DNA from: an uncultured Chloroflexia bacterium
GTDB taxonomy: Bacteria > Chloroflexota > Limnocylindria > QHBO01
Direction: 5' to 3'
Assembly (NCBI GenBank): GCA_963825525.1
Contig: CAWGTN010000002.1
Span: 320,001 to 384,000 of the forward strand
Length of the DNA stretch: 64,000 nucleotides
This document shows, piece by piece, positions 1 through 64,000 of the stretch. The notes beneath the pieces are model-generated. The model was not told the DNA's origin and did no database searches. It was given only the letters and a program-made list of their open reading frames with translations. Positions within the stretch are counted from its first letter, which is position 1, and every line of letters starts with the position of its first letter. The position numbers were made by a program, and so were the translations under genes.

Positions 1-845
1 GCGTCGGTCAATGAAAGGTAGTGCGGACAGGTCTCCGCGTAGATCGGCTCACCCGCCGCCTTGGCGTCCGCAACCGCGTCGAGGGCCTCCTCGCACGACA
101 GATGCACGATGTAGAGCGGCGCGTCGGCGCGTCGGGCCATGTCGATCGCGCGACGCGTCGCGAGGGCCTCGGCTCTCGGAGGCCGGCAGCTGGCGTGATA
201 CCGCGGCCCGACGTGTCCGGCGGCGATCGACTCGGACACGAGCGGATCGATGATCCCGGGCTCCTCGCAGTGCAGCTGCAGCATCCCACCGTGGTCGGCC
301 GCGATGCGCATCGCCTGCTCGACGCGCTCGTCCGGCAGAGCGAAGTCGTAGACCATGAATGCCTTGAAGGTCGGCACCCCACGACGGATGAGCTCGGGCA
401 GCTGGTCGAGGGCGTCCGGTTGCTGCCCGCTGATGACCGAGCAGAGTCCGAAGTCGATCGGCGCAGTTCCCTCCGTCCGCTCGCGGAACTCGTCGAGCCC
501 GGCGAGCGGTGAGCGCGCACCAGCCTCGCTGATGCCCGTTCCCGGATTGTTGAATGTCAGGACGGTGGTCGTGCCGCCGGCCGCCGCCGCACCAAGGTCG
601 CGGGCGAACCGGGCCGGGTGCTGATCGTCGCTGAGGCGCACGTGCGTGTGGACGTCGATCGTGCCGGGCATCACCAGCATCCCGGACGCATCGACGACCT
701 GTGCGCCATCACGGGACAGGTGTTCGGCCACTGCGGTGATCCGCCCGTTGGAGATGGCGACGTCCGCGAGCCGCGAGCCGGCGGGCGTCACCACCGTCCC
801 GCCCACGATCAGCATGTCCCACGGACCGCGGGGCTCCTCAGGCAC
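1..845 (-). CDS. Dihydropyrimidinase/allantoinase-type cyclic amidohydrolase (3' end runs off the window)
   Basis: Manual translation of the minus strand (not in the ORF track because no stop lies in the window): ...MLIVGGTVVTP...MPGTIDVHTH...AAAAGGTTT...FKAFMVY...LHCE...YIVHLS...ETCPHYL; metal-binding HxH motif; next to urate catabolism genes. Confidence 0.85.
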   Translation of the reverse strand, partial: MPEEPRGPWDMLIVGGTVVTPAGSRLADVAISNGRITAVAEHLSRDGAQVVDASGMLVMPGTIDVHTHVRLSDDQHPARFARDLGAAAAGGTTTVLTFNNPGTGISEAGARSPLAGLDEFRERTEGTAPIDFGLCSVISGQQPDALDQLPELIRRGVPTFKAFMVYDFALPDERVEQAMRIAADHGGMLQLHCEEPGIIDPLVSESIAAGHVGPRYHASCRPPRAEALATRRAIDMARRADAPLYIVHLSCEEALDAVADAKAAGEPIYAETCPHYLSLTD

Positions 846-878
846 GACGACTGCCTGTGGTGATGGAGGTCGTCACCG

Positions 879-1289
879 TCAGGCCTCGCTGATCACGATC
901 TCCTGCGCGCCCTCCCACAGCACGCGTCGGCCCATCTCCGCCAGGTGCTCCTGCCCGCTCACCAGGGTGGCGAAGTGATTCCCCGCCAGCTGCCCGACGC
1001 GCGAGCTGAAGCTGCAGGCGCCGTACGGGAACAGGATCTCGCACTCGCTGATGTCGCCGATGTAGATGAGCACGTCACCGGGCGCGGGGTGCGAGGTGTG
1101 ATTCTCGAATCCGACGTCCGGCCGTTGCTCGCCGAAGGGGATCCAGGTCGACTCGCCACTCCATTTGCAGTGGATCAGCTTGGAGCGAATCGGGAGCCAC
1201 GACTGCAGCGCGGCTCGGGTCCTCGGGGCGGCCGCTTCCCAGCGGGCGGTGAAGACGAGCTCACCGACGGTGATCTTCAAATCTGGCAT
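879..1289 (-). CDS. DUF3830 family protein (cyclophilin-like fold)
   Basis: IHCKWSGE, ENHTSHPAPG, EILFPYG and GQLAGNHF motifs; ATG 1289 with TATCCT -10 element 6 nt upstream. Confidence 0.8.
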   Translation of the reverse strand: MPDLKITVGELVFTARWEAAAPRTRAALQSWLPIRSKLIHCKWSGESTWIPFGEQRPDVGFENHTSHPAPGDVLIYIGDISECEILFPYGACSFSSRVGQLAGNHFATLVSGQEHLAEMGRRVLWEGAQEIVISEA

Positions 1290-1365
1290 GCCACGAGGAT
1301 ACTCCGGAGGCGGTGCGGGGCCCTCGCGCATCGGGCATCATGGCCGCTCATCACGGAGTGGGATA

Positions 1366-1713
1366 TTGGCCGACGCGCGTCCAACCATCAGCACGCATGT
1401 CCTCGACCTGGCGACCGGTACCCCGGCCCAGGGTGTGAGTGTCGCCTTGTTCCGGATGGATGCCGATGGCAGCCCGGAACTCGTCAGCGAGCTGGCGACC
1501 AACGCGGATGGTCGCATCCCGGACCTGCTCGACGGCGCGCGGTTGACGGCCGGAGACTATCAGCTGGCCTTTGACGTCGGAGGCGCCGCCGAGGATCCCG
1601 ATGCGTTCTTCCAGAGTGCGGCACTCGCCCTGCGAATCGTCGACGTAGGTCGCTCGTACCACGTCCCCCTCCTGCTGAGCCCGTTCGGGCTGAGCACCTA
1701 TCGCGGCAGCTGA
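1366..1713 (+). CDS. uraH: 5-hydroxyisourate hydrolase (transthyretin-like)
   Basis: ISTHVLD...G.PA, TNADGR, YHVPLLLSP and C-terminal YRGS signature; TTG start inferred. Confidence 0.92.
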   Translation: MADARPTISTHVLDLATGTPAQGVSVALFRMDADGSPELVSELATNADGRIPDLLDGARLTAGDYQLAFDVGGAAEDPDAFFQSAALALRIVDVGRSYHVPLLLSPFGLSTYRGS

Positions 1714-2681
1714 TGGCTGTCCTCGACGAGTTGAATACGCTCGATACCGACGCGGCGGCCCGCATGATCGGGCCACTCTTCGAGGACGCACCCAGGTACA
1801 TCGGCCGGCTGCTCGCGGCTCGGCCGTTCGAGACCGAAGATGCCATGTTCGACGAGGCACGCGCCGTTGCGCGCTCGATGCCGGAGGATGAACAGATCGA
1901 GCTGCTGAATGCGCACCCCCGTATCGGGGCCGTTGCGGCCGGCGTTTCCGAGCTGTCCCGCCGCGAACAGGGTCTCGACGAGCCGGCGGGGCCCGGTGCC
2001 GCGTGGATCGCAGACGAGCTTCTCGCGCTGAACGAGGCCTATGAGTCGCTCTTCGGCTTCCGCTACGTGATCTTCGTGGCCGGCCGCCCCAGGGCCGACA
2101 TCATCCCGCTGCTGGAGCGCGCACTCCACGCGGATCGCGACGAGGAGATTCGGCGAGGCCTCGACGACGTGGTGCTGATCGCGCATGACCGATGGGCCAC
2201 GATCCGCGGCCCTGATGTGCTGCGTGAGGAGCTGCGTGAAGCGATCGCTCTCGAGATCTCCCGCTGGATGGTCGAGGAGATCGACCGCGACGGATTGCGT
2301 CGTGCCGCGCACCGGCTCATCGACGAGGGAATCGCCTCCCCCGCCCTCCTTGCCCTGTCGCTGGCAGCCTCGGATGAGGATGTTCGCCTGGAGGAGCCAA
2401 TCTCCCGCGTCGCTGCCGAGATCGGCCTGGGCGGCTGGGACGTCGGCCAGGCACGACAGCTCCTGGCAATGCACGCAGCAGCGTCGATCCTGGGCCAGGT
2501 GAGCCAGCCGATCGACGGCGCGCGCCGCATTGCCCACGTCACCGGGGATCGGAACTTCGATGCCATGGTCCGTCGATGGGAGGCCGAGTCCGAGCAACGG
2601 GCCGCGATCGATGCCCAGATTCGTCGCGCCGCCGCCGAGCTCTTCGGCCCTCCGGACGAAGCGGAAGAAGAGGAGACATGA
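1713..2681 (+). CDS. uraD: OHCU decarboxylase with an extra C-terminal domain of about 160 aa
   Basis: LFE.AP, AHPRIG, S.REQG, LNEAY...FGFRYVIFV motifs in the N-terminal half; start overlaps the uraH stop (TGATG). Confidence 0.85.
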   Translation: MAVLDELNTLDTDAAARMIGPLFEDAPRYIGRLLAARPFETEDAMFDEARAVARSMPEDEQIELLNAHPRIGAVAAGVSELSRREQGLDEPAGPGAAWIADELLALNEAYESLFGFRYVIFVAGRPRADIIPLLERALHADRDEEIRRGLDDVVLIAHDRWATIRGPDVLREELREAIALEISRWMVEEIDRDGLRRAAHRLIDEGIASPALLALSLAASDEDVRLEEPISRVAAEIGLGGWDVGQARQLLAMHAAASILGQVSQPIDGARRIAHVTGDRNFDAMVRRWEAESEQRAAIDAQIRRAAAELFGPPDEAEEEET

Positions 2682-3608
2682 AGCACGAGATCACGTACGG
2701 AAAGGCCGATGTCAAGGTCTACCGCACGAACGCACAACCCGCTGAGCGGCATCACCCAGATCCCCGAATCCCCGTTCAACGGGCGCGAGAACCGCCTGGC
2801 GGCGGCCGAGATCGAGGTGATCGTTCGGGGTGAGGTCTTCATCGACGCCTACACCAAGGGCGACAACCGCCTGGTCGTGGCCACCGACACGATGAAGAAC
2901 TTCATCCACGCGGTCTCGTTGAAGGCGCGAGCCCGCACGCTGGAGGAGTGGCTTCTCGAGGTCGGTACCGCCTTCCTCGACACCTATCCCCACATGGAAC
3001 GTCTGACGATGCTGGGACGGGACCTGCCGTTCTCCCCGGCCCTGGTGGCGGCCGAGGCGGGCGACGGTTTCGACGTCTCTGATCGGCTCTTCAGCCGTGA
3101 GCGCGGGGACCACGGATCGGCCCGGCTGGACCTCGAGCGCGGCGCCGATGGATCGGTCCGAATCACCGATCACGAATCTGGCCGTCGCGAGCTCCAGCTC
3201 ATCAAGATCACCGGCTCGGCATTCGCCGACTTCGCGCGAGACGAGCACACCACCCTGCCCGAGCGTCGGGATCGGCCGCTCTACATCTGGTGCGACATCG
3301 GCTGGCGCTATGCCGACGCCTCCGACGCGGTCCTCGTCGATCCCGCCCGATACGTGGCCTCGGAGCAGGTCGCCGACCTGGCTGCCACCGTCTTCCACGA
3401 GTTCGTGTCACTCTCGATCCAGCACCTCGTGAACGAGGTCGGTACCAGGATGCTCGAACGCTGGCCGCAGCTCACCGAGGTCAGCTTCGACGCCCAGAAC
3501 CGCCTCTGGGACCTCGTCGCCGAGGCGGATGGCGACGCGAAGACACGGACGTACAGCGATCCGCGGCCTCCGTTCGGCCATATCGGACTCGTCCTGCGCC
3601 GCGACTGA
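2678..3608 (+). CDS. pucL: Urate oxidase (uricase), frameshift near 2735
   Basis: AGGAG RBS and ATG 2678 give MKHEITYGKADVKVYRT; after the shift VVATDTMKNF, KITGSAF..F.RDE.TTLPE..DRPL, SIQH and N...D motifs follow. Confidence 0.9.
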
Positions 3609-3624
3609 GGGGCGGACAAGACGA

Positions 3625-3650
3625 GAGCCCCGGAGGACGCTCCGGGGCTC
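3625..3650. terminator. Hairpin between convergent uricase and CHRD genes
   Basis: GAGCCCCGGA-ggacgc-TCCGGGGCTC, perfect 10-bp stem. Confidence 0.6.
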
Positions 3651-3668
3651 ATAGCCTTCACGGGTGCG

Positions 3669-4124
3669 TCAGTCGCCGAGCTGGCCGCGGATCGCCCCGC
3701 CCGGGAACGCGTCGTTGTGCACGTTCACGTAATAGTCCGCGGGATTGGCGCGGATGTCCGCCACAACCGCCGCGTCGGCAGGTGCGCAGTACGTCAGTCG
3801 ATTTCCCTTGCTCGTCGCAAGATCGAGCCTGAGGTTGACGACCACCGGGCCCGCCACGCCTGCCGTTGCCTCATGGATATGGGCCGCAGTCGGAGTCTCG
3901 ATGGCCTGGGTCTTCAGCGTGTAGCAGACGAGACCGGCGTTGTACACGTCGAGGGTGACAAAGCCCTTCCCGTTCGCATCGCCCGGATCTGGAGCTTCCT
4001 CGCTGCCACTGAGTGTGGTCGTGAATGTCCCGAAGTGGTTCGCGGAGACCGTGCCGGCCACCATGAGCACACCGATCGCCGCGATGATCATCGCGAGCGA
4101 GAGGCTGGTGAAACGTCGAGCCAT
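3669..4124 (-). CDS. Secreted CHRD domain protein
   Basis: Signal peptide; LSGSEE, AAHIH...G..GPVVV and YYVNVHN..FPGGAIRGQL motifs; AGGAGG RBS. Confidence 0.88.
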   Translation of the reverse strand: MARRFTSLSLAMIIAAIGVLMVAGTVSANHFGTFTTTLSGSEEAPDPGDANGKGFVTLDVYNAGLVCYTLKTQAIETPTAAHIHEATAGVAGPVVVNLRLDLATSKGNRLTYCAPADAAVVADIRANPADYYVNVHNDAFPGGAIRGQLGD

Positions 4125-4225
4125 GGATTCCTCCTGTAGTGGGGGTCAGGCCGCGCGGGCAGTGCGCAACCGTCTTGTGTGGTGCGGATACGTCGCCGCT
4201 CAAGGCACGTATCAATGCCGAACAC

Positions 4226-4675
4226 TCAGGCGTCGAACCGCGCGCCCACCATCTGCGGGTGGTCGATCGCCGGGCAGCGATCCATGACCACCAGGAGCCC
4301 CGCATCGGCTGCTCGCTGGGCGGCAGCCTCGTTCCATACCTCGAGCTGCATCCAGATGGCCTTCGCGCCGATCTCGATGGCCTCGTCCACGTGCGCTGGC
4401 ACGAGTTCGCTCCGTCGGAACAGGTCGACGACCTCGATCCGAGATCGCAGCTCCTCGGGAATCGAGAGGAGGTCGCGGTGAGCGGGAATGCCGTGGACTT
4501 CCTTCTCGTTGGGATGCACCGGGACGACCTCGTATCCCTGCCGCAGGAGGTACCGCGAAACACCGTGCGACGCCCGCCAGGGTCGAGAGGAACAGCCGAC
4601 CACGGCCCAGGTCCGGAAGCTGCGCAGAATCTGCTCCGCGACCCCCGGGTCACTCCAGCCGTGCACCGTCCTCAT
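4226..4675 (-). CDS. CoA-binding protein (YccU-like)
   Basis: AVVG.S....R.S, V.PV.P, VDLFRRSE, WMQL and VVMDRC motifs. Confidence 0.88.
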   Translation of the reverse strand: MRTVHGWSDPGVAEQILRSFRTWAVVGCSSRPWRASHGVSRYLLRQGYEVVPVHPNEKEVHGIPAHRDLLSIPEELRSRIEVVDLFRRSELVPAHVDEAIEIGAKAIWMQLEVWNEAAAQRAADAGLLVVMDRCPAIDHPQMVGARFDA

Positions 4676-5245
4676 CGGGATCGGGCAAGCTCCTGAAGGG
4701 CGGCCTTGATCCTGGTGTCGAGCTCACCGCCCGAGCTCGCGACGGCGGCAGCGGCCCGCCTGGCCTCAGTACACTGGAATACCCAGCGACTCGAGCGCGG
4801 CCACCACGTCGGAGTCGGTGGAGCCGCCACCCGCCGCGATGCCGGCTGCGTGAACCTTCTCCTTGAGCTCCAGGATGATGCGCTGTGCGGTCTTGCGTCC
4901 CACACCCGACACGCTCGTGAACACGTCGACGTCATCCCCCAGGATGGCCAGCTGCAGGCGAGTGACGGCATGGGCCGTCGTGATCGCCAGCGCGAGCCTC
5001 GGCCCCACCTGCGAGACCGTCATGAGCAGCTCGAAGAACGCCAGCTCTTCGGTCGTCGCGAAACCGAAGAGCGCCTGCTGATCCTCACGCACGAGGTGGT
5101 GCGTGAAGACCGATGCCTCCGTTCCGACCCGCAGCTTGGCGAGCAGAGCAGGTCCGGCCACGACGCGGTAGCCGATACCGCCGACCTCGATGAGGACATG
5201 ATCCTGGCCCATGAGCGTGACCGTGCCGCGCAGCGAGCCGATCAT
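4672..5245 (-). CDS. ruvA: Holliday junction branch migration protein RuvA, frameshift near 4775
   Basis: MIGSLRG, VGGIGY, LVRED...LFGF, GVGRKTAQRIILELK; domain III (ALESLG / TEARRAAAAV...IKAALQEL) continues in another frame to the stop at 4672. Confidence 0.92.
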
Positions 5246-5736
5246 CCGATCACCGCCTTCGGCTGGGCAGCGGCGCGGTAGGCGCAGCCGATGGCGATCG
5301 CCAGGGCATCGGTCGCGTCGTCAGGCACGCCGCGCAGCGATCGGCCGAGAAGCCTCTCGACCATGGCGGCCACCTGGGCCTTGTCGGCGGAGCCGTTGCC
5401 GCAGATCGTCTGCTTGACCTCGTTCGGGGTCGGCTCGTCAATCGGAACCCCTGACTCGGCGGCCGCCAGCAACGCTACGCCGCGAGCCTGCCCGACGGTC
5501 ATCGCCGTCTGGACGTTCCGCTGGAAGAAGAGGCGCTCGATGCCGATGCGTTCCGGCCGGTGCTCCCCGAGCAGCGACCGCAGTGCCACGTGGAGCTGAT
5601 GAAGGCGATCGGCATCCGACGCCTCCGCGGGCGTCCGAATGCAACCGGCATCGATCAGCCGCACGTCTCCGTCGCGCAGCTCAACGACGCCGAAGCCGCA
5701 GATCGCGGTCCCAGGGTCGATGCCGAGAGTGATCAC
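5242..5736 (-). CDS. ruvC: Crossover junction endodeoxyribonuclease RuvC
   Basis: LGIDPG, IERLFF, GQARGV, G.ADK.QV and DDATDALAIA motifs; GTG 5736 with TACCAT 6 nt upstream. Confidence 0.95.
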   Translation of the reverse strand: MITLGIDPGTAICGFGVVELRDGDVRLIDAGCIRTPAEASDADRLHQLHVALRSLLGEHRPERIGIERLFFQRNVQTAMTVGQARGVALLAAAESGVPIDEPTPNEVKQTICGNGSADKAQVAAMVERLLGRSLRGVPDDATDALAIAIGCAYRAAAQPKAVIG

Positions 5737-5798
5737 CCTCGCATGGTAGCGATCCGGGACGGCTTCGACCCGCTGTTCGAAACATTTCGTCCGTCCGC

Positions 5799-5854
5799 TT
5801 GACATCGCGACGAGTGCGATCGTACGATAGGCACACATTCGAATCTTATCGAAT
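5799..5854 (+). promoter_or_regulatory. Sigma70-type promoter with a downstream palindromic operator
   Basis: TTGACA (5799)-N18-TACGAT (5823), then ATTCGA-N6-TCGAAT (5837-5854), upstream of the small ORF and ArsR gene. Confidence 0.6.
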
Positions 5855-5894
5855 GGCACGTAGTTCATCGGACGAAGGGACGGTAATCGAACAC

Positions 5895-6098
5895 ATGATG
5901 CTTCCACCGGATCCTGGCGTCCTCGAGACCCTCATCAGGGATCGCCAGAACCGCCACAATTTCGCCACTATCCCCGCCGCGCGTGGGGGCGGAGTGCTCC
6001 GCGTGCGAATCGGCCATGCGCTGATCGTCGCCGGCAGCCGCCTCACCGGCGAGCGCATGGAGACACCCCGCCGCACCAGCATTCCGCGTCACGCCTGA
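5895..6098 (+). CDS. Small hypothetical protein (67 aa) upstream of the ArsR-family gene
   Basis: MMLPPDPG...LRVRIGHALIVAGSRLTG; follows the promoter and a GAAGGGA RBS-like stretch. Confidence 0.55.
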   Translation: MMLPPDPGVLETLIRDRQNRHNFATIPAARGGGVLRVRIGHALIVAGSRLTGERMETPRRTSIPRHA

Positions 6099-6123
6099 TC
6101 CCACCCATCCCCAGGGAGGAGCC

Positions 6124-7257
6124 ATGGCCCCCACCCGCCGCCCGGGCGCAAAGCCCGGAATCACCATCGAGGTCTCGCCCGCATACGAGCTGCTCGAGTC
6201 GCTCGTCATCGCCATCGATGACAGCGAGATCGAGACATACGAGGTCGGCCCCGAGTGGATGACCGAGATCCGAGCTCGCGCCGGTGACGAGTTGCTCGAG
6301 CGTGTGCGCCGGGTCGCCCAGGGTGACGCCGATACCTACATCCACCTGATGGGCCTGGCATACGACACGCCGGCGCCCCGCGATATCCCGACCTTCATCG
6401 AGCACCTGCGATCGACGGACGCCGATGAGATTCGCCTCCATCTCGTCCAGTACTACGCGCGCGAAATCCGTCACATGACGCCGCGCGAGACCATCCGCGC
6501 CGCTGTCGCGGGCGACGAGACGGCAAAGCTCGAATTCCTGCGGACCTCTCATCCCGACTGGGAGCCGTGGACCACCTACCTTCGCGGAATCCTGGATGCG
6601 GACAGTGCCGCGTTCAAAGAGCATCTGGTGGCGGTTGTCGAGGAATGGGCCGAGCGGGTCTTCAAGCCCGAGGCGCTCACGATCATGCCCATCATCGAAC
6701 GCGACGCCGAGGCCAAGCGACAGCTCCTTCGAGAGCTTCCAGCCGATGAGTTCGTGACCGTGGCAACCAACGGCGTCGAGTTCGCCCCGCGTCCCGGCTG
6801 CGATCGGGTGGTCATGGTGCCGAGCTTCATTGCGCGACCGCTGGTTGCCCACCTCGAGGTCGGCGACGCGCTGATCATCATCTACCCCGTCGGCGACGAG
6901 AGCATCTCAGCCGAGGTTGATACCCCACCACAGCGCCTGGTGCGGCTCTCGAAGGCCCTGGGCGACGAGAAGCGGCTCCGCATCCTCCGAGCGCTGGCTG
7001 ATGGCGAGAAGACGTTCATGGAGCTCGCCGACGCCTTCGGCGTCGCGAAGACCACGATGCATCACCACATGATCGTCCTGCGGTCAGCCGGACTCGTTTC
7101 GGTGGGAGTGGGAAACAAGCGCTACCGGCTGCGGCCCGAGACCGTGCCGGACGTGGGCGCATTGCTCAGCGGGTACCTCGGCGCCGTGACTGGTCCGTCC
7201 GCGGCGTCGAGGTCGCCCGCCCCTGCGCGTCGGAAACGCACCGGGACCACGGGCTAG
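6124..7257 (+). CDS. ArsR/SmtB-family regulator with a long N-terminal domain and C-terminal wHTH
   Basis: KALGDEKRLRILRAL...ELA...TTMHHHMIVLRSAGLV; GGGAGG RBS. Confidence 0.85.
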   Translation: MAPTRRPGAKPGITIEVSPAYELLESLVIAIDDSEIETYEVGPEWMTEIRARAGDELLERVRRVAQGDADTYIHLMGLAYDTPAPRDIPTFIEHLRSTDADEIRLHLVQYYAREIRHMTPRETIRAAVAGDETAKLEFLRTSHPDWEPWTTYLRGILDADSAAFKEHLVAVVEEWAERVFKPEALTIMPIIERDAEAKRQLLRELPADEFVTVATNGVEFAPRPGCDRVVMVPSFIARPLVAHLEVGDALIIIYPVGDESISAEVDTPPQRLVRLSKALGDEKRLRILRALADGEKTFMELADAFGVAKTTMHHHMIVLRSAGLVSVGVGNKRYRLRPETVPDVGALLSGYLGAVTGPSAASRSPAPARRKRTGTTG

Positions 7258-7260
7258 ACC

Positions 7261-8019
7261 TCAGACGACCTCGGCCTCCAGCTCCTCCATGAGGGCGCCG
7301 GGAATGTCGAAGTTGGCATAGACGTTCTGCACGTCGTCGAGATCCTCGAGCCGCTCCATGAACTGGAGCACCTGGCGCGCCGTCTTCGCGTCACTGACGT
7401 CGACGGTGGTCGTCGGCTCCATCGACAGCTCGGCTGACTCGGCCTCGAACCCGGCATCGGCCAGCGAGCGTCGCACGGCCTCCAGCTCGGTGGGCTCGGT
7501 GGTGACGATGATCGACCCCCCGTCGGGAGCCCCCACATCGGCCGCACCGGCGTCGATGGCCGCGAGGGTCACCTCGTCCGGATCGCGGCCATTGAGCGCA
7601 AGGCTGATCACGCCCCGCTGCTCGAATTGCCAGGCGACGGTCGACAACGTGCCGCCGTGCTTGTTGAAGACACTGCGGATCTCGGAAGCGGTCCTGTTCC
7701 GATTGTCGGTCATGGCGGCCACGATCACGGCAACGTTGGCCGGCCCGAGACCCTCGTAGGTGATCTCTTCGTACTGCTCGGCATCGGCGCCGGCACCGGT
7801 GGCCTTCTCGACCGCACGCTTGATGTTGTCGGCCGGCATCGAGTTGGCCCGCGCCTTGTCGACGGCCATGCGGAGCCGGTAGTTCGCCTCGAGGTCTCCC
7901 CCACCCTGGCGCGCCGCGGTCATGATCTCGCGGGCAAGCTTCGTGAACAGCGCGCCGCGCTTTGCGTCGTTCGCGCCCTTCTGCCGCTTGATCGTGGACC
8001 ACTTGCTGTGGCCGGACAT
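7261..8019 (-). CDS. yebC: YebC/PmpR family protein
   Basis: MSGHSKWSTIKRQKG, YEG.GP, TDNRNRT and LEDLDDVQNVYAN motifs; usual neighbour of ruvC. Confidence 0.95.
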   Translation of the reverse strand: MSGHSKWSTIKRQKGANDAKRGALFTKLAREIMTAARQGGGDLEANYRLRMAVDKARANSMPADNIKRAVEKATGAGADAEQYEEITYEGLGPANVAVIVAAMTDNRNRTASEIRSVFNKHGGTLSTVAWQFEQRGVISLALNGRDPDEVTLAAIDAGAADVGAPDGGSIIVTTEPTELEAVRRSLADAGFEAESAELSMEPTTTVDVSDAKTARQVLQFMERLEDLDDVQNVYANFDIPGALMEELEAEVV

Positions 8020-8140
8020 CGGACCTCCTGCCGCGTCGGTTCCGCGGCTGCATGGCTCTTATGGGAGGCCAGATTCTACCAAACCGAGGCCCGTGAGCCG
8101 GCGGGGCGCATCGGCTGTCGGATTCCTCCCTCACCGAGCG

Positions 8141-9139
8141 TCACGGCGTCGATCCGGACCGGATCCGCGCTCCCACGCGACCCAGCACGACGTGGTCGAG
8201 GCTCCAGCGCCCGCCGCCCAGGATGACAAGCGCTGATGACAGTCCGAACAGCGCGACATGGGCGATGACGGGGTCATCGGGCAGTCCGAACATGGCGAGG
8301 GTCAGGACCGCGAATCCGACGACGGCACTGAGCCGGGTGAACGCACCGGTGACGATGGCCAACCCGAGGGCCGTCTCGACCAGGGCCGCTCCCACCACCC
8401 ACAGCTCGGGCGACGCGGGGATGACGGAGGTCAGGTCGTAGCGATCAACCGCGGCCAGCGCCTGGTCGTAGATGAGGAGCTTGTCCGCGATGCCCGATGC
8501 GAGGAACGCGCCACCGAGTCCGAGCCGCACGAGAAGTGGCACGAGATCGTCGTACCGACCCGGGGCGAGGTTCTCGGTTGCCGCCCGTGCCCCCGGTCCG
8601 CGGGGGAACGCGGCCCGCAGGAGGTCGTCCAGGCTCGGACGGCCGGGTCCCAGGACCGCGGCGACGGCCAACGCACCGGCGACGTCCAACATCATGACCA
8701 GCTCCGGCCTCCCGATGAGCACCACCAGGTACGCGCCCAGCGCCACGAGGGCCGCGGGACGGACGGCAAGACCCACGAGCAGGAGGAAGCCGGTACCGGT
8801 CAGCAGCAGCGCGAAAAGGGTCCCGGCCTCGTCCGTCGGCAGGAAGCGCACGCGAGACAGCCCAGAGCCGATGAGGACCAGCCCTGCCGACAACCGCACG
8901 ATCCACGGCAGGTACTCGCGGTAGCCATCGGCTCGCTCGATGAAACGAGTTCGCGCGGCCTCTCCGGGACGCCATCGGGCCCAGGCCAGCAGGATCGCGC
9001 CGACCACCAGCGCACCAGCCACGAGCAGGAGGAGGTTCCCCGGCTCGGCGAGGGTATCAAGGAGGAATCCGATCGGGTTCGGAGAGTCGGTCGGATCGGT
9101 CACGTAGTCGACGTGCGCCAGAACAGGCAGCGGCTGCAT
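8141..9139 (-). CDS. DoxX family membrane protein with tandem DoxX-like repeats
   Basis: Many hydrophobic helices; two R..G...L / G.G..SLD repeats. Confidence 0.7.
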   Translation of the reverse strand: MQPLPVLAHVDYVTDPTDSPNPIGFLLDTLAEPGNLLLLVAGALVVGAILLAWARWRPGEAARTRFIERADGYREYLPWIVRLSAGLVLIGSGLSRVRFLPTDEAGTLFALLLTGTGFLLLVGLAVRPAALVALGAYLVVLIGRPELVMMLDVAGALAVAAVLGPGRPSLDDLLRAAFPRGPGARAATENLAPGRYDDLVPLLVRLGLGGAFLASGIADKLLIYDQALAAVDRYDLTSVIPASPELWVVGAALVETALGLAIVTGAFTRLSAVVGFAVLTLAMFGLPDDPVIAHVALFGLSSALVILGGGRWSLDHVVLGRVGARIRSGSTP

Positions 9140-9195
9140 GCCTCTACCTTCGCACAGACGTTGCCAACTCCGTCCGCATCCTCCATTCTCAGGTC

Positions 9196-9921
9196 ATGGG
9201 GTGGACCCGGAGGCTTGCCGCTGCGGTGCTGATGGCCGTGGTGCTCGCTGCCTGTCGAGCGATCGGGGGCGGATCTCAGCCGCCCGCCGCAAGCAGTGCA
9301 CCGGCCGCAGGGTCACCGGCGGCCGAGACCGAATCACTCTCGCCGTCCGAACTCCCTCCGGCCCTCGGCGTCGAGGCCCCTCCCGAGTGCGGCTTCCCCG
9401 AGGGGACGGCCCTCGAGTACGCCGGTCGCTCCACCACGGCTGCGCTCGGCGTGCAGGAGGTGGTCGGTGATCCGATGTCGGACGACCCGGCCGACATCTA
9501 CATCACCCGCGACCCGTTCGCGCAGGGCGAGCTCCATGGGCGCCTCGTGTGCGCGATCTTCGTGAACGACCCTCACTTCGTCGAGATCACCGTGCATCCG
9601 GCCGACGGCGGCCGATGGGTGCCACCGACGCCGGCGCCATCCATCCCGGAACCGCCCGGCGGGATCCCCGTGGCCGACGCCGTCGCTATCGCCCGGGACG
9701 CCGTTAACCAGGGCGACGCGTGGGCTGTCGTCTGGACGGAGGCAGGTCCGCTGGCGCAGTTGCTGTCGCCATGGCAGCCGGGGCCCGATTGGTCGGCAGG
9801 CCTACCGGCCGACCAGTGGGCATGGCGTGTCTTCCTCGTGCGCGGCGATGAGGGCGCGGAGATCTTCATCGACTACCTGGACGGAACCGTCCTGGGGACG
9901 ATGAGCTCCATCGTCAACTGA
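9196..9921 (+). CDS. Hypothetical lipoprotein with possible PepSY-like C-terminus
   Basis: Lipobox LAAC; Pro/Ala linker; C-terminal A..IA...W.V...IDYLDGTVL. Confidence 0.6.
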   Translation: MGWTRRLAAAVLMAVVLAACRAIGGGSQPPAASSAPAAGSPAAETESLSPSELPPALGVEAPPECGFPEGTALEYAGRSTTAALGVQEVVGDPMSDDPADIYITRDPFAQGELHGRLVCAIFVNDPHFVEITVHPADGGRWVPPTPAPSIPEPPGGIPVADAVAIARDAVNQGDAWAVVWTEAGPLAQLLSPWQPGPDWSAGLPADQWAWRVFLVRGDEGAEIFIDYLDGTVLGTMSSIVN

Positions 9922-10050
9922 GGGATCGCCGCTCAGGATGGCGCGTGGCGGCTCCCTATAATGGTCCCGCCCACTACACCGGCCACCAACCGCCCGAGGC
10001 GGACTCCATCGGCCTCGGCGACTCCGGCACCGCACGCGCAAGGAGCACCG

Positions 10051-12132
10051 ATGCAGCCGACCACCCCCGACAAGATCCGGAACGTCGCTCTTGTATCCCA
10101 CGGTGGCGCCGGCAAGACCAGCCTGGCCGAGGCGATGCTCTTCGATGCCGGCGCGATCCCTCGCCTCGGAAATGTCGAATCGGGAAGCACAGCGCTGGAC
10201 TGGGATCCCGACGAGCACAAGCGCGGCCAGAGCGTCAACCTGGCCATCGGGTCGCTCGAGCACGATGGCGTCCGAATCACCGTGGTGGACACGCCGGGCT
10301 ATGCCGACTTCCAGGCGGATGTGATCGAGGCATTGGCCGCAGTGGACGCGGTCATCGTGGTCATCGATGCCTCGGCGGGGGTCGAGGTGGGGACCGAGGA
10401 GGTTTGGCGGCTCGCCGATGAACGAAACCTGCCGCGCATGGTGTTCATCAACAAGATGGATCGCGAGAACGCCAACTACGACGCGACCCTCGATGCACTC
10501 AAGGCACGGTTCGGGCCGAAGATCGCGCCGGTCTACCTTCCGATCGGAGCAGCCGAAACGTTCCGCGGCTATGTCGATGTGATCGAGGAACACGCGAACG
10601 TCTACGAGAACGGCAAGCCGAAGGAGGTGCCGATCCCGCCCGAGCTCGAGGGCATCGAGCACTCCCGGCGCGACGCACTGGTCGAGGCCGCCGCCGAGGC
10701 GAGCGACGAGCTCATGGAGAAGTACCTCGAAGGCACGCCGTTCACGGATGCGGAGATCGAGGCGGCCCTTCACAAGGGCACGCGCGAGGGCTCGGTGGTA
10801 CCGGTATTCGTGGGATCGGCGACGAGGAACATCGGCGTGCGCGAGCTGACGACCATGATCGCCAAGCACGTCCCGTCACCCGCCGAGATCGGCTCGCGCC
10901 GAACGGTCGATGGTCGCGAGATCACACCTGATCCGGCAGGGCCCTTCGTGGCGCAGGTCTTCAAGGCCACGGCGGACCCGTTCGTCGGCCGACTCACGTA
11001 CTTCCGCGTCATCTCGGGGACCCTCAGCGGCCAGAGCCACGTCTACAACGCAAATCGACACGAGGAGGAGCGCGTCGGGAACCTGCTCGCCGTCCAGGGA
11101 AAGGACACCGAAAACCTGCCGAGGGTCGGGCCCGGGGACATCGCCGCGGTGGCGAAGCTCACCTCGACGACTGCGGGCGACACGCTCGTCGCCGATAAGG
11201 CGCATGCCGTCGAGCTGGCGAGCCTCGACTTCCCGGCTCCGTCGCTCCAGGTGTCCATCGAACCCGAGTCGAAGGCTGACCTCGACAAGCTGGGCCAGGC
11301 GCTGCATCGGCTGGCCGAGGAGGAGCCGTGCGTGGCCATCCGTCGGGAGGACGGCACAGGCGAGACGATCCTGACGGCCATGGGCGACGCCCACGTCGAC
11401 GTCATCGTCGATCGACTCAAGCGCAAGTTCGGCGCCGCGGTCACCACCGGCACGCCGCGCGTTCCCTACCGCGAGACCATCCGACAGCCGGCGCGCATCG
11501 AAAACCGATACAAGCGCCAGACCGGCGGCCATGGGCAGTACGGGCACGTGGTCATCGAGTTCGCGCCGGCCGAGATGGGCACCGGGTTCCAGTTCGGCGA
11601 CCGGATCGTCGGCGGCGTGGTGCCCAAGCAATACATTCCGGCGGTGGAGAAGGGGCTCAGAGAGGCGATGGCCGAGGGCGTGCTCGCGGGTTACCCGGTC
11701 GTCGACCTCCAGGCGACCCTCGTCGACGGCTCATATCACACCGTCGACTCGTCGGAGATGGCATTCAAGGTAGCGGCGTCACAGGCGCTCAAGAAGGCAT
11801 TCGACATGGCGTCGCCCGCGTTGTTGGAGCCGATTCTCGTGGTCGACGTGGTGGTCCCGGACGAGTTCATGGGTGACGTGATGGGCCAGATCACCTCCAA
11901 GCGCGGCCATGTCCTCGGCATGGACTCGATCGAGGGCATGCAGCACCTCAAGGCGCAGGTTCCCCAGGCAGAGATGTTCCACTACGCGACCGAGCTTCGA
12001 TCCATCACCCAGGGACGCGGGCGATTCAGCGCGACGGTCGATCATTACGCCGAGGTTCCGCACGCGATCGCCGATCGCGTCGTCGCCGAGGCGGCGAGCA
12101 ACGGCCATGGAGGCCCGGAGCGCGGGCACTGA
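10051..12132 (+). CDS. fusA: Elongation factor G paralog (EF-G2 type)
   Basis: IRNVALVSHGGAGKTSL, DTPG, NKMDR, YRET, QTGGHGQYG and DSSEMAF motifs; AAGGAG RBS; not in the str operon; RGQS replaces RGIT. Confidence 0.92.
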   Translation: MQPTTPDKIRNVALVSHGGAGKTSLAEAMLFDAGAIPRLGNVESGSTALDWDPDEHKRGQSVNLAIGSLEHDGVRITVVDTPGYADFQADVIEALAAVDAVIVVIDASAGVEVGTEEVWRLADERNLPRMVFINKMDRENANYDATLDALKARFGPKIAPVYLPIGAAETFRGYVDVIEEHANVYENGKPKEVPIPPELEGIEHSRRDALVEAAAEASDELMEKYLEGTPFTDAEIEAALHKGTREGSVVPVFVGSATRNIGVRELTTMIAKHVPSPAEIGSRRTVDGREITPDPAGPFVAQVFKATADPFVGRLTYFRVISGTLSGQSHVYNANRHEEERVGNLLAVQGKDTENLPRVGPGDIAAVAKLTSTTAGDTLVADKAHAVELASLDFPAPSLQVSIEPESKADLDKLGQALHRLAEEEPCVAIRREDGTGETILTAMGDAHVDVIVDRLKRKFGAAVTTGTPRVPYRETIRQPARIENRYKRQTGGHGQYGHVVIEFAPAEMGTGFQFGDRIVGGVVPKQYIPAVEKGLREAMAEGVLAGYPVVDLQATLVDGSYHTVDSSEMAFKVAASQALKKAFDMASPALLEPILVVDVVVPDEFMGDVMGQITSKRGHVLGMDSIEGMQHLKAQVPQAEMFHYATELRSITQGRGRFSATVDHYAEVPHAIADRVVAEAASNGHGGPERGH

Positions 12133-12143
12133 ACGTCGGGAAC

Positions 12144-13439
12144 CTACGCTGCGCCCTCGATCGCGACGACCGCGAGTGAGCGCTTTCCACGTCGCAGGAG
12201 TAGCCACCGTCCCGCGAGCATGTCTTCGCCGGTCGGCACGGCCGCCTCGTCGGTCACGCGGATGTTGTTGACGTAGGCGCCACCATCGGCAATCACCCGA
12301 CGGGCCTGCCCGCGGCTCGCTGCCAGTCCCGACTCGATCAGCAGATCCAGCACGGACGGGATGGCCTCGCCGACAGCCACCGTCGCGCGAGGGAGATCGG
12401 CGAATGCCGCCTCCAGGGTCGCCGCGTCGAGCGCCTGCAGGTCGCCCCCTCCGAACAGGGCCTCGGAGGCCTCGACGGCGGCACGCGTCGCATCGGCTCC
12501 ATGCACGAGCTCCGTCACCTCGACAGCAAGGGCTCGCTGAGCCGACCGCTGCTCCGGGTGCTCGCTCGACGCCGTCTCCAGTGCCTCGATCTCGTCGCGT
12601 GAGCGGAAGCTGAACACGCGCAGGTACGTGCCGACGACCGAGTCGTCGACATTGAGGAACCACTGGTAGAACGCGAAGGGGGCCGTTCGGTCCGGATCCA
12701 GCCACAGCGTGGATCCCTCGCTCTTCCCGAACTTCTGTCCATCGGGACGCGTGATGAGTGGCGTCGCCAGGGCGTGAGCCGTCACGCCCTCCACGCGACG
12801 AATGAGGTCCACGCCGGCGGTCAGGTTGCCCCACTGGTCACTGCCGCCAAGCTGCAGCGTGCATCCGTGGCGGCGGTACAGCTCCAGGTAGTCGACCGCC
12901 TGCATGATCTGGTAGCTGAACTCGGTGTAGCTGATGCCACCGGCCTCGAGTCGTGCACTGACCGCCTCCTTGGCCAACATCCGGCTGACGCTGAAGTGCT
13001 TGCCGATGTCGCGCAGCCAATCGATGGCGGACATCTGGGCGGTCCAGTCAAGGTTGTTCACGATCATTGCCGCATTCGACCCGGAAAAGTCGAGATAGCG
13101 CTCCACCTGGGACCGGATCCGATCGACCCAACCCTCGATGACCTGCGGGTCGTTGAGGGTCCGTTCGCTGCTTCGACCACTCGGATCACCCACCAGACCC
13201 GTCGCACCGCCGACGAGGCCGATGGGCCGGTGGCCCGCCTGCTGGAGGCGACGCATGGTCACGAGCAGGACGAGATTGCCGAAGTGAAGGCTGGGGGCGG
13301 TCGGGTCGAACCCGCCGTAGAACGTGACCGGGCCGTCCGACAGCGCCGTGCGCAGGTCATCCTGGTCGGTGTGGTCGGCAATCATGCGCCGCCACTCGAG
13401 ATCATCGAGCACGGCGGAGCGGGTCGTGGGCGTCGTCAT
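12144..13439 (-). CDS. tyrS: Tyrosine--tRNA ligase
   Basis: YGGFDPTAPSLHFGN, QLGGSDQWGN, KFGKS and C-terminal S4 domain (LRRGKR). Confidence 0.96.
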   Translation of the reverse strand: MTTPTTRSAVLDDLEWRRMIADHTDQDDLRTALSDGPVTFYGGFDPTAPSLHFGNLVLLVTMRRLQQAGHRPIGLVGGATGLVGDPSGRSSERTLNDPQVIEGWVDRIRSQVERYLDFSGSNAAMIVNNLDWTAQMSAIDWLRDIGKHFSVSRMLAKEAVSARLEAGGISYTEFSYQIMQAVDYLELYRRHGCTLQLGGSDQWGNLTAGVDLIRRVEGVTAHALATPLITRPDGQKFGKSEGSTLWLDPDRTAPFAFYQWFLNVDDSVVGTYLRVFSFRSRDEIEALETASSEHPEQRSAQRALAVEVTELVHGADATRAAVEASEALFGGGDLQALDAATLEAAFADLPRATVAVGEAIPSVLDLLIESGLAASRGQARRVIADGGAYVNNIRVTDEAAVPTGEDMLAGRWLLLRRGKRSLAVVAIEGAA

Positions 13440-13545
13440 CGGAGGCTGAGTATAGATACCGGCCGACACCGAATGAGATGCGCGGGTGAAGCAAACCCGG
13501 GCCACCGCGCGTCAGGATGGAGTGTCCGTGCTACCCTGCCGCCCG

Positions 13546-16311
13546 ATGACCCGAAGACCACCGCCGGGTCGGCGATCCGCGCAAGGGCGCGGTCCACGGA
13601 ACGCCACAGGGCGTCGCCGAGCCGGCTCCCCCACCATCCCGCGACTGATTCTCGGCGTATTCGCGCTCCTCGCCGCCGGGCTCTTCATCCTCATCCTGAG
13701 CGTCTACACGTCGTTCACCAGTGGGCTGCCGGACGTCGCCGGCATCGAGAACTTCGACCTCGACGAAGGTTCGACCGTCGTCTCGGCGGACGGGACGCAG
13801 TTGGCGACGTTCGCGGTCGAGGATCGGCGCGAGATCGACTTCGCCGACATGCCGGAGGTGATGCTCGAGGCTCAGGTGGCCGCGGAGGACCAGACGTTCT
13901 GGACGAACCCCTGCGTGGACTTCCGCAGCATCGTGCGAGCCGTCCTGCAGAACTTCCAGGCCGGTGAGACCGTGTCCGGAGCATCGACCATCTGCCAACA
14001 GCTCGTGCGCATGCGCCTGTTCGACGCCGAGCTCATGGCCGATCCCGAGCGGCAGGTCGAGCGAAAGATCAAGGAGGCCATCCTCGCCCTGCGTCTCGAC
14101 GATCGCTACCCGGGGACCGACGGCAAGCAGCGCATCATCGAGATGTATCTCAACCAGGTCTACTACGGGAATAACGCGTATGGGATCTGGGCCGCCGCCG
14201 ATTCCTACTTCGGCAAGGACCTGACATCGGACGCGGCCGACCAGCAGCTCTCGATCAGCGAGGCGGCCATGCTTGCTGGCCTCGTCCGAGCGCCGTCTCG
14301 GCTCGATCCTTCGCCGGAAGCGGTCGAACGCGACATCGGAGGTGAGCGCGTCCTGGTGGTTCCCGAAACGTCGCAGGCGATCACCGTCCGCGACTTCGTC
14401 CTTGACCAGATGCTGGAGTCCGACTTCATCAGCCGCGAGGAGCATGACGCGGCCGTCGCCGAGACCATCGTGCTGGCGCCGCCCAGCGACAACGCCTACC
14501 TGGCCCCGCACTTCGTGTTCGCCGTTCGCCGCGAGGCCGGCCAGCTGCTCGAGGGCGAGGAGCTCCTGGACACCGGTGGGCTGCGGATCGTGACCACGCT
14601 CGACTACGAGGGTTACCAGACCACCGCCGAGAAGTGGGCCGAGATCGGCTACGACATGGACCGGCTGTCCGACGACGAGCTCATCGCGAAATATGGGGAT
14701 GAAGCCCTTTCGTGGATCGGGCAGCTCCAGGGTCGCAACATCAACAACGATGCGCTGGTGTCGATCAACTATCGAACGGGCGCCGTCCTGGCCTACGTCG
14801 GAAGCGCGAGCTTCTTCGGCGAGTCAACTCCGGAGCACCAGGCGAACTTCGACGTCATCGGCCAGGCCTTCCGCCAGTCCGGATCCGCATTCAAACCGAT
14901 CACGTACGCCGCCGGCTTCGAATCGAATGCCATCACCCCGTCGAGCATGTTCATGGACGTCGAGGGCGAGATCGTCGACGGATACAGCGTGCCGAACGCC
15001 GACGGACGGGAACGCGGCCCCGTTCGGGTGCGCGACGCCCTGAAGTACTCGCTGAACATCCCGGTCGTGAAGGCGCAGCAACTGATCGGGACCGACAACG
15101 TCGTCAACCTGGCCGAACGGCTTGGGCTCGAGTGGGATCCGCGCCAGGAGAACGAGGTGGCCGTCCCATCGCTGACCCTCGGAACCATCGGTGTCCACAT
15201 GCTCGATCTCGCCGGCGCGTACGGTGCCCTCGCCAACGGCGGCGAGTTCCATCCCCCGTACCTCATCGAGCGGATCGAGGACTCGCGGGGCAACATCATC
15301 TACGACCACGCCACCGATGCCCCCGACGCCGAGCAGGTCCTCTCGGCGGCGTCGGCCCACCTCGTGACGGACATCCTCGCCGATAACACCGACCCGCAGG
15401 CCAACCCGCTGTGGGGGCCGCGCTTCCAGCTCCAGACCCCGGAGGGCAGGCGGCCGGCAACGCTGAAGACAGGCACGACGAACGACTTCCGAGACCTCCA
15501 GGCGGTCGGCTACCTGGCGCCCGATCCGGACCCAACGGTCAGCGAGGGGGCGATCGTGACCGGGGTGTGGGTCGGGAACAGCGACTTCTCGCCGATCGAG
15601 GACGTGTTCGCCGCCGATGGGCCGACCTTCATCTGGCACGACTACATGGCCGAAGTGGCCGCCCTGAACGAGCTTCCCATCCGGGACTTCACGCGTCCCG
15701 ACGGCGTGGTCGAAGTCACGGTCGATGCCATCAGCGGCATGTTGCCCGGCGACTTCACCGAATCCACGGTAAACGAGCTGTTCCGATCCGATCGGCAGCC
15801 GGGCGAGCGTGATACCACGCACCGCGAGCTGCGCATCGAGGTGGTCACCGGAAAGATCTGGCAGGAGGGCTGCGGCGACTTCGCGACCGAGGCCCCGTCG
15901 TCATCGCCCGACCCCTCGGATGAGCCTCCCCCGCCGCAGGCAGAGGAGCGCGTCTTCCTGGACATCAACGAGTGGGAGGCCGACCGTCCGACGTGGGAGG
16001 CGGCCAACCGGGCGTGGATCGAGCTCTGGACCGACCGCGAGGACGAGCTGAACGCCAATGTCCGGCGTCCGTTCCCCGGCCCGGTGGACGCCCCGTTTGC
16101 GCCGACGGAAGAGTGCACCCCGGGGGAGATCCCGACTTCAAGCCCCACCCCGTCGCCGTCTCCGAGCCCATCGCCGTCGCCGTCGCCCAGTCTGACGCCG
16201 ACCCCGACGATCCTGCCCACGGAGACGCCGATCCCGGAGCCGACGCCGACCGTTCCGCTGCCGACCGTCACGCCATCTCCCACGCCCACGGCGACGGCAC
16301 CGGCACCCTAG
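13546..16311 (+). CDS. Class A penicillin-binding protein (transglycosylase/transpeptidase)
   Basis: N-terminal TM; GT51 motifs EDQTF, GASTICQQL, RKIKE, YLN; transpeptidase SAFK, SLN, KTGT; Pro/Ser/Thr tail. Confidence 0.93.
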   Translation: MTRRPPPGRRSAQGRGPRNATGRRRAGSPTIPRLILGVFALLAAGLFILILSVYTSFTSGLPDVAGIENFDLDEGSTVVSADGTQLATFAVEDRREIDFADMPEVMLEAQVAAEDQTFWTNPCVDFRSIVRAVLQNFQAGETVSGASTICQQLVRMRLFDAELMADPERQVERKIKEAILALRLDDRYPGTDGKQRIIEMYLNQVYYGNNAYGIWAAADSYFGKDLTSDAADQQLSISEAAMLAGLVRAPSRLDPSPEAVERDIGGERVLVVPETSQAITVRDFVLDQMLESDFISREEHDAAVAETIVLAPPSDNAYLAPHFVFAVRREAGQLLEGEELLDTGGLRIVTTLDYEGYQTTAEKWAEIGYDMDRLSDDELIAKYGDEALSWIGQLQGRNINNDALVSINYRTGAVLAYVGSASFFGESTPEHQANFDVIGQAFRQSGSAFKPITYAAGFESNAITPSSMFMDVEGEIVDGYSVPNADGRERGPVRVRDALKYSLNIPVVKAQQLIGTDNVVNLAERLGLEWDPRQENEVAVPSLTLGTIGVHMLDLAGAYGALANGGEFHPPYLIERIEDSRGNIIYDHATDAPDAEQVLSAASAHLVTDILADNTDPQANPLWGPRFQLQTPEGRRPATLKTGTTNDFRDLQAVGYLAPDPDPTVSEGAIVTGVWVGNSDFSPIEDVFAADGPTFIWHDYMAEVAALNELPIRDFTRPDGVVEVTVDAISGMLPGDFTESTVNELFRSDRQPGERDTTHRELRIEVVTGKIWQEGCGDFATEAPSSSPDPSDEPPPPQAEERVFLDINEWEADRPTWEAANRAWIELWTDREDELNANVRRPFPGPVDAPFAPTEECTPGEIPTSSPTPSPSPSPSPSPSPSLTPTPTILPTETPIPEPTPTVPLPTVTPSPTPTATAPAP
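16138..16308 (+). repeat. Low-complexity (PS/PT)n coding repeat at the PBP C-terminus
   Basis: Encodes SSPTPSPSPSPSPSPSPSLTPTPT... Confidence 0.7.
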
Positions 16312-16327
16312 GGCCGGTGCTCGCCCC

Positions 16328-18751
16328 CTAGAACTCGGCGACGGTTGCCCCGTCGCCGCCCTCATCCTTCCGGCCGCCACGCACCGAGCGAACTCGCGGG
16401 TGCTGCGCCAGGGTCTCTCGAACCGCCCGCCGCAGGGCGCCGGTGCCGATGCCATGGACGATCACCGCTTCGTCGAGCCCTGCCAGCAGTGCCTCATCAA
16501 GGTAGGAGTGGAGCCGCTCGAGGGCAGCCTCCACTCGTTCTCCGTGGAGGTCGAGCCGTGGTGCCACGCGCTCGGCGGCCCGACGTCGGATCTCATCCGC
16601 GGCAAGGTCCCGCGGGGCCGGGCCGGCGATCGGCTCGGGAACGATCTCGACGTCGTCGGATGGCACGACGAGTCGCGCACCATCGGTCTCGAGCGTGACC
16701 CGACCGGTCCGACCACTGATCTCCTGGATCCGCCCGGTCGTGCCGAGCGTCCGCGATCGCGCCCACAGGCCCACGCGCGGCTGCGGCCCGGCAGCGGCCA
16801 CGGATTCGTCGTCGTCCGCCGCGTCCGCCGCCTCGGGAGCGATGATGTCGGTGGCCTCGTTCCTGACCTCTCTCGCACGCGCGGCCAGCTCGTCGAGATC
16901 CGCAGCGCTGCGGGTGGGCTGGGTGGATCGCATGTTCCGTTGCCGGAGCACCTCACGCCGCAGATCAGCGACCTCCCGCTCCGCACGAGCGAGCATGTCA
17001 TCGGCGGCTCGGCGCGCGTCAGCCAGCAGCTGCCCTGCTTCCCGTCGCGCGCGCTCGACTCCCGTCCGCGCCCTGCTGCGCTCATCGGAGGCCGCGGATC
17101 GCTCGGACTGGGCGGCATCCAGGGCACGTTGCTGCGCTTCCTGCGCACGCGTGATGGCCGCCAGCGTCTCTTCCATGCTGGCGTGCTCGGTCGAGATCCG
17201 ATCCCGAGCGTCCGCCAGGATGTCGGCAGGCAGGCCAAGCCGCTCGGCGATGGCGAAGGCCTGGCTCTTTCCCGGCAGCCCGATGGTCAGGTGATACGTG
17301 GGCCGCAGTGTCGCGACGTCGAACTCGACCGCGGCGTTCGTGACCTCCGCGTGCTCTGTGGCGAAGGTTTTGAGCTCGGCGTAATGCGTTGTGGCAGCGA
17401 CCATGGCCCCGGCATCCAGCAGGCGGGTCACGATCGCCATGGCCAGGGCGGAGCCCTCGGTGGGGTCGGTGCCCGCGCCGACTTCGTCGAGCAGGACCAG
17501 CGTTCCCGGCCTGGCGGCAGCCACGAAGCGCACCACGTTGCGGAGGTGACTCGAGAATGTCGAGAGCGACTGCGCGATGCTCTGCTCGTCGCCGATGTCC
17601 GCCATGACGCGACTGAAGACCGGCAGCCGGGCGCCCTCCGCCGCCGGAACGCGCAGGCCCGACTGATGCATGAGCGACAGCAGGCCGAGCGTCTTGAGTG
17701 AAACGGTCTTGCCGCCGGTGTTCGGCCCAGTCACCACCAGTGCCCGATACCCGAAACGGTCACCGAGACGGAGGTCGACCGGAACCGCTCCCGCCCCCAG
17801 CAGCGGATGGCGGGCCGACAGCAGCTCCGCCGCATCGTCCGCGATGGCCGGACGAACCGCATTCATGGCGTCGGACAGCCGCGCACGGGCCATCCACAGG
17901 TCAGCCCGTGCCAGGGCCCTGATGCTCGCCGTCAGCGAGGTCGCCCGTGCCTCCACGGCCGCGCTGAGCTCGTCGAGGATGCGCTCCTCCTCGCGTCCGG
18001 CCGCGAGTGAGGCCTCGGTCCACGCGTTGTTGAGGTCGACCACGCTCAGCGGCTCGATGAACAGGGTCGCGCCCGATGCGCTCTGGTCATGGACGATGCC
18101 CTTGACCCGACCCTTCGCCTCGGCTCGGATCGGAATCACGTAGCGCCCCGAGCGAACCGTGACGATCGGCTCTCCGATGAGCCCGGCGAGCTGGCTGGAC
18201 CGCAACATCGCATTCAGGCGCTCGCGGACGCGCTCCTGCGTCGTGCGCTGCCGCTTACGCAGGGCCGCGAGCTCGGCCGAGGCAGAGTCAAGGATCTCAC
18301 CGGCCTCGTCAACGCTGCGGCCGATGCTCTGGGCGAGCTCCGGCGCGGCGTCGAGATCGTCGCGCAGGGTCCCGAGCTGCGGCCCTTTCCAGGACACCAG
18401 GCGCGCGGCGAATCGACCCGTCGCGTCGAGCGTGACGCCGATGTCGAGCAGCTCCTGTGGCGTCAGGCGCCCGCCCCGCACCGCGCGGTCGAGCGATGCC
18501 CTGATGTCACGCGCGCCGCCGATCGATGCCTGGGCCTGGTCGTGGAGGAGGCTTCCCGCCTCCTCGGTCTGGTCGTGGAGCAGCGCGACGTGGGCTGCGT
18601 CGCCGCTCGGGCCGGTATCGAGCGCCAGCTCGCGCGCAGGCTCGAACGCGGTGAGCGCCGCGAGTTGCTCGACGACTGCCGAGAACTCGAGGGCCCGCAG
18701 CGTGCCCTCGTCGGCCGCTGCGCCGCCTGGTGCGTCAGCCACGCGAGACAT
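16328..18751 (-). CDS. mutS2: MutS2 family protein with C-terminal Smr domain
   Basis: HDQSASGATLFIEP, TGPNTGGKT, DIGDEQSI.QSLSTFSSH, LLDEVG.GTDP.EG; Smr LDLHG...IVHG.GTGALR. Confidence 0.95.
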   Translation of the reverse strand: MSRVADAPGGAAADEGTLRALEFSAVVEQLAALTAFEPARELALDTGPSGDAAHVALLHDQTEEAGSLLHDQAQASIGGARDIRASLDRAVRGGRLTPQELLDIGVTLDATGRFAARLVSWKGPQLGTLRDDLDAAPELAQSIGRSVDEAGEILDSASAELAALRKRQRTTQERVRERLNAMLRSSQLAGLIGEPIVTVRSGRYVIPIRAEAKGRVKGIVHDQSASGATLFIEPLSVVDLNNAWTEASLAAGREEERILDELSAAVEARATSLTASIRALARADLWMARARLSDAMNAVRPAIADDAAELLSARHPLLGAGAVPVDLRLGDRFGYRALVVTGPNTGGKTVSLKTLGLLSLMHQSGLRVPAAEGARLPVFSRVMADIGDEQSIAQSLSTFSSHLRNVVRFVAAARPGTLVLLDEVGAGTDPTEGSALAMAIVTRLLDAGAMVAATTHYAELKTFATEHAEVTNAAVEFDVATLRPTYHLTIGLPGKSQAFAIAERLGLPADILADARDRISTEHASMEETLAAITRAQEAQQRALDAAQSERSAASDERSRARTGVERARREAGQLLADARRAADDMLARAEREVADLRREVLRQRNMRSTQPTRSAADLDELAARAREVRNEATDIIAPEAADAADDDESVAAAGPQPRVGLWARSRTLGTTGRIQEISGRTGRVTLETDGARLVVPSDDVEIVPEPIAGPAPRDLAADEIRRRAAERVAPRLDLHGERVEAALERLHSYLDEALLAGLDEAVIVHGIGTGALRRAVRETLAQHPRVRSVRGGRKDEGGDGATVAEF

Positions 18752-19331
18752 GTGGGTCCTGCGAGATCCAGAACCGCATGGCGCGATCCGCCCATGCGCC
18801 CGCGTACGCCACGCCGATCCGAGTTCCGCGCTCGATGACCGGAGCCGGACCATCCCGCGGTTCGATGCGCAACGGTCCATCGACAAGGTCCACGCCATCC
18901 AGGCGGCGGTCGATGCCAAGCGCGCTGCCCACGTTGCCGGGCCCCGATGCCAGGCGCTCATCGGCAGCGCGTTCGCCGCGCCGCTCGCGGGCCACGCCGA
19001 CGCCCTGGTCGAGATGCATGGCCCGAATGAGCACCGCCTCTGGCTTCAAACCCGGTCCACAGACCACATTGATGCAGTGGTGAAGCCCGTAGACCAGGTA
19101 CACGTAGAGATGGCCCGGCGGTCCGAACATGACACGCGTACGGGGCGTCTGTCCCCGAGACGAGTGAGCGGCGAGATCCTCCGGTCCGGCGTAGGCCTCC
19201 ACCTCGACGATGCGGCCACCGACCTCACCGTGGACCAGGCGCGCGCCGAGGAGGTCCCGAGCAACCTCGACCGCCGGCCTGTCGAACCACGCCCGCGACG
19301 CGATCGCGCGGTCGGCCGGCGCCACCATCAC
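18735..19331 (-). CDS. mpg: DNA-3-methyladenine glycosylase (MPG/AAG family)
   Basis: VARDLLG, IVEVEAY, MFGPPGHLYVYLVYG.H, AVLIRA, GPG and RIGV motifs. Confidence 0.93.
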   Translation of the reverse strand: MMVAPADRAIASRAWFDRPAVEVARDLLGARLVHGEVGGRIVEVEAYAGPEDLAAHSSRGQTPRTRVMFGPPGHLYVYLVYGLHHCINVVCGPGLKPEAVLIRAMHLDQGVGVARERRGERAADERLASGPGNVGSALGIDRRLDGVDLVDGPLRIEPRDGPAPVIERGTRIGVAYAGAWADRAMRFWISQDPHVSRG

Positions 19332-19882
19332 CGCACGAGGAGATCGGCGATCTCCTGCGGGACGAAGGGCTTGGCCAGGAATCCGGCCGTCGGGATCAGC
19401 GTGTCACGGAAGAACTGGATGAGGACGGAGTCGTTCAGCGCGTCGTAGTAGGACGCGACCCAGCCACCTGTCTCACCGCCGGCGCGGAAGAAGCTGTCGA
19501 AGACCAGGAGCTGGAAGGTCAGCACAAGCGCGGCAAACAGGAGCCCGAAGATCGCGCCGCCGATCTCGTCGAGCTGACGGACGATCGGCAACCGCGTTCG
19601 GCGGTACATGGCCCGAATGGCGAAGAACCCCGCCAATACCAGGCCGAAGAAGAGCAGGACGAAGATGAGAAGCTCGCGGCCCTCCGGCGTGAATGCCTGC
19701 CAGAAGCGGGTGAGCTCGACGATCGGCTCTTTGAGCTGGGACGCCACGACGAATGCCACGATGACGGCGACGGCGTTGAGGACGTAGCGAATCATCCCCT
19801 GGGTGAACCCGGCGAACACGCCTCCCGCCAGGATCAGGATGATCACCAGGTCGAACCAGCTCAGCCGCGCAAGCAGCTCCAC
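19328..19882 (-). CDS. CvpA family membrane protein
   Basis: D.VII...GF..G.IR and LD.IGGAIFG motifs; pheT-cvpA-mutS2 context; GGAGG RBS. Confidence 0.82.
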   Translation of the reverse strand: MELLARLSWFDLVIILILAGGVFAGFTQGMIRYVLNAVAVIVAFVVASQLKEPIVELTRFWQAFTPEGRELLIFVLLFFGLVLAGFFAIRAMYRRTRLPIVRQLDEIGGAIFGLLFAALVLTFQLLVFDSFFRAGGETGGWVASYYDALNDSVLIQFFRDTLIPTAGFLAKPFVPQEIADLLVR

Positions 19883-19992
19883 GAGTCGATACCCTCCGTG
19901 CGCCGATTGGGCCGAGCGCGTCCATGTCCGGCTCGGGCGGCCGCAAGGGTACCAGTCACCCGTTCACGGCGACAAGGTCCCCGGGCCGCGCC

Positions 19993-22434
19993 TCAGCGGA
20001 TCTCGGCGCCCAAGTGATGGCGCAGCGCGCCGCGCACCTTGTTGAGCGCCTTCTCGATGGGCTTGGACTCGCCGGGCAGGTCCGGCTGGAAGCGGAGGGA
20101 GATCGCGTAGCTGACCTTGCCCTCGCCCACCTGGTCGCCGCGATAGATGTCAAACAGCCGAAGGTCAACGAGCTGTGGCCCCGCGCTGGTCCGCGCGACC
20201 CGCAGGAGCTCACCGACCGGCGTGCGCTCGTCGATGACCACCGCCAGGTCGCGGTCGACCGGCTGCGCCGCTGGCACCGGTGCCGAACGGCGGTCGGTCG
20301 GGATCAGACCGAACAGACGGCCGAGGTCGATGGACGCGTCGATCGGAGCTTGGGCCAGTCCCCAATGGCTCGCTACGCGGGGATGTACCTCCCCCAACGA
20401 CCCGTACGCCCGCCCGCCGGCATCGCAGACCAGGCCGGTGCGTCCGGGATGGCGGTGCGGATGAGCCGCGTCCGGCTCCTCCGAGCGGTAGATCGGACGC
20501 GGAGCGCCGAGCGCGTCATGCAGCGCATCGATGACTCCCTTCATGTCGGCCACATCCGCATCCCGGGCCGCCTGGCCCGGAGTTGCCGGCACCTGCGTCC
20601 CGGACAGCACCAGGCCCAGCTCCCACGACTCGTAGCGGCCCGTGCCCGCGGTCTCGGAGCGCAGGTCACGCGGCGTCGGGTGGGACGGGCGATAGCCGTA
20701 GACCTTGCCGAGGTCGAAGAGCCGCACGCTCGATTGCCGCCACCGCGCATTTTCCGCCACTCCCCGCAGCAACGACGGGGTCATGGTCGGACGCATGATC
20801 GCGTGCTCGTCACTCAGCGGGTTGAAGATCCGCACCAGCTCAGGATCGTCTGCCGGGGTCCCGGTCCGAACGAGGTCCTCGCCGCCGATGAGGGCATGGC
20901 TCACCATCTCGTCCAGCCCGAGGCCCGCCAGCACGCGTCGCACGACGTGCCGCGGCTCGCTCGGATCGGGCCGATACGGTGGCAGCGCCGCTCGCGGCAG
21001 GCGCCCCGGGATACGGTCGTAGCCGTAGGCGCGGGCGATCTCCTCGGCCACGTCGGCGTCCGAGGTGATGTCGAGGCGGTGCGGCGGCACCTGCACCTCG
21101 AGCTCGTCGCCGCCCGAGACGACGAAGCCGAGCGGCTCGATCAGCTGACGCACGCCATCCGCCGTGAGCTCGATGCCAAGCAGTCGGCTTGCTCGCTCGA
21201 CATGCACCCTGACCATCGAGCGCTGAGGCGGTTCCGGGTCGTTGTCGACGATGCCGACGGCGACCCGGGCGCCGGTGATCTCGGCGATCAGCGAGGCGGC
21301 ACGGTCGAGCGCGAGCCGTGGCAGATCGGGCCCGATGCCCTTCTCGTGCCTCGCGCTCGCCTCCGATCGAAGCCCGAGCCGCCGCGCGGTCGATCGGATG
21401 GTCGGGCCATGGAAGATCGCCGATTCCAGGATCACGCGCGTCGTCGTCTCGGTCACCTCGGTCGACGCACCGCCCATGATCCCCGCCAGTCCGATCGCGC
21501 TGCGGTCGTCGGCGATGACGAGCATCGTCGGGTCGAGCCTCCGCTCGACGTGATCAATGGTCACGAGTCGCTCATCGTCGCGCGCGCGGCGCACGACCAG
21601 CGAACCGTCGGGTACGCGGTCGGCGTCGTACGCATGCATCGGCTGTCCCAGCTCGTGCATCACGTAGTTCGTGACGTCGACTACGGCGCTCACCGGGCGC
21701 ATGCCCGCGGCCACCAGGCGTCGCTGCATCCAGTCGGGCGACGAGCCATTGCGAACCTCGTCGAACCACCGCCCCGCGAAGCGCGGGTTGAGGACCGGCT
21801 CGTCGATCCGCACGCGAAGGTGATCGGAGCTGGGTGACCCCCGCTCGGTGACCTCGGTTGCGGGACCTCGCAGCTCTCCCCCGCCGAGCGCCGCTATCTC
21901 ACGCGCCAGCCCGACCATCGAGAGTGCATCGCCGCGGTTCGGTTTGACGTCGACATCCAGCACGATCTCGCCGACCAGCTCGGCCAGGCCGATGCCGATC
22001 GGCAGCTCATCGCCGTGCCCGAGAATATGGATTCCATCGGCGTCGGCACCAAGGCCCAGCTCGATCGCGCTGCACAACATGCCGTTGCTCACGACGCCGC
22101 GGATCTTGCTGCGCTCGATGCGTCGATCTCCTGGAAGGCTGGCGCCGACGAGCGCGGCCGGCACGAGCTGCCCAACCTCCAGGTTCTGTGCGCCGCACAC
22201 GATCTCAAGCTCGCCGCCGGCTGATCCGACATCGACCCGGGTCAGCCACAGCGTGTCGGCGTTCGGATGTCGCTCGACGCTCAGCACGCGTGCGACCACG
22301 ACATCGGTCCAGTCAGCACCCGTCGTCTCGATGGAGCTGACCTCCATCCCGCGCATCGTGAGCGCCTCCGCGAGTGCGCGCGGCTCGAGGTCGATGTCAA
22401 CGTAGTCGCGGAGCCAGTCGAGCGGAACGCGCAT
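19993..22434 (-). CDS. pheT: Phenylalanine--tRNA ligase beta subunit
   Basis: HPNAD, IVCGA.N, PNRGD, VDVTNYVM.ELGQPMHAYD, EEIAR.YGYD and RDLAVV motifs. Confidence 0.97.
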   Translation of the reverse strand: MRVPLDWLRDYVDIDLEPRALAEALTMRGMEVSSIETTGADWTDVVVARVLSVERHPNADTLWLTRVDVGSAGGELEIVCGAQNLEVGQLVPAALVGASLPGDRRIERSKIRGVVSNGMLCSAIELGLGADADGIHILGHGDELPIGIGLAELVGEIVLDVDVKPNRGDALSMVGLAREIAALGGGELRGPATEVTERGSPSSDHLRVRIDEPVLNPRFAGRWFDEVRNGSSPDWMQRRLVAAGMRPVSAVVDVTNYVMHELGQPMHAYDADRVPDGSLVVRRARDDERLVTIDHVERRLDPTMLVIADDRSAIGLAGIMGGASTEVTETTTRVILESAIFHGPTIRSTARRLGLRSEASARHEKGIGPDLPRLALDRAASLIAEITGARVAVGIVDNDPEPPQRSMVRVHVERASRLLGIELTADGVRQLIEPLGFVVSGGDELEVQVPPHRLDITSDADVAEEIARAYGYDRIPGRLPRAALPPYRPDPSEPRHVVRRVLAGLGLDEMVSHALIGGEDLVRTGTPADDPELVRIFNPLSDEHAIMRPTMTPSLLRGVAENARWRQSSVRLFDLGKVYGYRPSHPTPRDLRSETAGTGRYESWELGLVLSGTQVPATPGQAARDADVADMKGVIDALHDALGAPRPIYRSEEPDAAHPHRHPGRTGLVCDAGGRAYGSLGEVHPRVASHWGLAQAPIDASIDLGRLFGLIPTDRRSAPVPAAQPVDRDLAVVIDERTPVGELLRVARTSAGPQLVDLRLFDIYRGDQVGEGKVSYAISLRFQPDLPGESKPIEKALNKVRGALRHHLGAEIR

Positions 22435-23517
22435 CTACCGGCCCTCGACGAACTGCGATGTGAACCGCGTGTCCGCGCTGAAGAAGAGCCGGATGTCGCT
22501 GATCCCGTGCCGAAGCATCGTCATGCGGTCCGGCCCCATGCCGAAGGCATAGCCCTGGTACTCGTCCGGGTCGAACCCTCCGTTGCGGAGGACCGTGGGA
22601 TGCACCATGCCGGCACCCAGGATCGTCATCCAGCCGGTGCGCTGGCAGGCCGCGCATCCCGGCCCGCCGCACACGAGACAGCCGACATCGAACGCGACGC
22701 TCGGCTCGGTGAACGGGTAGTACCCGGGGCGGAAGCGGGTCCGCACGTCGCGGCCGTAGAGCGCCGCTGCGATCTCCTCGAGCATTCCCTTGAGGTCCGC
22801 CAGGCTCGTATCTCGGTCGACGACCAGGCCCTCGACCTGGAAGAACTCGAATGCATGGCTGGCGTCGACCGCCTCATAGCGGAAGCATCGGCCCGGGGTG
22901 ATGACGCGAATGGGCGCGTCCAGCGCCTGCATGGCGCGGACCTGCACGGGGCTGGTGTGCGTGCGCAGGATGGTCCCGTCCGATGCCGGCCGTGGATCCC
23001 CCGCCTCGACCGATCCGGGCTCGGCCACGTAGAGCGTGTCCCACAGGTCGCGGGCCGGGTGCTCCGGCGGGATGTTCAGCAGCTCGAAGTTGTACTCCTC
23101 GGTCTCGATCTCGGGGCCCTCGAAGACCTCGAAGCCGAACGCATGGAAGACCTCGCGCAGGTCGCGCATCAACGTCTGCACCGGGTGCAGGTGCCCGATG
23201 CGCACCGGGCGCCCCGGTGCGCTCATGTCGATGGCCTCGCTGGCCAGGCGCCCGTCAAGCGCGCCAGCGGTCACGGCCTCCATCCGCGCCGACAGCGCGT
23301 TCTCCACGGCGCCGCGAACGTCATTGGCGAGCTTGCCGAGAACCGGCCGGTCCGCGACCGGGGCGCCTGCCAGCTGCTTGAGCAGCGCCGTCAGGCGGCC
23401 GGAGCGCCCCAGGAAGTCACGCCGCACAGCGTCGACCGCATCGGGGCTGTCCGCGTCGCTCAAGCGCCCCATGGCCTCGGATCGGAGGCCGGTGAGCGCG
23501 TCGCCCAGGTCCGTCAT
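22435..23517 (-). CDS. pheS: Phenylalanine--tRNA ligase alpha subunit
   Basis: GHLHP, HPARD, LRTHTSPVQ, F.QVEG, YPFTEPS, GAGMVHP and AFGMG motifs. Confidence 0.97.
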   Translation of the reverse strand: MTDLGDALTGLRSEAMGRLSDADSPDAVDAVRRDFLGRSGRLTALLKQLAGAPVADRPVLGKLANDVRGAVENALSARMEAVTAGALDGRLASEAIDMSAPGRPVRIGHLHPVQTLMRDLREVFHAFGFEVFEGPEIETEEYNFELLNIPPEHPARDLWDTLYVAEPGSVEAGDPRPASDGTILRTHTSPVQVRAMQALDAPIRVITPGRCFRYEAVDASHAFEFFQVEGLVVDRDTSLADLKGMLEEIAAALYGRDVRTRFRPGYYPFTEPSVAFDVGCLVCGGPGCAACQRTGWMTILGAGMVHPTVLRNGGFDPDEYQGYAFGMGPDRMTMLRHGISDIRLFFSADTRFTSQFVEGR

Positions 23518-23575
23518 TGGGACTCGATCTCCGCGTTGGCTCGTGTGTGCATCGGTGCGTGCTGCATCATCGGTG

Positions 23576-23613
23576 AAAACGAACGACCCCGCCCCGCTTC
23601 CGGGACAGGGTCG
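23576..23613 (-). terminator. Intrinsic terminator-like hairpin after rplT
   Basis: CGACCCTGTCCC-ggaa-GCGGGGCGGGGTCG followed by TTCGTTTT on the minus strand. Confidence 0.55.
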
Positions 23614-23640
23614 GTGAGACCGATCGGCTTGCGCCGACGG

Positions 23641-24000
23641 TCAGCTGGTAAAGGTCGCTTTCGCCGTCTCGACCATCGCGGCGAAGGCAGCGGGCTCGCG
23701 AATGGCCATGTCAGCCAGGATCTTGCGGTCGACCTCGACCCCCGCGGACTTCAGCCCCGCGATGAACCGGCCATACGGCACGCCGTGCTGACGGGAGGCC
23801 GCGTTGATGCGCTCGATCCACAGGCGTCGCATGTCCCGCTTCCGATTCCGGCGGTCGCGGTACGCGTAGACGAGGGCGTGGATGAGGGCTTCCCGCGCCG
23901 GCCGGATCAGCGTCGAGCGCGTCCCACGACGACCCTCGGCGCGATTGAGCAGCTTCTTGTGGCGCTTGTGGGCGGTGACGCCACGCTTGACTCTGGCCAT
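23641..24000 (-). CDS. rplT: 50S ribosomal protein L20
   Basis: MARVKRG, YAYRDRR..KR..R.LWI.RINAA and DRKILAD motifs. Confidence 0.97.
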
Positions 24001-24003
24001 CGG

Positions 24004-24213
24004 CTACTTCCCCTTGCCGGCGTACGGCATGAGGCGCTCGAGCTGGGCAGTGTGTGTGGAGGACGCCTCCGTCACGCCGTCATAGCGCCGTCGGCGCCGA
24101 GCGGACTTGATCTCGAGATGGTGGCCACGCCACGCCTTCGGGCGCACCCACTTGCCGGAACCGGTCTTCCGGTAGCGCTTGGCCGTGCCCTTGTGGGTCT
24201 TCATCTTTGGCAT
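24004..24213 (-). CDS. rpmI: 50S ribosomal protein L35
   Basis: MPKMKTHKGTAKRYRKTGSGK; lies between infC and rplT. Confidence 0.95.
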   Translation of the reverse strand: MPKMKTHKGTAKRYRKTGSGKWVRPKAWRGHHLEIKSARRRRRYDGVTEASSTHTAQLERLMPYAGKGK

Positions 24214-24220
24214 ATTCGGT

Positions 24221-24883
24221 CTACGATCCCTGCTGTGCCGGCGCCTCGCCCGCCGCCGGAGCCGCCGGCTCACGCGCTGGAGCCGGAACCTTGGCGGCGA
24301 TCGCGTCACCGATGGTGTCGCCGGCAGCCGCGGATCCGTCCGCTTCGCCGTTCTCGCTCTTCTTCTCCGGTCGCTTCTCGACCGGTGCCATCACGATGTA
24401 CATGCTTCGGCCCTCGAGCAGTGGTTGCCGCTCGATGAAGCCGTGCTCGGAGAGCTCCTCCGCCGTCCGCATCAGCAGATCGCGTCCGAGATTCGCGTGG
24501 CTGATCTCTCGCCCGCGGAATCGCACCGTGACCTTGACGCGGTCCCCCTTGTCGAGGAACTCCGCCGCTCGCCGCGCCTTCGTGCGGAGGTCGTGGACGT
24601 CGATCTTGACGGCCAGGCGAACTTCCTTGAAGGTCTGCGACTTCTGCTTCTTCTTTTGCTCGCGTTCGCGCTTCTGCAGCTCGTACTTGTACTGGCCGTA
24701 GTCGAGGATGCGACAGACCGGCGGGACCGCGGTGGGTGCGACCTCCACGAGGTCGAGACCCCTTTCCTGTGCCAGAGCGAGCGCCTCGGACGTCGCCATG
24801 ACGCCCAACTGCTGCCCTTCATCGTCAATGATCCTCACCTCGCGGATGCGGATCATCTCGTTGATGCGGAGGTCCTTGGCCAG
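24221..24883 (-). CDS. infC: Translation initiation factor IF-3, probable CTG start
   Basis: (L)AKDLRINEMIRIREVRII, LDLVEV.P...PPVCRI.DYG and FRGRE motifs; GAAGGAGAG RBS upstream of CTG 24883. Confidence 0.95.
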   Translation of the reverse strand: MAKDLRINEMIRIREVRIIDDEGQQLGVMATSEALALAQERGLDLVEVAPTAVPPVCRILDYGQYKYELQKREREQKKKQKSQTFKEVRLAVKIDVHDLRTKARRAAEFLDKGDRVKVTVRFRGREISHANLGRDLLMRTAEELSEHGFIERQPLLEGRSMYIVMAPVEKRPEKKSENGEADGSAAAGDTIGDAIAAKVPAPAREPAAPAAGEAPAQQGS

Positions 24884-24905
24884 CTTTCTTGCTCTCCTTC
24901 AACAA

Positions 24906-24994
24906 CAAGGCCACCGTACCGATCACGGACGGGTGGCCTTGCAACGTACGCGAAATGCCGACGAAGGATACACCGAAACCGAACGGATGGTCAA
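24906..24994 (-). promoter_or_regulatory. infC operon promoter and leader hairpin
   Basis: TTGACC (24994-24989)-N18-TATCCT (24970-24965); leader stem CAAGGCCAC...GTGGCCTTG just before the RBS. Confidence 0.5.
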
Positions 24995-25020
24995 CGCGAG
25001 GACCACGGCGCCGGACAGCG

Positions 25021-25048
25021 ATGAGGACCGCCTTTCGGCAGTCCTCAT
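25021..25048 (-). terminator. Strong hairpin downstream of the two micro-ORFs
   Basis: ATGAGGACTGCC-GAAA-GGCGGTCCTCAT: 12-bp stem with a GNRA loop; a U-G pair favours the minus strand. Confidence 0.6.
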
Positions 25049-25086
25049 GTTCGCTCCGCGGACTCGTGAGAGCCCAGGCCGGTTGG

Positions 25087-25188
25087 TCAGTACCAGCGAT
25101 GTCCGGCCCGGATCACCAGGTCCAGCGGAGCGGGCACTGTCGGAGCAGCCTGCAGTCGGTCGTCTGAGTTGCACACGAACGCGTACAT
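25087..25188 (-). CDS. Micro-ORF 2, putative peptide precursor MYAFVCNSDDRLQAAPTVPAPLDLVIRAGHRWY (33 aa)
   Basis: Manual translation; ATG follows the stop of micro-ORF 1 after one spacer base (TGA-G-ATG); shares the C-terminal AG-x-R-W-x motif. Confidence 0.6.
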   Translation of the reverse strand: MYAFVCNSDDRLQAAPTVPAPLDLVIRAGHRWY

Positions 25189-25189
25189 C

Positions 25190-25279
25190 TCAGTTCCACC
25201 GCATGCCGGCTGCAAGGGAGAGGGCCATCGACGCCAGGATCGTGACGGCCCAGGTGAGTCGCGTCAGTCGGTAAGCCAC
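25190..25279 (-). CDS. Micro-ORF 1, putative peptide precursor MAYRLTRLTWAVTILASMALSLAAGMRWN (29 aa)
   Basis: GAGGTG RBS 7 nt before GTG; basic n-region, hydrophobic h-region, then LAAG-MRWN; directly downstream of the riboswitch. Confidence 0.75.
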   Translation of the reverse strand: MAYRLTRLTWAVTILASMALSLAAGMRWN

Positions 25280-25312
25280 GCTTGTTCACCTCGATGAGGG
25301 GACACGATCGGA

Positions 25313-25398
25313 GCCGGCAACCGGGCGGCCTCGGTCCCGTATTGGGCGAGGTCCCTGGCTTTGCGTCCCCGCCTCGCGGCGGGTTTGCCCTGGACGGA
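25313..25398 (-). promoter_or_regulatory. c-di-GMP-I (GEMM) riboswitch
   Basis: Minus strand CAGGGCAAACCCGCC-GCGA-GGCGGGGACGCAAAGCCAGGGACCTCG...CGAGGCCGCCCGGTTGCCG matches the GEMM consensus (GGCAAACC, GNRA-capped P2, GACGCAAAGC, P3, GTTRCC). Confidence 0.9.
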
Positions 25399-25458
25399 CG
25401 ATCGACGGAAGGCGATTCTCGCCCTCAGTGCGACCGTAGGCCGGAGGTCCGGGCACGC

Positions 25459-26034
25459 CTATCGCTCATCGGTACTCGGCGGGGGGTACGTTGGTGGGAG
25501 GTTCCCCGGCGCACCGCCCCTGCGCATCAGCACGGCAATCGTCCACGCCACCCCGATGGCGATGAGCACGTCGCCGACGCTGAACACGTTGGCGAACGGG
25601 AGTGGCGGAGGAAGCGCAAAGATGTCGGTCAGGGGATGCAGTCGTGGGGCGTCCATCACGACGCTGTTCGAGTAGCCCTCGTTGACCTCCCGCCCGAGGG
25701 CGGCGAGGGCACCGGGCGAGGCGGGCATCGAGCCGCCGTTTGCCACGATGGCGGCGAGGTTGCTTGCTGCGCCGATCGCCACCAATCCCAGGCCACCGAG
25801 CGCCAGGTTGCGGAGGACCACCACCAGCACCAGTGCGGTCGACCCGACATAGATGGGCATGCCGAGGTCGCCGACGCGCTCGGCCACCGGCCCGAAGAAG
25901 AGAACCACCTGGATCATCAGCCCGATGAGCGCCAGCGGTGCCCAACGGAGACGCGCGTCGCCCAGGCGGGACAGCTCCCCGCCGCCGAGCCACCCGGCAA
26001 GCAGACCGGCCGGCAGCGCGTAGAGCATGAACAT
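25459..26034 (-). CDS. DUF5317 family membrane protein
   Basis: G...GG.L..L, N..AIVANGGSMP, L.PLTDIF and NVFSVGDVLI motifs; about 5 TM; start overlaps the stop of the upstream GGDEF/EAL gene. Confidence 0.85.
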   Translation of the reverse strand: MFMLYALPAGLLAGWLGGGELSRLGDARLRWAPLALIGLMIQVVLFFGPVAERVGDLGMPIYVGSTALVLVVVLRNLALGGLGLVAIGAASNLAAIVANGGSMPASPGALAALGREVNEGYSNSVVMDAPRLHPLTDIFALPPPLPFANVFSVGDVLIAIGVAWTIAVLMRRGGAPGNLPPTYPPPSTDER

Positions 26035-35115: not shown

Positions 35116-35934
35116 ATGCATCGGATCCTCGTCGCCATAGCGCGGTTCACGGGCGCCGCCGCCGGCGCATTCATCGGGCTCGTCGTCGTCCAGCTCATGC
35201 GGCTGCGCCGCCAGGTCTTCCTGCCGGGATGGCCCGGCTTCGACATCAGGAACGTGGTCGATCCGGTCGGCGGCGCCGGAGCCCATCCGCCGATTCGCCT
35301 CGTCGTGCTGGGTGACTCCACGACGGCCGGCGTGGGCGTGGACCGCGCCGAGGAGTCGCTCCCGGTTCGGTTGGCGCAGCGCGTGGCCGATGCCGAGGGT
35401 CGCCGCGTCCACGTCGTCAGCTACGGATGGGCAGGGGCGCGGGTCGCGGACCTCGTGCGTGATCAGATCACGCGATCGATGACACCCCGGCGGTCCAGCG
35501 ACCATGGCCCCTTCCTGCAGGATGCCGACATCGTGGCCGTCGTGATCGGCTCCAACGACGCCACCCACAACACGCCGCCTGCCCGCTATCGAGCAGATCT
35601 GCGGGCCACCATCGATGCCATCGTCCGCGCGGCACCGGAAGCGCGCATGGTGCTTGCCGGCATCCCAACCTTCCGCGGGGCCCTCAGCTCCCTCGAGCCG
35701 CTCATCTTTCTGGCGGACCAGTACGCCCGCATCCTGCGTCCCATCAGCCAGGCCGAGGCGGACAGGGCCGGCATCCTCTACGCCGACCTGCGCTCGGGCC
35801 TGCCGCCCCTGCTCGCGGGCCAGACGGGCATCCTCGCCCAGGACGGTTTCCACCCGTCCGCGATCGGGTACGACGCATGGGCGGAGGTCATCTACCTCGC
35901 CCTGGAGGCACCGCAGCGCGCACGCGAGGCCTGA
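35116..35934 (+). CDS. SGNH/GDSL hydrolase with N-terminal membrane anchor
   Basis: LGDST, GSND and DGFHPS blocks. Confidence 0.9.
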   Translation: MHRILVAIARFTGAAAGAFIGLVVVQLMRLRRQVFLPGWPGFDIRNVVDPVGGAGAHPPIRLVVLGDSTTAGVGVDRAEESLPVRLAQRVADAEGRRVHVVSYGWAGARVADLVRDQITRSMTPRRSSDHGPFLQDADIVAVVIGSNDATHNTPPARYRADLRATIDAIVRAAPEARMVLAGIPTFRGALSSLEPLIFLADQYARILRPISQAEADRAGILYADLRSGLPPLLAGQTGILAQDGFHPSAIGYDAWAEVIYLALEAPQRAREA

Positions 35935-36031
35935 CTCCGGCAGAATCCGCTTGCGACCGGCATCCTCCGAGTGCGATGCTGGCACCACAGCACCCGCCTT
36001 GCTGCAGCTCCTTGTGCCCACGGGGAACCAC

Positions 36032-37498
36032 GTGCGTCTCATCCTGGTCCTGCTCACGGCCGCCGCCACGCTCGCTGGCGGCCTGGGCCTTGCCGCGCCC
36101 GCGCGTGCCTCGACGCCGGTCAAGGTCGCGATCATCGTGGGGCCGGTCGGCGAGGAGCTGACCCCGGTCTACATCAGCCTGGCGGAGGCATCGGCCACCG
36201 CGGCCGAGACGCGCGGTGCGACCGTTGCTCGCGCCTACTCGCCTGAGGCGAATGCCGAGAACGTGCTGGCCGCGGTCGAGGGTGCCAACATCGTCATCTA
36301 CCTCGGCCACGGGGTGGGCAGCCCGAACCCGTACTCGGCTGATCCGAACGCCGCGACCACCAACGGCTGGGGGCTCAACGGGCCGGGTGCGGTCGGCACC
36401 CACGCCGATTCCTGGCAGGACGAATCGCTGGCCTACTACGGCGAGTCATGGATCGCCGAGCATGCGAAACCGGCACCGGGCTGGGTGATGATCTACTCCA
36501 ACGCCTGCTACGCGCCGGGAGCCAGCGAGGGCTTCGACACGCCGGCCGATGAGGCGACCGCCGCCGCACGGGTCAGCGCCTACTCGCGCGCACCGCTGGC
36601 CGAGCTTGGCGCATCGGCCTACTTCGCCACCGACTTCTACGAGGGGGCAGCCCAGCTGGTGGCCACCATGCTCGATCGCCCCGACCTGCCGTTCGGCGAG
36701 GTCTTCGCCTCCGAGCCGCGCTACGTGCCCGACGGATTGACTCGCCTCCCGCACGGCCTGGTGGAAGGGGCCGAGACTTGGCTGCAGCGCTCGCCGTACT
36801 TCGATGGCAAGCTGGACTACTGGTACGCCTTCGCCGGCAACCCCGCGGCCAGCCTCACCGTCGGCACCACGGGTGGCGCCGGCATCGTTGCCGATGCCTC
36901 GGCCGCGTCCTTCGTCGTCAACGACGGGATCGTCGCCGGGCTGGCATCGAGCTACGGCGAGAGCGCCGGCTGGGAAGGCAAGCCGACGGTCGCATTGCCC
37001 CTGGATCTCGGCGGCGGCATCCCAACCGCCGATCCGTCATGGGTCCTGATCTGCGCGGATCGCTGCATCTCCGTCCCGGTCGTCGACTCGTGTCCGTGCT
37101 ACGCCGGAACCGCGGATGAGCGGGTTGCCAACCTGTCGCATGCCGCATGGCGGCTCATCACCGATGCGCCGCTCGAAGAGGGCCTGATCCGGGTCGAAGT
37201 CCACCTGACGCCGATCGCCAGCGGGTGCCGGAAGCCCGGACAGCTAGGCCGGCGCGCCGAGGCCTCGTTCCTGCTCGGGGAGCAGCGCGCGTCCGGCGCT
37301 CCGCTCACCGCGAAGGTGGAATCGTCGCGAGAGTGGACCGATCTCGTGGTGGAGCATGTCGGCCCACGGACGGACCTCGGTGCCGGCCACCGGATAGCGA
37401 CCGGCGAAGACCGCGCGCGCCAGTTCGCCCTGGGCCGTGACCTGGCCCGGCTCGAACTCGAACGCGTAGTGGTGCTCACCGCTGGCGGCGCGGCGTGA
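36032..37498 (+). CDS. Secreted protein with a putative clan CD-like His/Cys domain and a C-terminal DPBB (RlpA/expansin-like) domain; true stop probably near 37247
   Basis: Signal peptide ending ARA; YLGHG and YSNAC motifs; VVDSCPC...ANLSHAAW; the ORF tail overlaps the convergent gene by about 250 nt, suggesting an indel. Confidence 0.65.
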   Translation: MRLILVLLTAAATLAGGLGLAAPARASTPVKVAIIVGPVGEELTPVYISLAEASATAAETRGATVARAYSPEANAENVLAAVEGANIVIYLGHGVGSPNPYSADPNAATTNGWGLNGPGAVGTHADSWQDESLAYYGESWIAEHAKPAPGWVMIYSNACYAPGASEGFDTPADEATAAARVSAYSRAPLAELGASAYFATDFYEGAAQLVATMLDRPDLPFGEVFASEPRYVPDGLTRLPHGLVEGAETWLQRSPYFDGKLDYWYAFAGNPAASLTVGTTGGAGIVADASAASFVVNDGIVAGLASSYGESAGWEGKPTVALPLDLGGGIPTADPSWVLICADRCISVPVVDSCPCYAGTADERVANLSHAAWRLITDAPLEEGLIRVEVHLTPIASGCRKPGQLGRRAEASFLLGEQRASGAPLTAKVESSREWTDLVVEHVGPRTDLGAGHRIATGEDRARQFALGRDLARLELERVVVLTAGGAA

Positions 37499-39227
37499 GG
37501 ACCTGATCCGCGCCCACAGGGACGTGATCCCGTTGGGCAGCGTGAAGCTGACGAGGTGCGCCTCGCGCTCGACGAGCGGCTCAACGGTCGCGATGAGTGC
37601 ACCGCCAACCGATACGTCCTGGACGGAGGCCACCGAACCGTCGACAGCTCCGGGAACATCGACGGCGAAGCGCACGGAGCTCCTGCGCTCGGCGGCGTAG
37701 CGCAGCGACCGGACGCGTCGGATGGCCACCCAGACCAGCGAGGTGTTGACGACCAGCCACACGAACGCGCCGGCGGCCGCCGTTTCGGATGTCGTACGGA
37801 ATCGTGAATGCCCCGAGCAGGTGGAGGACATAGATCGTCGCCCCGACCACGGAAACGCCAAGCGTCGCGCGCAGCATGAGCGGCGCATCGATCCGGCCGC
37901 GGTCCGACGCGACCCGGCCCTTCGGCGTGACCTTGAAGCGCGGGGTCGTGGTCGTGATCAGCGTCAGGGTTGCCAGGAAGTTCGGCGACATGCGGACGAG
38001 GTCGAAGACGACCGACAGGACGGGCCGATACGCGCCGCGGCCCAGCAGGTAGAGGGCCACCTGCTGAAGGCCGTAGGTCATGAGGAAGGCGACGGCAAAG
38101 GTGAGGCCATCCGCCAGGATCGGGATCTGTCCGCTCACCAGCACGATCGGCGGGAGCAGCAGGAATCCGAGCGTGCGCCACGAGTCGAACCAGCCAAGCA
38201 GGGTGGCGGCATACCCAAGCCGCTGGCCGAGGGTCAGGCCCGGAACGGTGAGAGGATTCTCGGTACGGAGCACCTGCATCGCCCCGGTCCCCCATCGGTT
38301 CCGCTGGAGCTGATACTGCGCGGCGTCGTCGGCGGCGAGGCCGCGCGCCAGCACCTCGTTGTGATAGACGGTCTTCCAGCCGGCACGATGGAAACGGATC
38401 GTGGTGTGGATGTCCTCGGTGATCGTGTCGGTGGCGGCTCCTCCGACCGCTCGCAGTGCCGACGCGCGAACGACGGCGCTCGTCCCGCACCAGAACGCGG
38501 CGTTCCATCGATTCTTGCCGGGCTGGAGCAGCCGATAGAAGAGCGTCTGCTCGTGGAAGGGCTCGCCGTACGCAACGCCGCTGCCGTGTTCGAAGCTCGT
38601 GACGTTGTAGAAATCCTGCGGCGTCTGGACGAGTGCGACGCGACGGTCCGAGAAGTAGCCGAGCGTGGCGCGCAGGAAGTCGGGCGCGGCGACGTGATCG
38701 GCATCAAGCACGCCCAGGATCTCCGCGTCGACGACGCCCAGCGCGTGGTTGAGGTTGCCCGCCTTTGCGTGCTCGTGCGTCGGCCGAGACAGGTACCGCG
38801 CCCCGAGGGACTCGGCCAGCTCGGCAATCTCCGGGCGTTCGCCGTCGTCCAGGACCCAGGTCTCGTGCACCGGCTCGAGCGCGACCGCGGCCGAGATGGT
38901 GGGAATCAGGATCTCTGGACCCTCGTTGTAGGTGGGAATGAGCACCGCGATGCTCGGCATCTTGCGCGGGCTCCGGCGGCGGGGCCGAACGTCCACGTCC
39001 CACAGGCTGAAGGCGAAGAGGCCCAGGCCGATCGCGGCGTGAACCTCCAGGATGAGCATCGGAAACGCGATGTACCACGCCGAGAGATTGAGGGTGGAGG
39101 TCGCGCGCCACGTCAGATAAGCCGTCGTCGCCACCAGGGCGAGGACGGTCATGCCGCGGATGAGCAGGAGACGGCGCGGCGAATCCGGTGGAGGCAGGTG
39201 TCCGCGACGCCGCGCGTTGCGGGCCAT
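37244..39227 (-). CDS. bcsA: Cellulose synthase catalytic subunit-like GT2 with C-terminal PilZ domain, frameshift near 37790
   Basis: IPTYNE, LDDG, HAKAGNLN, DADH, QTPQDF, FWCGT, TED and QRNRW; the second frame has PilZ RRSSVR and DVSVGG. Confidence 0.85.
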
Positions 39228-39293
39228 GCGCCAAGGACACCATGGTGCAGGACCATCGGGCCATCGGCCAAAGGTCCTCTCAGGGGCGGTACC

Positions 39294-40853
39294 CTAGGTG
39301 ACGGTGACCTGCACCGCGTGGTGGCCGCGGGCGCCATTCGGCGCCGGGCGCGACTTCTGGTCGGTCTGCACGTCGCCGTTGCCATCGGTCGCGCGCACCC
39401 TCAGCAGATGATCGCCGGCGGTCGCGTCCCAGCGACGGACCCACTGCACCCAGGTGGCGTCGGAGATCGGTGAGCTGATCTCGGCCGGCTGCCATCCGTC
39501 CTCGTCGATCTGCACTTCCACCGCGCTCACGCCACGGTCGGGCGCCCATGCGACGCCGGCGATCGCCACGGTTCCGGCGTCGATGCGCGCCCCGGATCCG
39601 GGCACGTCGATCCGCGACTGGGTGAGGATCGGCGCTTCCTTCGACCAGCCCAACGGCACCCAGTAGGCATCGAACGCATCGAGCGTGGTCAGCTCGATCT
39701 CGGTGAGCCACTTCGTCGCGCTCACGTATCCGTACAGGCCGGGCACGATCAACCGCGCCGGGAACCCGTGGTTCGGCGGCAGCGGCTCCCCGTTCATCGC
39801 CACGGCGACCAGGGCCTCGCGATCGTCGGCCAGCGCCCACGCAGTCGGGAAGCCGACGGTGAAGTTGTCCACGGCCCGACCCACGAGCTGGGTCGCCGCG
39901 GGCTGCACCCCAGCGCGGTCCAGCAGATCCTTGAGTCGCACCCCGGTCCACAGGGCATTTCCCACCAGGCCGCCCCCCACCTCGTTGCTGACGCAGGCGA
40001 TCGTCACATACTCCTCGCGCAGCGGGAGGTTCACGAGCTCGTCGTAGGTCAGCTCGAATGGCCGATCGACCATGCCCGTCACACGCAGCCTCCACGTGTC
40101 CAGGTCAGGGCGAGGAACCAGCAGCGCCGTGTCGATACGGTAGAAGTCGCGGTTCGGGGTGACGATCGGGCTCAGACCGCTGACGCTGAGCCCTGCTCCA
40201 TCCGGCAGTGGGGGGGCGGTCACTGCGGGCTGTGGAATCGGGCCTGCCTGCGGCTGCGCGCTGCGACGGCCGCCCTCGAGCAGAGCCCTTCCGGTCACAC
40301 CGCCGATGGCCGCAACGCCGGCGACGGCAATCGATGTTCCGATGAAGTGGCGCCGGCCCCAGTTCGGCATCTCGGCAACCTCGCGGCCGCGCGCGTCCGA
40401 CGCCATGGCGAGGAGCCACGCCAGCACGCCGGCGGCACTACCCGCCGCCGCCGCGGCAACCACAAAGGTCGGCAGCGCCTCCGACAGCGGATCACGCAGG
40501 CCGACGGCCAGAGCGAAGACCCCTCCGGCACCGATGGCCAGCTGCGCTGCACCGGGCCGAGTGCGCGCCAGCACGCCGATCGCCGCAGCGAGGCCGACGG
40601 CCACCATGGCGATGAACACGTTGAGCACCAGCTTGTCCGCCTCGCCGAACAGCTCGACGACGAACTGCTTGGCACCGGGCGGCTGCAGTGAGATGACGAA
40701 GTCACCGACGGCGATGATCGGGCTGGCCGCCCCGGGCAGAAGGCCCGCGAGCAGCTCCGCACCACCGAGTCCCGCCGCGCCCGCCGCAAGGCCGGCGATG
40801 GCACCGACCCGTCGACGCGGAACGCTCGCTGATTGGTTGGTATTCATGCTCAT
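39294..40853 (-). CDS. Membrane-anchored molybdopterin-dependent oxidoreductase (sulfite oxidase family)
   Basis: TPNRDFYRID, IACVSNEVGG, MNGEPLP.NHGFPARLIVPGLYGYVSATKW; Ig-like dimerisation domain; N-terminal TM helices. Confidence 0.9.
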   Translation of the reverse strand: MSMNTNQSASVPRRRVGAIAGLAAGAAGLGGAELLAGLLPGAASPIIAVGDFVISLQPPGAKQFVVELFGEADKLVLNVFIAMVAVGLAAAIGVLARTRPGAAQLAIGAGGVFALAVGLRDPLSEALPTFVVAAAAAGSAAGVLAWLLAMASDARGREVAEMPNWGRRHFIGTSIAVAGVAAIGGVTGRALLEGGRRSAQPQAGPIPQPAVTAPPLPDGAGLSVSGLSPIVTPNRDFYRIDTALLVPRPDLDTWRLRVTGMVDRPFELTYDELVNLPLREEYVTIACVSNEVGGGLVGNALWTGVRLKDLLDRAGVQPAATQLVGRAVDNFTVGFPTAWALADDREALVAVAMNGEPLPPNHGFPARLIVPGLYGYVSATKWLTEIELTTLDAFDAYWVPLGWSKEAPILTQSRIDVPGSGARIDAGTVAIAGVAWAPDRGVSAVEVQIDEDGWQPAEISSPISDATWVQWVRRWDATAGDHLLRVRATDGNGDVQTDQKSRPAPNGARGHHAVQVTVT

Positions 40854-40963
40854 CACCCAGCGTACGCCGGTTTGTGACGAGCGTATGAATCGGCTCGTCG
40901 CGTGCGCTCGTCCGGGAACATGGGGAGAGCGCGGGGGTGAGCGGCCTGCCTATCATCGGCGGC

Positions 40964-42019
40964 ATGCCCGAACGCATCGATCTTCGTTCCGATACGGTGA
41001 CATTGCCCAGCCCCGCCATGCGCCATGCCATGGCGAATGCCGAGGTCGGCGATGACCAGTACGGCGAGGACCCGTCCGTCAACCGGCTCCAGGAGCAGGC
41101 CGCCGAACTGCTCGGCCAGCCGGCCGCACTCTTCCTGCCGAGCGGCACGATGACGAACCAGGTCGCGCTGCGAACGCTCACTCGCCCGGGGGATGACGTC
41201 CTGGTGCCGGTCGAGTCGCACATCGTCCTGCATGAGACGGGCGCCGGCGGTGCCAATGCCGGCGTCCAGTTCAGCACGATCGGGGCGGGAGGGACGTTCG
41301 ACGAACATGACGTGGCCGCGGCCATCAAGCCCGCCGGCCACATCGTGTACCCGCCGACCACGCTGCTCGTTGCCGAGAACACGCACAACCGCGGCGGAGG
41401 CATCGTGCTGGACCGGCAACGGCTGCTCGCCTCCCTTGAGGTGGCTCGCGGCCATGGGCTCGCCACCTACCTGGACGGCGCTCGGCTGCTCAATGCGGCA
41501 GTGGCCTCGCGGCGTCCCGCCGCCGAGCTGGCCACCGGGTTCGACCTCGTCGGCATATCCCTCAGCAAGGGTCTCGGCGCGCCGGCCGGATCCCTGCTCG
41601 CGGGCACGACCGAGCTCATTGCGCGTGCCCACCGCTACCGGCGAATGGCCGGCGGTGCCATGCGCCAGGTTGGCATCCTGGCCGCCGCAGGGTCCTACGC
41701 CCTCGAGCACAACGTTCAGCGCCTGGCCGACGACCATGCCAATGCGCGCCTCCTTGCCGATGAGCTGATGCGCGGCGACGACATCCAGATCGACGACTCC
41801 ACGGTTCAGACCAACATCGTGGTGATGTCACTCGTCGACCGGCGCGGAGTGCCGGATGCGGCGACATTCGTGGCGCGCTGTGCCGAGCGCGGGGTGCTCC
41901 TGAATGCATTCGGGCCGCGGTCGGTGCGCGCGGTGACGCACCTCGATGTGGGCGCGGACCAGTGTCGGGCTGCGGCGCGGGTCATGCGCGCCATCGCGGA
42001 TGGCCGAGAGGCGCCCTAG
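40964..42019 (+). CDS. ltaE: Low-specificity L-threonine aldolase
   Basis: DLRSDTVT, PSGTM.NQ, ENTHN, LDGARL, SKGLGAP.GS and GGAMRQ.G motifs. Confidence 0.93.
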   Translation: MPERIDLRSDTVTLPSPAMRHAMANAEVGDDQYGEDPSVNRLQEQAAELLGQPAALFLPSGTMTNQVALRTLTRPGDDVLVPVESHIVLHETGAGGANAGVQFSTIGAGGTFDEHDVAAAIKPAGHIVYPPTTLLVAENTHNRGGGIVLDRQRLLASLEVARGHGLATYLDGARLLNAAVASRRPAAELATGFDLVGISLSKGLGAPAGSLLAGTTELIARAHRYRRMAGGAMRQVGILAAAGSYALEHNVQRLADDHANARLLADELMRGDDIQIDDSTVQTNIVVMSLVDRRGVPDAATFVARCAERGVLLNAFGPRSVRAVTHLDVGADQCRAAARVMRAIADGREAP

Positions 42020-42438
42020 ACCTGCTCCATCGGCTCGACGCCCTCGGGATCGAGCGTCAGCGATGCCGAGTTGATGCAATAGCGGAGGCCGCCGGGCTGG
42101 TCATGGGCATCGTTGAAGATGTGGCCAAGGTGGCCGCCGCAGCGTGCACAGTGGACCTCGGTCCTCGTCATGAGGAAGCTGCGGTCGGTCTCCGTCTCCA
42201 CCGCACCCTGGGCGGTCGGCGCATAGAACGATGGCCAACCGGAGCCTGACTCGAACTTGGTGCTGGCGTCGAACACCTCGGCGCCACAGCCGGCGCAGCG
42301 GTACACGCCGGGTCGATGCTCGTCCCAATACGCCCCGCTGAATGCCGGCTCGGTTCCCTGCTCGCGCAGGACGCGGTACTGCTCCGGCGTCAGCGACGCC
42401 CGCCACTCGTCGTCGGTGCGGTCGACCTTCTCACTCAT
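42016..42438 (-). CDS. msrB: Peptide-methionine (R)-S-oxide reductase
   Basis: GTEPAF, KFESGSGWPSF, RTEV.C..C.GHLGH.F and RYCINS motifs. Confidence 0.96.
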   Translation of the reverse strand: MSEKVDRTDDEWRASLTPEQYRVLREQGTEPAFSGAYWDEHRPGVYRCAGCGAEVFDASTKFESGSGWPSFYAPTAQGAVETETDRSFLMTRTEVHCARCGGHLGHIFNDAHDQPGGLRYCINSASLTLDPEGVEPMEQV

Positions 42439-42504
42439 GCACACAGCGTACGCCGGACTCCCAGACGGTGCATGCATCGGCCTGGCGGATCGTATGCTTG
42501 GCCG

Positions 42505-43023
42505 ATGAATCGACGCGTGCTCCTCGCGCCGGGGGCGTCCGGGACCATCGATGGCCTGCGCGACCACGAGCGCGGCCTGCTGGCTCGTGGGATGACGGTC
42601 ACACTCGTCAGCCTCCCGCGCGGACGGGCCGAGCGTGCCATGCCCATCTACCGCGCCGCTCTCGATGCAGTGAGTGATCCGACCGCCGTCATCGGCGGCC
42701 ACTCATTCGGCGGTCGAGTCGCGTCCCTGCTCAGCGTCGAGCACGCTCCGGCCGGCCTCGTTCTGCTCTCGTATCCGCTTCATGCTCCGGGCCGCCAGGC
42801 GGCGTGGGACGAACGGACCGCTCATTGGCCATCGATCACGTGCCCGGTCCTCCTCCTCTCGGGAGAATCGGATCCGTTTGCCAACCTTGCACTGCTGCGC
42901 GAGGCCGTGGAGCGTCTGCCCGCTGGCTCTCTCGTGACGTACCGCGGGGTCGGCCATGGACTCCGGCCCGTGCTGGAGGATGCGCTCGACCGCATCGCGT
43001 CATTTGCGGACGGGCTGCCCTGA
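42505..43023 (+). CDS. Alpha/beta hydrolase (KANL3/Tex30-like)
   Basis: GGHSFGGR, YPLH.PG, G..DPF and GH motifs. Confidence 0.85.
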   Translation: MNRRVLLAPGASGTIDGLRDHERGLLARGMTVTLVSLPRGRAERAMPIYRAALDAVSDPTAVIGGHSFGGRVASLLSVEHAPAGLVLLSYPLHAPGRQAAWDERTAHWPSITCPVLLLSGESDPFANLALLREAVERLPAGSLVTYRGVGHGLRPVLEDALDRIASFADGLP

Positions 43024-43106
43024 CGTGCCGCGTCCGGCAAATGACGTAGTCGGCCACCGCCATTCGTGTATGTTGCGGGCCACGTGAGTTCCCGAGAATC
43101 ACCATC

Positions 43107-43556
43107 ATGAACGCCGTCGTGACTGCCAACCCACCCGCCCCCGTGTCCGTTGCCGGCTCCCGCCCGCGCGCGATCTCCGCGCTGCGAGGCATCCTTTTGC
43201 TCGAGGCCGCACTGGGACTCGCGGGCACGATCTTCCTCAGCATGCTCGCTTCAGCCCTCGCGTCGTTCCTGGGTGGTGAGTCCGGCCGAGAGGCGGAGGA
43301 GATGGTGCGATTCGCTGCGGGTGGCGTGATCATCTTCGCCATTGCGGCCGCGGCCACCGCCCGCGGCGTCCGCAGGGCGCGCGGATGGTCATGGACCAGC
43401 GCTGCCCTGCTCCAGCTGGCGCTCGCCAGCGGCAGTGCCGTGCTTCTCGCCGTCACCCCATGGGCATTGGCGGCGTTCGGCGGCTTTGTACTGGCGGCCG
43501 TGAGCATGCTGCTCCTCAGCGCACCGTCGGTTCGGCGCGCGCTCGGGCAGGTGTGA
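43107..43556 (+). CDS. Hypothetical 4-TM membrane protein
   Basis: Four hydrophobic segments; GC-typical codon usage. Confidence 0.6.
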   Translation: MNAVVTANPPAPVSVAGSRPRAISALRGILLLEAALGLAGTIFLSMLASALASFLGGESGREAEEMVRFAAGGVIIFAIAAAATARGVRRARGWSWTSAALLQLALASGSAVLLAVTPWALAAFGGFVLAAVSMLLLSAPSVRRALGQV

Positions 43557-43590
43557 GGGACCCTCTCGGAACCCGCTAGGCTCATCGTCA

Positions 43591-44607
43591 ATGAGCCAGG
43601 CCAACCGCCACGATCCCGGTCCGGAGGCAGCCGGAAGTCGCGCCGACGAGCGTGGCGATGCCGCGCGTGAGCCGCTGAAACTCGAATCCGCAACGGTGCG
43701 CATCGGTACCGCGTCGTGGACCGACCCGACCATGACCGCGCCGGGCGTGTTCTACCCGCCGGATGCCACGACCGCAGAGGATAGGCTCGTCTTCTACGCG
43801 AACCAGTTCCCGATAGTCGAAGTCGACGCCACGTACTACGCGCTTCCGGCGCGGCGCACCGGCGAGCTGTGGCTCGAGCGGACACCTCCGGACTTCACGT
43901 TTGACATCAAGGCGCACGCCCTGATGACGGGTCAGCCCTCCGAGGTCAGCCGGCTGCCGAAGGACCTGCGCGAGGAGCTGCCCGCCGAGCTGGTGGCACG
44001 TAAACGGGTGTACGCCCGGGATCTGCCGCGCGAGATCGAGGACGAGATCTGGGCACGCTTCATGGACGGCATCGAGCCGCTGCGAAGCTCCGGCAAACTC
44101 GGCGCCATCTTCCTGCAGTATCCGCGCTGGTTCTTCCCGACCAGCGAGTCGCGACAGGAAATCCTGAGCGCCCGCGAGCGTCTCGGGGACGCGCCGTTCG
44201 CCATCGAGCTGCGTCATGCCAGTTGGTTCAACGAGAAGAATGCGACCCGCACCATCGACTTCCTTCAGAGCAATGAGATTCCGTTCGTGATGGTGGACGC
44301 GCCACCGGGAACGAAGTCATCCGTGCCGCCGATGTCTCTCGTGACCTCGCCAAAGCTGGCCGTCGTCCGTTTCCACGGGAGGCGCACCGAGACGTGGGAG
44401 CAGCGCGGCATCCCGGTGGTCGAACGATTTCGGTATCTGTACGACGAGGCGGAGCTCGGCGAGTGGGTGCCGCGAATCCGCGAGGCGGCGGCGCAGGTTC
44501 CCGAGCTGCACGTCCTCATGAACAACTGCTACGCCAACTACGGGACGACCAATGCCCGCGAGATTGCCGATATGCTCGCCGCCGACCTGCCACAGCTGAA
44601 GAGCTGA
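43591..44607 (+). CDS. DUF72 family protein
   Basis: IGTASW, VEVDATYY, F.F.IKA, LQYP, ELRH.SW, RFHGR, Y.Y...EL and MNN motifs. Confidence 0.92.
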   Translation: MSQANRHDPGPEAAGSRADERGDAAREPLKLESATVRIGTASWTDPTMTAPGVFYPPDATTAEDRLVFYANQFPIVEVDATYYALPARRTGELWLERTPPDFTFDIKAHALMTGQPSEVSRLPKDLREELPAELVARKRVYARDLPREIEDEIWARFMDGIEPLRSSGKLGAIFLQYPRWFFPTSESRQEILSARERLGDAPFAIELRHASWFNEKNATRTIDFLQSNEIPFVMVDAPPGTKSSVPPMSLVTSPKLAVVRFHGRRTETWEQRGIPVVERFRYLYDEAELGEWVPRIREAAAQVPELHVLMNNCYANYGTTNAREIADMLAADLPQLKS

Positions 44608-44624
44608 CGCGCTACGCTGCAGAC

Positions 44625-45419
44625 GTGGGGATCAGGCGCGGCGTATTCGGGCTGGTGGTGGCGATGGTCCTCGGTGCCTGCACATTGCCGCCGATCGACA
44701 CTCCCACGCCCACGGCAACTCCCACCCCAGCGGTGACGCCGACTCCGACGCCATTGGCATCCCCGACCCCGCCACCCACACCCTCGCCCAGCGCTGCGCC
44801 GCTGGCCCCCGACTTCAACGCGGGTGAAGTCGTCAGCACCGCCGTCGACGGCCTTCGAGTCCGAAGCCTGCCCGGACTGGAGCGCCCGGTCGTCACCGGG
44901 CTCCTGCCTGCCGGGTACGACCTCGTGGTGGTCATGGGCCCGATCCAGGTCGAGGACCGTGCCTGGTACCTCGTGATCCCGGCAGCCGACCGCGAACCGG
45001 CCTTCGAGGAGGGATGGGTGGCTGCCGGCGTCGAGCCGGATCCCCTGCTGAGCTCGACCGGCGGAGTCGCCGATGGCTCGCTGTACGTCGTCTCGTTGGA
45101 CGGCACGGCGGACGCCGAGCAGGGACCCATCGAGATCGGCGATGGCGATCATCTCATCCGATGGATCGCCGTCGACCCGGAGCGCACGCGGTGCTCGTTC
45201 GCCGTGTCGCTCTCTCCCGCCGGCGGTGGCGATCCGCTGCCGGCCATCCGCGCGACCATCGGAACCGGCGTTGATCGGGGCATCCTCCAGCCCCAATCGT
45301 TCGATGCCCTCGGCATCCGCGGGTCCGTCTTCGTCAACGTCGCGTCCGACTGCGGGTGGGCACTCACCATCCTGCGCGCTCCCCCGGCAGCCTCGCCGGG
45401 GCCGTCCCCTTCATCCTGA
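44625..45419 (+). CDS. Hypothetical lipoprotein with Pro/Thr linker and SH3b-like domain
   Basis: Lipobox LGAC; (PT)n; LRVRSLPG...WY...GWVA. Confidence 0.65.
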   Translation: MGIRRGVFGLVVAMVLGACTLPPIDTPTPTATPTPAVTPTPTPLASPTPPPTPSPSAAPLAPDFNAGEVVSTAVDGLRVRSLPGLERPVVTGLLPAGYDLVVVMGPIQVEDRAWYLVIPAADREPAFEEGWVAAGVEPDPLLSSTGGVADGSLYVVSLDGTADAEQGPIEIGDGDHLIRWIAVDPERTRCSFAVSLSPAGGGDPLPAIRATIGTGVDRGILQPQSFDALGIRGSVFVNVASDCGWALTILRAPPAASPGPSPSS

Positions 45420-45433
45420 TCGGCGAACTCGCC

Positions 45434-46024
45434 TCAGCATCCAGCCCAGATTCCAGCACCGGCGGCCCGAGCGGCGCGTTCGGCGGCATCCAGCCGCGCC
45501 TGGTGCCGCGTGTCCGGCGGGAACGTGCGAGCTTCGATGAGTCCGCGCGCCACCAGGGCCTCGCCGACGTGCACCCATTCGCCGTCCTCCACGATCCAAG
45601 GATGCCGCAGGAGCCTCCCGAACCGATCACGGTCGGTCGCGTCGGCTTCCAATGTCAGCTCCACTCCCATGACCAGGTCGATGTTGGCCCGTGTGGCCGC
45701 GTCCGCGCCGCATTCGGCCGGGCTTCCGGCATCCGGGTGGGCTACCTCCGGGGCGTCGACCCCGACGTACCGGACGCGCTCGCGAAGGGCGCCGAGCTCG
45801 ACGGTGACCGTGTCGCCATCGGCCACGCGGACAACCACTCCCCGCTCCAGGGCACCTGCAGGACCGTCGTTGGATGCATTTGGGGCGATTGACGGGCTCG
45901 GCGGCGCACCCAACACCGCCACCAGTGCGACCAGGCCGGCACCCATGGCCAGGACCGCAACGATTCCGAGGAGTCGCTCGGGTCGGAGCCGCTCTCCCGC
46001 CGTGCTAGCGCTCGGATCCGGCAA
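45434..46024 (-). CDS. Thermonuclease (SNase) family protein, start uncertain
   Basis: V.DGDT, VRYVGVDAPE, DRFGRLL and A...G.GIW motifs. Confidence 0.88.
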   Translation of the reverse strand: MPDPSASTAGERLRPERLLGIVAVLAMGAGLVALVAVLGAPPSPSIAPNASNDGPAGALERGVVVRVADGDTVTVELGALRERVRYVGVDAPEVAHPDAGSPAECGADAATRANIDLVMGVELTLEADATDRDRFGRLLRHPWIVEDGEWVHVGEALVARGLIEARTFPPDTRHQARLDAAERAARAAGAGIWAGC

Positions 46025-46634
46025 GGGACTCAGTCAGGGTGGCGCCGGTGGGATCGAACAGCAGGCAGATGAAGGACCGATCGCCGTTGCTCCACGAACC
46101 CTCGGAGGGACTGATCATCGAGCCATGGATCTCAGACGCTTCGAACGACGTTCCGACGTACATCTCGAATTCAGGCGCGCAGCTTCGATTGAAGATGTTG
46201 GGCAGGCTGGAGTCAGGCGGGTACGACCCGTCGCCCTCGTACGTCGCCACGGCAAACACCTCGTATGCGTGCGGCTCGGTGCAGGGCACGGCGTCAACTT
46301 CGCTGATCTCGTCGGCGTCCGCGCCGTTGAAGCAATCGCCCGCCCGCAGCTCGTCAATCGACAGGGTGCCGGCCGAGGCCAGCGCGCCGTCGTCGCCGCG
46401 GCGTGCGGACGTCGCCCACCCGACGGCGAGCGCGATCGCGATGGCCGGGACCCACCAGAAGCGGATCCAGCGTCGCCATGGCGCATCCGGCGCGAGCTTG
46501 GGCGCCGTCGCCTCCCATCGCGCCTGATCGTCAGCTGAGGATTCGGCCCCACGCAGCAGCCCGCATCGGCCGCACGCGGCGTCGGACTCCTCGTTGTCGG
46601 CAAAACATCTCTTGCAGACCCATCGATCACTCAT
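46005..46634 (-). CDS. RanBP2-type Zn finger, TM and septum-formation-like domain protein
   Basis: WVCKRC...N...CGRC; L.AGDCF, VPC.EPH.YEVF and W..GDR...C motifs. Confidence 0.75.
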   Translation of the reverse strand: MSDRWVCKRCFADNEESDAACGRCGLLRGAESSADDQARWEATAPKLAPDAPWRRWIRFWWVPAIAIALAVGWATSARRGDDGALASAGTLSIDELRAGDCFNGADADEISEVDAVPCTEPHAYEVFAVATYEGDGSYPPDSSLPNIFNRSCAPEFEMYVGTSFEASEIHGSMISPSEGSWSNGDRSFICLLFDPTGATLTESLAGSER

Positions 46635-47236
46635 TCGGGAACCCTAGTCGATTCGGCGGCCCGGGCGTCCGCCCATCCCCGGACGAAGGCCTCCTGGTCG
46701 GCCGTCTCGACGGCCTCGGGGTGGCGTACCTGGCGAACGCGGGCGATGGCGTCGTCCGGATCCCAGCCCGCGGCAACCAGGGCGCAGGCAACGATGGTTC
46801 CCGTCCGCCCTACGCCGCCCATGCACGCCACCGCCACGTTCGCGGATTCGCGCGCCTCGGCGATGCTGTGCAGGATGGCGTCCATCTCCTCCAGTGACGC
46901 GGGCGGATCGCCATCGGGCATCGGATGTCGATCCACGATGATCCCGATGGCGGCTGCGTGCGCCGCCACGTCAGGGTGGCCCCAGCGTCCGAGTTCCACA
47001 TCCTCGACCAGCAGAAGGAGGCGGCCGACCCCGGCGTCCGCCAGGCCCTGAAGGTCCGTGGCCAGGTCATTGCGGTAGACGCGGCCGGGATACCTGGTCG
47101 ATGCGCCGTGCTTGCCCGGTAGCACGGTCATGCCCAGGCGACCCGGGCGATGATCGTTGAGATCCGCCTCCGGCAACCAATCGATGGCCGGAGCCGGATC
47201 GTGCGCCGGTCCCGGAGCGCTAATTGAGCTGGCCAT
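46631..47236 (-). CDS. Dual-specificity/tyrosine phosphatase (CDKN3-like)
   Basis: CX5R motif ACMGGVGRTG; PMPD acid loop; AVET..Q. Confidence 0.85.
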   Translation of the reverse strand: MASSISAPGPAHDPAPAIDWLPEADLNDHRPGRLGMTVLPGKHGASTRYPGRVYRNDLATDLQGLADAGVGRLLLLVEDVELGRWGHPDVAAHAAAIGIIVDRHPMPDGDPPASLEEMDAILHSIAEARESANVAVACMGGVGRTGTIVACALVAAGWDPDDAIARVRQVRHPEAVETADQEAFVRGWADARAAESTRVPE

Positions 47237-47747
47237 TGTTGCGGACGCAGAAGTGCCCGGTGGGGTCCAGTGGCTCGCCACAGAACGGGCACGCCGGTCT
47301 ACCCGACGCAACCAATGCCTCCGCCCGGCGGGCAAAGGCGCGCGCGGTCGGCGCATCGATCCGAATTCGAAGCAGGTCGGGGCCATCCTCGGCCTCGTCC
47401 GGCAGCTCGGCGTACTCCCCGTCCTCGGTCGGGGTCTGCGCCTCGATCACCACCGCGGACGTCGTCGCGTCCCAGGCCAGCGCCATGGCACCGACGCGGA
47501 AGAGCTCGACCACCGGCTCCTCGAGCGGCAGCTCGTCACTCGGAGCCGCCTCGGCTGGCACATCGACCGCGTCGAGCAGGTCCCCGAGCCGCTTGGCAAG
47601 TGCCGCGACCTGGACCTTCTCGACCGCGACACTGATCATCGCGTCTCCCTTGCGTGCCTGGAGGAAGAATGCCCGGTCGCCGGGTTCGCCGATCGTGCCG
47701 GCAAGAAAGCGGTCGGGCTCGTCGAAGACGAAGAGGCGTCGTGTCAT
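47220..47747 (-). CDS. DUF3090 family protein
   Basis: PDRF.AGTIGEPG.RAFFLQ, EKVQV, FRVG and GRP.CPFCG.PLDP.GH.C.R.NG motifs. Confidence 0.88.
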   Translation of the reverse strand: MTRRLFVFDEPDRFLAGTIGEPGDRAFFLQARKGDAMISVAVEKVQVAALAKRLGDLLDAVDVPAEAAPSDELPLEEPVVELFRVGAMALAWDATTSAVVIEAQTPTEDGEYAELPDEAEDGPDLLRIRIDAPTARAFARRAEALVASGRPACPFCGEPLDPTGHFCVRNNGQLN

Positions 47748-47864
47748 CCGTTCCATCGTAGCGTCTGGCGACCCGGTAGAGTTTCGGTGCAGATGAGCAC
47801 CACGGTCGCCGAGGGAGCCACCTGACCGATGCGACAGCGGCTTCGACCCTTTCGGTCTCGCGCC

Positions 47865-48419
47865 ATGGCCCGTCGACCGGGCTCCGAGGGCGCTCTCGAG
47901 CTGTCGCCCCGGGCGCGACGCATCGGCGGCTGGGTCGCGGCGGCGCTCCTGATCGGAGCCTTCGCACTCGCGTTCCGTCTCCTGGGTGGCAACGGGGATG
48001 GGACCGTGACCACCGCTTCGCCCTCCGGCACGATCGCCGGGCTGGCGCCCATTCGATTCGGCACAGCGCTCGACCCCGCATCGGGAGAGGTCGCGGCGGA
48101 CGCAGAGACCGACCGATTCACATCGGGCGACGCGTTCGCCTATTCGGTCGAGCCAACCGCAACGGTGCCGGCGGCCGTCTACGTGGAGGTTCGAAGGACA
48201 TCCGGGGGTTCGATCGAAATCACGCAGTCACCGACCGACCCGCAACCTTTGCGCAACGCCCGTGTCATCGCGTTCACCGTTCCCGCCGGGGACCTCCTCG
48301 ACGCCTTTGGTCCGGGGACCTACACGATGCTCATCTACGCCGAGGCGGATGGCGACCCGCTCGCCGAAGGACGTTTCGAGCTCATCGAGGTGCCCTCCAG
48401 TCCGGCGACAAGCCCCTGA
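47865..48419 (+). CDS. Hypothetical membrane-anchored protein
   Basis: One N-terminal TM; beta-rich C-terminus ending G.Y.M...LAEG.F.L. Confidence 0.6.
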   Translation: MARRPGSEGALELSPRARRIGGWVAAALLIGAFALAFRLLGGNGDGTVTTASPSGTIAGLAPIRFGTALDPASGEVAADAETDRFTSGDAFAYSVEPTATVPAAVYVEVRRTSGGSIEITQSPTDPQPLRNARVIAFTVPAGDLLDAFGPGTYTMLIYAEADGDPLAEGRFELIEVPSSPATSP

Positions 48420-48420
48420 A

Positions 48421-48500
48421 CAAGAGGAAGGGATCGGAGACGTGCCCCATCTCCGATCCCTGCTGGCAAGCCGGCGTGCCCATCCGACTCGTCTCTCGGC
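48421..48500 (-). ncRNA. Candidate small RNA with two hairpins sharing a GGGCACG loop
   Basis: Upstream TTGACA (48530-48525); stems AGTCGG/CCGGCT (loop ATGGGCACG) and AGGGATCGGAGA/TCTCCGATCCCT (loop TGGGGCACG), then TCCTCTT. Confidence 0.4.
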
Positions 48501-48533
48501 ACAGTACGGTCACTCAACCGCACCTGTCAATAC

Positions 48534-49832
48534 TCAATTGACCGTGAGTGCCTCACTGGTGAGCTCGTACGCGCCACGATGGTCTCCGGCCTGTGCGCGC
48601 AGGTCGGCCCAGTCCCGCAGAACCTCCCGCAACCGGCCCGGAACCCTGCTCGAACGAGCGAGCGTCGCCGCATCACCAAACCGTGCTTCGGCCTCTTCGG
48701 CCCTGCCGCTCGCGCGCAGTGCCCGCGCCTGTGTGAGGGTGGCGCCCAGCTCCGCGAGCTGATTGCCGCTGCGTGTGGCGTAGTCGACGGCCGCGGCGGC
48801 CAGGGTCATGGCCTCATCGGCTTCGCCCGCGGCCAACGCGACCTGCGCCTCGGTGTCGGCGACGGCCGCCAGCCAGCGCTCGTCGCCGGTCGCTTCGATC
48901 TGCGCCCGCGCATCCCCGGCGAGCTCGCGAGCTCGCTGCACCTGCCCGGTCGCCAGGAACGCAAGCGCGAGGTCATTCTCGATGCGAGCCGACTCGAAGA
49001 TCGCGCCCGCGGCGCGATACAGGGCCATGCCCTGCGTTCCCGCCCGGATTGCCGCTTCGAAGTCCCCGACCTCGCGATAGCCCACGGCCAGGTTGAACAG
49101 GAAAGCCGCGCGACGCCGATCATCGAGGTCCGCGGCCAGACCGCGCGCCTCTTCCAGGTACGACAGCGCACGCGTCGAATTTCCGGTTCGAGACTCGACA
49201 GCGGCAAGCGAAGTCAGAAGCCGCATCTCGAAATCGGGCTCCACGCGCAGGCCGGATCGGACCTGCTCGAGGAGCGCGGACAGGATGCTGCGCGCATCAG
49301 GTTCGTTGTCGGACTCGTACAGTCCGTATGCGAGCCAGTAGCGCGCGAGTGCCGCATCGGCATCGCGGCCCGCCAGTCCGTAGATCCGTGCGGCTTCCGA
49401 GGCCGCCGCCACCGTCTCGTTCCCGCGGTCGAGGCGCGCAAGCGCTTCGGCCAGCCCCCGCAGCAGGTCTGCGCGCGTGGAATCGTCGGACGGAAGGTCG
49501 AGCAGCTCGGTGTAACCGTCGGCGGCCGCTTGCCAGCTGCCGGCAGCCAGCTGCATATCGACCTCGAGACGGGTCCACGTCGGATGCGACTCATCGATGA
49601 AATGGCCCGGCGGCAGGTTCAGCCGCTCGGAGATGTAGTTGAGCGCGACCATGGAGGGTCGAGCGATACCGGTTTCGAGGGCGCTGACATACGCCTTGGT
49701 GTAGCGCTCCCCGGCAAGCTGCTGCTGCGTGAGCCCGGTCCGATGGCGAGCTTCGCGGATGCGTTGCCCGATGCGGTGCGCGAGCTCACGGTCCTGGTCG
49801 GTGGCTCGGGCACTCGTCTTGGTCCGTGGCAT
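48534..49832 (-). CDS. XRE-family HTH and TPR-repeat transcriptional regulator (RRNPP-like)
   Basis: IGQRIREAR...GLTQQQLA...YVSALETG...PS HTH, followed by about 350 aa of TPR-like helical repeats; leaderless (TAGACT 6 nt before ATG). Confidence 0.88.
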   Translation of the reverse strand: MPRTKTSARATDQDRELAHRIGQRIREARHRTGLTQQQLAGERYTKAYVSALETGIARPSMVALNYISERLNLPPGHFIDESHPTWTRLEVDMQLAAGSWQAAADGYTELLDLPSDDSTRADLLRGLAEALARLDRGNETVAAASEAARIYGLAGRDADAALARYWLAYGLYESDNEPDARSILSALLEQVRSGLRVEPDFEMRLLTSLAAVESRTGNSTRALSYLEEARGLAADLDDRRRAAFLFNLAVGYREVGDFEAAIRAGTQGMALYRAAGAIFESARIENDLALAFLATGQVQRARELAGDARAQIEATGDERWLAAVADTEAQVALAAGEADEAMTLAAAAVDYATRSGNQLAELGATLTQARALRASGRAEEAEARFGDAATLARSSRVPGRLREVLRDWADLRAQAGDHRGAYELTSEALTVN

Positions 49833-49850
49833 TGCGCGAGTCTACACCCG

Positions 49851-49873
49851 CTGGCAAGCGCTACTTGACCGTG
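49851..49873. promoter_or_regulatory. Putative operator CTGKCAA-N7-TTGACCGTG (second copy at 48524-48546)
   Basis: Imperfect inverted repeat overlapping a TTGACC -35 element; same motif and spacing at both ends of the regulator gene. Confidence 0.45.
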
Positions 49874-50008
49874 GCATGCCCCGATCGTACTGGCGGGGAC
49901 GGGTGGGGCGGGACCGTTGGGTCATTGCCCGGTGGTTCCTTCGGCGCGACCGTGGCTGAGCGCCTTCGACGACGAAGGTCGGCCCGACCCACGTCAAGGA
50001 GAACATCG

Positions 50009-50134
50009 ATGCGAACCCGGCGAATCGCCCGCTCCATCCTGGTCGCTGGCACTGCGGCGGCGCTGAGCATTCTCAGCATCGTCTCGACTGTCATGGCCGT
50101 CACCGGCGGTGCGGACTTCCCCCTCCGCCGCTGA
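50009..50134 (+). CDS. Putative secreted signalling pro-peptide MRTRRIARSILVAGTAAALSILSIVSTVMAVTGGADFPLRR (41 aa)
   Basis: AAGGAGA RBS; Sec-type signal peptide ending V-M-A plus an 11-aa tail; divergent from the HTH-TPR gene. Confidence 0.78.
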   Translation: MRTRRIARSILVAGTAAALSILSIVSTVMAVTGGADFPLRR

Positions 50135-50182
50135 TCCTCGATCCATTCCGGGCCGCGGCGCGGCCCGGAGAGCGCTGAGCCC

Positions 50183-50767
50183 CTAGTGCCCGTGCTGGTA
50201 GTAGGGGTTTTCGCCTGCGTCGTGATCGGTCACGTCGACGATGGCCGTCACTGACGGGACGGCCGCCCGTACCGCGGTCTCGACACCCTGCTTGAGCGTG
50301 ACGTTGACCGCCGAGCAGCCCTGGCATCCGCCGCCGAAGCGCATGTATGCCGTGCCATCCTTGACGTCCACAAGCGTCACCTGCCCGCCATGGGATCCGA
50401 CGCCCGGGTTGATCTGTCGATCGATGACGTCCTGAACGGCGCGCGCCACCGGATCCTGCCAGCCCTCGTTCGGATTCTCAATGCGCAGGCCGCCACCGGT
50501 GACCGCCGGGTCGAGCTCGATCGATGCGCCCGCGAGATCGGTTGCGCTCGTCGGGTCGAGCACAACGGTCAGTCCATCGGATTCGACCGACAGGTCATTA
50601 TCGGCCCGTTCACGCGGATCCTCGAGCGCGATCTCGTACTGGAAACGACGTCCCTCTTTTGCCAGGACGCGTACCCGGAGAACTGCCTCGGGGAAGTTGT
50701 TGAAGGACCGAACGCCCTCGATCTTGGATCGAGCTTCGTCGGAGATGGTCAGGAGCGGATTGATCAT
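50183..50767 (-). CDS. nfuA: Fe/S biogenesis protein NfuA (degenerate A-type domain plus NifU-C)
   Basis: INPGVGSHGG, FGGGCQGC, TLKQGVE and DVTDH..GENPYY motifs. Confidence 0.92.
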   Translation of the reverse strand: MINPLLTISDEARSKIEGVRSFNNFPEAVLRVRVLAKEGRRFQYEIALEDPRERADNDLSVESDGLTVVLDPTSATDLAGASIELDPAVTGGGLRIENPNEGWQDPVARAVQDVIDRQINPGVGSHGGQVTLVDVKDGTAYMRFGGGCQGCSAVNVTLKQGVETAVRAAVPSVTAIVDVTDHDAGENPYYQHGH

Positions 50768-50946
50768 CAGCGCCATGGTACTGCGGGACGTCTGCCGCTG
50801 CACCGGCCCCCATGGTGAAGCGGCCGTAGCCTCCACGTGAAGAAGCCTTTGCAGCGCAGGGTGAGGCGTGCATTCGGCACGCGGTGTGCGCGCTCGAGAC
50901 GGAGAGCGCCCGCTGCGCTCTCAACCAACCGATGCACAGGGGAACC

Positions 50947-51459
50947 ATGAACAAGTTGAATCCATTGCACCGCGTCGCCGCTCTCGCAGCCGCCGCAGCC
51001 TTCGCGCTGGCCGCCTGCGCCCCGGCCGGCGGTGGCAGCTCCGGCGAGCCGGCCACATCGCCCGGGTCGGAAAGCGCACGTCCTGCGCCATCAGCCAGCG
51101 AGGAGGTTGCCAGCCGCGTCTCGATCGACGACGTGCTCGCCGATCCCGCGTCCTTCCAGGATGCGGATGTGACGATCATGGAGAACGTCGACGAGGTCTA
51201 TGTCGTCGACCGCGCATTCCGCTTCAGCGGCACCGAAGTCCAGGGCGACCTGCTCGTGGTCGTCGCTCCGGACGCAGCCATCGACAAGGAGATCCAGCCA
51301 GACCGGGTCGTGACGGTGACCGGCCGCATCGTGCCGTTCACCGACGAGGCGATGCAGGCGGCGGGCATCGACCTGACCACGGATGACGACGCGGTCGCGG
51401 GCTACGCGGGGAATGCGGTCCTGGTGGCGGCACGCGTCGCCGATCCGCTGTCCCAGTAG
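50947..51459 (+). CDS. Hypothetical lipoprotein (OB-fold-like)
   Basis: Lipobox LAAC; I.DVLADP..F....VTI...V.VTG pattern; AGGGG RBS. Confidence 0.65.
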   Translation: MNKLNPLHRVAALAAAAAFALAACAPAGGGSSGEPATSPGSESARPAPSASEEVASRVSIDDVLADPASFQDADVTIMENVDEVYVVDRAFRFSGTEVQGDLLVVVAPDAAIDKEIQPDRVVTVTGRIVPFTDEAMQAAGIDLTTDDDAVAGYAGNAVLVAARVADPLSQ

Positions 51460-51463
51460 GGGG

Positions 51464-54070
51464 TCAGCCGAGCGGCGGCAGGTCCTGCGCGTCCGTGAGG
51501 ACGGCGGCGAAGCGGTCCCCGTCCTGCGCGACCCGGGCCGGCGCATCATGGATGGTCCACCGGTCCGGGCGCAGGTCCGGGTCGTCGAGCTCGTCCCAGG
51601 AGATCGGCATGCTCACCGGGGCGCCGGGCGCCGGTCGCGGGCTGTACGGCGCGACGAGTGTCTTGTTGATGGCGTTCTGCGTGAAGTCAAGGCGCGCCTT
51701 GCCCTTCCTCGCACGTTTCGCCCATTCCCAGCTCACGAGATCGGGGACGGTGGCGCCCACCGCTCGTGACAGGCCCTCGACCCAATCGCGCGTGTCGTCG
51801 AACCCGGGGCCCGGGTTGATGCGGATCCAGACCTGGATCCCCCGCTTCCCGGTGACCTTCGGGTAGCCGCGCACGCCGAGGTGATCGAGGGCGGTTCGAT
51901 ACAGTCGCCCGAGCTCGACGACCTCGTCCCACGTGGTGTCCGGCCCCGGATCGATGTCGATCAGCGCGTAGGACGGTCGATCCGGGGTGGCCATCGGCGA
52001 CGTCCAGGGGTGCATCTCGATGGCGCCCTCCTGCGCGAGCCACAGCAGCGTCGCAGGCTCATCCACGACCGGATAGTCCTTCGGACCTTCCTCCCGATGG
52101 TGGTACGTCCATCGATTCACCCACTCGGGCGCATGACCCGGCAGGTCCTTCTGCCAGAACCCCTTCTGCTCGACCCCGTTCGGAAAGCGCTGGACGGTCA
52201 GCCCACGATCGGCCAGGTACGGCACCAGGATCGGGCCGATGGCGAGGTGGTACCGAAGCAGGTCTCGCTTCGTGATCGGGTCACCGCCGTCTCGCCCGGG
52301 AAAGAGCGTCTTGTCGAGATTCGTGACGCGCAGCTCGCGGCCCGCGGCCGCCCAGACGCCTTCCCGTTCGATAGCGGCCAGTCCGTCTTGAGCTCCCTGC
52401 GGGGCCGACACCACAACCTCATCCTTGACCGCCGACTCGGCGGCCGCCACCGCGCGCCTGCTGGACACCGAACGCTCGCGGCGAACCGCAGTCGGTGCCT
52501 TCCCAACCTCGATGCCCTTGAACGCGGCCTGTCGGAGCAGGTCATCCGCCGTCCAATCCGCGAACTCCACCCGGATGACGAGCCGTGGCTCGACCCAGTG
52601 CGCGCCCTTCAAGCGCGGCACGACCTCCAGCGCCGATGCGTCCCGGGCGAGCTCGTCGAGCTTCGTGCGCAGCTCGCGGCGGGTCCGGGCATCGATGCCG
52701 CTGCCCACCTGGCCGGCATGCACCCAGTGGTCGCCGCTTCGCACGGCGACGATCAGGGACCCGAGATCACGGTGGCTGCCCTGGCCCTGGAGCCATCCCA
52801 CCACCACGACCTCCTGCTCCCGTCGAAGCTTGACCTTCAGCCAGCTGCGCGCCCGACGGCCGGGCTCGTAGCGCGACAGGCGGAGCTTGGCGACGATGCC
52901 CTCGAGCTCCTGGCTGCGTGCCGCCTCGGTGAATGCGTTTCCCTCACCATCGACGTGGCTGGCGTACCGCACCAGCGGATGCGGCCGCAGGCGTGAGCGG
53001 AGGAGTCGCTTTCGCTCGATGAGCGGCACATCGAGCAGGGAGCGCCCGTCGATGTGGAGCAGGTCGAACACCTGGTACACGACCGGCGCCGGCGCTCCCG
53101 GGCGCTTCGACCCCGGTGCGCGTCCGGTGCGGATGCCCGTCCGATCCTGGAGCAGGCTGAAGCTGGGCCGCCCGTTGTCGTCCAGCGCGACCACCTCCCC
53201 ATCGACGATCGCATCGGTGGCATCGATCCAGGCGGCGTCGCCCGCCAGGTCCGGGAAGTACCTGGCCGCGTCCTGCTGATTCCGGGTCCAGAGCCGGGCG
53301 ACGCCGTCCCGGATCACCGCCTCGACTCGGTAGCCATCCCACTTGATCTCGAACAGCCAATCCGGGTCGTCGAACGGGGCGTCGGCCAGGGTGGCGCGCA
53401 TCGGCGAGATGAAGCTCGGCATCGGCTCCGCGCGGGCGGCAGAGAGGTCGATCTCGCCCACCGGGCCGGGCATCGACCCCTCGAACCTGGGCTTCCCGCC
53501 GTCGCGGACCTCGTCATTGGTGCGCCCCGTCTTCACGCTGGCCGGATGATCCTCGGCATCCCAGCCGTCGACGGCGGTCCCGTCCCGCTTGTGAATCAGC
53601 AGCCACTGCTCGCGCTCGTCGCCCCCACCGCGCCGGCGGTTGTCGGTCCGGACGATCGTGAATCGGCCACGAACCTTCTCGCCATGCAGCTCGAACTTGA
53701 TCTCTCCCGCCCGCAGTCCGGCAGCCGGATCGGGAGTCTCGGCTTCCGGTTGGTAGGTGCCCCAATCCCATACGATCACGTCCCCGCCGCCATACTCGTC
53801 CTTCGGGATCACGCCCTCGAAGTCGAAGTACTCGATCGGATGATCCTCGGTGCGCATCGCCAGCCGGCGGGCCGCTGGATCGAGTGTGGGACCCTTCGGC
53901 ACCGCCCAGCTGACCAGCACGCCGCCGATCTCCAGTCGCACGTCGTAGTGCAGTGCGGTGGCGCGGTGACGCTGAATCGTGAACCGGCCGCTCCGATCGA
54001 CGAGCTCGCCCGGCGCGGGCTCGGGCGTGGCGGCGAAGTCACGCTTGCGTCGGTACTCCTCGAGCGGCAT
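51464..54070 (-). CDS. ligD: NHEJ DNA ligase D (phosphoesterase-ligase-polymerase)
   Basis: YRRKRDF..TPEP, HRATALHYD, SWAVPKGP; EIKWDGYR, EGIVAK, WLKVK; TNLDK, RFPNG, DIDP and APYS.R motifs. Confidence 0.95.
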   Translation of the reverse strand: MPLEEYRRKRDFAATPEPAPGELVDRSGRFTIQRHRATALHYDVRLEIGGVLVSWAVPKGPTLDPAARRLAMRTEDHPIEYFDFEGVIPKDEYGGGDVIVWDWGTYQPEAETPDPAAGLRAGEIKFELHGEKVRGRFTIVRTDNRRRGGGDEREQWLLIHKRDGTAVDGWDAEDHPASVKTGRTNDEVRDGGKPRFEGSMPGPVGEIDLSAARAEPMPSFISPMRATLADAPFDDPDWLFEIKWDGYRVEAVIRDGVARLWTRNQQDAARYFPDLAGDAAWIDATDAIVDGEVVALDDNGRPSFSLLQDRTGIRTGRAPGSKRPGAPAPVVYQVFDLLHIDGRSLLDVPLIERKRLLRSRLRPHPLVRYASHVDGEGNAFTEAARSQELEGIVAKLRLSRYEPGRRARSWLKVKLRREQEVVVVGWLQGQGSHRDLGSLIVAVRSGDHWVHAGQVGSGIDARTRRELRTKLDELARDASALEVVPRLKGAHWVEPRLVIRVEFADWTADDLLRQAAFKGIEVGKAPTAVRRERSVSSRRAVAAAESAVKDEVVVSAPQGAQDGLAAIEREGVWAAAGRELRVTNLDKTLFPGRDGGDPITKRDLLRYHLAIGPILVPYLADRGLTVQRFPNGVEQKGFWQKDLPGHAPEWVNRWTYHHREEGPKDYPVVDEPATLLWLAQEGAIEMHPWTSPMATPDRPSYALIDIDPGPDTTWDEVVELGRLYRTALDHLGVRGYPKVTGKRGIQVWIRINPGPGFDDTRDWVEGLSRAVGATVPDLVSWEWAKRARKGKARLDFTQNAINKTLVAPYSPRPAPGAPVSMPISWDELDDPDLRPDRWTIHDAPARVAQDGDRFAAVLTDAQDLPPLG

Positions 54071-54080
54071 GGCGCTTGGG

Positions 54081-54743
54081 TCAGGCCGGGAGATCGAGGC
54101 CGTCGAGCGTCTCGAGCACCTCGGCCGCCCCCGCATCGCGGAGCGCATCGGCGTCGACAGCGGCCCCCGCCAGGACGCCGACCGCGCGCATCCCGGCGGC
54201 CACTGCGGCTCGCATGTCCCAGGTCGAGTCCCCGATGTACCAGCAGCGTTCGGGCGCGACGCCGACCTCGCGTGCGGCGAGCAGCAGGAGATCGGGTGCC
54301 GGCTTGGCATGCTCCACGTGGCTGCCATCGATGACCCGAGGCTCCTGGTCCAGGCCCAGGGCGGCGATCGAGGTGCCGACCTGCTCCCTGCGCGAGGACG
54401 TGGCGATCGCCCAGGTCCAGCCGGCGTCATTCAGGGCGCGGAGCTGCTCACGAGCCCCCGGAAGAGGCCGAGGGGCGCGATTGCGCTCGTCGAAGAGCTC
54501 GCCGCTGCGCCGATCCACGGCCTCTGCCGTCCGGTCATCCATCTCGCGGCCGGCAGCCCTCGCGCCTTCGCGGGCGAGCCGTCTGCCATCGATGCCGATC
54601 ATCGGCTCGACCATCGACCGGGCGACCGGGATGTTGAACTCCTCGAACACGGCAACCCAGGCTTCGATGCGTGCCGGAACGGTGTCGACCAGCGTGCCGT
54701 CGAGGTCGAACAGGACGGCATCGGGGCGAGAAGGGTTCGGCAT
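54081..54743 (-). CDS. HAD family hydrolase
   Basis: FDLDGTLVD, ATSS, KPAPD and IGDS.WD motifs. Confidence 0.92.
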   Translation of the reverse strand: MPNPSRPDAVLFDLDGTLVDTVPARIEAWVAVFEEFNIPVARSMVEPMIGIDGRRLAREGARAAGREMDDRTAEAVDRRSGELFDERNRAPRPLPGAREQLRALNDAGWTWAIATSSRREQVGTSIAALGLDQEPRVIDGSHVEHAKPAPDLLLLAAREVGVAPERCWYIGDSTWDMRAAVAAGMRAVGVLAGAAVDADALRDAGAAEVLETLDGLDLPA

Positions 54744-54763
54744 GGTCGTACGATACCGGGCCG

Positions 54764-55369
54764 ATGACAACGTCGATCGATCCAACGACCCTGGACGCCG
54801 ATCCGATCAGCCAGCTTCGCGCCTGGCTGACGGAGGCCGCGGACGCCGGCGTCGCCCTGCCCACGGCCTTCGCCCTGGCAACCGCCGATGACGAGGGGAT
54901 GCCGTCGGTTCGGTACGTGCTGCTCAACGGCCTCGATGCGGATGGCCTGCGCTACTTCACGTACCGGGGCAGTCGCAAGGGCCGTGATGTGGCCATCAAC
55001 CCGTGGGCGGCCGCCGCCTTCTGGTGGCCGGCGCTCGACCGCCAGGTGCGCGTGAGCGGGTCGATCCGCCTCCTGTCCGATGCCGATTCACTGGCGTACT
55101 GGCGCACACGGCCGCGGGGAAGCCAGCTCTCCGCCAGCATCTCGACCCAGGGCCAGGAAATCGGCTCCCGCGCGGAGCTCGAGGCCCGGGTGGCAGCGCT
55201 GGACGCGGCCAATCCGGGTGAGCTGCCGCTGCCGCCGATGTGGGGCGGATACCTCATCGTCCCGCGCACCTTTGAATTCTGGACGAGCCGTCAGGACCGC
55301 CTGCATGATCGGGTCGAGTATCGGCGCGGGGGTGATGAGAGCTGGACCCGCCGCCGCCTCCAGCCCTAG
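54764..55369 (+). CDS. pdxH: Pyridoxamine 5'-phosphate oxidase
   Basis: LATA, PSVR.VLL, SRKG, RQVRV.G, RPRGSQ, WGGY and EFW....RLHDR motifs. Confidence 0.93.
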   Translation: MTTSIDPTTLDADPISQLRAWLTEAADAGVALPTAFALATADDEGMPSVRYVLLNGLDADGLRYFTYRGSRKGRDVAINPWAAAAFWWPALDRQVRVSGSIRLLSDADSLAYWRTRPRGSQLSASISTQGQEIGSRAELEARVAALDAANPGELPLPPMWGGYLIVPRTFEFWTSRQDRLHDRVEYRRGGDESWTRRRLQP

Positions 55370-55785
55370 GCGGGATCCTCTCCCTCCGGGGGCAGCTCCA
55401 CCTCTCCCTCGTCGGGGAGCTCGACGATCACCGATGCGTGGCGCGGTGACCGGTTGTACGCCACCGCCATCAGCGCGCCGGTGAGCCCGCCGATGAACCC
55501 GGCAATGGCGGCCACCACGACCCCGGTGATCGGGATGACGAGGTACCAGGTGCTGCTGATCCAGCGCAATGCGTCGAGCTGGTCGCCCAGCGGCAGGAGG
55601 CTGCGAGCGACTCCGAGGGTGAAGGCGAGGTCCCGCTGCCAGCCGAGCATGCTCCCGGCCAGCCAGGCCAGCAGCGCGCCGAGGATCGTCCCGAGCACGA
55701 GGCCCAGCGTCGCACCCACCCACCAGCCCGCGCCGAACGAGGCTCGCACCGAGACGCCGGCCAGCCGGCCTCGCACGTGCTTCAT
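55366..55785 (-). CDS. Hypothetical membrane protein (DUF3566-like)
   Basis: Two to three TM helices ending A.YN; start overlaps the GH2 stop. Confidence 0.6.
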   Translation of the reverse strand: MKHVRGRLAGVSVRASFGAGWWVGATLGLVLGTILGALLAWLAGSMLGWQRDLAFTLGVARSLLPLGDQLDALRWISSTWYLVIPITGVVVAAIAGFIGGLTGALMAVAYNRSPRHASVIVELPDEGEVELPPEGEDPA

Positions 55786-58023
55786 CGGGTCCTCGGGGCC
55801 GCGCGGCCACCGCGTCGCGCGAGAACCACGACCGCCGTCGCGAGCGTGAGGATCGTGAACCCGAGCGCATAGGCAAGGTAGAGGGCCAACGTCCATTCGC
55901 CCACCCGGCCGACGGGCGTGGCACGGGCACGATCGATGTCCGGCTCGAGGGCAAGTGCATCTCCGCGGCCACCTGGAGCGTTGAACTCATCGGCGGCGAG
56001 CTCTCCGGCCGGACGTAGCGTGCCGTCAGGCTTGTACAGGCCGAAGTCCTCGACACCGATCCCGGCGATCTGGGTGGCGAAATCGCGCAGCGTCCACCAC
56101 GTCGCGCCGGCCACGAACCCGTATGGACGGTCGCCACGGAGTCTCTCGATCGCCTCATAGGTATCGGCAAAGATCACGCGCTGGCGCTCCTCGTCAAAGG
56201 CTTCATCGGCCCAGCGGCCGAATTCCAGGATCATGATCGGTTTGCCCGGGTTCGCGTCGCGTGCAGCGAACAGTGCCGGGCCCGTGTCGGTGGACGGCTC
56301 ATCCCCGTAGAACACACCGTGATAGAACGTGAAGCCTGCCACGTCGAGCGGCTCGTGCGTCGGGTCGTCCGGCGCCCATCCGTACGCCACCTGCCCGGTG
56401 AGCCGCGTGCCGTCGATCTCGCGATCGATCTCGTGCATGACACGCATCGCCTCGGTCCGCTCCTCCCCGCCGGTCGACTCGTTCGCAAATCCGTGGAACA
56501 GGACCGACGGACGATTCATGTCGCGGAGCGCCATTTCGCGGAGCATCTGCTGCGGTATGCCGCGCCCCAGGGTGCGCTCGAAGATGAGCGGGGTGGCGTG
56601 GTAGAGCGGCACCTCCTCCCACACCGCGAAGCCGAGCCGATCCGCCAGCATGAGGGTCACCGGATCGGCTGGCTCGTGGCCGGTGCGCAGGAGGTCCGCT
56701 CCGACCTCGGCTGCCTGGCGCAGCTTGGCGAGCACATCGTCGGGCGCCTGCGCCGGCGTGCCGCTCAGCAGCTCACCATCAGGCCCGAACTCCAACGTTT
56801 CCGGATGCACGCCGACGCCTCGGAAGAACACCGGCTCACCGTTCAGCAGGACGTGTGGCCCGTCCGGGTCAACGGCAACGTGCCGAATACCGAACGTGGT
56901 CCAGTACTCATCGCGGTCACGCCCCTCGCGCGCGTCAAGCGGCGGGTCGCCGGCGATGAGCTGCACGCGCAGGACGTACAGGGCGGGCACGGCCGGACTC
57001 CAGGCATCGGCGCCGCCGAACTGGAGGGAGAGGGTCGCCTCGCTCACCCCGCCACGCCCGGGGAACTCGATCTGCTGCGCGATCTCGGCGAGCGGATCAC
57101 CGAAGTCGGCGACGAGCGACCGTGGATCGGGGTCGAGGAGGTTCTCATCATTGACCGATGCCGCCAGGATCGTGGCGCGCAGGGTTGCCGTTCCGTTCGC
57201 TGAGACGAGCGTCGGCTCGTCGGACGATCCGCGGCTGCCGGCCAGCGATGCCGCATGCGCCACCAGCACATCGACGTCGACGGCATCCAGATGGGTCACG
57301 ACATCGGCCCTCACGACGTGCGACGCGGCCGATGCCTCCAGCCAGACCGGTCCGGTCAGGCCGCCGTAGTTCCACCAGTCGATGAGTCCCCACGGCACGA
57401 CATCGCTGCGCGTGCCGAGCGGGATGGTGTGAACGCGGACGGCCAGAACATTGGAGCCACCGACGGCGGCGGCTCCACGCGACGTCGAACGCAAACGGCG
57501 TGGTGCCGCCCTCGTGGTACCCGAGCCACGTCCCGTTCAGCCACACATCGGCAACGTAGTTCGCCGATGCGAAGTGCAGGGTCACGGCTCGGCCCGCCCA
57601 GTCGGCGGGAAGCTCGAATGCGTGTCGGTACCAGGCGCCGCCCTCCTCGCCATCGGGTGGCGCGTTCGTTGTCCCGGGCACCGAGATCGTCTCCCACGCC
57701 GCGTCGTCGTGGTCCGTCAGCTGCCGGCCGCCGGCCTCGTCCTCGATGGCGGCCAGCGAGACGTCGCGTGCCTGCATGGTCAGGCGCTGGTCGAGCGCAA
57801 TTCGTTCGACCTTCCAGGTTCCATCAAGGTCGATCCGTGGTCGCGGCTGCCAGTCGAACGAGGGCACCGGAATGCCGTTCTGCATGGCCACCTGGGCACC
57901 GAAGTGCTCCTCGAGGGTCAGGGTCGGCGCCAGCGTGCCCGCGACGCTGGGCGGAAGGCACCCGGCGAGCCCGATCACGACGAGGACCGATACCAGGCCG
58001 ATGCGAAGGAGTGCGGCGCGCAT
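55782..58023 (-). CDS. Glycoside hydrolase family 2 lipoprotein, frameshift near 57475
   Basis: Lipobox LAGC; WYR..F, VWLNG..LG.HEGGTTPF; NYGGL, FGIR, LNGEPVFFRGV, R.GH.P, ANE (acid/base), LEFG (nucleophile); C-terminal TM. Confidence 0.88.
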
Positions 58024-58076
58024 TGGCGGCATCATGGCAGCGCTCGCGGTCCCGTGCAGTCGGGCATACTCCCCGC

Positions 58077-58980
58077 GTGAGTGGGAACGTCCTCGTCATC
58101 GGCTCCATCAACATCGACCTGGTCGTGACGTCCGATCGGCTGCCGCGGCCCGGCGAGACGGTGCTGGGTGGGCGGTTCGCCGTCCACGACGGTGGCAAGG
58201 GCGCAAACCAGGCCGTGGCGGCCGCCCGTGCCGGGGCTCAGGTCACGATGATCGGCGCGGTGGGGACCGATGCGCACGGCGATCGGGCACTTGCGGCTCT
58301 CGACGCAGAGGGAATCGACACGACCCGCATTCGGCGTCTCGACGACCAGCCGACGGGTGTGGCGATCATCGCGGTTGGCCCACGCGGCGAGAACCAGATC
58401 GTGGTGGCTCCGGGCGCCAACGGGACGCTCGCCCTGGATGCCGAAGACCATGCGGCCATCGGCGCGGCCGACGTCCTGCTCACGAACCACGAGATCCCGG
58501 CTGAAGCGTCCCTCGACGCGCTTCGCGCCGCCGCGGCCGCCGGGGTCACCGCCATTCTCAACCCGGCGCCGGCGCGCGCGCTCTCGGCCGAGGTGCTCGC
58601 GCTGGGGCCGATCCTGACGCCGAACGAGCATGAGCTGATCGTGGCCATCGGCAACGATGAGACCGGCGCCGCACTCGACGAGCTGGCCAGCCGCAATCGT
58701 GGCCCGATCGTCGTCACCCAGGGGCCCGCGGGCGCGTTGCTGGCCGATGGGGACCGCCGCGAGCGATTCGAGGGTCGGCCGGCGACGGACGCCGTGGACA
58801 CCACCGGGGCGGGCGACACGTTCTGCGGGGTGCTTGCCGCCTGGCTGGCCCAGGGCCACTCACTCGAGGAAGCGATCAGGGCCGCAAACGCAGCCGCATC
58901 GCTGTCCGTCTCGGCGGCTGGCGCTCGGGACGGTATGCCACGTGCGGGACGCAATTGAGCAGGCGCTCGGCAGGGACTGA
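58077..58980 (+). CDS. rbsK: Ribokinase (PfkB family), indel near 58940
   Basis: GSINIDL, GGKGANQAVAAAR, NPAPA, PNEHE and DTTGAGDTF motifs; natural C-terminus (RDAIEQAL) lies in the frame ending at 58980. Confidence 0.9.
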
Positions 58981-58991
58981 GCTCCGGTCCC

Positions 58992-59423
58992 TCAGGCTGC
59001 CCGCTCGAACGTCACGATCGGGATGATGCGGGTCGTCTTCTTCGGGTACTCCCCGATCCCCGTGTGGGTCGCAACATGCTGATCCCACAACCGCTGGCGC
59101 TCTTCGCCTTGCGGAACCGCGGCCCGTGCGCTGAAGGTCTTGCGATCCACCTCGATGACGGCGGTGGAGTCCTTGCGCAGGTTGTGGAACCACGCCGGAT
59201 GTGTCGGCGCGCCGCCCTTCGAGGCGGTGACCACGTAGCGATCTCCATCCTTCGTGTAGGCCAACGGGATGGTGCGCTGCTCACCCGTCTTCGCGCCAGT
59301 GGTCGTCAGCAGCAGGACCTGCTGACCCGCAAACCATCCCGTGACGGGATGGCCTTCGCGTCGAATCTCGTCCGTCAGGATGCGGGTCGCGCGCTGGTAG
59401 TCGGTTTCAGTCGTCTGGGTCAC
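58992..59423 (-). CDS. Deazaflavin (F420)-dependent nitroreductase family protein (Ddn-like)
   Basis: LLLTTTGAKTG..R..PL, ASKGGAP.HPAW.HNL and Y..KTTR.IP motifs. Confidence 0.9.
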   Translation of the reverse strand: MTQTTETDYQRATRILTDEIRREGHPVTGWFAGQQVLLLTTTGAKTGEQRTIPLAYTKDGDRYVVTASKGGAPTHPAWFHNLRKDSTAVIEVDRKTFSARAAVPQGEERQRLWDQHVATHTGIGEYPKKTTRIIPIVTFERAA

Positions 59424-59443
59424 AGGGATGCCTCGGTCATGTT

Positions 59444-59457
59444 GTTGCATATGCAAC
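59444..59457. promoter_or_regulatory. Perfect palindrome GTTGCATATGCAAC (MarR-type operator)
   Basis: 14-bp AT-rich palindrome 20 nt upstream of the Ddn-like gene. Confidence 0.6.
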
Positions 59458-59544
59458 TATCGTAGCAGACCTGGGAGTCGAGCGCAGAGACACCGCCGCG
59501 GTGGACCCGCGACGGTGCCCTGGCCTACCGGACCGGCCGGTGGC

Positions 59545-60942
59545 CTAGGTGGGGCGGATGTTCTGGTTCAGCCGGAACACGTTTGACGGGTCCCAGCGTG
59601 CCTTGATCTCGGACAATCGGCGGTGGGTCGCCGGCGGGTACGCCTGCCGAATCCGGTCCTCCCCTTCCGCTTCGAGGAAGTTCACGTAGACCCCGGTCGC
59701 GGCCGGCGCCACCTCGGCGAAGTACGCCTCCGTCCAGGCCGTGTCCTCGGCGACCTTGTCCGGGTCGACGTGGATGGTGAAGACCGAGAACATCGCCTTC
59801 GCCTCACGATGCGCGAAGGCCGTTGCATCGGGAGCCACGCGCGCCATCTCACCACCGAAGATCCGGAGCTGGGTGATCCCGGCCATCGGCGTTTCCGTGG
59901 AGCTCATGCGCTCCACGATGGTGGCGATCATGGCGTCATCCAGCTCATCGGCGAAGATCGAGCGCGTCGTGTTCGGCGCGGGCATTCCGCCCTCCTCGGT
60001 GAACTGGTAGATCCCCGGGTAGGGCATCGGCATGACAACGTCCGCGATCGGGGTTGCCAGGCGCCGGAACGGCTCGATCGCCGCCTGGCCCTCGGCCAGG
60101 TCGCCGGCCCATACCAGGGTGACCATCACGCTCGGCGTGCCGACCAGCTCCTCGGGGATGAACGGCGCCGGGGGCGCGCCCATGATGAACGTGATCGTCG
60201 TCAGCTCATCGGGAGCCTCGGCGGCCGCCTTCAGGACGCCATTGAGCACGTCGGTGGAGAGCGGCAGGACGAGCGCCCCCGACAGGGTCTCGCCCACCGG
60301 CACGGCGTCGTACTCGAACCTGGTGACGATGCCGAAATTGCCTCCCCCACCTCGCAGGGCCCAATACAGGTCGGCGTTCTCGGACGCCGATGCGGTGACC
60401 AGCTCAGCCTCGGCGGTGACGACCTCGAAGCTGCGAACGTGGTCGATGGCCAGACCATGCTTGCGCGCGAGGTAGCCGATGCCGCCGCCCAGCGTCAGCC
60501 CGGCGATACCCACGCTCGACGTGTCGCCGAACGGGACGGCCAGGTCGTGCTCGGCGGTTGCGGCTGTGACCTGGCCCGCCGTCAGGCCGGCGCCCGCGAA
60601 GACGGTGCGCGTCTGTGGGTCGATGTGAAGGCCACGAAGGCCGCGCAGGTCGATGACCACGACGCCGTCGCCGGTGCTGTACCCGGCGAGGCTGTGCCCG
60701 CCGCTGCGCACCGCGATGTCCAGATCCGCCTGTCGCGCGAAGGCCACAGCCACCTGGACATCATTGGCATTCGCCGCACGGACGATGGCCGCGGGACGGC
60801 GGTCGTGGAGAAGATTCCAGACCACGCGGGCCTCGTCGTACTCGGCTGATCCGGGAGCCAGGACGTCCCCGGTCAGGGCGTTGGCAAGTTCGGTGAGATC
60901 GGTCGGGACGGTGCGCGCGGACTCGTTGATAACCGGCTGCAT
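59545..60942 (-). CDS. FAD-binding oxidoreductase (BBE/VAO-like)
   Basis: RSGGHS covalent-FAD motif, GLTLGGGIG, WALRGGGGNFG, YVNF and K.RWDP.NVF..NQNI. Confidence 0.93.
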   Translation of the reverse strand: MQPVINESARTVPTDLTELANALTGDVLAPGSAEYDEARVVWNLLHDRRPAAIVRAANANDVQVAVAFARQADLDIAVRSGGHSLAGYSTGDGVVVIDLRGLRGLHIDPQTRTVFAGAGLTAGQVTAATAEHDLAVPFGDTSSVGIAGLTLGGGIGYLARKHGLAIDHVRSFEVVTAEAELVTASASENADLYWALRGGGGNFGIVTRFEYDAVPVGETLSGALVLPLSTDVLNGVLKAAAEAPDELTTITFIMGAPPAPFIPEELVGTPSVMVTLVWAGDLAEGQAAIEPFRRLATPIADVVMPMPYPGIYQFTEEGGMPAPNTTRSIFADELDDAMIATIVERMSSTETPMAGITQLRIFGGEMARVAPDATAFAHREAKAMFSVFTIHVDPDKVAEDTAWTEAYFAEVAPAATGVYVNFLEAEGEDRIRQAYPPATHRRLSEIKARWDPSNVFRLNQNIRPT

Positions 60943-61131
60943 GTGTGGAGAGCTCCTCGGGAGAGTGATCGAATGTTGACCACTGCATCCTTCGGGTTTG
61001 GCCGGGCGTTTCCATCGGCCATCCGGCGCCTTGCGTTGCGGCCGATGGACCGGGGCGTGCCTACGTCAGGTGTCGCGCGATGGCAGGGTTGCGAGTCGGG
61101 TCCGCGAGCTGCTCCAGCTTCTGCGCCTGGC

Positions 61132-61557
61132 TCAGGCCGACTCTGCCGCCCGCTTCATGCCCTCGGCCTCGAGGTTCATGTAGTCGTTGGTCAGGTTCTT
61201 GTAGAACAGGGCGATGATCGGGATGAGGAAGCCGCGCATGTCGAGCGTGAGCGTCAGGCGTGACCGGTCCTCTCCGAGCGCTTCCACGCGGTGGCCGGCG
61301 ACGCTGGTGATCGCGCGCGTCGTCTGTGTCCACTCGAAGTAGGAAGGCGCGTCCCAGGCCGTGATGTCCCAGGTGCCCTCGGGTAGCTTTTGGCTGCTTG
61401 AGTCGCACGCGGCTGCCCTTGGTGAGCGGCGCAGGCGTTTCAGGAGCTCGACGGTGTCGACGGTCTCGATGCGCTGCGGCCAGGCCTCGAGGTCGCTGAG
61501 CACGTCCCAGACACGCTGCTGAGGGGAAGCGATCTCGATCGACTTCTCAAACGGCAT
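61132..61557 (-). CDS. SRPBCC (polyketide cyclase) family protein with a compensated internal frameshift
   Basis: SIEIASP...VWDVLSDLEAWP...EAEGMKRAAE; the expected PAPLTKGSRVRLKQP segment lies in another frame at about 61390-61440. Confidence 0.8.
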   Translation of the reverse strand: MPFEKSIEIASPQQRVWDVLSDLEAWPQRIETVDTVELLKRLRRSPRAAACDSSSQKLPEGTWDITAWDAPSYFEWTQTTRAITSVAGHRVEALGEDRSRLTLTLDMRGFLIPIIALFYKNLTNDYMNLEAEGMKRAAESA

Positions 61558-61675
61558 GTCGGGGCTGGCGAAACCCTCGCCGCGACAATTGCGTCTGTGG
61601 CGAGGCAAGTGGGTTCGCGAGTTGATGGACGAAACTGCCCAACCAAGTGATCCACTTCGTGCGTAGGGAGAGCCC

Positions 61676-62305
61676 GTGAGCCAGATGCGGATAGTGGCGC
61701 TGCTCGCTGTTGCCTTGCTCACGGCGTGCGCAGAAGTGTCACCAGCGCCATCACCTCGGATCATTTATGGCCTCCGGCCCGAGTACGACCTCGAAGGCCT
61801 TCTGATTCAGTCGGAGGTGATCGCTGTGGTCGACGTCATCAATTCGCGCGACCGCATCAACAACGCCTTCAACAGACCCATCGACCGGACTCGCGATCTC
61901 ATTTTCCAAGATTCGCAACTTGAGGCGACCGTGACAATCCGAGGCTCCGCGCCGACTCAGGTTCGTCAGACAGGCGGGAAGGTGGGTGACTTTGAGATGC
62001 GAATCGACGGATCGCAGCTCTTGGAGTCGGGCGAGCGTTACCTGCTATTTCTCACCGACTGGCTGTGGAATGAGGATGGCGCAATCATCCCTGCCATTGG
62101 CATCACCGGGGGAAACGCGGGCATTTTCACGTGGAATGGCTCCAGCTGGGTCAATGACGTGGGCCTGACTGTCACTGCCAAGCAGCTAGCGGAGCAGGTG
62201 GTGCTTCACCCGAATGATCCATCCGCGGGTATGCCCCTCACGCCCGAACAGCTTGCCGGTTGGCAGGAGTTCATCAGCCCGACGGCCGATCCCGCGTTAC
62301 CCTAG
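61676..62305 (+). CDS. Hypothetical lipoprotein with lower GC content
   Basis: Lipobox LTAC; GGGAG RBS; GG.VG...G...L..GERYLLFL pattern. Confidence 0.65.
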   Translation: MSQMRIVALLAVALLTACAEVSPAPSPRIIYGLRPEYDLEGLLIQSEVIAVVDVINSRDRINNAFNRPIDRTRDLIFQDSQLEATVTIRGSAPTQVRQTGGKVGDFEMRIDGSQLLESGERYLLFLTDWLWNEDGAIIPAIGITGGNAGIFTWNGSSWVNDVGLTVTAKQLAEQVVLHPNDPSAGMPLTPEQLAGWQEFISPTADPALP

Positions 62306-62460
62306 AACTCGTGCCAGGAAGGTGGGCAATGTCGTTCCACCTGCCCGCGTCTCCTAGCTTCATCGCCCGCCCTTTGGTTATGAAGGTGTAGGGCGTTGAG
62401 TCGACGTCAGCAAGGCATCGCCATCGCAGAACGAGGGTGACTCATGGGTGGAGGCGAGGT

Positions 62461-62537
62461 TGGTGGGCGACACTGGACTCGAACCAGTGACCTCTTGCAT
62501 GTCAAGCAAGTGCTCTAACCAGCTGAGCTAGCCGCCC
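62461..62537 (-). tRNA. tRNA-Val (GAC)
   Basis: GGGCGGCTAGCTCAGCTGGTTAGAGCACTTGCTTGACATGCAAGAGGTCACTGGTTCGAGTCCAGTGTCGCCCACCA: 77-nt cloverleaf, GAC anticodon, encoded CCA. Confidence 0.97.
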
Positions 62538-62630
62538 GCGCAGATGCGCTCAAAGAGCCGAAACCGATCCTAGCAGAATCGCATTTCGGGCACGAATCTA
62601 GAATCCGCCTTCGTCCGACGACGTCTCCCC

Positions 62631-63131
62631 TCAGAGCCCCTGTCGCGACCTGCGCCGCCACATTGCCAGCGTCAACGCTCCGGCCAGCGCGGCAAGCCCG
62701 ATGACGAACGTCTGCGAACCGTTACTTGGCGGGACGGCGGTGTCGGGTTGCGCCGAGGGCGTGGGACTGCCGACGGTGAATGTCACCTCGCCCTCGACAG
62801 TATCGCCGTCCTCCGCCACCACCGCGTAGGCCACGGTGTACGTTCCGGCCGCTGTGGCGGTGACATCGGCGCGAAGCACGTTGCGCTCGGCAACATCCAG
62901 GTCCAGGGAGCCCGTGCCGACGGTCGCGCCCGTCGCATCGGTCACGGTGAAGGCCGATTCGGCCGACACCTCACCTTGGAACGTCAGCACCACCTCCGAT
63001 GGAGGTGCATCGAGCTGGGCACCATCGGCCGGACTCGACTCCGCGAGCTCGGTGTGGGCGAGCGTCGCGGCCGGGACGCCAAACGCGAGCGCAAGGGCCA
63101 ACGAGGCTGGCAGGAATGAACGAAGACGCAT
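62631..63131 (-). CDS. copC: CopC family copper-binding protein with C-terminal anchor
   Basis: Signal peptide then H1 (AHTEL..SSPADG), V.LTF, G.YTV.Y.VV..DG...G...F; tail QPDTA, TM, RRRSR. Confidence 0.85.
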   Translation of the reverse strand: MRLRSFLPASLALALAFGVPAATLAHTELAESSPADGAQLDAPPSEVVLTFQGEVSAESAFTVTDATGATVGTGSLDLDVAERNVLRADVTATAAGTYTVAYAVVAEDGDTVEGEVTFTVGSPTPSAQPDTAVPPSNGSQTFVIGLAALAGALTLAMWRRRSRQGL

Positions 63132-63203
63132 CGGCAAACAGGACCTTCGAGAGCGGGTGTCCCGTTCAGCGTAGCGCGTGACCGTCCGACCGTCCGCGGA
63201 CGC

Positions 63204-63464
63204 TCAGCGCTCCCAGTCGCTCGCGTGCGGGATGGCCGATGCGAGCACGCGGGCGATCTCACCGCGGTAGCGAGCCCCCGACGGGTGACGCGCCAGCCAG
63301 TGGAGGTAGTCCGGATCGGCCTCGGCGAGCTCCTGGATCGTGCGACCGGCGTGATGTCCGAAGTCGATCCGCGTGACATCGAAGCTGGACCCATGGCCGG
63401 GCCCGACGGGCACGGAGGCATCGCCATCGATCTCGAATGCGCGGGGATCCTGTTGATCCGCCAT
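63204..63464 (-). CDS. Small hypothetical protein with an FG.H.G...I.E....DPDYL.WL motif (DUF3820-like)
   Basis: Motif as stated; GGAG RBS before ATG 63464. Confidence 0.65.
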   Translation of the reverse strand: MADQQDPRAFEIDGDASVPVGPGHGSSFDVTRIDFGHHAGRTIQELAEADPDYLHWLARHPSGARYRGEIARVLASAIPHASDWER

Positions 63465-63539
63465 GGTGGCTCCGCAAGTGCTTGTTCGTGTGGCGAGCAT
63501 CCTATCCCGCGCGGTGACGGCCGGCAACACCTTTCGCTC

Positions 63540-64000
63540 TTACCGAATCGGGACGTCGCGACCCTCCACCAAGGTCAGCTCCGAGCGCACTTCGGCGAGC
63601 GGGGCGCCCGCTTCGAGAAGCAAGTCCAGGCCGGTCGTCAGCACGGCGAGGTCGGCTCTCGCCCCGACGCGGAGATGGCCCTCGTCCCCCGCTCCCAGCG
63701 CAGATGCCGGCCCGAGCGTGTACGCCCCCAGGGCCTCGGAGAACCGCATGGCCTGGTCCGGACGCCAATCCCCGCGCGCATCTCCCGGGAAGGAGCGATG
63801 CACGGCGGCGTACAGACCGAGCCATGGGTTGACCGACTCCACGGGCGCGTCCGAGCCTGCGGCCAGAACGGTGCCGTGGTCCAGCACTCGCCGCCAGGCA
63901 TAGGCATCGTCCGCGCGATCTGCCCAGTGCTCCTCAACGAGGTCACGATCGGCCGCCGCATGGATCGGCTGGATGCTGGCCACGACCCCCAGCTGCGACA
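63540..64000 (-). CDS. YtcJ-like amidohydrolase, C-terminal part (5' end outside the window)
   Basis: ASIQPIH, AGSDAPV, EAL.AYT...A, G.L.VG.RADL.VL and TLVEG motifs. Confidence 0.88.
   Translation of the reverse strand, partial: SQLGVVASIQPIHAAADRDLVEEHWADRADDAYAWRRVLDHGTVLAAGSDAPVESVNPWLGLYAAVHRSFPGDARGDWRPDQAMRFSEALGAYTLGPASALGAGDEGHLRVGARADLAVLTTGLDLLLEAGAPLAEVRSELTLVEGRDVPIR

What the first reader, a model, noticed from the sequence alone, without database searches (positions are those of the whole stretch)
25087..25279. Two tandem unannotated micro-ORFs with a shared C-terminal AG-x-R-W-x motif
ORF1 (GTG 25279, GAGGTG RBS) is MAYRLTRLTWAVTILASMALSLAAGMRWN, essentially a signal peptide plus 5 residues. 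ORF2 starts one base after its stop and is MYAFVCNSDDRLQAAPTVPAPLDLVIRAGHRWY. Both place A-G-x-R-W-x directly before the stop, which is unlikely by chance. ORF2 lacks a clear h-region, so it could be a second signal, an antagonist or a competitor of the processing enzyme (inference). Both are below the ORF-track length cutoff.
Basis: partly seen in the sequence, partly recalled or inferred. Interest (0 to 1): 0.85.

Follow-up and report, generated by a model that had tools for sequence, protein, structure and literature searches.

The report
Riboswitch-controlled tandem micro-protein genes
Two tiny back-to-back genes (29 and 33 codons) sit directly behind an RNA sensor for the bacterial signal c-di-GMP; they belong to a conserved, unnamed family of mini-proteins that travels with a c-di-GMP enzyme and an uncharacterised membrane protein in soil Chloroflexota.

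Summary
ORF1 (25279..25190, 29 aa) and ORF2 (25188..25087, 33 aa) exist as described. They are the only 2 of 1256 frames in the window that end in AG-x-R-W-x.

- A c-di-GMP-I riboswitch (25398..25312) lies 33 nt upstream of ORF1.
- A strong terminator-like hairpin follows ORF2.

The pair is intact in 8 of 8 same-genus genomes that carry the locus. Variation in the tail is synonymous-only.

Across Limnocylindria-type MAGs, 60 of 84 sites with this aptamer subtype carry one or two such micro-ORFs. In most relatives ORF2 is itself a transmembrane peptide, a paralogue of ORF1.

The unit is linked to a GAF-GGDEF-EAL gene and a DUF5317 gene, not to infC.

Best reading: translationally coupled micro-proteins under c-di-GMP control that act with the DUF5317/GGDEF-EAL membrane module. 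Three things remain unknown: the switch polarity, the partner and the biochemical role.

The closest known analogue is the C. difficile CD1980.2 family. It is analogous, not shown to be homologous.

The parts
26034..28748 (-). 904-aa membrane protein with GAF, GGDEF and EAL domains (makes and/or degrades c-di-GMP). Its stop overlaps the next gene's ATG by one base.
   Evidence: ORF. Pfam: EAL 226.9 bits, GGDEF 153.8 bits, GAF_3 43.3 bits. A homologue lies in 52 of 64 cassette loci.
25459..26034 (-). 191-aa multi-pass membrane protein of family DUF5317, function unknown
   Evidence: Pfam PF17248, 95 bits against a cut-off of 25. AF2 model pLDDT 88.7. A homologue lies in 52 of 64 cassette loci. 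Close orthologues occur in 9 of 63 genus genomes, exactly those with a riboswitch plus micro-ORF.
25433..25438 (-). TACGGT, a -10-like hexamer 46 nt before the aptamer core. It may be the unit's own promoter (inferred).
   Evidence: TA[CG][CG][GT]T lies at -43..-55 in 42 of 64 related sites. Shuffles give a mean of 2.4 and a maximum of 7. No experimental transcription start is known.
25408..25426 (-). Small leader hairpin (GAGGGCGA-GAA-TCGCCTTC) between the -10-like element and the aptamer
   Evidence: Sequence. It forms in the folds. In related leaders the median energy is -13.6 against -8.75 kcal/mol for shuffles, and 12% of shuffles reach the observed median. The stem sequence differs among the 8 genus loci while pairing is kept (by eye).
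25312..25398 (-). c-di-GMP-I (GEMM-I) riboswitch aptamer
   Evidence: RF03167: 60.5 bits (gathering 59), E 4.1e-13. RF01051: 55.3 bits (gathering 35). It is the only such hit in the 2.58-Mb genome.
25287..25292 (-). GAGGTG Shine-Dalgarno of ORF1. Predicted to pair with TCACC in ORF1 codons 8-9.
   Evidence: GAGGTGAAC is found in 8 of 8 genus loci, 4-5 nt before the GTG. Hairpin of -13.3 kcal/mol.
25190..25279 (-). Micro-ORF1: 29 aa, a single hydrophobic helix ending AGMRWN
   Evidence: Aligned with 37 relatives (A1); consensus MKANLARFTWALALLASMALTLGAGMRWx.
25087..25188 (-). Micro-ORF2: 33 aa. The N-half is variable; the tail PLDLVIRAGHRWY is conserved. It starts 1 nt after the ORF1 stop.
   Evidence: An ORF2 start lies -1..+5 nt from the ORF1 stop in 39 of 43 tandem sites.
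25021..25048 (-). GC-rich hairpin ATGAGGACTGCC-GAAA-GGCGGTCCTCAT, terminator-like but without a T-run
   Evidence: -22.6 kcal/mol. All 59 related cassettes with 160 nt of DNA past the last stop have such a hairpin: median -28.8 against -22.4 for control windows, and 6% of controls reach the observed median. The T-tract scan found no terminator-like site.
24965..24994 (-). Separate sigma-70-like promoter of infC (TTGACC-18-TATCCT). It marks the end of the unit.
   Evidence: This piece alone (about query positions 420-471) matches in many genus genomes that lack the cassette.

Best explanation
The locus is a compact unit in this order:
1. a -10-like element and a leader hairpin;
2. a c-di-GMP-I riboswitch;
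3. micro-ORF1;
4. micro-ORF2;
5. a terminator-like hairpin.

Shown:
- Both micro-ORFs are conserved protein-coding genes.
- ORF2 begins within a few bases of the ORF1 stop, which points to coupled translation (inference from spacing).
- The riboswitch matches the c-di-GMP-I family.
- The unit is genetically tied to a DUF5317 membrane protein and a membrane GAF-GGDEF-EAL enzyme, not to infC.

Inferred:
- c-di-GMP binding to the aptamer changes how much of the two peptides is made. The likely level is translation, since the Shine-Dalgarno and GUG lie in conserved hairpins and no terminator separates aptamer and ORF1.
- ORF1, and the transmembrane-type ORF2 of relatives, inserts as a single helix with the basic N-end inside. 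This puts the invariant A-G-x-R-W at the outer membrane surface.
- The two tails act together on the DUF5317/GGDEF-EAL module as accessory or feedback subunits.

Not resolved: whether the switch is ON or OFF, which protein is the direct partner, and the biochemical effect.
For: Riboswitch:
- RF03167 at 60.5 bits and RF01051 at 55.3 bits, 33 nt upstream of ORF1.

Coding:
- 8 of 8 genus loci are intact.
- Synonymous-only columns: 10 in ORF1 against 2, 1 (shifted sense frames) and 1, 5, 2 (antisense frames). In the ORF2 tail, 6 against 1, 1.
- In 42 main-family ORF1 sequences, codons 11-27 use 3-5 synonymous codons each.
- Ala and Gly of both tails use all four codons.

Family:
- 84 sites found through the aptamer alone: 43 with two tail-ORFs, 17 with one, 24 with none.
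- A profile of ORF1 finds 146 representatives at E<=1e-3 among 1.84 billion proteins.

Coupling:
- An ORF2 start lies -1..+5 nt from the ORF1 stop in 39 of 43 tandem sites.

The tails act together:
- The residue three before W is G/G in 39, W/W in 3 and D/D in 1 of 43 tandem sites. It is never mixed.

Stand-alone unit:
- All 59 cassettes scored end in a strong hairpin.
- IF3 is adjacent in only 7 of 64 loci.

Linkage:
- GGDEF-EAL in 52 of 64 loci and DUF5317 in 52 of 64.
- Both lie upstream on the same strand in 40 of 60 sites, with other orders in a few.
- Close DUF5317 orthologues occur in 9 of 63 genus genomes, which are the 8 cassette genomes plus G083 (riboswitch plus one micro-ORF).
- Of 24 further loci chosen only by DUF5317 similarity, 19 carry a tail micro-ORF just downstream: 14 with a riboswitch and 5 without.
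- P0161 is a natural DUF5317-GAF-GGDEF-EAL fusion with 11 member sequences.

Precedent:
- Small membrane proteins behind class I c-di-GMP riboswitches in C. difficile (PMC13724677; abstract and sections 7, 9 and 14 read).
Against: - No expression data. Metatranscriptome contigs laid on the locus covered only the aptamer core 25347..25391 and came from other organisms.
- Two folding set-ups over 54 leaders gave no consistent ON or OFF direction. In the first, the SD was more open when bound in 6 and when unbound in 12 of 54. In the second, the SD pairs with the linker in both states in 25 of 54.
- The window's ORF2 has no membrane segment (hydrophobicity 1.15), and relatives have ORF2s of only 9-17 aa that keep just the tail. 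A cytoplasmic tail does not fit an outer-face role, so the tail may do something independent of membrane position.
- 5 of 24 DUF5317-selected loci have the peptide gene but no riboswitch, so c-di-GMP control is not obligatory.
- 24 of 84 aptamer sites lack the peptides. Four of these have too little downstream DNA, and most of the rest carry larger secreted proteins.
- The topology rests only on the positive-inside rule.
- The aptamer scores 1.5 bits above the RF03167 cut-off, yet carries A where that model's consensus has G.
Confidence: 0.6

Rival explanations
1. The peptides are precursors of processed or exported peptide signals (pheromone-, bacteriocin- or RiPP-like). DUF5317 would be the processing, export or immunity protein.
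For: - ORF1 resembles a signal peptide followed by 3-5 residues, with small residues (G/S-A-G) just before M-R-W.
- ORF2 can shrink to 9-17 aa while keeping [AS]-G-[HRQ]-R-W.
- There is tight linkage to a multi-pass membrane protein with invariant Asp and Asn residues.
- A DUF5317 paralogue is fused to an MFS transporter (11 further such proteins).
Against: - DUF5317 shows no relation to signal peptidase II: Pfam 12.6 bits against 25, hhalign probability 1%.
- It has no PDB sequence match and no clear fold match: Foldseek best E 2.7, VIA-align best Z 6.2.
- ORF2 has E, R or D three residues before the putative cut. From recalled knowledge of the -3/-1 rule, that is a poor signal peptidase I site.
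- There is no Cys for a lipobox.
- In the window no radical-SAM, cyclase or ABC-transporter gene lies between pheST/infC and the GGDEF-EAL gene. Only DUF5317 and GGDEF-EAL were scanned against Pfam.
- The soluble ORF2 has no export signal.
Confidence: 0.15
2. The ORFs are cis-acting regulatory mini-ORFs. The nascent A-G-x-R-W tail would act on the ribosome at termination, by stalling or reinitiation control, and so set the mRNA's fate. The free peptides would have no job.
For: - In this lineage only the last ~12 residues of ORF2 are conserved, and its N-half varies in sequence and length.
- ORF2 can be as short as 9 aa.
- Both tails sit right before stops, and ORF2 restarts at the ORF1 stop.
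- The unit lies between a riboswitch and a hairpin.
Against: - The distance from W to the stop is not fixed. ORF1: 0 residues in 7, 1 in 26, 2 in 9 and 3-7 in 5 of 47. ORF2: 0 in 10, 1 in 43 and 4-6 in 3 of 56. Known arrest peptides need exact spacing (recalled).
- The whole ORF1 helix is under protein-level selection.
- No constant downstream gene exists to regulate.
- The hairpin starts 39 nt after the ORF2 stop in the window, beyond a terminating ribosome's footprint (footprint size recalled).
- Half of the ORF2-type peptides are full membrane helices.
Confidence: 0.12
3. ORF1 is a membrane-damaging type-I-toxin-like or holin-like peptide. c-di-GMP would gate its synthesis, and ORF2 would modulate it.
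For: Size (28-31 aa), a single hydrophobic helix, a basic N-end, and a start codon and SD buried in conserved hairpins. These resemble type I toxin mRNAs (resemblance recalled, not tested).
Against: - No antisense RNA or known toxin family was detected. Rfam at E<=1 gives only the riboswitch in 23500..26500, and Pfam and NCBIfam give nothing.
- The conserved linkage to DUF5317/GGDEF-EAL and the co-varying tails point to a specific partner rather than bulk membrane damage.
Confidence: 0.08
4. The stretch is not coding. It would be part of the riboswitch expression platform or another RNA, or the real gene would be the 188-aa ORF on the opposite strand (24708..25274).
For: - The first 26 nt of main-family ORF1 are nearly invariant even at synonymous sites (GCG 36 of 37, CTG 41 of 42, CGC 37 of 40). 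They fold into a -10.3 kcal/mol hairpin over the GUG, so an RNA-level constraint does overlap the ORF.
- An open 188-aa frame exists on the + strand.
Against: - Beyond codon 9, variation is mainly synonymous.
- Frames and tails are kept through length changes in multiples of three.
- Antisense frames carry stops in 5 of 8 genus loci or more, and show 1, 5 and 2 synonymous-only columns against 10 in the sense frame.
- The 188-aa ORF has no Pfam hit, and its infC-side half is absent from G009, G003 and G016.
Confidence: 0.03

Closest known systems
CD1980.2 family of Clostridioides difficile (PMC13724677, Nat Commun 2026; abstract and sections 7, 9 and 14 read)
   Same: Both are small, previously unannotated or 'hypothetical' membrane-associated proteins encoded directly behind class I c-di-GMP riboswitches. 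In both, small proteins serve as the output of c-di-GMP sensing by RNA.
   Different: The C. difficile proteins:
- are 58 aa, modelled as four helices with a C-terminal hydrophobic helix;
- occur as dispersed single genes in 5-7 copies;
- are switched OFF by c-di-GMP through premature transcription termination, and promote sporulation;
- have no non-C. difficile homologues, according to the authors.

Here:
- the peptides are 29 and 33 aa (9-38 in relatives);
- two paralogues lie in tandem with coupled starts;
- they share an invariant C-terminal A-G-x-R-W;
- no terminator lies between aptamer and ORF;
- they are linked to DUF5317 and a GGDEF-EAL enzyme, in Chloroflexota.

c-di-GMP-I riboswitch (Rfam RF01051) and its GGC variant (RF03167)
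   Same: The aptamer passes the curated cut-off of both models.
   Different: It scores higher with the variant model. At the one consensus position where the variant model shows G (GACGCGAAG), this RNA has A (GACGCAAAG), as in the canonical class. That this is the ligand-intercalating A47 of the Vc2 structure, and that 'GGC' names that change, is recalled and not taken from a call. No paper describing the variant could be read.
Small membrane-protein regulators of larger membrane proteins (MgrB-PhoQ, AcrZ-AcrB, KdpF, MgtS; recalled from the literature, not looked up here)
   Same: They are single-helix peptides of 30-50 aa whose synthesis is set by the pathway they act on. This is the mode of action proposed here.
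   Different: No sequence relation was tested. No partner contact has been shown here. Those examples are controlled by protein regulators or sRNAs, not by a riboswitch, and they are not tandem paralogues with a shared C-terminal motif.
Two-peptide and leaderless bacteriocins, and signal-peptide-derived pheromones of Enterococcus (recalled)
   Same: They involve tandem genes for two 30-40-aa peptides with small-residue motifs, or bioactive peptides that arise from signal-peptide-like sequences, with a nearby multi-pass membrane protein.
   Different: There is no double-glycine leader and no ABC transporter in the window. The peptides are uniformly hydrophobic rather than amphipathic. DUF5317 has no detectable protease or immunity-family relation.

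Membership tests
c-di-GMP-I riboswitch (RF01051) | Covariance-model score at or above the curated gathering score | tested here: met
   55.3 bits against 35, E 4.1e-10
c-di-GMP-I riboswitch (RF01051) | Binds c-di-GMP | not testable with these tools
   Needs in-line probing or ITC on the RNA 25398..25312
c-di-GMP-I-GGC variant (RF03167) | Score at or above the gathering score | tested here: met
   60.5 bits against 59, a margin of 1.5 bits
c-di-GMP-I-GGC variant (RF03167) | G in place of the canonical A in the GACGC-A-AAGCC segment. That this is the feature that defines the variant is recalled, not taken from a call. | tested here: not met
   The alignment shows consensus GGGACGCGAAgCc against GGGACGCAAAGCC in the window
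CD1980.2 small-protein family (C. difficile) | About 58 aa, with N-terminal helices plus a C-terminal hydrophobic helix (PMC13724677, sections 7 and 9) | tested here: not met
   ORF1 is 29 aa with one hydrophobic segment. ORF2 is 33 aa with none above the threshold.
CD1980.2 small-protein family (C. difficile) | Sequence similarity to CD1980.2 or CD2309 | not tested
The paper states that there are no non-C. difficile homologues.
Lipoprotein signal peptide (lipobox) | Cys at +1 after L-[AS]-[GA] | tested here: not met
   There is no Cys after the A-G in any of 38 ORF1 or 37 ORF2 sequences aligned
Sec signal peptide cleaved by signal peptidase I | n-, h- and c-regions, with small residues at -3 and -1 and a mature protein after the cut | tested here: inconclusive
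   ORF1 has a basic n-region, a hydrophobic core and G/S-A-G, but only 3-5 residues follow. ORF2 has E/R/D at -3. No signal-peptide predictor was available.
Ribosome arrest peptides acting at termination (TnaC/SpeFL-like; features recalled) | Fixed spacing between the critical residues and the stop codon | tested here: not met
   0 to 7 residues follow W in ORF1 (47 sequences) and 0 to 6 in ORF2 (56 sequences)
DUF5317 (PF17248), for the neighbouring 191-aa gene | Pfam score at or above the gathering score | tested here: met
   95 bits against 25, covering profile positions 3-150 of 151
Signal peptidase II (Peptidase_A8), for the neighbouring 191-aa gene | Pfam gathering score, or profile-profile similarity to LspA | tested here: not met
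   12.6 bits against 25. hhalign of 36 DUF5317 against 18 LspA sequences gives probability 1%. A genuine LspA lies elsewhere in the genome. The fold searches did not list LspA, which is inconclusive.

The most novel reading that the evidence does not exclude
DUF5317 would be a new kind of intramembrane processing or export protein. The two micro-ORFs would be its substrates: signal-peptide-like precursors from which short R-W-containing peptides are released. c-di-GMP, read by the riboswitch, would then gate production of a peptide signal, with the adjacent or fused GGDEF-EAL enzyme closing the loop.

A milder version is a c-di-GMP homeostat. There the two co-varying tails together form the ligand of the DUF5317 outer loop and tune the enzyme. 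I put that at about 0.3.
Probability: 0.1. Interest if true: 0.9.

Novelty: new variant of a known kind. Interest (0 to 1): 0.62.

Why it matters
c-di-GMP riboswitches are common, yet what many of them control is unknown. Until a 2026 C. difficile study, small proteins were not recognised as their outputs.

This locus shows a second, unrelated micro-protein family behind the same riboswitch class, in an uncultured soil and freshwater lineage.

It also gives DUF5317 its first functional context. No paper in the searched library mentions that family. The context is a conserved neighbourhood, and in one case a fusion, with a c-di-GMP enzyme and with these peptides.

The invariant, co-varying A-G-x-R-W tails offer a sharp handle for mutagenesis.

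The case also shows how 28-33-codon genes escape annotation:
- where called at all, members are named 'hypothetical protein' (11 of 17 listed) or carry no name (6 of 17);
- no Pfam or NCBIfam model matches them.

Tried and rejected
**infC leader peptide.** Rejected. IF3 is adjacent in only 7 of 64 cassette loci. In G009, G003 and G016 other DNA follows. infC has its own promoter.

**Expression evidence.** One search for RNA runs returned three metatranscriptomes holding 0.04-0.06 of the sampled words. Laid at 85% likeness, their contigs covered only about 25347..25391, the aptamer core, and continued into unlike sequence. They say nothing about the ORFs.

**Switch polarity.** Two folding set-ups on 54 leaders gave no consistent direction: P1 forced against P1 5' strand blocked, and full leader MFE against forced P1.

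**DUF5317 as a relative of signal peptidase II.**
- Weak Pfam hit, E 0.16.
- hhalign probability 1%.
- No PDB sequence match at E<=10.
- Foldseek best E 2.7.
- VIA-align over 48,161 chains: best Z 6.2, generic helical pairs.

**Binding of ORF1 to DUF5317.** One complex-prediction job used the L090 pair with alignments A5 and A1. Scores were 0.25 and 0.26 against a mark of 0.32, and the controls were not run. This is no verdict either way.

**Protein database look-ups.**
- A 33-aa query was too short.
- A natural 43-aa ORF2 form from L068 found no candidate among proteins of 23-76 aa.
- ESM Atlas listed unnamed 29-30-aa clusters of 58, 56 and 175 members at scores 0.90-0.92. This is a lead only.

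**Apparent fusions.** P0136 (EAL + DUF5317 + ORF1-like) and P0175 look like frameshifted read-throughs of neighbouring genes and were not used.

**False positives.** P0065 and P0135, in the profile search, are repeat proteins that are not from this family.

**Literature.**
- 'DUF5317': 0 papers.
- 'Limnocylindria' with 'c-di-GMP': 0 papers.
- 'c-di-GMP-I-GGC': 3 papers, listings only.
- The 2017 paper that I recall as defining the variant was not held.
- Supplements are closed. The alignment figures and supplements of PMC13724677 could bear on whether the families are related.

Full report
**Observation**

On the minus strand ORF1 runs 25279..25190 (GTG start, 29 aa). ORF2 runs 25188..25087 (ATG one base after the ORF1 stop, 33 aa). 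They end AGMRWN and AGHRWY, and GAGGTG lies at 25292..25287. Of 1256 stop-to-stop frames of 20 or more codons in the window, only these two end in AG.RW. The pentapeptide occurs 8 times in 127,996 six-frame residues. The description is correct and is not a chance pattern.

**What surrounds it**

A scan of 23500..26500 against Rfam at E<=1 gave one match: a c-di-GMP-I-type aptamer at 25398..25312 on the same strand. It scores 60.5 bits for RF03167 (cut-off 59) and 55.3 bits for RF01051 (cut-off 35). It is the only such element in the 2.58-Mb genome.

At the position where the RF03167 consensus has G (GACGCGAAG), this RNA has the canonical A. So I read it as an ordinary c-di-GMP sensor. The structural meaning of that position is recalled, not tested.

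Other features on the minus strand:
- Upstream lie a 904-aa GAF-GGDEF-EAL protein and a 191-aa DUF5317 protein. The stop of the first and the start of the second overlap by one base.
- Downstream of ORF2 is a -22.6 kcal/mol GC hairpin at 25048..25021.
- Then comes a sigma-70-like promoter at 24994..24965, followed by infC, rpmI and rplT.
- Titles of related contigs place the organism in the Chloroflexota, Candidatus Limnocylindria/Limnocylindrales.

**Are the ORFs genes?**

The DNA 24950..25420 was searched in 63 genomes of the genus. Eight carry the riboswitch and both ORFs: G000, G062, G077, G017, G009, G003, G016 and G014. Many others match only the infC promoter.

In all 8:
- ORF1 is 29 aa and ORF2 is 31-33 aa.
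- The gap between them is 1-2 nt.

| Region and reading frame | Invariant / synonymous-only / non-synonymous codon columns |
|---|---|
| ORF1, sense frame | 9 / 10 / 11 |
| ORF1, shifted sense frames | 8/2/19 and 9/1/19 |
| ORF1, antisense frames | 8/1/20, 9/5/15 and 8/2/19 |
| ORF2 last 16 codons, sense frame | 4 / 6 / 6 |
| ORF2 last 16 codons, shifted frames | 3/1/11 in both |

The 188-aa ORF on the opposite strand is interrupted in most relatives and has no Pfam hit.

**A wider family**

The 5' half of the aptamer was used as an exact pattern over one genome per species. It returned 80 loci with 84 sites.
- 43 sites are followed by two short ORFs ending [AGSDE]-[GWDS]-x-[RK]-W plus 0-8 residues.
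- 17 sites are followed by one such ORF.
- 24 sites have none. Four of these lack downstream DNA. Most of the rest, largely Solirubrobacteraceae, carry larger secreted proteins.

The ORF1 consensus is MKANLARFTWALALLASMALTLGAGMRWx (38 sequences). The window's ORF1 is a clear member of the same length.

ORF2-type peptides split into two groups:
- Transmembrane-like: ...QAFRVLLALxALxSSAxVLEAG[HRQ]RWx.
- Non-hydrophobic forms that keep only the tail.
- By a hydrophobicity threshold the split is 28 against 27 (55 of the 56 ORF2-type peptides could be scored).
- Some ORF2s are only 9-17 aa, for example MAPDAGRRW.

Class-specific residues hold throughout. The residue two before W is M/I/L/V in ORF1 and H/R/Q in ORF2. 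The residue five before W is G in ORF1 and E in ORF2. Ala and Gly of both tails use all four codons.

Further points:
- An in-frame ORF2 start lies -1..+5 nt from the ORF1 stop in 39 of 43 tandem sites.
- The residue three before W is always matched between the two ORFs: G/G in 39, W/W in 3 and D/D in 1. This is at least two independent paired changes. L073 and L099 come from one MAG.

**Two layers of constraint**

In 42 main-family ORF1 sequences, codons 2-8 show almost no synonymous change (GCG 36 of 37, CTG 41 of 42, CGC 37 of 40). Codons 11-27 use 3-5 codons each. The invariant 26 nt fold into a -10.3 kcal/mol hairpin that buries the GUG.

In the window's lineage, the SD GGUGA pairs with UCACC of codons 8-9 (-13.3 kcal/mol). 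So the 5' end of ORF1 is also part of the RNA switch.

Two folding set-ups over 54 leaders did not give a consistent polarity. No T-tract terminator lies between aptamer and ORF1. Control at the level of translation is therefore an inference.

**Boundaries of the unit**

- A -10-like TA[CG][CG][GT]T sits 43-55 nt before the aptamer core in 42 of 64 sites (shuffles: mean 2.4).
- Every one of the 59 cassettes with enough downstream DNA has a strong hairpin after the last stop. The median is -28.8 against -22.4 kcal/mol in control windows, and 6% of controls reach it.

**Linkage**

- tblastn with the window's neighbours found the GGDEF-EAL homologue in 52 of 64 cassette loci, DUF5317 in 52 of 64 and IF3 in 7 of 64.
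- Both lie upstream on the same strand in 40 of 60 sites. A few loci show other orders or a divergent orientation. At least 5 of the remainder have under 800 nt of upstream DNA.
- From the DUF5317 side, close orthologues (44-77% identity) occur in 9 of 63 genus genomes. These are the 8 cassette genomes plus G083, which has a riboswitch followed by a single micro-ORF ending ALGAERKW.
- The weaker genus hits (29-36% identity, inside open frames of about 350-725 aa) are read as a DUF5317-MFS fusion paralogue; only the G000 copy was checked.
- In a draw of 301 genomes of the class, 73 have an orthologue at E<=1e-25.
- Of 24 new loci chosen only by that similarity, 14 have the riboswitch plus tail micro-ORFs. 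A further 5 have an ORF2-type membrane micro-ORF without a riboswitch, and 5 have neither.
- P0161 (1053 aa, 11 member sequences, NCBI name 'EAL domain-containing protein') is a natural DUF5317-GAF-GGDEF-EAL fusion.

The peptide-DUF5317 link is thus stronger than the peptide-riboswitch link.

**What DUF5317 is**

The AF2 model is confident (pLDDT 88.7, pTM 0.81). It matched nothing convincingly:
- no PDB sequence hit;
- Foldseek best E 2.7;
- VIA-align best Z 6.2.

A weak Pfam hint to signal peptidase II was not borne out by hhalign (probability 1%).

By the positive-inside rule (my reading of the sequence), its most conserved stretch faces outward. This stretch runs about residues 99-155 and contains ANGGYMP, YSNS, PLTD and FANVFSVGD. 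The C-terminal tail of an N-in ORF1 would face the same way.

**Interpretation**

I commit to the following reading, marking what is shown and what is inferred.
- Shown: two real micro-protein genes.
- Inferred: c-di-GMP gates their synthesis, and translation of the two is coupled.
- Inferred: they act with the DUF5317/GGDEF-EAL membrane module.
- The co-varying tails suggest that the two peptides act together on a common site.
- The conserved tail on non-membrane and very short ORF2 forms remains unexplained by this picture. It keeps the processing/signal rival and the cis-regulatory rival alive.

**Comparison with the known**

The nearest precedent is the C. difficile CD1980.2 family. These are 58-aa membrane-associated proteins behind class I c-di-GMP riboswitches. 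They are repressed by c-di-GMP through termination, and they promote sporulation (PMC13724677; abstract and sections 7, 9 and 14 read). The present family shares the logic. It does not share the size, architecture, gene arrangement or context.

Status of the family in databases:
- No Pfam or NCBIfam model matches the micro-ORFs.
- A profile of ORF1 finds 146 representatives at E<=1e-3 (32 at E<=1e-10) among 1.84 billion proteins. Many sit at the end of over-long gene calls.
- The 17 members listed for 10 clusters are called 'hypothetical protein' (11) or carry no name (6).

**Unpublished genomes**

G006, G034 and G064 are unpublished genomes. They enter only the tallies. G006's locus L013 also appears in the passing note on WDG-motif proteins. 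No main claim rests on them.

Noticed in passing
L004, L007, L008, L009, L013, L021, L025 (riboswitch loci of relatives): Other copies of the same riboswitch class in related genomes precede proteins that begin M-x-[FY]-W-[DN]-G-x-x-W-[VIL], followed by a membrane helix (147 to about 500 aa). The G-x-R-W part resembles the micro-ORF tail. L013 is from the unpublished genome G006.
   Followed up: no
window 24856..24221 (-), with upstream sequence to about 24880: The infC frame is open from a TGA just after the GAAGGAG at about 24890. The first ATG gives MIRIREV..., but the conserved residues AKDLRINE lie upstream of it. This suggests a non-ATG/GTG/TTG start, as is known for infC in other bacteria (recalled).
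   Followed up: no
G000:C2:1392989-1394908 (L215:290-2209): A second DUF5317 domain in the same genome forms the N-terminal part of a 640-aa MFS transporter (DUF5317 77.7 bits, MFS_1 85.9 bits, MFS_3 78.6 bits). Weaker DUF5317 matches inside open frames of about 350-725 aa occur in many genomes of the genus; only this G000 copy was checked.
   Followed up: partly
P0161 (1053 aa, Candidatus Limnocylindrales MAG): A natural fusion of DUF5317 to the membrane-GAF-GGDEF-EAL protein. This argues that the two neighbouring gene products work as one unit.
   Followed up: partly
L247, L248, L249, L253, L263 (downstream of DUF5317): ORF2-type membrane micro-ORFs (for example ...FRVLLALTTLASAALVLEAGKRWF) follow DUF5317 without any riboswitch at the Rfam gathering threshold. 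The peptide gene therefore predates riboswitch control or can dispense with it.
   Followed up: partly
L066, L130, L067, L120, L078, L095: In some lineages the first ORF keeps the invariant 5' codons (M-[RD]-A-N-L-A-R) but has lost the membrane helix and the tail, or is fused in frame to the ORF2-type peptide. Only the second peptide is then intact.
   Followed up: no
L117, L132, L142, L081 and G056:C9 (L011/L026): Two riboswitch units lie 0.5-1.2 kb apart on one contig, so the cassette is locally duplicated in some genomes.
   Followed up: no
window 25470..25520 region and related loci: The 3' end of the DUF5317 gene and the spacer before the -10-like element carry conserved nucleotide blocks (CTCCCCC, GGTACC, CAT[TAG]GGC), even though the protein C-termini differ. 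This could be a regulatory site overlapping the gene end.
   Followed up: no
window 26034..28748 (-): By eye, the 904-aa protein keeps RxxD five residues before an intact GGDEF (REDDLASRLGGDEF), and keeps EAL and DDFGTGYASL motifs. Both catalytic domains and the inhibitory site may therefore be functional.
   Followed up: no
L075, L081, L084, L088, L091, L098, L101, L128 (Solirubrobacteraceae MAGs): The same aptamer subtype precedes 190-320-aa proteins with N-terminal signal-like sequences instead of micro-ORFs. They were not examined further.
   Followed up: no

Follow-up and report, generated by a model that had tools for sequence, protein, structure and literature searches.

Does a divergent pair of genes in a Chloroflexota genome, one for an HTH-TPR regulator and the other for a very small peptide, constitute a peptide-receptor system of the kind known from Firmicutes? 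RRNPP(A) quorum sensing is placed in Bacillota only in the papers retrieved by our literature search, and in the parts available to us PMC10075063, PMC9765709, and PMC12700828 treat it as a trait of Bacillota, their phages, and their plasmids; the same search returned no paper on Limnocylindria and quorum sensing. An earlier note on this DNA had nevertheless proposed an RRNPP-like pair outside Firmicutes, in a probable Chloroflexota genome. We analyzed the pair within its window (the whole stretch of 64,000 nucleotides), and the proposed host was borne out, the related loci being those of Chloroflexota/Candidatus Limnocylindria.

Organization of the locus

The regulator gene (48534..49832, minus strand) encodes 432 aa, and the description of its product as an HTH plus TPR protein is confirmed by the open reading frame, by Pfam matches to both domains, and by an AF2 model. 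The XRE-type HTH DNA-binding domain (residues 21 to 78; 49599..49772, minus strand) was delimited by Pfam (HTH_31 at residues 21 to 75, E 6.8e-8; HTH_3 at residues 25 to 76; HTH_19 at residues 22 to 78), by a PDB profile search, and by invariant residues (Q36, A40, S50, E53, and G55 in alignment A1). The TPR domain (residues 88 to 430, about 340 residues; 48543..49571, minus strand) is a predicted ligand-binding superhelix, delimited by the helices of the model and by structure alignment and matched by TPR_12 with an E value of 3.4e-12. Orthologues of the regulator were found at 80 loci, with 64 to 85% identity, and the polar TPR residues Y165, W166, R204, D237, D257, E259, N286, D317, T327, and R370 are at least 90% conserved; these residues presumably line the groove of the superhelix.

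On the opposite strand, 176 bp from the start codon of the regulator as had been claimed, begins a gene of 41 codons plus stop (MRTRRIARSILVAGTAAALSILSIVSTVMAVTGGADFPLRR; 50009..50134, plus strand; ATG at 50009-50011, stop at 50132-50134), which is defined by its sequence, its conservation, and its pN/pS. The strong ribosome-binding site (RBS) ascribed to it is AAGGAG (49996..50001, plus strand), separated from the ATG by a 7-nt spacer, and GGAG or GGGAG stands at an equal distance from the ATG in nearly all orthologues, in long and short forms alike. The 102-aa ORF (49826..50134, plus strand) had been suspected of a wrong start, and this was correct. Many orthologues have a frame of 39 to 41 aa as their longest one beginning with ATG, and the distance from RBS to ATG is conserved, which makes the 102-aa ORF an overextended reading.

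Neither Pfam nor NCBIfam gave a match to the 41-aa ORF. Its residues 1 to 30 (50009..50098, plus strand) resemble a signal peptide and are composed of MRTRRIAR, SILVAGTAAALSILSIV, and STVMA, with V-x-A at positions -3/-1; they are followed by the predicted mature peptide VTGGADFPLRR (50099..50131, plus strand), whose conserved core T-G-G-(G/A)-D-F-P emerges from conservation and pN/pS. Judged from the sequence, cleavage would occur after the V-x-A motif. The reading as a signal-peptide-like segment before a short tail is supported across the family, since the long forms share the features of a Sec-type signal peptidase I substrate (a basic n-region, an h-region of approximately 17 to 20 residues, and small residues at -3/-1), and each of R5, R8, A17, L19, V28, and A30 is retained by 90% or more of 51 long forms. 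The tail residues G33, G34, and P38 are likewise conserved in at least 90% of the long forms, and the residues after the tail proline are variable, being 0 to 5 in number and differing in kind. A Tat signal was considered and rejected as unlikely: orthologues have TKR, TSR, or NSR in place of the twin Arg found here, so that RR is not a conserved pair.

Conservation and selection on the peptide gene

As the earlier note had suggested, the neighborhoods of regulator homologues were searched for similar small ORFs. A divergent mini-ORF with the same C-terminal core is present 165 to 190 nt upstream of the regulator in 78/78 orthologous Limnocylindria loci, that is, in every locus whose upstream DNA is long enough (among the 80, this DNA is missing for L006 and L079); L082 to L100, mostly duplicate genomes of L001 to L080, were excluded from all tallies. 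The accompanying tree is a quick tree and excludes L046, whose regulator gene is cut by the contig end, along with L044, L062, and L066, where the frame of the regulator is truncated or interrupted.

The coding signal was assessed over the first 38 codons of 43 long-form genes (42 distinct). The pN/pS value was 0.44 in frame, compared with 1.27 and 1.90 in the other two frames, and by part it amounted to 0.50 in the n-region, 0.55 in the h-region, and 0.20, the lowest value, in the tail. Variable sites at codon positions 1/2/3 of the long forms numbered 23/23/36, with entropies of 18.0/12.0/33.0. A chance non-coding ORF is ruled out by the in-frame versus off-frame pN/pS and by the codon-position pattern, and the mini-ORF is a real gene under purifying selection, which is strongest on the tail. 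The tail is nearly identical across about 40 species-level genomes, and pherotype diversification is absent among them; RRNPP systems usually diversify into pherotypes.

The mini-ORF never occurs with a co-directional downstream gene, NfuA or a large ORF being convergent to it, so it stands alone. A leader-peptide or attenuator role was ruled out on this ground, the co-directional downstream gene being absent in every clade.

Fold and relatives of the regulator

The AF2 model of the regulator (pLDDT 90.2) is all-helical, with 23 helices, and 18 paired helices extend across residues 88 to 430. In VIA-align, the TPR domain superimposes on apo NprR (5dbk_A) with a Z score of 27.2 and an rmsd of 4.4 over 337 aligned residues (model 86 to 432, chain 74 to 417), and on Rap proteins over 333 to 341 residues with Z scores of 27.3 to 27.7 (27.7 for phi3T Rap and 27.4 for RapJ); for phi105 Rap the Z score was 27.0 and the rmsd 3.5. 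The eukaryotic peptide-binding TPR proteins APPBP2 (Z 29.3) and LGN (Z 28.8) score equal to or above NprR and Rap. A Foldseek comparison with PlcR, NprR, and Rgg, proposed in the earlier note, agrees with its expectation in part: RRNPP receptors are indeed matched, among them RapF, pLS20 Rap, and PlcR with PapR7 and DNA (rank 35, TMq 0.38), but the match is not specific, with LGN/Pins on top of the Foldseek ranking and with LGN and APPBP2 scoring equally well or better in the structure alignment.

The sequence searches give a similar picture. In the PDB profile search, the HTH of PlcR was matched with an E value of 7e-11 (residues 18 to 78) and that of SinR was also matched, and RapH (2.5e-10), RapJ (5.9e-8), and NprR (4.1e-7) were scattered among matches to AfsR, LGN, and kinesin light chain. 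At E values up to 10 the regulator matched none of the models specific for RRNPP in Pfam or NCBIfam, and NCBIfam returned a weak match to the RiPP-associated TPR protein HaaT (E 1e-4, far below its cut-off). What stands of the proposed RRNPP-like pair outside Firmicutes is thus the HTH plus TPR architecture, the conserved pairing, and a paralogue with its own peptide, but not specific RRNPP sequence membership.

Candidate regulatory elements

The palindrome GKCAA-N7-TTGMC occurs 2 times in the window, where 0.08 occurrences are expected and 0/100 shuffles reached 2, and in the 2.58-Mb genome it has 3 matches in total, two of which flank the regulator gene. The first, O1 (GGCAAGCGCTACTTGAC; 49853..49869), is a candidate operator in the divergent promoter region, and its block TGGCAAGC…TTGACC is conserved at approximately 90% or more in an alignment of 74 intergenic regions. 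The right arm of O1 can also be read as the -35-like TTGACC of the peptide gene and may be simply a -35 element. The second, O2 (GTCAATACTCAATTGAC; 48526..48542), overlaps the stop codon of the regulator and is a second candidate operator or an RNA hairpin. A PWM match above 11 is found at the regulator 3′ end in 66/80 loci and in 0/4 loci of the more distant family f3 (see below), and the O2 arms GTCAA/TTGAC are invariant in 20/20 sampled sequences, among which the stop codon and the 7 nt between the arms are variable. The O2 region folds as a series of hairpins (z -4.5), and instead of serving as an operator O2 may belong to a structured 3′ UTR as an RNA hairpin; in the 3′ intergenic region, the invariant palindrome is the one stem that all sequences share, with negligible covariation.

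Another conserved block, GGGACCGTTGGGTCATTGCC (49910..49929, plus strand), is situated between O1 and the RBS of the peptide gene; it contains GACC-N4-GGTC and probably either belongs to the 5′ UTR of the transcript for the peptide or forms a second binding site. The best genome-wide match to its PWM is the block itself (30.5), followed by a match of 18.4. A regulon search with the PWMs of O1 and of this block gave no further strong site, the next-best O1 match being O2; because the only strong palindromes are at the cassette itself, the regulon may be mostly the cassette.

A consensus promoter scan found nothing, and the promoter readings were made by eye. The -10-like TAGACT (49839..49844, minus strand) is located 6 nt before the regulator ATG in the AGTnTAC block, which is at least 90% conserved across the 74 intergenic regions; if TAGACT is the -10 element, its spacing suggests a leaderless regulator mRNA. 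A terminator scan that requires a T-run found none, and the GC-rich palindrome CCGGGCCGCG-GC-GCGGCCCGG (50148..50168), recognized by eye between the convergent peptide and NfuA-like genes, is likely a bidirectional terminator without a T-run. Rfam, searched over 47700-50400 at E values up to 1, returned just two sub-threshold matches at chance level (SECIS_2 and SpF59).

Paralogous cassettes and the role of the peptide

On balance, and by a modest degree, we judge it probable that regulator and peptide form a cognate peptide-receptor cassette that functions in the manner of Firmicutes RRNPP systems, with a layout closest to that of NprR-NprX. An alternative, which we regard as unlikely, is that the mini-gene is a target of the regulator rather than the source of its ligand, encoding a secreted or membrane-anchored peptide with a role in the envelope, in adhesion, or as an antimicrobial, with the TPR domain binding another protein or a metabolite. 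The h-region and its flanks (about 25 mostly apolar residues) could accordingly be a single transmembrane helix, and 5/50 long forms have a Cys at +1 in a lipobox-like motif (V-A-A-C, V-M-A-C), which would leave the tail lipid-anchored. TPR domains of such shape bind many kinds of partner, as the top structure matches LGN and APPBP2 illustrate. HTH-TPR homologues occur in 78/301 sampled Chloroflexota genomes at E values up to 1e-40. Also consistent with a mere target is that among 20 loci fetched for distant full-length homologues in other Chloroflexota families no convincing signal-like neighbor ORF was found, by a crude regex that would miss leaderless forms (tblastn re-found the regulator in 18/20 of these loci). 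The scan yielded just two weak upstream divergent candidates, in L125 and L130, and that of L130 is missing from its same-genus loci L128 and L129.

The closer relatives point back to a receptor and its ligand. In f3, a second family with a regulator identity of approximately 50%, a peptide gene is present in 4/4 loci, and the peptides end in …VLA/GGGGAPFPR, …ALA/GGGPPPFA, …ALA/DGGGSPFPK, and …ALA/GGGGTIYPR (the slash sets off the tail). The only other close paralogue of the regulator in the genome (G000:C3:76136-77416, 45% identical) has its own 35-aa ORF at C3:75939-76046 (MLRIRSYLFSVALSALLTLLTAAAVLA/EGQPPIPR, ending in …VLA/EGQPPIPR), and this peptide type is kept in 9/9 paralog loci, with tails of the form [ED][GS]xPP[IF]P[RK]. 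An A-x-A-type motif at -3/-1 directly precedes the conserved tail in all three divergent peptide types (this one, f3, and the paralogue). The GKCAA-N7-TTGMC palindrome was found neither at the paralogous cassette nor at the 4 f3 loci.

If receptors and ligands are cognate pairs, one would expect just this, namely that a regulator and its paralogue each have a distinct peptide. In addition, the peptide gene is divergent from the regulator in one cassette and convergent in the paralogous one, yet each regulator keeps its own peptide type, which is hard to explain if the peptide is a mere regulon member. A role as target alone is also at odds with the concentration of the strongest selection on a 7-residue tail, and with the existence of forms that consist of this tail alone, having no membrane or export segment, and that are conserved nonetheless.

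Leaderless forms of the peptide gene

The long form is found in 50/78 orthologous loci; the remaining 28/78 have a 12-codon leaderless form, MRSAHTGGGWPS, with no signal peptide. The 12-codon forms retain the RBS, the ATG, and the tail core TGGGWP, with nothing else of the pro-peptide left, and the 12-mer is polar and Gly-rich, not hydrophobic. Their conservation extends over a clade of 25 genomes. From its sequence, the leaderless form appears visibly derived from the Sec-signal form, because the start position and the RBS are unchanged and the long form is present in the outgroup. Homologues without an adjacent signal-peptide micro-ORF had been named in advance as evidence against the pairing; the micro-ORF is kept in 78/78 loci, whereas its signal peptide is missing in 28/78, which counts in part against the strict reading of the proposal. 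Since RBS, ATG, and TGGGWP outlast the deletion of the hydrophobic part in these 28 loci, the tail is the functional element, and Sec export is not essential for the persistence of the system.

It is therefore conceivable, although in our estimation quite improbable, that the peptide is the ligand but the circuit is private to the cell, with the peptide acting in the cytoplasm (as in the leaderless clade) or with a loop that reports secretion, proteolysis, or uptake instead of density. A profile search (A2) for a long form elsewhere in 5 short-form genomes found none (best E 0.026, to the hydrophobic part only), which agrees with such a circuit, as do the conservation of the tail across species without private pherotypes and the restriction of strong palindromes to the cassette. 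However, an export signal and a cleavage motif characterize the ancestral and most widespread form (the f3 outgroup, the paralogue, and 50/78 loci), and conserving them would serve no purpose if the ligand were purely cytoplasmic; moreover, leaderless peptides in Firmicutes are, according to the part of PMC10518010 available to us, nonetheless secreted and re-imported, by unknown routes.

Very improbable is a RiPP precursor, or a regulatory mini-ORF whose translation (Gly-Gly-Gly-aromatic-Pro; in the paralogue Pro-Pro-x-Pro) is itself the sensor, for which the short ORF with its invariant Gly/Pro-rich core, the near-invariance of the short-form core codons even at third positions (pN/pS 0.67), and the weak HaaT match could be cited, but which has no syntenic modifying enzyme (the neighbors differ between clades), no clade with a co-directional downstream gene to attenuate, and long forms that show protein-level selection with third positions free.

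Proposed mechanism and comparison with known systems

For a cognate cassette, we infer the following course of events, from export and the site of cleavage through uptake and binding to the function of the operator and a possible role between cells. The Sec-type signal (residues 1 to 30) would carry the 41-aa pro-peptide across the single membrane, and signal peptidase I would cut after V-M-A30 to give an 11-mer with the functional core TGG(G/A)DFP, whose variable residues after the Pro may be trimmed. The peptide would then be re-imported; the genome encodes a type I signal peptidase and at least 6 SBP_bac_5 genes (Opp/Dpp-type binding proteins), both being generic housekeeping families. Inside the cell, the peptide would bind the concave groove of the TPR superhelix of the regulator and change the occupancy of the GKCAA-N7-TTGMC palindrome by an HTH dimer or tetramer. 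With this palindrome overlapping the divergent regulator and peptide promoters and a second copy at the regulator 3′ end, an autoregulatory loop could result.

The cassette resembles NprR-NprX in that a single polypeptide of approximately 430 aa combines an XRE-type HTH at its N terminus with a long TPR superhelix, and in that the adjoining gene encodes a pro-peptide of about 40 aa that begins with a signal sequence and has a short active part at its C terminus, as is known for NprX. It differs in that NprR is just one of many TPR matches to the regulator in the sequence search, and that the cassette belongs to Chloroflexota, has a tail conserved across species, and includes one derived clade without a leader. 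The Chloroflexota peptide, in addition, is at the very C terminus directly behind the signal-peptidase motif, so that a second protease would not be needed.

PlcR-PapR likewise combines an HTH plus TPR receptor with a signal-sequence pro-peptide whose C-terminal residues are the signal, the PlcR HTH is the best RRNPP sequence match to the regulator, and PlcR recognizes a palindromic box in its target promoters, its own included. PlcR is, however, a protein of approximately 285 aa with 5 TPRs that covers just part of the regulator model, and papR is located downstream of plcR in the same direction, a gene order that differs from the divergent pair in Chloroflexota. The likeness to Rap-Phr is in the TPR domain, which aligns over its full length with peptide-bound Rap proteins, and in the several paralogous receptor-peptide cassettes per genome. 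Rap proteins have an N-terminal three-helix bundle in place of the HTH and act on proteins, not DNA, and Phr peptides need a second processing step.

The 12-codon forms, which belong to a sister clade and not to this window, are tiny leaderless ORFs adjoining the receptor and are similar in this respect to RopB-SIP and other leaderless communication peptides (LCPs), unlike the peptide gene of the window itself, which has a leader. As described in the part of PMC10518010 available to us, an ultrasmall ORF adjoining an RRNPPA-type regulator encodes the mature LCP with no secretion or processing signals, the LCPs of Firmicutes are 8 to 10 aa long and highly hydrophobic, and their import does not use Opp. 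The Chloroflexota 12-mers are, in contrast, polar and Gly-rich, and their leaderless form seems to have arisen from a Sec-signal form.

Implications for possible peptide signaling in Limnocylindria

More tentatively, as a possibility that we hold at somewhat less than even, Limnocylindria (monoderm Chloroflexota) may have class-wide, multi-cassette HTH-TPR signaling with at least two orthogonal channels in this genome (of the TGGGDFP and EGQPPIP types), one lineage having deleted the leader in frame, so that what had been a pro-peptide exported by Sec is now translated directly as a 12-mer. Next to the paralogous cassette are genes for an EAL phosphodiesterase and a TPR-cyclase, an arrangement suggesting that the output of the second channel enters nucleotide second messengers. 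The system is small enough for tests outside its host, with one regulator, one peptide of 7 to 11 residues, and one 17-bp palindrome, and it has specificity controls built in, both in its two paralogous channels and in the transition from the long to the leaderless form. If the cassette works as proposed, it would be the first case of RRNPP-style communication outside Bacillota, and the leader deletion would be a natural record of how a leaderless peptide signal originates. A conserved cassette in an abundant uncultured class of soil and freshwater would widen the known range of peptide signaling and would offer a handle on the social behavior of organisms not yet grown.

Regulator and divergent peptide gene

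The regulator, a 432-aa protein in the ORF list with Pfam HTH_31 (residues 21 to 75) and TPR_12 matches, is encoded on the reverse strand at 48534-49832, and the 41-codon frame MRTRRIARSILVAGTAAALSILSIVSTVMAVTGGADFPLRR, found by reading the sequence, opens on the forward strand with an ATG at 50009 that is preceded by AAGGAG; 176 bp separate this ATG from the regulator start codon. Coordinates and Pfam matches agree with the earlier note, which had paired an HTH plus TPR protein with a divergent 41-aa ORF, and its remark on a mis-started peptide also held: the mechanical ORF list lengthens the frame to 102 aa with a GTG start, a version without support from orthologues. An NfuA-like gene (Pfam NifU and Fe-S_biosyn) is convergent with the peptide gene in the window. 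Convergent with the regulator is the gene of a 196-aa protein that is anchored in the membrane at its N-terminus and lacks any Pfam or family match (47829-48419, forward strand), and next beyond it lies a DUF3090/TIGR03847 gene (47220-47756, reverse strand). These two genes are kept downstream of the regulator in most loci of the orthologous family, with either form of the peptide gene; neither was found in the fetched paralog loci or in those of f3, a second, outgroup family of the class.

A search for related loci yielded 80 orthologous loci with regulator identities of 64 to 85%; since upstream DNA is absent at two of them (L006 and L079), the mini-ORF was tallied over 78. At all 78, a small divergent ORF shares the C-terminal core of the window peptide; it starts 165 to 190 nt from the regulator start and is preceded by GGAG or GGGAG. 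The suggestion that homologues would adjoin a similar signal-peptide micro-ORF is thus borne out for the core at every locus, but the signal part is absent in 28 of the 78, where a 12-codon form takes the position and RBS of the long form (37 to 43 aa; 50 loci).

In 43 long-form genes (42 distinct; first 38 codons), most variation falls on third codon positions (variable sites 23/23/36, entropy 18.0/12.0/33.0), and pN/pS is 0.44 in frame versus 1.27 and 1.90 in the two other frames. Of the three parts, the tail has the lowest value (0.20); the n-region is at 0.50 and the h-region at 0.55. The long forms begin with a basic n-region and continue through an apolar core to V-x-A at -3/-1, after which come T-G-G-G-D-F-P and zero to five variable residues following the proline; aligning 51 of them shows R5, R8, A17, L19, V28, A30, G33, G34, and P38 to be at least 90% conserved. 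A cysteine directly follows V-x-A (V-M-A-C or V-A-A-C, lipobox-like) in 5 of 50 long forms (L017, L019, L048, L050, and L069).

Leaderless form

The 12-codon forms read either M..TNGSG[FW]P. or MRSAHTGGGWPS with minor variation; L065 was counted among them with an inferred GTG start, and at L059 and L072 the frame can also be opened at ATGs further upstream, with no hydrophobic segment gained. Because the distance to the regulator is the same as for the long ORF, the short ORF looks as if the signal part had been lost in frame. Forms were mapped on a maximum-likelihood tree from a quick search, built with 79 regulators and without L044, L046, L062, and L066. The long form occurs in the outgroup family, and the short form makes up one clade of 25 and the pair L064/L065; parsimony gives two form changes, of which only one is forced by well-supported branches. 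A long-form profile found nothing significant elsewhere in five short-form genomes (best E value of 0.026, to the apolar part only). The core codons of the short forms are nearly invariant, with a pN/pS of 0.67, and it is mainly conservation of the RBS and ATG that marks these ORFs as putatively coding.

In no clade is the mini-ORF followed by a gene in the same direction. Its convergent neighbor is NfuA in the group of at least 73% identity and a large ORF in the rest; the latter is the orthologue of a 988-aa ORF of the ORF list (51464-54430, reverse strand), whose N-terminal motifs we take to resemble the multidomain ligase LigD. In short-form loci, where this orthologue converges directly on the 12-codon mini-ORF, the NfuA-like gene is missing. 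As far as the consulted part of PMC10518010 describes them, the leaderless peptides of RopB-type receptors in Firmicutes are hydrophobic 8- to 10-mers, unlike the 12-codon ORFs here.

Regulator fold

The AF2 model of the regulator (51 sequences; mean pLDDT of 90.2) is all-helical: the HTH bundle takes up the helices as far as residue 79, and another 18 span residues 88 to 430. In Foldseek against the PDB, LGN/Pins and consensus TPRs come on top (E values of about 1e-9), and PlcR with PapR7 and DNA ranks 35th, RapF 44th, and pLS20 Rap with Phr* 50th. VIA-align gave Z scores of 29.3 for APPBP2 with the RxxGP degron, 28.8 for LGN, 27.7 for phi3T Rap with its pheromone, 27.4 for RapJ, 27.2 for apo NprR (337 aligned residues, model 86-432 on chain 74-417), and 25.2 for NprR-NprX. 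In the comparison with PlcR, NprR, and Rgg raised earlier, PlcR and RapF are among the Foldseek matches and NprR aligns end to end, but LGN/Pins and APPBP2 score as high or higher. As entries within one Z unit were treated as tied, the fold tells us only that this is a TPR superhelix of the peptide-binding kind, as long as that of NprR and Rap.

A profile search of PDB sequences interleaved PlcR (HTH only), RapH, RapJ, and NprR with AfsR, LGN, and kinesin light chain, and the regulator matched none of the Pfam or NCBIfam models specific to RRNPP proteins. Polar residues conserved family-wide at 90% or more (Y165/W166, R204, N286, T327, and R370) recur on every other helix, at intervals of about 40 residues, and may form a ladder along the concave TPR face.

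DNA elements around the regulator gene

An alignment of 74 intergenic regions revealed three conserved blocks. The first, AGTnTAC, lies beside the regulator ATG and reads TAGACT on the regulator strand, 6 nt ahead of the ATG, a spacing that would fit a leaderless regulator mRNA. The second, TGGCAAGC-N5-TTGACC, is the palindrome GKCAA-N7-TTGMC, and the third is GGGACCGNNGGGTCATTG. The palindrome occurs twice in the window (0.08 expected; two reached in 0 of 100 shuffles), as O1 in the divergent promoter region (49853-49869) and as O2 overlapping the regulator stop codon (48526-48542), and three times in total in the 2.58-Mb genome assembly of four contigs. The third copy (C4:64278-64294) directly follows what resembles the 3' portion of a tRNA gene and is 80 bp from a contig end, where its context is cut off.

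The right arm of O1, TTGACC, is followed after 17 nt by TACTGG, which, read by eye, looks like a putative promoter of the peptide gene; the paralogous peptide gene has a similarly read, promoter-like TTGTTT-17-TACTAT, and a consensus promoter scan found nothing. O2 scores above threshold in 66 of the 80 loci examined and in none of four f3 loci. In all 20 sequences sampled, the arms of O2 are the same although spacer and stop codon differ, which fits a candidate protein-binding site. The same region is also predicted to form a series of hairpins (z of -4.5), and with arms that never vary a DNA site and an RNA structure look alike.

Between the convergent genes for the regulator and the 196-aa protein, a spacer of 114 bp (48420-48533) is better conserved than many coding columns. 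It holds invariant blocks, including GGGATCGGAG…GGGCAC and GAGTCGGATGGGCACGCCG, and its indels are not multiples of three. As regulator-strand RNA it forms four hairpins (z of -4.5) with a pyrimidine run after the last; neither an Rfam match nor covariation was found.

Distant relatives and a second, paralogous cassette

Each of four f3 regulators, about 50% identical, has a divergent 40- to 41-aa ORF, ending in VLA/GGGGAPFPR, ALA/GGGPPPFA, ALA/DGGGSPFPK, or ALA/GGGGTIYPR (slash, putative cut). The genome of the window has exactly one further close paralogue (C3:76136-77416, reverse strand; 45% identical; HTH_3 and TPR). No ORF similar to the mini-ORF lies upstream of it, and tblastx of the flanks uncovered a conserved 35-aa ORF, MLRIRSYLFSVALSALLTLLTAAAVLA/EGQPPIPR (C3:75939-76046, forward strand), convergent about 90 bp past the paralogue stop. 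All nine paralog loci examined (this genome and L105-L112) have such an ORF, signal-like and with tails [ED][GS]xPP[IF]P[RK]; each regulator type therefore keeps its own peptide type despite the changed gene orientation. Both peptide types share a basic start, an apolar core, A-x-A, and an 8- to 11-residue tail ending in aromatic/aliphatic-Pro-basic. In this genome, an EAL-domain gene is divergent from the second peptide gene, followed by a gene for a 705-aa TPR and adenylate/guanylate-cyclase protein.

Several other Chloroflexota families contain full-length HTH plus TPR homologues (profile E values of 1e-41 to 1e-65, up to four per genome), and matches at E values up to 1e-40 occur in 78 of 301 sampled Chloroflexota genomes (f1, the family of the orthologous loci, 15 of 15; f3, 8 of 15). 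A crude regex scan beside 20 other-family homologues gave no convincing signal-like partner ORF. Seven orthologous loci (L003, L013, L041, L042, L047, L064, and L067) are titled Steroidobacteraceae, Acidobacteriota (Ca. Angelobacter), Binatia, or Methylomirabilota; their regulators are nested within Limnocylindria clades with unchanged synteny, and these contigs are probably mis-binned or mislabeled rather than transfers.

Proposed mechanism

RRNPP/RRNPPA receptors have been described in Bacillota and their mobile elements (consulted parts of PMC10075063 and PMC12700828), and the consulted part of PMC9765709 makes no mention of them in other phyla. Literature searches matched one, unrelated, paper for RRNPP with Chloroflexi and none for Limnocylindria with quorum sensing. 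By its layout, the cassette would work like an RRNPP system; it shares its TPR superhelix length with NprR-NprX, to which the loop is likened by gene layout. We slightly favor a cognate peptide-receptor loop of this kind, in which the pro-peptide would be exported by Sec and cut after V-M-A30, and the freed peptide would be taken up and bound in the TPR groove, which would change how the palindrome in the divergent promoter region is occupied. The genome encodes at least six SBP_bac_5 (Opp/Dpp-type) proteins and a type I signal peptidase, both generic families.

The case for a cognate loop comes from genetics rather than fold, because the pair is universally co-inherited, constraint is strongest on the seven-residue tail, this tail survives leader loss, and a second regulator paralogue has a second peptide. 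Much of the remaining probability goes to a circuit in which the peptide is the ligand but stays private to the cell, and much also to the mini-gene being a target gene of the regulator and not its ligand. Within the cognate-loop reading, the part that invokes export and re-import for quorum sensing is weakened by the clade without leaders, by a tail that has not diversified into pherotypes, and by the Cys(+1) variants. In these Cys(+1) forms, the tail of 8 to 9 residues would be lipid-anchored if signal peptidase II uses the lipobox-like pattern.
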